DNA from: a virus
Lineage: Duplodnaviria > Heunggongvirae > Uroviricota > Caudoviricetes
Virus record (IMG/VR): IMGVR_UViG_2565956711_000008
Reading direction: 5' to 3' (one strand)
Length of the DNA: 9,461 nucleotides
The notes under the pieces are model-generated. The model was not told the DNA's origin. It ran no database searches and saw nothing but the letters and a program-made list of their open reading frames with translations. Of this stretch, positions 1-9,461 are shown one piece after another; positions within the stretch are counted from its first letter, which is position 1; each line of letters starts with the position of its first letter. The position numbers and the translations under genes are program-made.

Positions 1-1236
1 CTATGATAACCGCGCATTCAACATGGCTACCTGTTCGTCGTTCATGTCATCAATCCACATACCGTAAATTTCATACACCATCTGCGCAGTTTCATGCCCC
101 ATTTGGCTGGCTATAAATGCCGGGTTCGCTCCTGCCGTCAACAGCCAGCAGGCAAAAGTATGCCGCGTATGGTACGGATTACGGCGGCGAATACCAGCAC
201 GTTTTACTGCTGCATTCCACCTTGCCCCCAAACTGCTTACCGAGTAATAAGGTTTTTGTTTTCCGTTACACACCCTGGGCATGAAAACAAAATGCAGTTT
301 TTGCTTTTCGGTTCTGCCGTACTCCCGATGATAAAAGGTGATTTCGCTTTTGCGATGATGCCCGGTCAGTTTGTATTGCTCCTTCAGTGCTTCAAGAGCA
401 GGCTGCAGTAGTGTTACCGTCCGGATCCCCGCATTTGTTTTTGGGGGACCGAACATATCCAGTATCGTCAGGTTTCTTCTGACATTCACAACTCCCTTCT
501 CGAAATCCACATCCTCCCACGCCAGAGCAGCCAGTTCCCCGTGACGAAGCCCGGAGTATACGGCAAATTTCCACAAGTTCTGGCTCTGTCCTTTTTCACT
601 TTCCATTAATGCATTGAATTCTGTTTTAGATAACGGGTCAGGCTTTATTCTGTTTCTCTGTAATTTCTTTACTCCTTCAAATGGTTTGGTTGATATAAAT
701 CCCGACTGATACGCAAAACGTAACAACGAACAGAGCAGGGCGATATAGTTATCAACTGTGCGCACGGTTCTTCCTTTTTTGTTGGATCTTGGATTATCCA
801 GGTAAAGCGTTTCTCCATGCAGCAGTTCATTCCGGTAGTTTAAGATATCGCTATAACGAATATGCGATATCGGAGTACTCTCACAAATTATTATCCTGAG
901 TGTTTTTAATTGTGATTTCGTTTTCTTCATTGTGTTTGTTGTTAACTCTGTTTCTTTAATTTTTGTCCAGATATCACAAAGCTCCCCGAACGTTTTTATG
1001 ACCCTCGTTGTCACCATTTTTGCCCCAGTGCTGGACTGGGGAAAACGTCTTAAATACTCAAACTCACCGGAATTGATTTCATGAACTATCAACGCTCTTA
1101 AATTCCCGGCTTTTTTAATGTTACTGTTAGTAACCTCCCAGCCTTTCAATGTTTCCCGACATCGTTTTCCTCGAAACATGAACCAGATGCGAATGTATTT
1201 ACCTCGAATCTCGACACCTGTTGGTAATTTAGACAT
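1..1236 (-). CDS. intR: Tyrosine-type site-specific integrase, Rac prophage IntR-like
   Basis: Uninterrupted 411-aa ORF with stop at 1-3 and ATG at 1234-1236. N-terminus MSKLPTGVEIRGKYIRIWF and overall sequence match my recollection of Rac IntR. C-terminal region carries the tyrosine-recombinase signature (HTRHTFACWL ... YEIYGMW). An excisionase-like ORF ends 2 nt upstream, the usual xis-int arrangement. Confidence 0.93.
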   Translation of the reverse strand: MSKLPTGVEIRGKYIRIWFMFRGKRCRETLKGWEVTNSNIKKAGNLRALIVHEINSGEFEYLRRFPQSSTGAKMVTTRVIKTFGELCDIWTKIKETELTTNTMKKTKSQLKTLRIIICESTPISHIRYSDILNYRNELLHGETLYLDNPRSNKKGRTVRTVDNYIALLCSLLRFAYQSGFISTKPFEGVKKLQRNRIKPDPLSKTEFNALMESEKGQSQNLWKFAVYSGLRHGELAALAWEDVDFEKGVVNVRRNLTILDMFGPPKTNAGIRTVTLLQPALEALKEQYKLTGHHRKSEITFYHREYGRTEKQKLHFVFMPRVCNGKQKPYYSVSSLGARWNAAVKRAGIRRRNPYHTRHTFACWLLTAGANPAFIASQMGHETAQMVYEIYGMWIDDMNDEQVAMLNARLS

Positions 1237-1237
1237 A

Positions 1238-1453
1238 TCATGAGTCTTTGATAAACTGATTTATCTTTGGATAGTTATACCAGATAATCCCTCGCTTACT
1301 GTCTGGCTTCCCTAAAGGAGATACTCGTTTGAAGTGGAAGCCTTCCACCCAACAGTTCTGGCGGTATGCTTCAATTTGTCTGGCCCCCAGACCAGTGCGA
1401 AGCATCAGGCCGTATTCAACCATCCACTCTTCATTAAAGATTACTTGTGCCAT
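1238..1453 (-). CDS. xisR: Excisionase-like small protein (Rac XisR/YdaQ-like), 71 aa
   Basis: ORF in the track spans 1238-1477 from a TTG. The in-frame ATG at 1451-1453 ([14 protein letters not shown]...) is preceded by AGGTGA 5 nt upstream, so I take that as the start. Stop TGA at 1238-1240 lies 2 nt before the int ATG. Small and int-adjacent; name by recollection of Rac ydaQ. Confidence 0.72.
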
Positions 1454-1490
1454 CGCATCACCTCTGGCAGGCGCCAATGTTAGACTTAAA

Positions 1491-1518
1491 TTGACGCCCG
1501 ATGTTGATTATTAATAAT
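1491..1518 (+). promoter_or_regulatory. Candidate sigma70 promoter on the plus strand, reading antisense into ydaC/ralR
   Basis: TTGACG at 1491-1496, 16-nt spacer, AATAAT at 1513-1518 (5/6 matches to each consensus hexamer). Lies in the 99-bp gap between xis and ydaC. Sequence match only; AT-rich intergenic DNA gives such matches by chance. Confidence 0.3.
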
Positions 1519-1552
1519 CAGCTATGAAGTTTTAATTTGAATACAATGCAAT

Positions 1553-1741
1553 TCACGAGGACTGAAGTTTCTCGCAATTAAAATTTATCAGTTTTACTTT
1601 CTGCTCTCTGGAAACGCCTGCTTCTTTTTTACCTGAGAGCATTTTTTCGCATTCTGATTTCGTTAGTTTAGATTTTGAATATCTTGTCCAGTTAGTAGGA
1701 GTGCCACCTTCCTTTTCAATAGTGGCGGTAATTTTATACAT
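1553..1741 (-). CDS. ydaC: Small Rac prophage protein of unknown function (YdaC-like), 62 aa
   Basis: ORF MYKITATIEKEGGTPTNWTRYSKSKLTKSECEKMLSGKKEAGVSREQKVKLINFNCEKLQSS. ATG at 1739-1741 is preceded by GGAGGTG and is embedded in the last codons of the ralR frame (overlapping genes). Position between xis and ralR matches the Rac gene order I recall. Confidence 0.6.
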   Translation of the reverse strand: MYKITATIEKEGGTPTNWTRYSKSKLTKSECEKMLSGKKEAGVSREQKVKLINFNCEKLQSS

Positions 1742-1928
1742 GAACACCTCCATTATTATTTCCAGTGGTTCGTTTATTTCATCGTTCGAGTGCTTCTTTT
1801 TCACTTCCACCATAACCGGTTCGGGATTCGCATCCGTTACACTTCGCTCGGTAATATCCTGAAATGGCTTTCACCGTTACTGATGGACAACCACAAAATG
1901 GACATGGTTTAACATTGTCATATCTCAT
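1734..1928 (-). pseudogene. ralR: RalR (Lar) type I toxin / restriction-alleviation gene with an internal in-frame TGA
   Basis: From ATG 1926-1928 the frame reads MRYDNVKPCPFCGCPSVTVKAISGYYRAKCNGCESRTGYGGSEKEALER, then TGA at 1779-1781, then continues open as NKRTTGNNNGGVHV to TAA at 1734-1736, overlapping the ydaC ATG. My recollection of RalR has Trp (TGG) at the stop position, so this looks like a TGG-to-TGA change giving a 49-aa product. Confidence 0.62.
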
Positions 1929-1955
1929 AATTTTTCTCATAAAAATATTTCAAGT

Positions 1956-1976
1956 TGGCGGTGCATTACACCGCCA
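1956..1976 (-). other. Inverted repeat / RNA hairpin between recT stop and ralR start
   Basis: TGGCGGTG (1956-1963), loop CATTA, CACCGCCA (1969-1976): a perfect 8-bp GC-rich stem. On the minus-strand transcript it is followed after 6 nt by AAUAUUUUU. Could be a weak terminator or an attenuator upstream of ralR. Confidence 0.25.
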
Positions 1977-1996
1977 GGCTGAATTATTCCTCTGAA

Positions 1997-2794
1997 TTAT
2001 CGATTACACTGTATTCCCCCGGTTAATACAGAGGAATCTGCAGGATCGATTGTCAGTGGTTCCTTTTCATCCATTGATACTGCACGCTGGATCTCAATTG
2101 ATACGGGCAGATATTTGAACAGGCGACGAATAGCCGTTTTCTTTGCCATTTCTTCCCAGTGAGTTACCCACGGCCCGTTATTACCAGCTTTACTCTGGCT
2201 GCGCACCAGCTCAATCTGTTTGCGCGTCATAACTTCAAACTGAGTACCTCCGTCTTTCAGTCTTGCGACAGCATAGACGTGGGTAACAGGGGCATCTTCG
2301 TTTTCTCCTGGGCGGTGTATTAACTTTTCATCAAGGCCAAATTCGAAATTAAACTCGTCACCTTCACGGACAACACGGGCTGACAAGCTGGCGATTTGAC
2401 CTGAACGGCGAGCCAGATCAATCATGCCGCGATAGCCAATGATTAGCTGAACGTTTTTTTTACCGCTCTTTTCGTTTTTATTACCAAAAGGCAGTAAATA
2501 TGCATGACCGAGGGCGCTACCGGGCTCAAGTCCGAGCTGTGAACACTGTACGATTGCACTGACAAAACTCATAGTGTCACAGTTTCCTAACGCCGGAACT
2601 TTACGAATTTCTGTGGTGGCGATACGGATCATACGTTCAGCCGTCATATGGCGTGGAAGAGCTGCTGCCAGTTGCTCTTTCATTGATGGCTGGTTAATAA
2701 AACTAATCACGTCGTTATTTTTAATTGCTGCTGGTGCACGGTTTCCCTGAGTTTTTTGCAGATCGGCTTTTGCGATTGGTGGTTGCTTAGTCAT
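1997..2794 (-). CDS. recT: RecT single-strand annealing recombinase, with altered C-terminal tail
   Basis: ORF from ATG 2792-2794 ([21 protein letters not shown]...) to TAA 1997-1999; AAGGAA lies upstream. Start overlaps the recE stop (ATGACTAAG), the classical recE-recT coupling. Matches my recollection of RecT except the last residues, which read GIQCNR instead of [10 protein letters not shown]. Confidence 0.9.
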
Positions 2795-4137
2795 TTGCAT
2801 ATTCCTTAGCCCAGCGGGGCAGTGATAACGTCTTAATAGCTGGCCATTCATCGGTATTGAGGCAGTCAGCCAGGGTTCGCAGATTGCGGTGATATTCCAG
2901 CTGACCTGCCAGTTTTGCTTCTTCGCCCATCATGAAAATTTCAACCGGATAACGTCCGCATTCAATAGTTGTGCTGGCAACCAGAAAAACGAAAGTTGGC
3001 TGCACTCCAAACTGTGCTTCATAACCGTCACTGTAGAATGCATCCTGAACGTGATAGCGGTAGTCGTAATAAGCGGTTTTGAATCGTTGAATATCCGCCG
3101 TAGTTTTCACGTCCATGATCCAGTGAAATTCAGGGATAATTTTGTCCGGACGGCACCGACACAAAATTGCTGTTTCAGGATCTTCCCAGTAAATTGATGA
3201 TTCAGCGTGTCCGGCGCTTTCAACAAGCCATTGCCCCAGCGGCAAAGCCATAACGCTCTGATACATGAGTTCAATTTTCCGGCCTTCTTCGGCAGTGATA
3301 ACCGTTTTTCCTGTGCTTGCGCATTCCCTCAGAAACGCTTTCTCTTCTTCTTTTCCGGAGTTTGTCCGGCGGTTAAATTCAGGTGCTACGATAAAGCGGT
3401 TACTGAATTCTTCCGGCTCAAGTACCCGGCAGTGGAAAGCGGTTCCTAAATCGAGCGTTTTTGTCTTTGTGGTGTCCACGGGGGCATTTTTACGCCACAA
3501 ATACAGTGCCGGAGTATCAGCAATGTCATCGAGCTGAGACTTACTGACACCGGGACCCGCGTGGTAATTCTCATTCGAAATTCCGTAATAAATACCTGGC
3601 TCTATGTCTTCTACGATTACGGGATCTGCGACTTCGCCAGTTTCATCACTGCAATCGCGATGCGGATCGCTGCCAGCATTCTCATTGTGCGGATGTTCAG
3701 CGCCTTCCATTTCCTCCGGATCATTTTCCTTAGCTTCAACCTGACTCTCTTCATCGAATGTTTCCTGGTATGTTGCGTCGCCCATCACCGCACCACAGTC
3801 AGGGCAGTTATCCCCGCCAGTCTGGCCGCAGGCATTGCAGGCTATTTCCGGTTCCTGTTGCACTACTGGCTCAGGTTGATTCATATCCGGGCTGGTTTTT
3901 TCCGTTTCTGGCTGGTTCTGGTACACACAATCGCGAGTCTGGATCCCCTTTACCCATTTCGGATCGTTCGGGTCGCTAATTCCGTCAACAAATTCACCAC
4001 GTGATGCAGCAAGCAATTTATCGGCATCGACAGGATTTTTTGATGGAATGTTTTTCCGGGCTTCATGGAGTTCTGCCCGCAGTTCCTGATATTTCGCATC
4101 AACAGAATTTACCTGTGACTGAGCATCCAGCGGCTGG
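2787..4137 (-). pseudogene. recE: 5'-truncated recE (exonuclease VIII) remnant retaining the complete C-terminal nuclease domain
   Basis: Minus-strand frame is open from the stop at 4182-4184 down to TAA 2787-2789. Translation from about 4137 downward ([23 protein letters not shown]...[10 protein letters not shown]...[13 protein letters not shown]) matches roughly the C-terminal half of RecE as I recall it. No recE N-terminal half is present; upstream the frame runs into antisense IS1. First in-frame start is the TTG at 4014-4016, with no obvious Shine-Dalgarno. Confidence 0.85.
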
Positions 4138-4351
4138 CTGGCCGCTGTATGAATCCCGCCTGAAGGGAAAGCTGCACGTAATCAGCAAGCGATATACGCA
4201 GCGAATTGAGCGGCATAACCTGAATCTGAGGCAGCACCTGGCACGGCTGGGACGGAAGTCGCTGTCGTTCTCAAAATCGGTGGAGCTGCATGACAAAGTC
4301 ATCGGGCATTATCTGAACATAAAACACTATCAATAAGTTGGAGTCATTACC
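4135..4351 (+). mobile_element. Partial IS1 (3' terminal ~217 bp: insB 3' end and right terminal inverted repeat)
   Basis: Plus-strand translation [66 protein letters not shown] equals the C-terminus of IS1 InsB as I recall it. It is followed by the IS1 terminal sequence AAGTTGGAGTCATTACC ending at 4351. The rest of IS1 is absent. Confidence 0.85.
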
Positions 4352-4551
4352 GCGCTCTTTACTCATTCGTTTACAACGTGGGTGCTGGCAATTTCAGAAC
4401 ATCGACGCTTCTTCGCAAAATAAACCAGGGCGATATCAAAGGCGCATGTGATCAGCTACGTCGCTGGACATATGCTGGCGGTAAGCAATGGAAAGGTCTC
4501 ATGACTCGTCGTGAGATTGAGCGTGAAATCTGTTTGTGGGGTCAGCAATGA
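4352..4551 (+). pseudogene. 3' fragment of a lambdoid phage lysozyme (endolysin R-like) gene, truncated by IS1
   Basis: Immediately after the IS1 end the frame reads [65 protein letters not shown], the C-terminus of the lysozyme family I recall from E. coli lambdoid prophages. Stop TGA at 4549-4551 overlaps the Rz ATG (ATGA). No N-terminal catalytic part and no start codon. Confidence 0.8.
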
Positions 4552-5012
4552 ACAGAGTAACCGCGATTATCTCCGCTCTGGTTATCTGCATCATCGTCTG
4601 CCTGTCATGGGCTGTTAATCATTACCGTGATAACGCCATTACCTACAAAGCCCAGCGCGACAAAAATGCCAGAGAACTGAAGCTGGCGTACGCGGCAATT
4701 ACTGACATGCAGATGCGTCAGCGTGATGTTGCTGCGCTCGATGCAAAATACACGAAGGAGTTAGCTGATGCGAAAGCTGAAAATGATGCTCTGCGTGATG
4801 ATGTTGCCGCTGGTCGTCGTCGGTTGCACATCAAAGCAGTCTGTCAGTCAGTGCGTGAAGCCACCACCGCCTCCGGCGTGGATAATGCAGCCTCCCCCCG
4901 ACTGGCAGACACCGCTGAACGGGATTATTTCACCCTCCGGGAACGACTGGTAATGATGCAGGCCCAACTTGAAGGTGCTCAGCAATACATAACCGAGCAG
5001 TGTTTAAAGTAA
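4548..5012 (+). CDS. rzpR: Rz-like inner-membrane spanin, 154 aa
   Basis: [55 protein letters not shown]... is near-identical to lambda Rz as I recall it: N-terminal transmembrane helix, coiled-coil periplasmic domain. ATG overlaps the lysozyme-fragment stop. Confidence 0.88.
4768..4953 (+). CDS. rzoR: Rz1-like outer-membrane lipoprotein spanin, embedded in the +1 frame of Rz
   Basis: [57 protein letters not shown]...: signal peptide with lipobox (VVGC) and the proline-rich mature region typical of lambda Rz1. Wholly nested inside Rz. Confidence 0.85.
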
Positions 5013-5149
5013 AATCTTAACTACAATATGATTCATTTTGATGATTGTTTCATAAGGAACAGTGAAGTAAGATCTAAGAGGAGTTAAATTTTATACAGTA
5101 TAATCATAATATTGCAGCAAGGTGGTTATAATTGAAAGAATATTTAGAT
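5013..5149 (+). promoter_or_regulatory. AT-rich upstream region of trkG (promoter not resolved)
   Basis: 137-bp strongly AT-rich gap. Consensus -10 hexamer TATAAT at 5099-5104 but no convincing -35 at the right spacing. AAGGTGG at 5119-5125. Confidence 0.3.
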
Positions 5150-6607
5150 ATGAATACATCTCATGTAAGAGTTGTTACTCATATGTGTGGGTTCTTGGTT
5201 TGGCTCTATAGTCTTTCAATGTTGCCACCAATGGTTGTAGCATTGTTTTATAAAGAAAAAAGCCTGTTCGTTTTCTTTATAACTTTCGTTATATTTTTTT
5301 GCATTGGTGGCGGAGCGTGGTATACAACTAAGAAATCTGGCATTCAATTACGTACCCGTGATGGGTTTATTATAATTGTAATGTTTTGGATTTTGTTTTC
5401 TGTTATTAGTGCATTCCCTTTATGGATTGACTCAGAACTTAATTTAACGTTCATTGATGCTCTGTTTGAAGGGGTTTCTGGAATAACAACAACAGGAGCA
5501 ACTGTAATTGATGATGTTAGTTCATTACCTCGGGCATATTTGTACTATCGGTCACAGTTAAATTTTATAGGTGGTTTAGGAGTTATTGTTCTGGCGGTTG
5601 CAGTATTGCCATTATTGGGTATTGGTGGTGCAAAGCTTTATCAGTCAGAAATGCCGGGGCCATTTAAGGATGACAAACTCACTCCCCGCCTGGCCGATAC
5701 GTCACGGACACTGTGGATAACTTATTCTTTATTAGGTATTGCTTGTATTGTCTGTTATAGACTTGCAGGAATGCCTTTGTTTGATGCTATTTGTCACGGG
5801 ATTTCCACAGTTTCGCTTGGTGGTTTCTCAACTCATAGCGAGAGTATCGGATATTTTAATAACTATTTGGTTGAGCTGGTGGCTGGTTCTTTTTCCCTGC
5901 TATCGGCTTTCAACTTCACTCTTTGGTATATTGTTATTAGCAGAAAAACGATAAAACCTTTAATCAGAGATATTGAACTTCGTTTCTTTCTGTTAATAGC
6001 CTTAGGGGTGATCATTGTTACCTCTTTCCAGGTCTGGCATATAGGTATGTATGACTTGCATGGAAGTTTTATTCATTCGTTTTTTCTTGCCAGCTCCATG
6101 CTCACTGATAATGGTTTAGCTACGCAGGATTATGCAAACTGGCCCACGCACACGATAGTGTTTTTGCTGTTGTCAAGTTTCTTTGGGGGATGTATAGGTT
6201 CAACCTGTGGTGGAATTAAGTCACTTCGATTTCTTATACTTTTCAAACAAAGCAAACACGAGATAAATCAGCTTTCTCATCCCAGAGCGTTGTTGAGTGT
6301 AAATGTAGGAGGGAAGATAGTTACAGATCGTGTAATGAGGTCTGTATGGAGTTTCTTTTTTCTTTATACTCTCTTCACGGTGTTTTTTATACTGGTGTTA
6401 AATGGTATGGGATATGATTTTCTTACATCATTTGCAACAGTGGCTGCATGTATTAATAATATGGGATTAGGTTTTGGGGCTACTGCATCGTCATTCGGAG
6501 TGCTTAATGACATTGCAAAGTATTTAATGTGCATAGCTATGATTCTTGGTCGCCTTGAAATTTATCCTGTTATTATATTGTTTTCAGGTTTTTTTTGGCG
6601 CTCCTAA
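5150..6607 (+). CDS. trkG: TrkG potassium uptake protein (TrkH/TrkG family), 485 aa
   Basis: ORF MNTSHVRVVTHMCGFLVWLYSLSMLPP... to TAA 6605-6607, matching my recollection of Rac TrkG. Multi-pass membrane protein with the family glycine motifs (e.g. TTTGATV, GGLG). Markedly AT-rich relative to flanking phage genes. The ORF is also open from TTG 5132, which has a better-spaced Shine-Dalgarno. Confidence 0.9.
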   Translation: MNTSHVRVVTHMCGFLVWLYSLSMLPPMVVALFYKEKSLFVFFITFVIFFCIGGGAWYTTKKSGIQLRTRDGFIIIVMFWILFSVISAFPLWIDSELNLTFIDALFEGVSGITTTGATVIDDVSSLPRAYLYYRSQLNFIGGLGVIVLAVAVLPLLGIGGAKLYQSEMPGPFKDDKLTPRLADTSRTLWITYSLLGIACIVCYRLAGMPLFDAICHGISTVSLGGFSTHSESIGYFNNYLVELVAGSFSLLSAFNFTLWYIVISRKTIKPLIRDIELRFFLLIALGVIIVTSFQVWHIGMYDLHGSFIHSFFLASSMLTDNGLATQDYANWPTHTIVFLLLSSFFGGCIGSTCGGIKSLRFLILFKQSKHEINQLSHPRALLSVNVGGKIVTDRVMRSVWSFFFLYTLFTVFFILVLNGMGYDFLTSFATVAACINNMGLGFGATASSFGVLNDIAKYLMCIAMILGRLEIYPVIILFSGFFWRS

Positions 6608-6693
6608 TATATGGCTGATTTATAATTGTGAGTTTAATATTATGTTGACTCACTCATTGATCCAATACCTAACTTTACCAGCAACACCTCCGC

Positions 6694-6729
6694 CCCCAGC
6701 AGCACTGGCTGCTGGGGTGCGTTTTATTC
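6694..6729 (+). terminator. Rho-independent terminator downstream of trkG
   Basis: Perfect 10-bp GC-rich stem CCCCAGCAGC (6694-6703), loop ACTG, GCTGCTGGGG (6708-6717), then TGCGTTTTATTC. Begins 87 nt after the trkG stop. Confidence 0.55.
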
Positions 6730-6766
6730 ATAAAGCAAGGCTGTATGAGCGAGAAATTAAAGATAG

Positions 6767-8812
6767 TCTAACGGGAAATACACCGCACAGGATGCAACGA
6801 CAGCACAGAAAGGGATAATCCAGCTAAGCAGCGCGACCAACAGCACGTCTGAAACGCTGGCGGCAACGCCAAAGGCAGTAAAATCAGCCTATGACAATGC
6901 AGAGAAACGTCTGCAGAAAGACCAGAACGGCGCTGATATACCCGATAAGGGACGCTTCCTGAACAACATTAACGCGGTCAGTAAAACAGACTTTGCTGAT
7001 AAGCGTGGTATGCGTTATGTGCGGGTTAACGCTCCTGCAGGTGCAACATCTGGAAAATATTACCCTGTTGTTGTTATGCGTTCTGCTGGCTCAGTAAGCG
7101 AACTGGCATCAAGGGTCATTATCACCACGGCAACGCGAACCGCAGGCGATCCGATGAATAACTGCGAGTTTAACGGATTTGTTATGCCTGGTGGCTGGAC
7201 TGACAGGGGGCGTTATGCTTATGGAATGTTCTGGCAATATCAAAACAATGAACGAGCCATCCACTCAATAATGATGAGTAATAAGGGCGATGATTTGCGC
7301 TCTGTGTTCTATGTTGATGGCGCTGCTTTCCCTGTTTTTGCGTTTATCGAAGATGGCCTGTCAATATCCGCACCTGGTGCTGATCTCGTTGTTAATGATA
7401 CGACCTATAAGTTTGGGGCAACAAATCCAGCGACTGAATGTATCGCGGCGGACGTTATCCTTGATTTTAAGAGTGGGCGTGGTTTTTATGAGTCTCATTC
7501 GTTAATCGTTAACGATAACTTGTCGTGCAAAAAACTTTTTGCCACAGACGAAATTGTAGCGCGTGGTGGTAATCAGATTCGAATGATAGGTGGGGAGTAT
7601 GGGGCATTATGGCGTAATGATGGCGCTAAAACTTACCTGCTGCTTACCAATCAAGGTGATGTTTATGGTGGATGGAATACATTAAGACCGTTTGCTATTG
7701 ATAACGCAACCGGCGAACTGGTTATTGGAACCAAGCTGTCTGCAAGTCTGAACGGTAACGCATTGACAGCAACAAAGCTGCAAACGCCAAGACTGGTTTC
7801 TGGGGTTGAGTTTGATGGTTCAAAAGATATTACTTTAACCGCCGCGCATGTGGCTGCTTTTGCCAGAAGGGCAACGGATACATATGCCGATGCGGATGGT
7901 GGCGTTCCCTGGAATGCCGAATCAGGCGCTTACAATGTCACCCGCTCTGGCGACAGCTATATTCTGGTTAACTTCTATACCGGAGTCGGAAGTTGCCGGA
8001 CCCTGCAGATGAAGGCGCATTACAGAAATGGTGGTCTGTTCTACCGTTCTTCAAGAGACGGTTATGGTTTTGAGGAAGACTGGGCAGAAGTTTATACCTC
8101 GAAAAATCTTCCACCAGAAAGCTACCCAGTCGGCGCACCAATCCCGTGGCCATCAGATACCGTTCCGTCTGGTTATGCCCTGATGCAGGGGCAGACTTTT
8201 GACAAATCTGCTTACCCGAAACTTGCAGCCGCTTATCCGTCAGGCGTGATCCCTGATATGCGTGGCTGGACGATTAAGGGCAAGCCCGCCAGTGGTCGGG
8301 CCGTATTGTCTCAGGAACAGGACGGCATTAAATCACACACCCACAGCGCCAGCGTATCCAGTACGGATTTGGGGACGAAAACCACATCGTCGTTTGATTA
8401 CGGCACTAAATCCACGAATAACACTGGTGCGCATACTCATAGTTTAAGTGGCAGCACGAATGCAGCTGGTAATCACAGCCATAGAGATGGCCGTCGATTT
8501 AACCCCAGTGTTTTTAAAGATACTTATCAATATGGTTATACAAGCTCAGGTCAAAATACCTGGGGTGTACAAGGCTCAGTAGGTATGTCTACGGGGTGGT
8601 TAGCTAATACCAGTACAGATGGTAATCATAGCCACTCACTGTCCGGCACAGCAGCATCTGCAGGTGCACACGCGCATACTGTCGGTATTGGTGCTCATAC
8701 GCACTCCGTTGCGATTGGTTCACATGGACACACCATCACCGTTAACGCTGCTGGTAATGCGGAAAACACCGTCAAAAACATCGCATTTAACTATATTGTG
8801 AGGCTTGCATAA
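6767..8812 (+). pseudogene. stfR: 5'-truncated side tail fibre gene (lambda Stf / Rac StfR-like), C-terminal ~680 codons
   Basis: Frame is open from the stop at 6764-6766 to TAA 8810-8812. From about 6790 it reads [31 protein letters not shown]..., the conserved internal tail-fibre motif (lambda Stf has it mid-protein). It ends [31 protein letters not shown], identical to the lambda Stf C-terminus as I recall it. No N-terminal region is present; the first in-frame ATG is at 7010 and lacks a good ribosome-binding site. Confidence 0.85.
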
Positions 8813-9396
8813 TGGCATTCAGAATGAGTGAACAACCACGGACCATAAAAATTTATAATCTGCTGGTCGGAACTAATGAATTTATTGGTGAAGGTGACGC
8901 ATATATTCCGCCTCATACAGGTCTGCCAGCAAACAGTACCGATATTGCACCACCAGATATTCCTGCTGGCTTTGTGGCTGTTTTCAACAGTGATGAGGCA
9001 TCGTGGCATCTCGTTGAAGACCATCGGGGTAAAACGGTTTATGACGTGGCTTCCGGCGACGCGTTATTTATTTCTGAACTCGGTCCGTTACCGGAAAATG
9101 TTACCTGGTTGTCGCCGGGAGGGGAATATCAGAAGTGGAACGGCACAGCCTGGGTGAAAGATGCAGAAGCAGAAAAACTGTTCCGGATCCGGGAGGCGGA
9201 AGAAACAAAAAACAGCCTGATGCAGGTAGCCAGTGAGCATATTGCGCCGCTTCAGGATGCTGCAGATCTGGAAATTGCAACGGAGGAAGAAACCTCGTTG
9301 CTGGAAGCCTGGAAGAAGTATCGGGTGTTGCTGAACCGTGTTAATACAACAACTGCACCGGATATTGAATGGCCAACAGTACCCATTATCGAATAG
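8812..9396 (+). CDS. tfaR: Tail fibre assembly protein (lambda Tfa-like), 194 aa
   Basis: [51 protein letters not shown]... to TAG 9394-9396. ATG overlaps the stf stop (TAATG). Size and position immediately after stf match the lambda stf-tfa pair. Confidence 0.88.
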
Positions 9397-9407
9397 TGCA
9401 TTACGAA

Positions 9408-9448
9408 CTGCAGGATATTATATGGGATAATATTCTGCAGTTTATTGG
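9408..9448 (+). terminator. Candidate terminator or palindromic site after tfaR
   Basis: 14-bp inverted repeat CTGCAGGATATTAT / ATAATATTCTGCAG (9408-9421 and 9427-9440; 13/14 complementary, one G-U pair in RNA), 5-nt loop, followed by TTTATT. Starts 12 nt after the tfaR stop. Stem is AT-rich, so termination efficiency is uncertain. Confidence 0.35.
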
Positions 9449-9461
9449 GGCTGTATTTTAA

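Follow-up and report, generated by a model that had tools for sequence, protein, structure and literature searches.

A common natural nonsense codon at Trp50 of the Rac prophage gene ralR in Escherichia coli and the probable loss of its toxin

Introduction

[quoted passage not shown] Among the results described in that report are changes at residues 14, 37, 39, 49, 51, and 52 of RalR, obtained by error-prone PCR, that reduce toxicity, a purified variant altered at residue 52 that does not cleave DNA, and a recoding of residues 43-46 that abolishes toxicity. The same report defines a 16-nt complementarity between RalA and ralR, and it refers to chromosomal type I toxins that were inactivated by point mutations or IS insertions, e.g., the hok homologues of K-12 (PMC4041452). 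RalR is a member of the Lar family (PF14354, TIGR03655), in which a zinc ribbon (CPFCG...CxxC) is followed by a helix, and in which the domain ends with an invariant WNxR motif.

Here we report on a stretch of DNA of 9,461 bases, referred to in the following as the window, that represents a heavily reduced Rac prophage (~9.4 kb) adjoining ttcA. It shares with the K-12 Rac prophage the gene order ttcA-intR-xisR-rcbA-ralR-recT-recE, and RalA, the 16-nt repeats, and the overlap of ralR with rcbA are all as in K-12. While 193 of the 195 ralR bases are identical to those of K-12, the encoded product comprises only 49 amino acids and lacks W50, N51, K52, and R53. The window RalR thus has the zinc ribbon and the beginning of the helix in common with the Lar family, whereas the invariant domain end remains untranslated. 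The same protein is present in RefSeq as WP_001443846.1 (e.g., from E2865, EC09, and O26/O111/O103 STEC), and at least 301 bases of the underlying DNA are identical to the window. E2865 has intact recT and recE genes on the flank, whereas the window has a frameshift in recT and an IS1 remnant that cuts recE. As in the K-12 hok homologues, a toxin gene appears to be disabled while the antitoxin RNA remains; unlike theirs, the lesion in the window consists in the conversion of one Trp codon to a nonsense codon. Gene, antitoxin, and protein family are already known, and RefSeq contains the allele; our literature search for truncations or pseudogenes of ralR found no paper that discusses it. We consider it likely that the window carries an inherited W50* allele of the Rac ralR gene, the toxin most likely being disabled.

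Results

The ralR reading frame ends at codon 50

An earlier note on this DNA had described an in-frame TGA in ralR, 14 open codons behind it, and a TAA overlapping the start of ydaC. Translation of the sequence and its alignment with K-12 bore out all coordinates of this description, and alignment and gene order upheld the assignment of the gene as ralR of the Rac prophage. The features concerned are the following:

1779-1928, minus strand: truncated ralR ORF, 49 sense codons plus the premature TGA; product identical to RefSeq WP_001443846.1
1779-1781, minus strand: codon 50, TGA (W50*); TGG in K-12 and in all other alleles compared
1734-1778, minus strand: 3'-terminal part of the original ralR gene, with 14 codons in frame (NKRTTGNNNGGVHV) and the old TAA

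The minus-strand translation of positions 1734-1928 reads MRYDNVKPCPFCGCPSVTVKAISGYYRAKCNGCESRTGYGGSEKEALER, a stop, NKRTTGNNNGGVHV, and a second stop. The plus-strand letters at 1779-1781 are TCA, corresponding to TGA on the minus strand, and with the ralR frame ending at codon 50 the ORF for the 64-amino-acid toxin is absent. The old TAA codon of ralR (1734-1736) and the ATG codon of the next ORF (1739-1741) are joined in an 8-base overlap, ATGTATAA, that is also present in K-12. When the window was aligned with both K-12 MG1655 and E2865, two positions within ralR were seen to differ from K-12: position 1779 is T in the window and C in K-12, yielding TGA instead of TGG (Trp), and position 1784 is G in the window and T in K-12, yielding CGA instead of AGA in codon 49, with Arg encoded by both. 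The 14 post-stop codons and the TAA match K-12 base for base. Since the lesion is a one-base, deterministic difference from a characterised gene, chance is not at issue.

In front of the gene, at positions 1938-1940, an A-run is one A shorter than in K-12. This places an upstream ATG in the ralR frame (MRKIMRY...), and ORF finders accordingly report 53 amino acids; some RalR database entries likewise begin further upstream.

The RalA antitoxin and rcbA are retained

The surroundings of the premature stop contain the following elements:

1557-1735, plus strand: RalA antitoxin sRNA (Rfam RF02694, 225.1 bits against a gathering score of 170, model positions 1-179 of 179)
1619-1634, plus strand: RalA segment complementary to the 16-nt ralR repeat, located by sequence; repeat as defined in PMC4041452
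1791-1806, minus strand: 16-nt RalA target repeat in ralR (AAGTGAAAAAGAAGCA, codons 41-46), situated upstream of the stop and retained
1553-1741, minus strand: DUF1187/rcbA (ydaC) ORF, 62 amino acids (Pfam PF06688, 132 bits; annotated WP_001302840.1)

The RalA gene lies antisense to rcbA/ydaC and shows zero differences from K-12 across its range in the alignment; both 16-nt repeats are unchanged as well. A Shine-Dalgarno sequence, GGAGG, is located at 1747-1751, within the post-stop stretch of ralR and five bases ahead of the rcbA ATG. Because DUF1187/rcbA possesses its own Shine-Dalgarno sequence, it should be unaffected by W50*. At this locus, the RalA sRNA would be an orphan, its neighbouring toxin gene being either dead or strongly attenuated.

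At the other end of rcbA, the stop codon at 1553-1555 is TGA in the window and in all other natural alleles compared, which gives a protein of 62 amino acids. K-12 alone possesses AGA at this codon and a 69-amino-acid RcbA; the K-12 reference is the outlier here.

The truncation removes a family-invariant motif

A library-wide HMMER search retrieved 1,690 relatives of RalR, and we assessed conservation in an alignment of 60 listed representatives of 90 amino acids or less against K-12 RalR. Among these 60 Lar-family proteins, W50 and N51 are found in all and R53 in 59, a degree of conservation comparable to that of the four invariant Cys residues (60/60). None of the 60 ends before position 54, and residues 55 to 64 of the tail are not conserved. 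With codon 50 being TGA, the invariant W-N-x-R motif falls outside the translated product. An AlphaFold2 model of a 92%-identical, 64-amino-acid homologue (pLDDT 72.8, i.e., of moderate confidence) contains strands at 17-22, 25-30, and 36-40 and a single helix at 43-57, which a stop at position 50 cuts in half. A sequence search of the PDB yielded no Lar-family relative, only weak and irrelevant matches to CbpD, and a Foldseek comparison of the model with the PDB gave nothing at E <= 0.001, merely weak resemblances to zinc ribbons.

Translation of the W50* allele would end after Arg49. The product would retain the zinc ribbon but, of its single predicted helix, no more than the first half, and the Trp50-Asn51-x-Arg53 motif would be missing. 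Since the invariant residues W50, N51, and R53 are lost and mutants at residues 51 and 52 are impaired, we infer from family conservation and the published point mutants that the 49-amino-acid RalR is most likely non-toxic and DNase-dead.

Possible leaky decoding of the UGA codon

Leaky reading of UGA probably allows the W50* allele to yield some wild-type RalR of full length, and readthrough is the only rival explanation that carries some weight. The TGG-to-TGA change is the one nonsense change that is partly reversed to the wild-type residue by tRNA-Trp: the near-cognate Trp-tRNA(Trp) occasionally decodes UGA, and the wild-type 64-amino-acid RalR would be made by a small share of the ribosomes, amounting perhaps to a few percent at most. 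The gene would then be attenuated and not dead, supplying a low and cell-variable dose of toxin that is possibly kept by selection. In E. coli K-12 reporters, UGA readthrough amounts to ~2% at 37 C and to 4% at 25 C; its level depends on the competition between Trp-tRNA(Trp) and RF2 and differs among single cells (PMC10570021). Apart from this reporter range of about 2-4%, the retention of RalA and of its ralR target and the occurrence of W50* on Rac copies that look complete speak for a leaky gene. The stop codon is moreover followed by A, and UGA-A is reportedly among the weaker termination contexts, according to work of Poole, Brown and Tate from 1995.

Natural isolates generally possess a more active RF2 than K-12, so readthrough in them is likely below the K-12 figures, and our Rfam scan found no stimulatory RNA element. 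The 14 post-stop codons, in frame and undamaged, can be claimed for readthrough, but a young nonsense mutation explains them equally. The 42 bases concerned are without decay, which fits either a short elapsed time or continued constraint; they are not decisive because divergence is minimal and the rcbA ribosome-binding site lies in the same stretch, and they carry no sign of selection. On balance, we regard it as unlikely that W50* leaves the toxin merely attenuated. Quite improbable in our judgment is a stronger version, in which W50* is a selected "dimmer switch" that delivers wild-type RalR at roughly a hundredth of the dose and with cAMP-dependent cell-to-cell variation; were it true, both RalA and the post-stop codons would still be needed.

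The 49-amino-acid product keeps the zinc ribbon

All four residues of the zinc ribbon (C9, C12, C30, and C33; CPFC...CxxC) are kept in the truncated product. It scores 126.9 bits with the RalR equivalog model NCBIfam NF007260 (cut-off 113), 39 bits with PF14354 (Lar_restr_allev; cut-off 28.6), and 40.3 bits with TIGR03655 (cut-off 39.6), although for PF14354 this is a drop from the 53.5 bits scored without the truncation. The W50* product is named RalR in RefSeq because its 49 amino acids still exceed the NCBIfam cut-off.

That the product exceeds the thresholds of the Pfam, TIGRFAM, and NCBIfam models, retains all four Cys residues, and comes from a frequent allele might be taken to indicate a functional short isoform that works without the C-terminal helix, e.g., in restriction alleviation or partner binding. 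We hold this to be improbable: W50, N51, and R53 are conserved like the zinc ligands, with 0/60 relatives ending before position 54, a point change at residue 51 or 52 is enough to cut toxicity or DNase activity, and the helix is halved in the AlphaFold2 model. The same features nevertheless count against our overall reading of a disabled toxin insofar as some residual function, such as binding or restriction alleviation, may persist. A reference RalR that ends at the same position does exist in the form of WP_001443846.1, but this entry stems from the same W50* allele and hence does not show the short RalR to be canonical.

The W50* allele is common in E. coli

We searched 5,426 complete E. 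coli genomes with an 81-base probe centred on the stop. The exact W50* allele was present in 308 of them, and the K-12 version of the 81-mer in 1,110, many of which are laboratory derivatives. Since about 1,900 of the complete genomes contain ralR in any form, roughly one in six ralR-bearing genomes carries W50*. The carriers include Shiga-toxin strains of serotypes O26, O111, and O103 and many human clinical isolates, and at least 40 complete genomes match the 301 bases around ralR at 100% identity. In a large protein collection, the exact 49-amino-acid protein occurs on at least 1000 contigs, labelled RalR and "MULTISPECIES", while a 30-mer spanning the TGA had no exact match among the GTDB species-representative genomes. 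RefSeq WP_001443846.1 ([quoted passage not shown], 49 amino acids) is annotated as an ordinary CDS of 150 nt, and not as a pseudogene, in both E2865 and EC09. In E2865, the allele stands beside a full-size recT of 810 nt and a recE spanning 2,601 nt, both of the same size as in K-12, and the identical 301 bases are also found in three ~38-kb records that were submitted as complete phage genomes; their annotation lists normal recT and exonuclease VIII genes of full length.

W50* is a common natural nonsense polymorphism, which the earlier note had read correctly. The same note had allowed for a sequencing error; this reservation is removed by the 308 base-identical complete genomes and the at least 1000 contigs. 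A sequencing or assembly error is barely credible, and so is a mutation private to this isolate, as the TGA is in addition base-identical in the three phage records and is a substitution, not a homopolymer indel. What lends the idea some colour is the homopolymer +1 in recT, a change almost unique to the window, which shows that some lesions of this DNA are private or possibly artefactual.

Direction and origin of the change

Sequence comparison indicates that TGG is the ancestral state of codon 50. All six other E. coli alleles that we fetched (O145, O157:H7, AF14, SCU-172, CDE6306, and TUM9803), ~80% to 99% identical in the ralR region, carry TGG, and the homologues of Salmonella and Citrobacter read RWNKR or RWNRR with the Trp kept. 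The alignment and these homologues thus support the proposal of the earlier note that the stop replaces a canonical Trp50 through one G-to-A change. Programmed recoding of the UGA as selenocysteine, for which nothing beyond the in-frame UGA itself can be adduced, can be dismissed, since every relative compared has Trp and never Cys or Sec at position 50 and a search for SECIS or other Rfam elements on the ralR strand from 1400 to 2100 (E <= 1) gave none, the matches being RalA on the opposite strand and two at chance level.

CGA TGG at codons 49 and 50 is confined to the O157/O145-type allele, which has a further difference, and a "repaired" 81-mer, with CGA TGG on the window background, occurs in none of the 5,426 complete genomes. 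Between positions 1500 and 4136, three sites distinguish the window from E2865, and each of these two sequences differs from K-12 at roughly 35 sites. The complete linkage of the stop with the CGA codon and the surrounding haplotype leads us to infer a single origin of W50*: one G-to-A transition, from TGG to TGA, would have occurred on a Rac haplotype distinct from that of K-12, and this haplotype would later have spread to a large minority of E. coli strains. The description of the mutation as recent does not hold, since 308 complete genomes share the identical allele, it is found on at least 1000 contigs, and no other state was seen on its Rac haplotype.

A database protein with Ser at position 50 (P0002) was considered as a pseudo-revertant of the TGA and rejected; its DNA reads AGA TCG and is therefore derived from TGG on a K-12-type background. 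Towards the integrase end of the window, ~45 SNPs within 418-1487 (intR and xisR) separate it from both E2865 and K-12, and this end looks like a recombination mosaic.

The remainder of the Rac prophage

We derived the gene order of the window from its list of ORFs together with the annotation of a near-identical genome, that of E. coli EC09 (NZ_CM169492; 99.9% identity across all 9,461 bases). Besides the elements given above, the window comprises:

1-1236, minus strand: intR
1238-1453, minus strand: xisR
1984-2794, minus strand: recT, with one extra base in the C-run at 2012-2016 (alignment, EC09 annotation)
to ~4136, minus strand: 5'-truncated recE
4136-4336, plus strand: IS1 remnant
4354-4551, plus strand: partial rrrD
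4548-5012, plus strand: lysis gene
5150-6607, plus strand: trkG
6791-8812, plus strand: partial tail-fibre gene
8812-9396, plus strand: tfaR

The five differences between the window and EC09 are substitutions clustered at 8299-8953, in the tail-fibre and tfaR genes.

The C-run of recT reads CCCCC in the window and CCCC in K-12 and E2865, and the additional base shifts the C-terminus of RecT to ...LTGGIQCNR followed by a stop. An exact 61-mer with this frameshift was found in a single one of the 5,426 complete genomes, that of EC09, where the gene is annotated as "frameshifted". The lesion private to the lineage of the window is the recT frameshift and not W50*; it is either truly recent or a homopolymer error. 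The recE gene is cut at its 5' side by the IS1 remnant, which is followed by the partial rrrD.

No other gene is found between recE and the lysis genes, the central region of Rac being deleted. In K-12, this region holds racC, racR, and others together with the early promoters, and ralR may consequently lack its normal transcription in the window.

The earlier note had proposed loss of the toxin in the course of prophage domestication. The loss of function stands as the most likely outcome; its connection to the decay of this particular remnant does not, for the allele is also found beside intact recT and recE genes and in the complete-phage records.

Discussion

The relevance of the W50* allele of ralR lies mainly in annotation and in the design of experiments. 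In roughly one of six complete E. coli genomes with ralR, including those of the major O26, O111, and O103 lineages, the gene specifies a RalR that RefSeq names as an intact toxin and that is devoid of family-invariant residues needed, according to experiment, for toxicity. Surveys of toxin-antitoxin systems and work on Rac in pathogens should count a ralR gene with W50* as probably null or hypomorphic and its RalA as an orphan. The allele reveals no new kind of system; it is an annotation caveat, and an unsurprising one.

The database proteins P0012 and P0015 are fusions of RalR with DUF1187. In P0012, the junction (GGSEKE joined to AGVSREQ) coincides exactly with the two 16-nt direct repeats of RalA and ralR, which points to a repeat-to-repeat deletion as a second natural route by which ralR, and ralA with it, is lost.

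Follow-up and report, generated by a model that had tools for sequence, protein, structure and literature searches.

A truncated recE next to a frameshifted recT in a decayed Rac prophage of Escherichia coli EC09

A recE gene that has lost its 5′ half and is followed by an almost complete recT raises the question of whether the pair is a latent recombination module or a leftover of prophage decay. The window analysed here, which is the whole stretch of 9,461 nucleotides, contains such a pair on its minus strand. An earlier sequence-only reading had described positions 2787-4181 as a partly preserved RecET module, consisting of an orphaned RecE nuclease domain and a near-intact RecT, and had proposed that the configuration resembles the deletions that activate recE in sbcA mutants. 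Our analysis indicates that the region is very probably an inert by-product of Rac prophage decay, in which a recent, strain-specific deletion left a promoterless and start-less 3′ half of recE together with a frameshifted recT. The feature is real and was correctly recognised; it is also already annotated and ordinary, and it matters little.

Source and layout of the locus

The window matched the chromosome of E. coli EC09 (NZ_CM169492.1) with 100% identity, from about position 3,907,625 onward. EC09 is a human gut isolate from Spain, and its genome is deposited as a whole genome shotgun assembly at the chromosome level. The window is a Rac prophage remnant that has been reduced to about 9.4 kb and that adjoins ttcA. 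The gene order in the EC09 annotation is that of Rac, with intR-xisR-ralR-recT-recE on one side and Rz-trkG-stf-tfa on the other, and the same order is present in E2863, RM10740 and BL21(DE3). The RalA small RNA was also detected in the window (Rfam). The recE and recT pseudogene pair is ordinary and was known before from the RefSeq/PGAP annotation, in which both genes are marked as pseudogenes, and what is left of IS1 and rrrD as partial. The coordinates of the features are given in Table 1.

The best-known relative of this locus is the recE-recT pair of the K-12 Rac prophage, which encodes exonuclease VIII and the RecT annealase. The K-12 prophage is similar to that of EC09 in its location at ttcA and in its neighbouring genes, namely intR, xisR, ralR/RalA, an rzpR-type Rz and trkG. 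Unlike K-12 Rac, the EC09 locus is without the recE start and the first 417 codons, and without racR, the rest of the early region and the recET promoter, and its recT carries a +1 frameshift.

Table 1. Features of the Rac remnant, in positions of the whole window
Feature	Position	Strand	Remarks
intR	1-1236	minus	Followed by xisR, a DUF1187 gene, ralR, recT and the recE fragment, all on the minus strand
recT pseudogene	1984-2794	minus	Start overlaps the end of recE; frameshift, stop at 1997-1999
recE remnant	2787-4136	minus	RecE codons 418-866 and stop codon 2787-2789; start and N-terminal 417 residues missing
RecE nuclease domain, residues 605-866	2790-3575	minus	phmmer against PDB 3H4R; Pfam PF12684
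Best candidate internal start, ATG (RecE M560)	3708-3710	minus	After GGAGGAA; 307-aa predicted product
First in-frame ATG (RecE M502)	3882-3884	minus	Weak Shine-Dalgarno pairing, -3.5 kcal/mol
In-frame GTG	3924-3926	minus	Between TTG 4014-4016 and ATG 3882-3884
First in-frame start, TTG (RecE L458)	4014-4016	minus	Anti-SD pairing 0.3 kcal/mol, no Shine-Dalgarno
Deletion junction	4135-4136		TG microhomology between recE and IS1
IS1 3′-terminal 217 bp	4135-4351	plus	C-terminal part of InsB and right end; alignment to full IS1A
Extension of the open frame through IS1 antisense	4137-4181	minus	45 nt; stop just upstream of 4181
rrrD 3′ fragment (Rac lysozyme)	4352-4551	plus	Begins directly at the IS1 right end
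Plus-strand content		plus	IS1 fragment, lysozyme fragment, Rz with Rz1, trkG, 5′-truncated tail-fibre gene, tfaR

The recE remnant, its junctions and recT

The ORF list and the translation showed a minus-strand frame that is free of stops from 4181 down to the stop codon of recE. The open frame that had been taken for the module is therefore present at 2787-4181, but recE itself ends at 4136, the remaining positions are IS1 antisense, and recT lies outside most of this interval. The remnant agrees in all 449 residues with residues 418-866 of the intact 866-aa RecE of strain E2863 (WP_000105140.1), which confirms that the remnant is the C-terminal half, or 52%, of RecE. A complete 866-codon recE with its native start was not found, only codons 418-866 being left, and PGAP describes the piece as 'PD-(D/E)XK nuclease-like domain-containing protein, incomplete, missing N-terminus'.

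At the DNA level, positions 1900-4136 showed no mismatch to many genomes with an intact recE, and the sole difference was the extra base in recT. The recE remnant is approximately 99% identical to K-12-derived strains, and 80% or more of it was present in about 1,623 genomes. Since there are no substitutions relative to the intact alleles, decay had no time to accumulate and the deletion is young. The flawless recE sequence would then be a sign of the recency of the deletion, and would say nothing on selection or function; the locus is an example of how a domain in a pseudogene can look flawless simply because the deletion is recent.

The C-terminal 262 residues of the remnant matched the solved RecE nuclease domain 3H4R with an E-value of 1e-177 in phmmer, and the match to Pfam PF12684 (E = 1e-26) was above the curated cut-off; these two E-values exclude a chance match. 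Seven substitutions were observed relative to 3H4R, which is the K-12 protein, and the same seven are present in the intact E2863 allele. Residues H652, D748, D759 and K761 are all unchanged in the remnant. D748, D759 and K761, reportedly active-site residues of RecE in the 3H4R structure paper, fit the PD-(D/E)XK motif, and H652 is also an active-site residue by name in the literature (PMC11611040). Disabling substitutions in the catalytic residues had been suggested as the point to check by alignment, and none were found in the nuclease domain when the remnant was aligned with the intact alleles and with 3H4R, so that the domain is intact. The earlier statement that a C-terminal part of RecE is sufficient also agrees with published work, in which the nuclease domain 564-866 replaces full-length RecE genetically (PMC11611040) and residues 588-866 together with recT are functional in lambda (PMC3945230).

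A three-way alignment of the window, an intact recE and the full IS1A placed the end of the recE homology at 4136 and the beginning of the IS1 homology at 4135, with the 2-bp TG being common to both. The IS1 piece has lost its left 550 bp together with the left end; a complete element would have both terminal inverted repeats as well as insA/insB. The InsB piece covers profile positions 64-131 of the 131 in Pfam DDE_Tnp_IS1, and is annotated by PGAP as 'IS1 family transposase, incomplete'. Both the Pfam match and the IS1A alignment place it on the plus strand, i.e., oriented away from recE, as had been stated. No ATG, GTG or TTG was found when these codons were sought in the antisense frame at 4137-4181, and therefore IS1 provides no fusion start for recE. 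On the other side of the IS1 piece, homology to an intact rrrD resumes from 4352; this fragment covers positions 78-125 of 125 in Pfam Phage_lysozyme and is annotated by PGAP as a partial rrrD.

Both junctions are unique to EC09. An 80-nt probe for the recE/IS1 junction and a 100-nt probe for the IS1/rrrD junction each gave an unbroken match in EC09 alone among 5,426 complete E. coli genomes, and the search of these genomes for a lineage or progenitor carrying either junction returned EC09 only. With each junction confined to a single genome, the remnant has no conservation signal. In the complete Rac-type prophages of RM10740 and E2863, a long gene block is located between the recE break point and rrrD, and in RM10740 this block measures about 14 kb. 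The block that was lost in EC09 comprises the 5′ half of recE, a racC-like gene, ydaE, kilR, sieB, ydaF, racR, ydaS, ydaT and the replication genes, and also an additional phage-gene block, a holin gene and half of the lysozyme gene rrrD.

Comparison with three intact recT genes showed that the recT frameshift is a change from G4 to G5 on the coding strand (the plus-strand C run at 2016-2020), and PGAP labels the gene 'frameshifted'. The frame of 269 codons is no longer intact, and the frameshifted RecT consists of 259 native residues followed by GIQCNR in place of the native last 10. The RecT domain was recognised by Pfam (PF03837, E = 9e-57) and by its match to Listeria RecT 7UB2 (E = 1e-14). 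The Pfam domain is kept as a whole, but the description of RecT as near-intact understates the damage to the gene, which is frameshifted and annotated as a pseudogene. Because only the last 10 residues are altered, and this change falls outside the Pfam RecT domain and beyond the alignable end of most distant RecT homologues (approximately residues 240-262), the frameshifted RecT may still anneal DNA. The Shine-Dalgarno sequence of recT has been kept, with a predicted anti-SD pairing of -6.0 kcal/mol. The overlap of recT with the recE stop is also annotated by PGAP in intact Rac loci.

Prospects for expression

The immunity and early region (racR, ydaS/T, kilR and sieB) is missing both in the window and at the EC09 locus, and is present in RM10740 and E2863. 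Its loss took away the only known recET promoter. All genes annotated over approximately 5 kb upstream of the remnant read against recE (the IS1 piece, the rrrD fragment, Rz, trkG, the tail-fibre gene and tfaR). Because the early promoter/operator region has been deleted and everything upstream is transcribed oppositely, the truncated recE and recT are expected to be without meaningful transcription, and silence is most likely. In MG1655 (K-12), the recET genes are described as 'completely repressed', and become active only via rare sbcA mutations or lambda capture (PMC3945230).

A consensus scan for sigma-70 promoter-like sites, a sequence-level test that misses weak or non-sigma-70 promoters, found none on the minus strand between 2700 and 4590. 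When sigma-70-type promoters and intrinsic terminators were scanned over 2700-5200, nothing above chance was observed, with a total of 3 promoter sites compared to the 3.1 expected from shuffled sequence. Two minus-strand promoter-like sites are located farther upstream of the remnant, at 4618-4590 and 4953-4924. AT-rich prophage DNA often initiates transcription spuriously, and the ends of IS1 can form hybrid promoters; the left end of IS1, which is the sole end able to aim a hybrid promoter at recE, is missing here. From the lack of both a promoter-like site and a co-directional gene upstream, we infer that 'probably silent', as the region had been called, is the best reading, and that the remnant is likely to be without function.

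In terms of translation, the remnant has no native start, and its translation showed that the TTG at 4014-4016 and the ATG at 3882-3884 are the first in-frame starts, as previously named. The pairing energies in Table 1 support the view that neither codon has a clear Shine-Dalgarno sequence; however, the ATG at 3708-3710 with its GGAGGAA had been overlooked. This motif forms an anti-SD duplex of -9.5 kcal/mol, which is the strongest in the whole remnant, but just 2 nt, an unfavourable spacing, separate it from the ATG. The product predicted from M560 includes the nuclease domain as bounded previously (564-866; PMC11611040). Given a transcript, some translation of this predicted 307-aa nuclease from the ATG is conceivable.

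These observations bear on the alternative that the region is a latent, functional truncated RecET. According to this alternative, a weak cryptic promoter in the antisense strand of IS1, rrrD or Rz would supply a low-level transcript, M560 or M502 would serve as the internal start of a RecE reduced to its nuclease domain, RecT would be slightly altered, and some RecA-independent recombination of linear DNA would result, similar to that of sbcA strains. We consider it improbable. It can draw on the intact nuclease domain with its catalytic residues, on the genetic sufficiency of residues 564-866 or 588-866 (PMC11611040, PMC3945230), on an internal ATG with the strongest anti-SD pairing of the region, on a recT that keeps its Shine-Dalgarno sequence and whole Pfam domain, and on the two upstream promoter-like sites. 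However, those two sites are no more than expected by chance, and they are located 450-800 nt upstream, within oppositely transcribed genes. The GGAGG is at just 2 nt from its ATG, recT is frameshifted, and junctions that are private to one genome carry no signal of conservation. A long untranslated antisense RNA is moreover a target for Rho termination, which counts against a transcript of this kind. Less probable still is the full scenario in which a low-level cryptic antisense promoter and the M560 start would give a natural minimal RecET, with constitutive RecA-independent linear-DNA recombination in a wild gut isolate. Expression of the remnant would make it such a natural minimal RecET; since recombineering work has already established how truncated RecE behaves, the finding would be a modest one even if true.

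The proposed likeness to sbcA mutants was examined in the same terms. The sbcA mutations switch on the normally repressed recET genes (PMC3945230, PMC9504249). As in EC09, the Rac rearrangements in sbcA mutants of K-12 can leave a shortened RecE, which can there still be active, the C-terminal domain being sufficient (PMC11611040). In recET activated in this way a promoter would read into recE, and at the sequence level neither such a promoter nor a fusion start codon was found in EC09. The mutations studied by Chu et al. in 1989 and by Mahajan et al. in 1990 reportedly derepress the genes or supply a promoter, and the fusion cases are said to supply a start codon as well. The likeness is therefore superficial, as the EC09 deletion removed the promoter region and supplied no promoter or start. 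A similar difference applies to ET recombineering, in which RecE (588 or 602 to 866) is used with RecT. The whole of this segment is unchanged within the EC09 remnant; however, the constructs used for recombineering are driven by an inducible promoter, are given a start codon and are paired with an intact recT. Efficient linear-linear recombination requires full-length RecE (PMC11611040).

Other strains and the probable route of the deletion

The truncation of recE with retention of recT is a recurrent and ordinary outcome, because independent truncations were found in 2017.01.04CC, JNQH497 and BL21(DE3). In 2017.01.04CC, 1,479 nt of recE are kept and a complete IS1 adjoins them; in JNQH497, 1,602 nt are kept and a complete IS1 is present in the other orientation. 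BL21(DE3) has an internal recE deletion that results in a 276-nt 5′ ORF and an 831-nt nuclease-domain pseudogene, and it keeps racC and kilR upstream. Like EC09, all three have a decayed Rac prophage in which a recE pseudogene with the nuclease domain is followed by recT. EC09 differs from them in that 1350 nt of recE are kept, the break point is different, the IS1 is truncated, and recT is frameshifted, whereas recT is intact in the other three strains.

An artefact, with errors of the EC09 assembly at the recE/IS1 junction, at the extra G of recT or at both sites, was considered as a second alternative and is very unlikely. In its favour, the chromosome-level assembly is of the whole genome shotgun type, the frameshift is in a homopolymer (G4 to G5) and thus of a type typical of long-read errors, and both junctions occur in a single genome only. 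However, the collapse of a repeat would join the flanks at a complete IS1, whereas the observed join is a 2-bp microhomology inside an IS1 that is without its left 550 bp. Elsewhere the locus is colinear with those of other Rac remnants. The recE/IS1 junction is thus very probably real. A random 50 kb of the EC09 assembly contained no frameshifted CDS among 44 features, which speaks against an assembly full of homopolymer errors, and because of this sample the recT frameshift is taken as probably real; an error at the extra G is unlikely, although less so than one at the junction.

The least likely alternative is that selection maintains the remnant for a different role, for example as a homology reservoir for lambdoid phages that rescue recET or in the context of ralR/RalA: several independent truncations do keep the recE 3′ end with recT, and infecting temperate phages acquire DNA from defective prophages through homologous recombination, as when lambda-rev phages gain recET from Rac (PMC3945230), but any deletion with its left end inside recE retains these sequences, the zero substitutions relative to intact alleles allow no conservation beyond recency to be demonstrated, and the frameshift already acquired by recT argues against purifying selection.

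Decay of the Rac prophage by a recent deletion, which is the preferred reading, can be reconstructed in outline, although the order of events is one that we infer. A Rac-type prophage at the ttcA site of EC09 would have lost about 14 kb, from recE codon 417 to the middle of the lysozyme gene, most likely in two steps. In the first step, the right end of IS1 would have been joined to the middle of rrrD, either by insertion or by an IS1-mediated adjacent deletion. In the second step, an illegitimate deletion at the 2-bp TG microhomology would have fused the interior of IS1 to the middle of recE. The 1-bp frameshift near the end of recT would have been gained after the deletion. The locus thereby adds one more path of Rac decay, i.e., an IS1-associated microhomology deletion that removes the toxic kilR and ydaS/T together with their repressor and keeps trkG. 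EC09 has also lost its head and tail genes, through a second large deletion located between trkG and the tail-fibre gene.

The recE linker and a possible internal start

No function has been assigned in the literature to the portion of RecE that comprises the N terminus and the linker (PMC11611040). Within the linker, the recE remnant of EC09 encodes a CxxC-x7-CxxC motif that resembles a zinc ribbon or knuckle; Pfam gave no match to the motif. Further downstream, the ATG corresponding to M560 is preceded by GGAGGAA, which has the strongest anti-Shine-Dalgarno pairing found anywhere in the remnant. This ATG could be an internal start located shortly upstream of the nuclease domain (residues 564-866), or the arrangement could be due to chance.

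Features of the Rac remnant, with window coordinates
Feature	Position	Strand	Details
RalA sRNA	1557-1735	+	Rfam match, 225 bits
GGAGGAA and ATG (RecE M560)	3708-3719	-	anti-Shine-Dalgarno pairing -9.5 kcal/mol, 2-nt spacing
CxxC-x7-CxxC motif (RecE residues 517-531)	3795-3839	-	linker ahead of nuclease domain
IS1 right end and rrrD 3' fragment	4330-4400	+	directly adjoining
Rz1-type lipoprotein ORF	4768-4953	+	out of frame within Rz gene (4536-5012)
Second large deletion	6608-8812	+	trkG to tail fibre
Rfam family IS009 (RF02111)	9155-9353	+	227 bits, within tail-fibre assembly gene tfaR

recE and recT alleles in other genomes

Relatives of the 5' to central region of recE, represented by nt 306-1772 of the intact gene of E. 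coli E2863 (L002:5716-7182), were 81-89% identical and were found in thousands of E. coli genomes, with 2,640 records having a best match of 80-90%. These relatives are annotated as 'exonuclease' or '3'-5' exonuclease', and this region of recE appears to be mosaic, with sequence that other prophage genes share. The recE gene of BL21(DE3) (L007:5001-6100, NC_012971.2) carries an internal deletion that leaves a 276-nt 5' ORF and an 831-nt nuclease-domain pseudogene, while recT is intact and racC and kilR remain upstream of recE. As an analogue of a promoter-proximal, shortened recE, BL21(DE3) is nearer than EC09. In Escherichia phage vB_EcoS-666R9 (ON470614.1, 38.7 kb), the RecT encoded at 2052-2858 is 100% identical to that of the intact Rac allele and its gene adjoins an exodeoxyribonuclease VIII gene; the same recET allele is therefore present in deposited phage genomes.

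Other modules of the Rac remnant

RalA is the sRNA antitoxin that partners the RalR toxin in a type I toxin-antitoxin system. The ralR/RalA module looks complete because the RalA match lies antisense to a DUF1187/ydaC-type ORF and adjoins ralR. The intact IS1 right end is directed towards Rz/Rz1 and trkG, and it might influence Rz-trkG transcription because IS1 ends are said to form outward hybrid promoters. The Rz1-type ORF is intact despite the truncated lysozyme gene upstream. Comparison with the complete Rac-type relative RM10740 revealed that the second deletion has removed every head and tail gene that would lie between trkG and the tail-fibre gene, which itself lacks its N-terminus (annotated as partial by PGAP).

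Follow-up and report, generated by a model that had tools for sequence, protein, structure and literature searches.

A run of five C in the final codons of recT, within a remnant of the cryptic Rac prophage of E. coli, raises the question of whether one extra base at the very end of a prophage gene is a homopolymer error, a real inherited mutation or a regulatory device, and of what it does to the RecT protein. The window, by which we mean the whole stretch of 9,461 nt that was analysed, is such a remnant, integrated beside ttcA. Over its full 9461 nt it matches scaffold KI530595.1 of GCA_000488015.1, probably its source, at 100% identity, and it differs from the genome of EC09 by five substitutions only, all far from recT. 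The gene annotation used here is that of the RefSeq record of EC09 (PGAP), which is nearly identical, carried over to the window.

One extra base in the last codons of recT

The run lies at 2016-2020 on the plus strand and reads as five G on the sense strand of recT, in codons 258-260. The initial annotation had rightly described five C in the last recT codons but had placed them at 2026-2030, which is off by 10, and the span that it gave for the feature (2020-2035) contains only the last C of the run; the rest of its description held. As written, recT occupies 1997-2794 on the minus strand (265 codons followed by a TAA stop at 1997-1999), and its minus-strand 3' end reads ...GTA TTA ACC GGG GGA ATA CAG TGT AAT CGA TAA. 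Translation of this ORF agrees with the GIQCNR ending that had been reported for it (residues 260-265). When one C is removed, the frame stops instead at 1984-1986, as had been predicted for a four-C version, and the ending typical of K-12 is restored. Counted from the MTKQ start at 2794, the two products are 265 aa as written and 269 aa restored. With both frames translated, it is clear that the C-terminus of RecT is decided by the length of the run, that is, by a single base.

The frame is lost after Gly259, and the new stop is displaced 13 nt upstream of the ancestral one. The ten wild-type residues 260-269, which form an acidic tail, become GIQCNR in the window's protein, while 259 of the 269 RecT residues (96%) are still encoded, including the entire catalytic domain. 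A leftover of the ancestral coding sequence persists out of frame at 1984-1996 on the minus strand, with the ancestral TAA stop at 1984-1986, and the recT pseudogene feature of PGAP, transferred from EC09, spans 1984-2794 on the minus strand.

The closest characterized relative is the RecT of K-12 (b1349, P33228), a single-strand annealing protein encoded in the recET operon of the Rac prophage. The two genes occupy the same locus, between recE and ralR and next to intR and ttcA, and the window sequence is 98% identical to K-12 recT at the DNA level, with the Pfam RecT domain intact. In K-12 MG1655 (NC_000913 1413984-1414793), recT carries four G on the sense strand and encodes 269 aa ending exactly in the acidic tail that the initial annotation had given for the four-C version. 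The alignment to b1349 that it had proposed is equally clear: the last 60 nt of K-12 recT are the same as the window minus the extra base. Relative to K-12, the window thus has an extra G at codons 258-260, a protein of 265 rather than 269 aa whose tail has changed to GIQCNR, and a truncated copy of the partner gene recE. The window holds eight other C or G runs of at least 5 nt. A C or G run of 5 nt is by itself unremarkable, and what stands out is the contrast with nearly all other recT copies, in which, as in K-12, the run has four C.

The RecT core and its C-terminal motif

The Pfam RecT domain (PF03837) covers residues 53-244 with a score of 192.6 bits against a cut-off of 24, and the score is equal for the wild-type and the frameshifted proteins. 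The structure of Listeria innocua RecT (7ub2) is matched over query residues 16-248 (E = 1.1e-14). Because the frameshift begins at residue 260, beyond the RecT domain, the annealing core is intact, and judged from the sequence the 265-aa protein might still be a working annealase, which would make this a partly functional allele rather than a null.

The segment that is lost is a conserved one. A C-terminal motif, [GA]-[ED]-[YF]-x-[VE]-[VIL], followed by an acidic or polar tail, was found in 24 of 24 wild-type orthologues aligned, down to 61% identity; the alignment included proteins from Salmonella, Proteus, Providencia, Xenorhabdus, Edwardsiella, Plesiomonas, Rahnella, Morganella, Gilliamella and Orbus. 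The motif is missing from the window's protein, which has GGIQCNR in its place and so is not an intact wild-type RecT. In RecT numbering the motif comprises residues 259-264 (window about 2001-2018 in the ancestral frame), and its conservation extends across Enterobacterales and Orbales.

The tail of RecT proteins has been discussed mainly by analogy. [quoted passage not shown] That domain of lambda Red-beta binds lambda Exo and the host SSB (PMC6393309), and contact of the RecT tail with an exonuclease partner or SSB has been proposed on the same grounds (PMC11611040, PMC13490951). The two have in common that they are C-terminal parts of a phage annealase outside its annealing core, but the tail of RecT is just ~25 residues long, and partner binding by the tail of E. 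coli RecT is a proposal. By this analogy, the motif that is lost here probably couples RecT to RecE and/or the host SSB, and it is reasonable to suppose that the 265-aa protein would have lost that coupling. In the literature we found neither a direct test of the E. coli RecT C-terminus nor a description of this allele. The modest interest of the allele lies here, in that it naturally removes a conserved C-terminal motif of Rac-type RecT that is without an assigned function; as a natural variant that keeps the core and loses the motif, it could be used to probe whether the motif binds RecE or SSB.

The Rac remnant around recT

At the left end of the window, intR (1-1236), xisR (1238-1453), a DUF1187 gene (1553-1741, 62-aa product), ralR (1779-1928, minus strand), recT and the 3' part of recE (recE') follow one another beside ttcA in the same order as in K-12, with recT overlapping recE and lying immediately downstream of it. 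The recE remnant (2787-4142, minus strand) retains about 452 codons, corresponding to the C-terminal PD-(D/E)XK nuclease part (Pfam DUF3799), and is labelled 'incomplete; missing N-terminus' by PGAP. Neither a full-length recE (866 aa) nor the early region upstream of it is present: recE without its N-terminus abuts an IS1 fragment (4136-4351, plus strand; a partial IS1 transposase in PGAP), which has taken the place of the recE 5' part and the remaining early region of Rac. This fragment is ~216 nt long, with junctions at ~4136-4142 and 4351. Directly after it comes a fragment of rrrD (4354-4551), followed by a lysis gene (4548-5012), trkG (5150-6607), a tail-fibre fragment (6791-8812) and tfaR (8812-9396); the window has none of the genes that run from racC to the late region. 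The recE'/IS1 junction was found in 1 of 5426 complete E. coli genomes, namely EC09.

Upstream of the recE remnant, a simple consensus scan of the minus strand found no sigma-70-like site, and a promoter and terminator scan of 1700-4500 returned no more sites than shuffled sequence did. Taken with the deletion, this simple scan suggests that recE'-recT is unexpressed. In the five-C lineage recET is already out of action, with the 5' half of recE lost to the IS1 fragment and the Rac early region upstream deleted. Because the operon is disrupted in this lineage, the recT frameshift is most simply taken as the neutral decay of a prophage gene that is probably not expressed, rather than as an adaptive or regulatory device. 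The locus resembles the frameshifted pseudogenes of other decaying cryptic prophages annotated by NCBI PGAP: a single-base indel in a short homopolymer, within a prophage with an IS insertion and large deletions, carrying the 'frameshifted' label. It differs from the usual case in that the shift falls at the very end of recT, with the catalytic domain still encoded.

Downstream of recT, the next gene is ralR, which neither the new nor the old recT stop overlaps. Between the recT stop and the ralR start lies a hairpin at 1957-1975, with a perfect 7-bp stem and a 5-nt loop (GGCGGTG-CATTA-CACCGCC); it was not flagged by the terminator scan, and no T run immediately follows it. Since both recT stops are upstream of the hairpin and of ralR, a polar effect of the frameshift on ralR is not expected. 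The ralR product is 49 aa in the window and 64 aa in K-12, and the 62-aa DUF1187 protein stands where K-12 has rcbA (69 aa), differences which indicate that the left arm of this Rac element is a different allele from that of K-12. Opposite the DUF1187/ralR region, the RalA antitoxin sRNA was matched in Rfam at 1557-1735 on the plus strand (225 bits), and near tfaR the IS009 RNA family was matched at 9155-9353 on the plus strand (227 bits), both above the gathering score.

Origin and inheritance of the insertion

To see how widespread the five-C run is, we took a 61-nt query with the run at its centre and searched the complete E. coli genomes of RefSeq. The segment is present in 1592 of these genomes, and a single one of them, EC09, has five C (100% over 61 bases); among the matches listed, the other complete genomes gave a 60-base match, that is, four C. 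The initial annotation had held that reference recT sequences with the same run would argue against its reading. Such sequences do exist, but they are a small minority, and RefSeq (PGAP) labels the EC09 copy a pseudogene, 'frameshifted'. An exact-match scan of the GTDB species representatives for a 46-nt stretch with the five-C run returned none; the collection holds one genome per species, so this result is uninformative. Strain E2863, which has an intact Rac prophage and four C, aligns to window positions 1-4136 with 0 mismatches and 1 gap. As the two differ over this segment by that base alone, the five-C run is a clean one-base insertion on an otherwise unchanged haplotype.

The same allele recurs in many other data sets. 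In a collection of 15 billion proteins the exact 265-aa product is indexed in 793 blocks and occurs on 470 contigs, with four NCBI accessions listed (including the KTE10 protein) alongside Logan and ENA sources; the 265-aa product with the MTKQ start is the version present, and 267-aa and 284-aa alternative-start versions of the as-written ORF were absent from the collection. We fetched eight loci that encode it: three from NCBI assemblies (two of isolates, one with a 4.5-Mb contig), three on ENA metagenome contigs and two in Logan single-run assemblies. The five-base run is present in all eight, and seven are 100% identical to the window over recT and its flanks, the eighth (L007, an NCTC assembly) having a different recT haplotype. 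One IMG/VR contig is likewise identical.

Together, these data lead us to consider it very probable that the run records a genuine G4 to G5 insertion, inherited within one E. coli lineage and reflecting neutral decay of a cryptic Rac recT. The mutation itself would most likely have arisen by replication slippage from G4 to G5 on the sense strand; the frame shift after Gly259 exchanges the conserved tail for GIQCNR and leaves the annealing core (residues 53-244) untouched. The initial annotation had left the choice between sequencing error and slipped-strand mutation undecided, and it is now decided for a real, inherited mutation, since the same allele on the same haplotype appears in so many independent assemblies. 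That the fifth C is a homopolymer miscall in a genome with four seems highly improbable. Homopolymer indels are a common artefact, only one complete RefSeq genome has the run, and some carriers on other haplotypes are weak (the contig L011 has 2.7x coverage, and L007 has several split genes nearby), but the identical allele and haplotype occur in hundreds of independent records, spanning isolate, metagenome and raw-run assemblies, which excludes a one-off assembly error, and the remainder of the 4.1-kb segment is base-perfect against E2863. Runs of just 4-5 bases are, moreover, not normally error-prone. From these sequence records we take the five-C run to be a real mutation that has passed by descent through one E. 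coli lineage, which includes GCA_000488015.1, KTE10 and EC09.

The insertion is not confined to this haplotype. At least five recT haplotypes, defined at the DNA level, carry an extra G; among them are the NCTC assembly, which has three synonymous recT differences and an intR diverged by about 4%, and a K-12-type recT, on 17 contigs from several samples (9 contigs for the K-12-type +1 product), often beside an intact 866-aa recE. Products with one G fewer (G3, ...VLTGNTV) occur on both backgrounds (2 and 1 contigs), a further tail frameshift ending ...GEYSDR was seen, and products with two extra G (G6) were absent from the protein collection on both backgrounds. These length variants would favour a recurrent, reversible change in the G run that toggles the RecT tail, a switch that we nonetheless judge very unlikely. 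The variants are rare, with few contigs against at least 1000 for each wild-type product, and some contigs supporting the insertion on other haplotypes have very low coverage. At the variable site closest to the run, several of the haplotypes with the extra G have the same base as the window, and some of these haplotypes could be explained by recombination. The 470-contig allele sits on one fixed haplotype, as descent predicts, and no revertants were seen within that lineage. Known contingency loci have far longer runs than 4-5 bases, and frequent reversible changes among close relatives, the other mark of a phase-variable locus, are not what a 4-5-nt run with five C in 1 of 1592 genomes on a fixed haplotype displays. 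The pattern agrees with slippage of an ordinary kind, at a low rate and in a short run, one event of which a clonal lineage has raised to appreciable frequency; a phase-variable switch does not fit it. We give a similarly slim chance to the proposal that selection has favoured the 265-aa RecT, either as an annealase no longer coupled to RecE or SSB or as one with altered partner specificity, with the G run acting as a minor hotspot that repeatedly yields it in different Rac prophages. Least probable of all, and extremely so, is low-level +1 ribosomal slippage, in which tRNA-Gly on GGG-G would restore the wild-type tail and both forms of the protein would be made. The mRNA reads ACC GGG GGA AUA, and if the peptidyl-tRNA moved by +1, from GGG to the following GGG, GAA UAC would indeed come back into frame. 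No stimulatory element is evident, however, be it a Shine-Dalgarno-like sequence upstream or, in the A site, a slow codon or a stop codon; more than 1500 genomes have the gene in its ancestral, ordinary in-frame form, and the operon is disrupted in the five-C lineage.

The five-C frameshift allele of recT is ordinary and lineage-specific, is already in public databases and is already flagged by RefSeq. It matters little beyond annotation, where it illustrates that a RefSeq 'frameshifted' flag can mark a true inherited mutation and not a homopolymer error; it is also a possible marker for one E. coli lineage.

Two further observations concern variation among these close relatives. The five substitutions that separate the window from EC09 (8299, 8335, 8374, 8389 and 8953) cluster in the tail-fibre and tfaR genes; recombination with paralogous tail-fibre genes could account for them, as could differences in polishing. 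In three other loci (L003, L005 and L006), identity to the window ends exactly at the end of the IS1 fragment (4351) and gives way to different chromosomal DNA, which suggests that sub-lineages differ in their IS1-associated rearrangements or else that assemblies were joined through IS1.

Follow-up and report, generated by a model that had tools for sequence, protein, structure and literature searches.

An IS1-bounded deletion scar between recE and rrrD in a decayed Rac prophage of Escherichia coli

Introduction

How did the interior of recE come to be joined, in a Rac-type prophage, to a fragment of IS1 that in turn abuts a truncated lysozyme gene? This arrangement occurs in a viral sequence of 9,461 bp (IMG/VR record IMGVR_UViG_2565956711_000008), the whole of which is referred to here as the window. 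Adjacent deletions mediated by IS1 are well established. In the classical form, the element remains whole and the new joint lies at the IS1 end. A first-pass annotation of the window, made from the letters alone, proposed something different: a deletion junction that implied either at least two steps or an illegitimate join inside IS1. We evaluated this proposal by aligning the window with a reference IS1, with the Rac prophage of strain K-12 and with a full-length relative from strain EC7, and by comparing the locus across public genomes.

Results

Composition of the window

Judged by its gene content, the window is a decayed Rac prophage of about 9.4 kb adjoining ttcA. The locus of genome EC09 (NZ_CM169492.1) is identical to it at 9,456 of 9,461 bases, and the RefSeq annotation of EC09 gives the order intR, xisR, a DUF1187 gene, ralR, recT, 5'-truncated recE, a partial IS1, 5'-truncated rrrD, an Rz-type lysis gene, trkG, a 5'-truncated tail-fibre gene and tfaR. 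Based on this annotation and on the alignment to K-12 Rac, the features that identify Rac were present: a position adjacent to ttcA, intR-xisR, recT-recE and trkG. The immunity and toxin region of Rac (kilR, sieB, a racR-type repressor and ydaS/ydaT) was absent, as were the replication genes. Given its mismatches with EC09, the window derives from a sister genome rather than from EC09.

The Rac prophages of K-12 (b1345-b1375) and EC7 share with the window the ttcA-side integration, the intR-xisR-ralR-recT-recE left arm, and Rz-trkG and stfR-tfaR in the right part. Unlike these two, the window is without recE codons 1-417 and the genes from racC to the holin, and carries in their place an IS1 stub and a lysozyme remnant. 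K-12 Rac itself lacks the lysozyme gene and has kept racC through ydaW.

Three further features of the window were noted. First, all five mismatches with EC09 (8299, 8335, 8374, 8389 and 8953) fall in the tail-fibre/tfaR region; other members of the carrier lineage differ from the window at four to seven sites overall. The clustered differences possibly reflect recombination with the tail-fibre genes of other prophages. Second, there is another Rac deletion junction at 6770-6789: the match to K-12 stops at 6770, just inside ynaK, and resumes at 6789, inside stfR, with 18 bases without a match in between. This second deletion removed approximately 5 kb of K-12 Rac (ynaK through the 5' part of stfR) and, measured on full-length Rac, the entire head and tail module. 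Strain CFSAN061772 has a join that resembles this junction and is not identical to it. Third, a run of five C at 2016-2020, in place of four in EC7, shifts the frame at the 3' end of recT. The shifted RecT ends in ...LTGGIQCNR, with only its last ~10 residues altered, and is annotated as 'frameshifted'. The shift is polymorphic in the carrier lineage: RecT has 265 residues in loci L007-L016 and 269 in L017, L019 and L020.

Breakpoints of the junctions

Positions 1-4136 of the window aligned without a break to K-12 Rac (L013 2001-6136) at 98.1% identity and to the corresponding part of EC7 (L005 18802-22936) at 99.95%, with two differences in 4,136 bp. On the other side, positions 4352-6770 matched the rrrD-Rz-trkG region of EC7 (L005 37504-39922) at 99.46%. 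The right arm is thus less close to EC7 than the left arm, which indicates that the immediate ancestor was not EC7-like throughout.

The join between recE and the interior of IS1 was placed at 4135..4136 by a three-way alignment in which the window was set against its recE parent (L005) and against IS1A (L003). The minus-strand recE match had been estimated to run to about 4137; the alignment supported the join and fixed the exact end of recE at 4136. In terms of the parent sequences, the breakpoint lies at codon 417/418 of K-12 recE and at nt 552 of IS1A. Positions 4135-4351 were identical to IS1A at 217 of 217 bases, in agreement with the original reading of this segment as the final ~217 bp of a plus-oriented IS1. 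We also looked for a continuation of recE upstream in another frame. No recE sequence was found in any frame within 4137-4351, all of whose bases aligned to IS1.

The only overlap between recE and IS1 at the join is TG (4135-4136), so that the crossover can be placed only to the interval from 4134/4135 to 4136/4137. This TG sits in an imperfect 6-mer, CGGCTG in recE and CGGATG in IS1. By our estimate, two or more shared base pairs are expected at approximately 16% of random joins. The overlap is thus no more than expected by chance, and the join is effectively homology-free. The microhomology of a few bp that had been suggested at 4133-4140 was therefore real as to some overlap and overstated as to size, as it amounts to two exact bp at chance level. 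The GGCTGGCTGG at the join consists of the GGCTG of recE and the GGCTG of IS1, both retained side by side. Since slippage on this 5-mer would have left a single copy, the 5-mer was not used for the join. At 4128-4147, the join also creates a 7-bp inverted repeat, CAGCGGC on the recE side and GCCGCTG on the IS1 side with a loop of six bases, which is probably a coincidence in GC-rich sequence.

One assembly, L009 (GCA_023600455.1; 5560-5620), reads CGGATGG at this place, which would shift the crossover to a 3-bp CGG. As this version is a singleton among about 60 contigs, it was rejected as derived. L009 has A instead of C at window position 4134, matching IS1, by a later point change or by conversion from another IS1 copy.

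Remnants at the scar

The 5'-truncated recE (exonuclease VIII) occupies 2787..4136 on the minus strand and comprises codons 418-866 and the stop, based on blastp against K-12 RecE, RefSeq annotation and Pfam. In the blastp alignment, residues ~418-866 of K-12 RecE were covered at 98.4%. Exactly 417 codons (1-417) are gone, together with the start codon and the promoter region, so that the 866-codon gene is incomplete and has neither a start nor an upstream promoter of its own. Consistent with this, RefSeq labels the gene in EC09 'incomplete; missing N-terminus'. The C-terminal PD-(D/E)XK nuclease domain is retained, and PF12684 is recorded for the product.

The IS1A fragment (4135..4351, plus strand) corresponds to nt 552-768 of the 768-bp element and was compared with the copy at L003 12208-12975. 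It comprises the 3'-terminal 66 codons of insB together with the right inverted repeat, and is without insA, the left end and a full transposase. The right terminal inverted repeat, ATCAATAAGTTGGAGTCATTACC, is intact at 4329..4351 (plus strand) by alignment to the end of full IS1A, and the stub ends on the exact terminal base of IS1 (...GTTGGAGTCATTACC). Nucleotide identity to the reference element assigns the fragment to IS1. Of the other features of the element, it has the right terminal repeat only, with homology stopping at nt 552, and does not have the insA-insB' frames with their programmed frameshift. The left end and the left flank, with any target-site duplication, were deleted. By eye, nothing at the truncation point (nt 552) resembles an IS1 end, cryptic or otherwise. 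With one end and no transposase, the stub cannot transpose.

An ORF of 97 codons (4043..4336, plus strand) spans the recE/IS1 join and was called as a gene, with PF03400. It consists of 31 codons antisense to recE followed by the C-terminus of InsB, and is a by-product of the join.

IS1 ends at 4351 and nt 299 of rrrD follows at 4352, so that an intact IS1 right end does directly abut a 5'-truncated lysozyme gene, as first described. The remnant (4352..4551, plus strand) represents nt 299-498 of the 498-nt gene, based on alignment to EC7 (L005 37504 on), in which the rrrD CDS lies at L005 37206-37703. It contains 65 whole codons, the number originally counted, and the stop at 4354-4551. The N-terminal 99 codons are missing, and with them the N-terminal catalytic part of the complete 165-codon RrrD. 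RefSeq labels the remnant 'lysozyme RrrD, missing N-terminus', and PF00959 is recorded for it (L011). The lysozyme remnant is, by prediction, dead. On the right side of the scar, intact genes resume with that for an Rz-type lysis protein (4548..5012, plus strand; WP_001515238.1; PF03245), which is followed by trkG.

Extent of the loss

Compared with EC7 Rac, 14,567 bp are missing (L005 22937-37503), in addition to nt 1-551 of IS1. The left part of the missing block comprises recE codons 1-417, a racC-like gene, ydaE, kilR, sieB and ydaF. The right part comprises a repressor/cro-like pair, ydaT, replication genes, a hok-family gene, nin-type genes and the holin gene essD. At its right limit, the block includes the first 99 codons of rrrD and reaches into codon 100. 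The immunity, kil, superinfection-exclusion and replication region, described at the outset as absent from the window, is thus present in its entirety in a full-length relative.

Recurrent loss of the recE-to-rrrD block

In three complete genomes, recE is fused directly to rrrD, with no IS1 at the join. In EC7 coordinates, the joins are 23555/37262 in 18AR0366 (3-bp overlap), 23767/37370 in PCP06171 (3-bp overlap) and 23768/37399 in CFSAN061772 (7-bp blastn overlap). PCP06171 (L003 7129-7214) and CFSAN061772 (L004 7130-7215) have a common recE endpoint and differ by approximately 29 bp between …GTTAC and …GTATAC. This suggests that the CFSAN061772 scar arose from the PCP06171 scar by a secondary slippage deletion.

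These genomes resemble the window in that the same block was lost, the left endpoint lies in the dispensable 5' half of recE, the right endpoint lies in or at rrrD, and the RecE nuclease domain, recT, Rz and trkG were retained. They differ from it in that the joins are direct, without IS1, and in that they carry another recE allele. Specifically, the recE remnant of the window (2787-4136) differs at 17-20 sites from 18AR0366, PCP06171 and CFSAN061772, and at none from EC7. Derivation of the window from the IS1-free deletions was rejected based on these SNP patterns. The data are best read as independent loss of the recE-to-rrrD block in at least two other lineages, with the window as a third apparently independent event.

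Origin of the scar

We observed the breakpoints, the identities of the segments, the size of the loss and its inheritance by many isolates, and deduced the order and number of the steps and the repair pathway. Very probably, insertion of IS1 in rrrD was followed by one or more illegitimate deletions that extended from within the element into recE. In the first step, a full IS1A would have entered rrrD of Rac in plus orientation, with its right end against nt 299; the target duplication matching such an insertion would be GCGCTCTT(T). In the second, one or more transposase-independent illegitimate deletions would have extended leftwards from IS1 nt 551/552 to recE codon 417/418, with the loss of nt 1-551 of IS1 and ~14.6 kb of Rac. 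At the right junction, IS1 is complete to its very last base, as expected of an end made by transposase, which argues that a whole IS1 once sat in rrrD. With at most two bp of homology, the left join points to end joining or replication slippage; neither the IS1 transposase nor homologous recombination would have been involved.

Insertions of IS1 are frequent in the carrier background, as indicated by the at least 39 IS1 places on the EC09 chromosome. Overall, IS1 matches were found in 4,964 of 5,426 genomes, with a median of about 10 per genome having any. A full IS1 at rrrD nt 299, the expected intermediate, was not found among the 5,426 complete genomes, so that we infer the insertion step rather than observe it. 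One deletion and several successive deletions would leave the same sequence; the simplest history would comprise two events. In locus L018 (OZ038837.1), an extra full-length IS1 in plus orientation (L018 1-619) abuts the recE remnant with its right end at window position ~3160, some 1 kb leftwards of the stub. Erosion of the locus by IS1 is thus still continuing.

The scar has in common with IS1-mediated adjacent deletions that an IS1 terminus bounds a large deletion in an IS1-rich genome. However, two thirds of the element were lost, and the novel joint lies at nt 552, where nothing is end-like; the right joint alone is terminal. The first-pass annotation was therefore correct that the event was no simple adjacent deletion that preserves the element, and the position of the left junction at IS1 nt 552 agrees with its alternative of at least two steps or an illegitimate join inside IS1. 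A less likely variant of the first step is that an adjacent deletion driven from the right end of IS1 would have brought the element to rrrD. Because the left IS1 end and the target-site duplication are gone, insertion and right-end adjacent deletion leave indistinguishable traces.

A related order of events is that an IS1 adjacent deletion came first and placed an intact IS1 beside recE or nearby DNA, and that the left 551 bp of the element were lost later, together with more of recE, in a second deletion. This order is compatible with the IS1-rich host background and with the 'at least two steps' of the first reading. Nevertheless, it calls for one more event than a single illegitimate deletion, and among the 5,426 complete genomes none was found in which recE at this locus adjoins an intact IS1. 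We consider it rather unlikely, while noting that the present sequence cannot distinguish it from insertion in rrrD followed by illegitimate deletion.

The IS1-free deletions raise the alternative of stepwise erosion, in which a direct recE-rrrD loss of ~14 kb was followed by entry of IS1 into the surviving part of rrrD and then by an IS1-to-recE deletion of about 1.5 kb. The endpoints of the window are indeed nested inside those of the other deletions (L005 23555/37262 and 23767/37370), and such scars keep eroding, the CFSAN061772 scar corresponding to the PCP06171 scar minus ~29 bp between short direct repeats. The sequence of the recE remnant makes this alternative improbable: it is EC7-like and unlike the three IS1-free strains, which marks it as a different Rac allele, and the deletion is therefore most simply independent.

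Finally, break repair could have joined recE to rrrD while capturing a 215-bp copy from another IS1 as filler DNA; some 40 IS1 copies in the genome could have served as donors and the left join is almost without homology, yet the fragment stops precisely at the last nucleotide of IS1, as a random piece would in about 1 of 768 cases, and this route is extremely improbable.

Functional potential of the scar

The scar probably has no functional product, as predicted from an inspection of its reading frames and signals. On the minus strand of 4016-4351, a consensus scan revealed no sigma-70-like promoter, and a scan of 3500-4700 for promoters and terminators returned nothing above the expectation from shuffled sequence. 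The recE remnant frame is closed upstream by stops in the IS1 antisense strand. The first start codon available in this frame, a TTG at 4016, lacks a Shine-Dalgarno sequence, and no ATG preceded by one was found at the head of the frame.

At least three independent events removed the stretch from the 5' part of recE to rrrD, and selection for a 'detoxified' Rac could account for this recurrence, with the IS1 end in the window perhaps adding read-in to the recE remnant and recT. We regard this as improbable. If true, such a Rac would have kept the RecE nuclease domain, RecT, Rz and trkG, and would have shed kilR, the repressor/ydaT toxin module and the holin all at once.

A more specific proposal is that transcription from the right end of IS1 drives the recE remnant and recT, as a natural counterpart of sbcA-type RecET activation. 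An inward promoter has been reported in the right end of IS1, and the C-terminal nuclease domain of RecE suffices for activity. The retained residues, 418-866, include this domain, and RecT is either intact or changed in no more than its ~10 C-terminal residues. The sbcA-type recE fusion and activation mutants of K-12, reportedly described by the Clark laboratory in the 1980s-90s, are similar to the scar in that the 5' part of recE and the repressed region upstream were deleted while the nuclease domain and recT were kept. In the sbcA deletions, however, recE comes under the control of an active promoter and is fused in frame to a start codon upstream, and neither such a promoter nor such a start was seen at the scar. 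Considering also the TTG start and the closed frame, rewiring of this kind is very improbable.

Distribution and assembly check

Among 5,426 complete RefSeq E. coli genomes, EC09 was the only one with either of the recE/IS1 and IS1/rrrD junctions, a rarity that by itself might point to an artefact. The match in BEN2908 consisted of two separate pieces spread over 220 bp and hence was not the same contiguous junction. In the further matches (H4-H29), the two pieces lay about 570 bp further apart than in the window, and essD and IS1 were annotated beside rrrD.

To extend the comparison to other assemblies, the 97-codon ORF (4043-4336) was used as an exact-sequence marker for the junction. The identical ORF was present on 41 contigs and 16 close variants on approximately 20 more, giving about 60 contigs in all; it was indexed in 67 blocks of the collection, eight of which had contigs of >1 Mb. 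Among the carriers are drafts, gut-metagenome scaffolds and, from separate projects, five contigs or scaffolds of 2.9-5.1 Mb; strain KTE10 and an NCTC strain are represented. The 60-mers over both junctions were identical in 11 fetched loci (L001, L007, L008, L010, L012 and L015-L020). A look-up of the Rz allele of the window returned five draft or complete assemblies and one metagenome scaffold, all with the same structure.

Two carriers of related sequences were set aside. Draft L011, one of the assemblies returned for the Rz allele, had appeared to be an IS1-free version shorter by 206 bp; this was rejected, as the locus contains a 100-N scaffold gap. A metagenome contig, L014 (1790-3294), has the recE/IS1 join followed by a variant IS1 end (GTTAGAG...) that runs into unrelated sequence; judging from this structure, it is probably a chimeric assembly across a repeat.

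The concern that an assembler had collapsed a full IS1 and the intervening Rac genes, to which the highly repeated nature of IS1 and the gap of L011 exactly over 4016-4321 lent some weight, was dispelled by the identical junction in many independent assemblies, the five contigs or scaffolds of 2.9-5.1 Mb among them, and such an artefact is now next to inconceivable. Moreover, short-read contigs of >100 kb run straight through the 217-bp stub. As an IS1 present in some 40 copies would break such contigs, this read-through indicates that no full 768-bp IS1 is located there. The junction, shared by about 60 contigs of one lineage, is a clonally inherited, lineage-specific marker of one lineage of E. 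coli.

Discussion

The scar is a case of routine prophage decay and presents no new element, gene or mechanism. The NCBI pipeline already annotates it as three partial pseudogenes; literature searches revealed no description of the recE/IS1/rrrD junction. Its value is that of a textbook example of a prophage whittled down by IS insertion and then by illegitimate deletion, and of a base-exact clonal marker for about 60 public assemblies, reaching back at least to strain KTE10.

[quoted passage not shown] Toxin genes are the usual losses, and conservation is highest for recE and trkG (PMC5700373). The repressor RacR is essential only as the silencer of ydaS/ydaT (PMC5700373), and a viable deletion must thus remove repressor and toxin together. 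The scar fits this published pattern: the toxin and immunity core was lost, and the C-terminal part of recE, recT and trkG were kept. As such, it adds one more data point to the erosion of Rac in E. coli.

What the first reader, a model, noticed from the sequence alone, without database searches (positions are those of the whole stretch)
6608..6800. Second junction: trkG terminator followed directly by a 5'-truncated side tail fibre gene
Only about 160 bp separate the trkG stop from the point where tail-fibre homology begins (about 6790, at the conserved KGI(V/I)QLSSATNST motif that sits mid-protein in lambda Stf). In the canonical Rac order I recall, several genes and an IS5-interrupted lom lie between trkG and stfR, and stfR is far longer. 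The tail-fibre frame has stops at 6758-6766 and no start, so the N-terminal shaft is missing. The conserved motif is a known recombination hotspot in tail-fibre genes, which may explain why the break falls there.
Basis: partly seen in the sequence, partly recalled or inferred. Interest (0 to 1): 0.45.

Follow-up and report, generated by a model that had tools for sequence, protein, structure and literature searches.

The report
Deletion scar in decayed Rac prophage
This is an ordinary deletion scar in a decaying Rac prophage of E. coli, where about 24 kb of phage genes were lost and the start of the gene next to trkG was joined to the middle of a tail-fibre gene; the one unusual point is that at least seven different deletions in other strains start at the same nucleotide.

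Summary
trkG ends at 6607. A strong intrinsic terminator lies at 6694-6717. The tail-fibre reading frame is closed by stops at 6758-6760 and 6764-6766 and has no start codon before ATG 7010.

The 163-bp "spacer" (6608-6770) is not foreign DNA. It is the native Rac trkG-ynaK intergenic region plus the first 8 codons of ynaK (161/163 identical to K-12).

The true breakpoint is a 3-bp microhomology (CTA, 6768-6770). It joins ynaK codon 8 to codon 497 of a 1176-aa side tail fibre. About 24 kb of packaging, head and tail genes were lost relative to an intact Rac-type prophage.

The break lies about 20 nt upstream of the KGIIQLSS motif, in the linker between two Phage_fiber_2 repeats. The left partner, ynaK, has no such motif, so recombination at the motif does not explain the break.

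The same junction occurs in one of 5,426 complete E. coli genomes (EC09, annotated there as a pseudogene), three metagenome contigs and two IMG/VR contigs, so it is real. It is routine prophage decay.

One thing is worth noting. The left endpoint "AGTCTA|" is shared by at least seven distinct deletion alleles with different right partners. This is a one-sided breakpoint hotspot whose cause I could not resolve.

The parts
5150..6607 (+). trkG (Trk potassium transporter, intact)
   Evidence: PGAP annotation of the 99.95%-identical EC09 record, mapped to the window. Pfam TrkH, E = 1e-144.
6608..6744 (+). Native Rac trkG-ynaK intergenic region (not foreign spacer DNA)
   Evidence: Collinear with K-12 1425240-1425376. 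Positions 6608-6770 are 161/163 identical to K-12.
6694..6727 (+). Predicted intrinsic terminator of trkG (GC-rich hairpin 6694-6717 plus T-rich tail)
   Evidence: Terminator scan. RNA fold -27.2 kcal/mol, z = -4.5. Conserved in 112 of 126 Rac-type loci.
6745..6771 (+). ynaK remnant: ATG plus 7 codons (MSEKLKIV), then a TAA stop created by the junction
   Evidence: Alignment to K-12, LR-46 and AMSCJX04 ynaK. Translation.
6762..6770 (.). Left-hand breakpoint hotspot GATAGTCTA, part of the near-palindrome GATAG-T-CTATC of intact ynaK. At least 7 different deletion alleles end at this TA and one ends 5 bp upstream.
6768..6770 (.). Deletion junction: CTA microhomology shared by ynaK (..AGTCTA|TCGCC) and stf (..TGGCTA|ACGGG)
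   Evidence: Left- and right-anchored alignments to K-12, LR-46 and the intact Stf locus L006.
6770..8812 (+). 5'-truncated side tail fibre pseudogene: codons 497-1176 of a 1176-aa Stf, plus the stop
   Evidence: 680 aa, 100% identical to L006 Stf residues 497-1176. Pfam Phage_fiber_2, Gp34_trimer, gp37_C and Collar are present, phage_tail_N is absent. PGAP marks it as a pseudogene missing its N-terminus.
6797..6919 (+). Surviving (second) Phage_fiber_2 repeat, carrying [13 protein letters not shown]
   Evidence: Pfam PF03406 on residues 10-50 of the fragment. The intact protein has two copies, at residues 466 and 510.
7010..7012 (+). First in-frame start codon after the stops (would give a 600-aa ORF). 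No promoter-like site was found between the terminator and this codon.
   Evidence: ORF list. Promoter scan.
8812..9396 (+). tfaR tail fibre assembly gene (intact)
   Evidence: PGAP annotation. Pfam Caudo_TAP, E = 2e-42.

Best explanation
Positions 6608-6800 hold a deletion scar in a cryptic Rac prophage. An illegitimate, microhomology-mediated recombination at a shared CTA joined codon 8 of ynaK, the gene just downstream of the trkG terminator, to codon 497 of the side tail fibre gene. The join removed about 24 kb: the rest of ynaK, a GREB1-related gene, terS, terL, portal, head and tail genes, J, lom and the 5' 42% of stf. It may have happened in one step, or as a second step in an already shortened prophage.

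What remains is an 8-codon ynaK stub ending in a junction-made TAA, followed out of frame by a start-less stf fragment that is most likely silent. It sits behind a strong terminator with no promoter-like site. tfaR downstream is intact.

Shown here: the two parental sequences, the crossover point, the missing domains, and the presence of the junction in independent assemblies. Inferred: the recombination mechanism, the one-step versus two-step history, and the lack of expression.
For: - **The window is Rac.** It is 99.95% identical to the ttcA-adjacent Rac remnant of E. coli EC09, running from intR to tfaR.
- **Left parent.** Window 6401-6770 is collinear with K-12 trkG-ynaK up to ynaK codon 8.
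- **Right parent.** Window 6768 onward is 100% identical to stf of LR-46 and to intact Stf genes, starting at codon 497 of 1176.
- **Junction.** The two parents overlap only in CTA.
- **Intact gene order and deletion size** come from CFSAN061771.
- **Pseudogene status.** phage_tail_N is absent and there is no start before 7010. PGAP calls it a pseudogene.
- **Terminator present, no promoter-like site after it**.
- **Independent sightings.** One complete genome, three metagenome contigs and two IMG/VR contigs, including one contig (L008) with the canonical pinR right arm.
Against: - A 3-bp microhomology is close to what chance gives, so the join could equally be called blunt or near-blunt.
- The left endpoint recurs in at least 7 alleles. 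This argues that the position was not chosen by random illegitimate recombination alone. Something site-specific may create the break.
- The order of events is unresolved. LR-46 has a 100% identical right arm but keeps ynaK. ET565 shares the rare trkG haplotype and the same left endpoint but carries a different stf allele.
- Expression of the remnant was not measured.
Confidence: 0.88

Rival explanations
1. The break was made by homologous or unequal recombination at the conserved KGI(V/I)QLSSATNST (Phage_fiber_2) motif.
For: - The motif is a repeat whose copy number differs among Stf alleles.
- Nucleotide homology to K-12 stfR begins exactly at the motif, position 6789.
- Right endpoints of other trkG-stf deletions fall within a few hundred bp of it: CFSAN061772 at the equivalent of window 6948, AMSCJX04 at 6984, and LR-46 and ET565 at about codons 341-345.
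Against: - The crossover is at 6768-6770, about 20 nt upstream of the motif, in the inter-repeat linker.
- The left parent is ynaK, which has no motif and shares only CTA.
- The 6789 boundary with K-12 is a repeat-number difference, not the deletion breakpoint.
Confidence: 0.03
2. The left end of the deletion was set by a site-specific DNA break or recombinase at ynaK codon 8, and only the right end was chosen by microhomology. Candidates are a packaging (pac-type) cut of the Rac-type phage, a nuclease acting on the GATAG-T-CTATC near-palindrome, or a Pin-invertase quasi-site. On this reading the window's junction is one product of a recurrent, polar process.
For: - **Seven distinct alleles share the endpoint AGTCTA|** with different right partners: stf (the window), tail-tube 3' end (ET565), tfa/tfa' hairpin (SCZE5 type, in 7 genomes), GREB1-like gene (EC01), major capsid gene (EC05), terS (BKQWHE) and an unidentified partner (L081). 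CFSAN061772, L133 and L134 end 5-16 nt upstream.
- **Clustering in an unbiased sample.** In an IMG/VR sample anchored on the terminator, 3 of 8 non-native alleles hit the same TA (P about 0.007) and 5 of 8 fall in the first 27 nt of a 264-nt gene.
- **One-sided.** All 113 loci that keep the ynaK body also keep the native left side.
- **More than one lineage.** The alleles lie on at least two trkG haplotypes.
- **Pin site resemblance.** The ynaK site matches the Rac Pin crossover site at 15 of 26 positions.
Against: - No enzyme or site was identified.
- The Pin-site match is marginal after multiple testing (about 0.03-0.06), and the junction lies 2-3 nt off the expected central dinucleotide.
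- No IS end lies at any of these junctions, although one contig has an IS3 inserted nearby.
- Several alleles were discovered through searches seeded with this very sequence, which inflates the count.
- Some alleles could be nested derivatives that re-used microhomology created by an earlier junction (CTAAC for ET565 to window, TAnCGGG for window to SCZE5).
- pac or cos of Rac-type phages is not mapped.
Confidence: 0.25
3. The tail-fibre remnant is still a working gene. A 600-aa C-terminal receptor-binding fragment would be translated from ATG 7010 together with TfaR.
For: - The remnant frame is uninterrupted for 680 codons and 100% identical to intact Stf.
- tfaR is intact.
- PGAP annotates a comparable internal-start 516-aa ORF as a CDS in ET565.
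Against: - There is no promoter-like site between the strong trkG terminator and 7010.
- The phage_tail_N domain that defines the prophage tail-fibre N-terminus is missing, and so are all the other tail genes.
- The perfect conservation is as easily explained by a recent deletion, or by gene conversion from the second stf copy in the genome (one search reports 2 places in EC09).
Confidence: 0.05
4. The junction is an assembly or chimera artefact.
For: Only one of 5,426 complete genomes carries it.
Against: The exact junction is present in six independent assemblies from different projects, each collinear over 2.7-9 kb.
Confidence: 0.01

Closest known systems
Rac cryptic prophage of E. coli K-12 (trkG-ynaK-ydaY-ynaA-lomR::IS5-stfR-tfaR-pinR)
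   Same: - Same chromosomal site next to ttcA.
- Same intR/xisR/ralR/recT/recE left arm.
- Same trkG with its terminator and the same ynaK 5' end (98-99% identity).
- Homologous stf 3' part and tfaR.
   Different: - K-12 keeps ynaK (itself truncated at nt 254), ydaY, a tape-measure fragment, IS5-split lomR and a full-length 1120-aa StfR.
- The window has none of these and keeps only stf codons 497-1176 of a two-repeat allele.
- In the window recE is cut by an IS1 fragment and the racC-ydaW region is gone.
Intact Rac-type prophages (for example E. coli CFSAN061771) and the intact 1176-aa Stf of CFSAN061769
   Same: - They provide both parental sequences of the junction.
- The window's stf remnant is 100% identical in protein to residues 497-1176 of the CFSAN061769 Stf.
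   Different: They carry the about 24 kb of ynaK-GREB1-terS-terL-portal-head-tail-J-lom-stf 5' DNA that the window lacks.
Other short trkG-stf deletion alleles (LR-46, ET565, CFSAN061772, AMSCJX04, SCZE5, EC01, EC05, BKQWHE)
   Same: - Same phenomenon: loss of late genes downstream of trkG, with 2-4 bp microhomology at the joins.
- Several use the identical left endpoint.
   Different: - Each has a different right endpoint and retained material.
- None has the window's ynaK8|stf497 join.
Short-homology illegitimate recombination in E. coli (the deletion class studied in lambda bio transducing-phage formation and plasmid deletions; from general knowledge)
   Same: Deletion between sites sharing only a few bases, with no recombinase site or IS at the join.
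   Different: Recurrence of one endpoint at single-nucleotide precision in many alleles is not the typical picture. No gyrase, topoisomerase or RecET involvement could be tested here.

Membership tests
Rac cryptic prophage | Integrated next to ttcA, with intR/xisR, recET and trkG in Rac order | tested here: met
   The window maps to the ttcA-adjacent element of EC09 and aligns with K-12 Rac at 98-99% over intR-recE and trkG.
Lambdoid side tail fibre (Stf) gene, functional | N-terminal prophage tail fibre domain (PF08400 phage_tail_N) and a start codon | tested here: not met
   PF08400 is present in the intact 1176-aa relative and absent from the window fragment. There are stops at 6758-6766 and the first start codon is at 7010.
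Lambdoid side tail fibre (Stf) gene, functional | C-terminal shaft and receptor-binding part (Phage_fiber_2, Gp34_trimer, Collar) followed by a tfa chaperone gene | tested here: met
   Pfam hits and an intact tfaR. 100% identity to residues 497-1176 of an intact Stf.
Rho-independent (intrinsic) terminator | GC-rich hairpin immediately followed by a U-rich tract, downstream of a stop codon | tested here: met
   Hairpin at 6694-6717 plus TGCGTTTTAT, -27.2 kcal/mol, z = -4.5. In vivo termination cannot be tested with these tools.
Homologous recombination at the Phage_fiber_2 motif | Both parental sequences share the motif across the crossover | tested here: not met
   The left parent is ynaK codon 8. 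The shared sequence is only CTA. The crossover is about 20 nt upstream of the motif.
Microhomology-mediated illegitimate deletion | Both parents identified, collinear on each side, sharing only a few bases at the join, with no mobile-element end | tested here: met
   Parents are K-12 or LR-46 ynaK and LR-46 or L006 stf, overlapping in CTA. No IS sequence lies at the join.
Pin/Gin/Hin-family invertase crossover site | 26-bp site (TTATCGAATACC-TC-GGTTTACAGGAA in Rac-type elements) with exchange at the central dinucleotide | tested here: not met
   The ynaK site matches 15 of 26 positions, marginal after multiple trials. The junction is 2-3 nt left of the centre and the right partners do not resemble the site.
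IS-mediated adjacent deletion | An IS end abutting the deletion junction | tested here: not met
   No IS sequence lies at 6745-6800. The IS1 fragment in the window is at the other junction, about 4136-4336. An IS3 end sits in ynaK codons 6-7 in only one unrelated contig, L133.

The most novel reading that the evidence does not exclude
The TA at ynaK codon 8 (window 6769-6770) is a one-sided hotspot at which a site-specific DNA break repeatedly starts deletions that strip the late genes from Rac-type prophages. The break might come from packaging (pac-type) cleavage of the Rac-type phage, or from a nuclease or recombinase acting on the GATAG-T-CTATC near-palindrome. On this reading, prophage domestication at this locus is partly programmed by the phage's own DNA-processing site rather than by random decay.
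Probability: 0.25. Interest if true: 0.5.

Novelty: already known. Interest (0 to 1): 0.2.

Why it matters
On its own the junction matters little. It is one more way in which Rac has decayed, and RefSeq already annotates it as a pseudogene. It is useful as a strain or lineage marker, and it cautions that the "spacer" and the K-12 homology boundary can mislead breakpoint calls in repeat-containing tail-fibre genes.

The recurrent endpoint would matter more if confirmed. It would give a concrete, testable case of a sequence-determined breakpoint that drives prophage degradation while always sparing the host-beneficial trkG cargo gene.

Tried and rejected
- **Foreign or IS origin of the spacer.** Rejected: 161/163 identical to the K-12 trkG-ynaK interval.
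- **Break at the conserved motif.** Rejected by the parental alignments.
- **trkG cargo-gene (moron) boundary at ynaK codon 8.** Rejected: a contig without trkG (L032) shares the ynaK 5' region from about 70 nt upstream of the ATG.
- **"GREB1-related" gene as a natural alternative to ynaK at a mosaic boundary.** Rejected: intact prophages carry both genes in tandem, so the EC01 form is another deletion, an in-frame fusion.
- **Pin invertase quasi-site.** 15 of 26 positions match, but in the wrong register.
- **IS5 (YTAR) or other IS target explanation.** The right parents do not fit and no IS end is present.
- **Chi-like GCTGCTGG in the terminator as a RecBCD stop.** It lies about 50 nt from the endpoint cluster, too far away.
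- **Rfam scan.** No RNA family in 6608-6800.
- **Scan of species-representative genomes for non-K-12 continuations after AGTCTA.** No hits.
- **Common-descent explanation for the shared endpoint.** Partly tenable for window and ET565, which share a trkG haplotype. Not tenable for the SCZE5 and EC01 types.
Full report
**What the window is.** The 9,461-bp window is 99.95% identical to the ttcA-adjacent Rac prophage remnant of E. coli EC09 (NZ_CM169492). It runs from intR to just past tfaR. PGAP annotates the following there:
- intR, xisR, a DUF1187 gene and ralR;
- a frameshifted recT;
- a recE fragment abutting an IS1 fragment;
- a partial rrrD and a lysis (Rz-like) gene;
- trkG, at window 5150-6607;
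- a "phage tail protein" pseudogene missing its N-terminus, at window 6791-8812;
- tfaR, at window 8812-9396.

**Checking the observation.**
- The trkG stop is at 6605-6607.
- A hairpin at 6694-6717 (10-pair stem in the scan, 13 pairs in the fold) followed by TGCGTTTTAT is the only terminator-like site in 6400-7100. It folds at -27.2 kcal/mol, z = -4.5 against shuffles.
- In the tail-fibre frame there is TAA at 6758-6760 and TAG at 6764-6766 (sequence). The first ATG, GTG or TTG is ATG 7010.
- K-12 Rac has ynaK, ydaY, ynaA, IS5-split lomR and a 3,363-bp stfR between trkG and tfaR.
- The KGIVQLSS motif sits at residue 361 of lambda orf-401, the N-terminal half of the split lambda stf.

**What the "spacer" is.** Window 6401-6770 is collinear with K-12 from inside trkG to 26 nt into ynaK. 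Positions 6608-6770 are 161/163 identical to K-12. The interval is therefore the native trkG 3' flank with its terminator, the ynaK 5' region, and ynaK codons 1-8 (ATG at 6745, MSEKLKIV). The junction creates a TAA directly after codon 8. No foreign or IS DNA is involved, and Rfam finds no RNA family here.

**Where the break is.**
- From 6768 onward the window is 100% identical to the stf of strain LR-46 and to intact "prophage tail fiber N-terminal domain-containing" genes in many genomes.
- In the intact 1,176-aa Stf of CFSAN061769, the match begins at codon 497. The 680-aa window fragment is 100% identical to residues 497-1176.
- Left-anchored and right-anchored alignments show the parents ...AAAGATAGTCTA|TCGCC (ynaK) and ...GACCTGGCTA|ACGGGAAAT (stf). 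They share only CTA, at 6768-6770.
- In the protein, the break falls in ...KAVKAAYDLA|[21 protein letters not shown]..., the linker between the two Phage_fiber_2 repeats. That is about 20 nt before the motif.
K-12 StfR has one repeat and this allele has two, so the K-12 alignment changes register there.
- The fragment keeps Phage_fiber_2, Gp34_trimer, gp37_C and Collar, but lacks the phage_tail_N domain.

**How much was lost.** In an essentially intact Rac-type prophage (CFSAN061771) the order is trkG, ynaK (a ParB-like ORF of about 262 aa), GREB1-related gene, 69-aa ORF, terS, terL, portal, head genes, tail tube, ydaY, tape measure, and so on to J, lom, stf, tfaR and pinR. From ynaK codon 9 to the position equivalent to window 6768 is about 24 kb.

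**Is the junction real, and how common is it?** A 161-nt query across the junction is fully covered in only 1 of 5,426 complete E. coli genomes, EC09. The exact 33-mer also occurs in three metagenome contigs and two IMG/VR contigs. All are collinear with the window over 2.7-9 kb. One of them (L008) continues into the canonical pinR/ynaE right arm. EC09 and L007 continue into a diguanylate cyclase plus sitABCD arm. The junction is real, rare, and has been reassorted with different right arms.

**Mechanism.** The simplest reading is an illegitimate, microhomology-mediated deletion. Whether it happened in one step is unresolved.
- LR-46 has a 100% identical right arm but keeps almost all of ynaK, 181 bp of unidentified DNA, and stf from about codon 345.
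- ET565 shares the window's rare trkG haplotype and the identical left endpoint. It retains 208 bp from the tail-tube/ydaY interval and a different stf allele.
- From an ET565-like intermediate, the window's join would use a 5-bp CTAAC microhomology.
- The remnant is probably silent. It lies behind a strong terminator, there is no promoter-like site up to 7010, and it is out of frame with the ynaK stub.

**The unexpected part: a recurrent left endpoint.** While looking for parents, I found that many other Rac decay alleles end at the same nucleotide. The known junctions are listed below.

| Allele | Junction | Right partner | Right parent |
|---|---|---|---|
| Window type | AGTCTA\|ACGGG | stf | GGCTA\| |
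| ET565 | AGTCTA\|ACCAG | tail-tube 3' end | CGATA\| |
| SCZE5 type (7 complete genomes) | AGTCTA\|GCGGG | hairpin between convergent tfa genes of the Pin-invertible segment | CGATA\| |
| EC01 | AGTCTA\|CCGGA | in-frame fusion to codon about 21 of the GREB1-related gene | CTTA\| |
| EC05 | AGTCTA\|CCGGT | major capsid gene | GAATA\| |
| BKQWHE | AGTCTA\|GCCGG | terS | not read (the blast overlap implies CTA\|) |
| L081 | AGTCTA\|CCTTC | unidentified | not known |

- Three further alleles end 5-16 nt upstream: CFSAN061772 (GATA|, a K-12-like Rac), L133 (an IS3 end inserted at codons 6-7) and L134, L138, L140 (codon 4).
- The remaining 228 nt of ynaK hold only four other endpoints plus K-12's own.
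- In the IMG/VR sample anchored on the terminator, which does not presuppose the endpoint, 3 of 8 non-native alleles share the TA (P about 0.007). Five of 8 lie in the first 27 nt.
- The hotspot is one-sided. All 113 loci that keep the ynaK body also keep the native left side.
- The alleles sit on at least two trkG haplotypes, so simple common descent does not explain them all.
- Every crossover is at a TA. Five of seven right partners read TAnCG, as does the left parent (TATCG).
- The left site is a near-palindrome, GATAG-T-CTATC.

**Explanations tested for the hotspot.**
- The trkG cargo-gene boundary is not here.
- The GREB1-related gene is not a natural alternative module.
- The Pin crossover site of Rac-type elements, TTATCGAATACCTCGGTTTACAGGAA, matches the ynaK site at 15 of 26 positions. 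The per-position P is 4e-4, which is marginal after about 100 trials. The junction is also 2-3 nt off the central dinucleotide, and the right partners do not resemble the site.
- No IS end lies at any of these joins.
- A packaging-type cut or another site-specific break remains possible but untested.
- Part of the count is inflated because several alleles surfaced through searches seeded with this sequence.

**Comparison with what is known, and verdict.** The locus is a member of the Rac cryptic prophage family. The stf piece fails the tests for a functional Stf gene, having no N-terminal domain and no start, and RefSeq already annotates it as a pseudogene. As a finding it is ordinary prophage decay. 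The only feature that might interest a specialist is the recurrent, one-sided breakpoint at ynaK codon 8, which I report as unexplained.

Noticed in passing
window 6762-6770; loci L005, L010, L012, L015, L081, L133, L134, L145, L146: At least seven different Rac deletion alleles with different right partners (stf, tail tube, tfa hairpin, GREB1-like gene, capsid gene, terS, one unknown) share the exact left endpoint AGTCTA| at ynaK codon 8. Three more end 5-16 nt upstream. The hotspot is one-sided and lies in the near-palindrome GATAG-T-CTATC. The cause is unknown.
   Followed up: partly
window about 4136-4551: This is the other junction of the remnant. recE is truncated and abuts a 201-bp IS1 transposase fragment (about 4136-4336). 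A 5'-truncated rrrD lysozyme gene follows (about 4354-4551), then an intact Rz-like lysis gene (4548-5012). The whole racC-ydaW early region of K-12 Rac is absent.
   Followed up: no
window 1984-2794: recT is annotated as frameshifted in the near-identical EC09 record, so the RecET system of this remnant is probably dead.
   Followed up: no
window 1553-1928: The RalA antitoxin sRNA (Rfam RF02694, 225 bits) lies at 1557-1735 on the + strand. ralR is annotated as only 150 nt here, against 195 nt in K-12. The rcbA position is annotated as a DUF1187 gene.
   Followed up: no
window 9155-9353: A full-length match to Rfam IS009 (RF02111, 227 bits) lies inside the tfaR coding region on the + strand.
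   Followed up: no
L001 11171-16407 (just beyond the window's right end at 9461): In EC09, LR-46, ET565 and contig L007, tfaR is followed by a sensor diguanylate cyclase and sitABCD instead of the canonical pinR-ynaE-ynaM arm. One metagenome contig with the same junction (L008) has the pinR arm. PMC4287979 describes dgcX as lying next to lambdoid prophage DNA to the left of uspF-ompN in strain SE11, which resembles this position. I did not compare the sequences.
   Followed up: partly
window 8269-8638; L004 about 10832: LR-46 lacks the 370 bp equivalent to window 8269-8638, in the His- and Gly-rich repeat part of stf. This is a second internal deletion, annotated there as a frameshift.
   Followed up: no
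window 6693 and 6700: Two C-for-T substitutions relative to K-12 fall in the 5' arm of the trkG terminator stem. They convert G-U pairs to G-C pairs, so this allele's hairpin is stronger. C6693 is shared with ET565.
   Followed up: no
L013 3441-3466 and 6494-6519; L012 5094-6972: Some Rac-type prophages carry a complete Pin-invertible tail-fibre segment, with gix-like 26-bp sites and alternative Sv/tfa cassettes in both orientations. K-12 and the window have only one cassette. The window has no close match to the crossover site; the best match has 8 mismatches.
   Followed up: partly
L015 4079-4975; L142 (reverse complement) 4392-5324: A 310-aa "GREB1-related protein" gene lies between ynaK and terS in intact Rac-type prophages. 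In EC01 it is fused in frame to the first 8 codons of ynaK. Its function in a phage packaging region is unclear.
   Followed up: no
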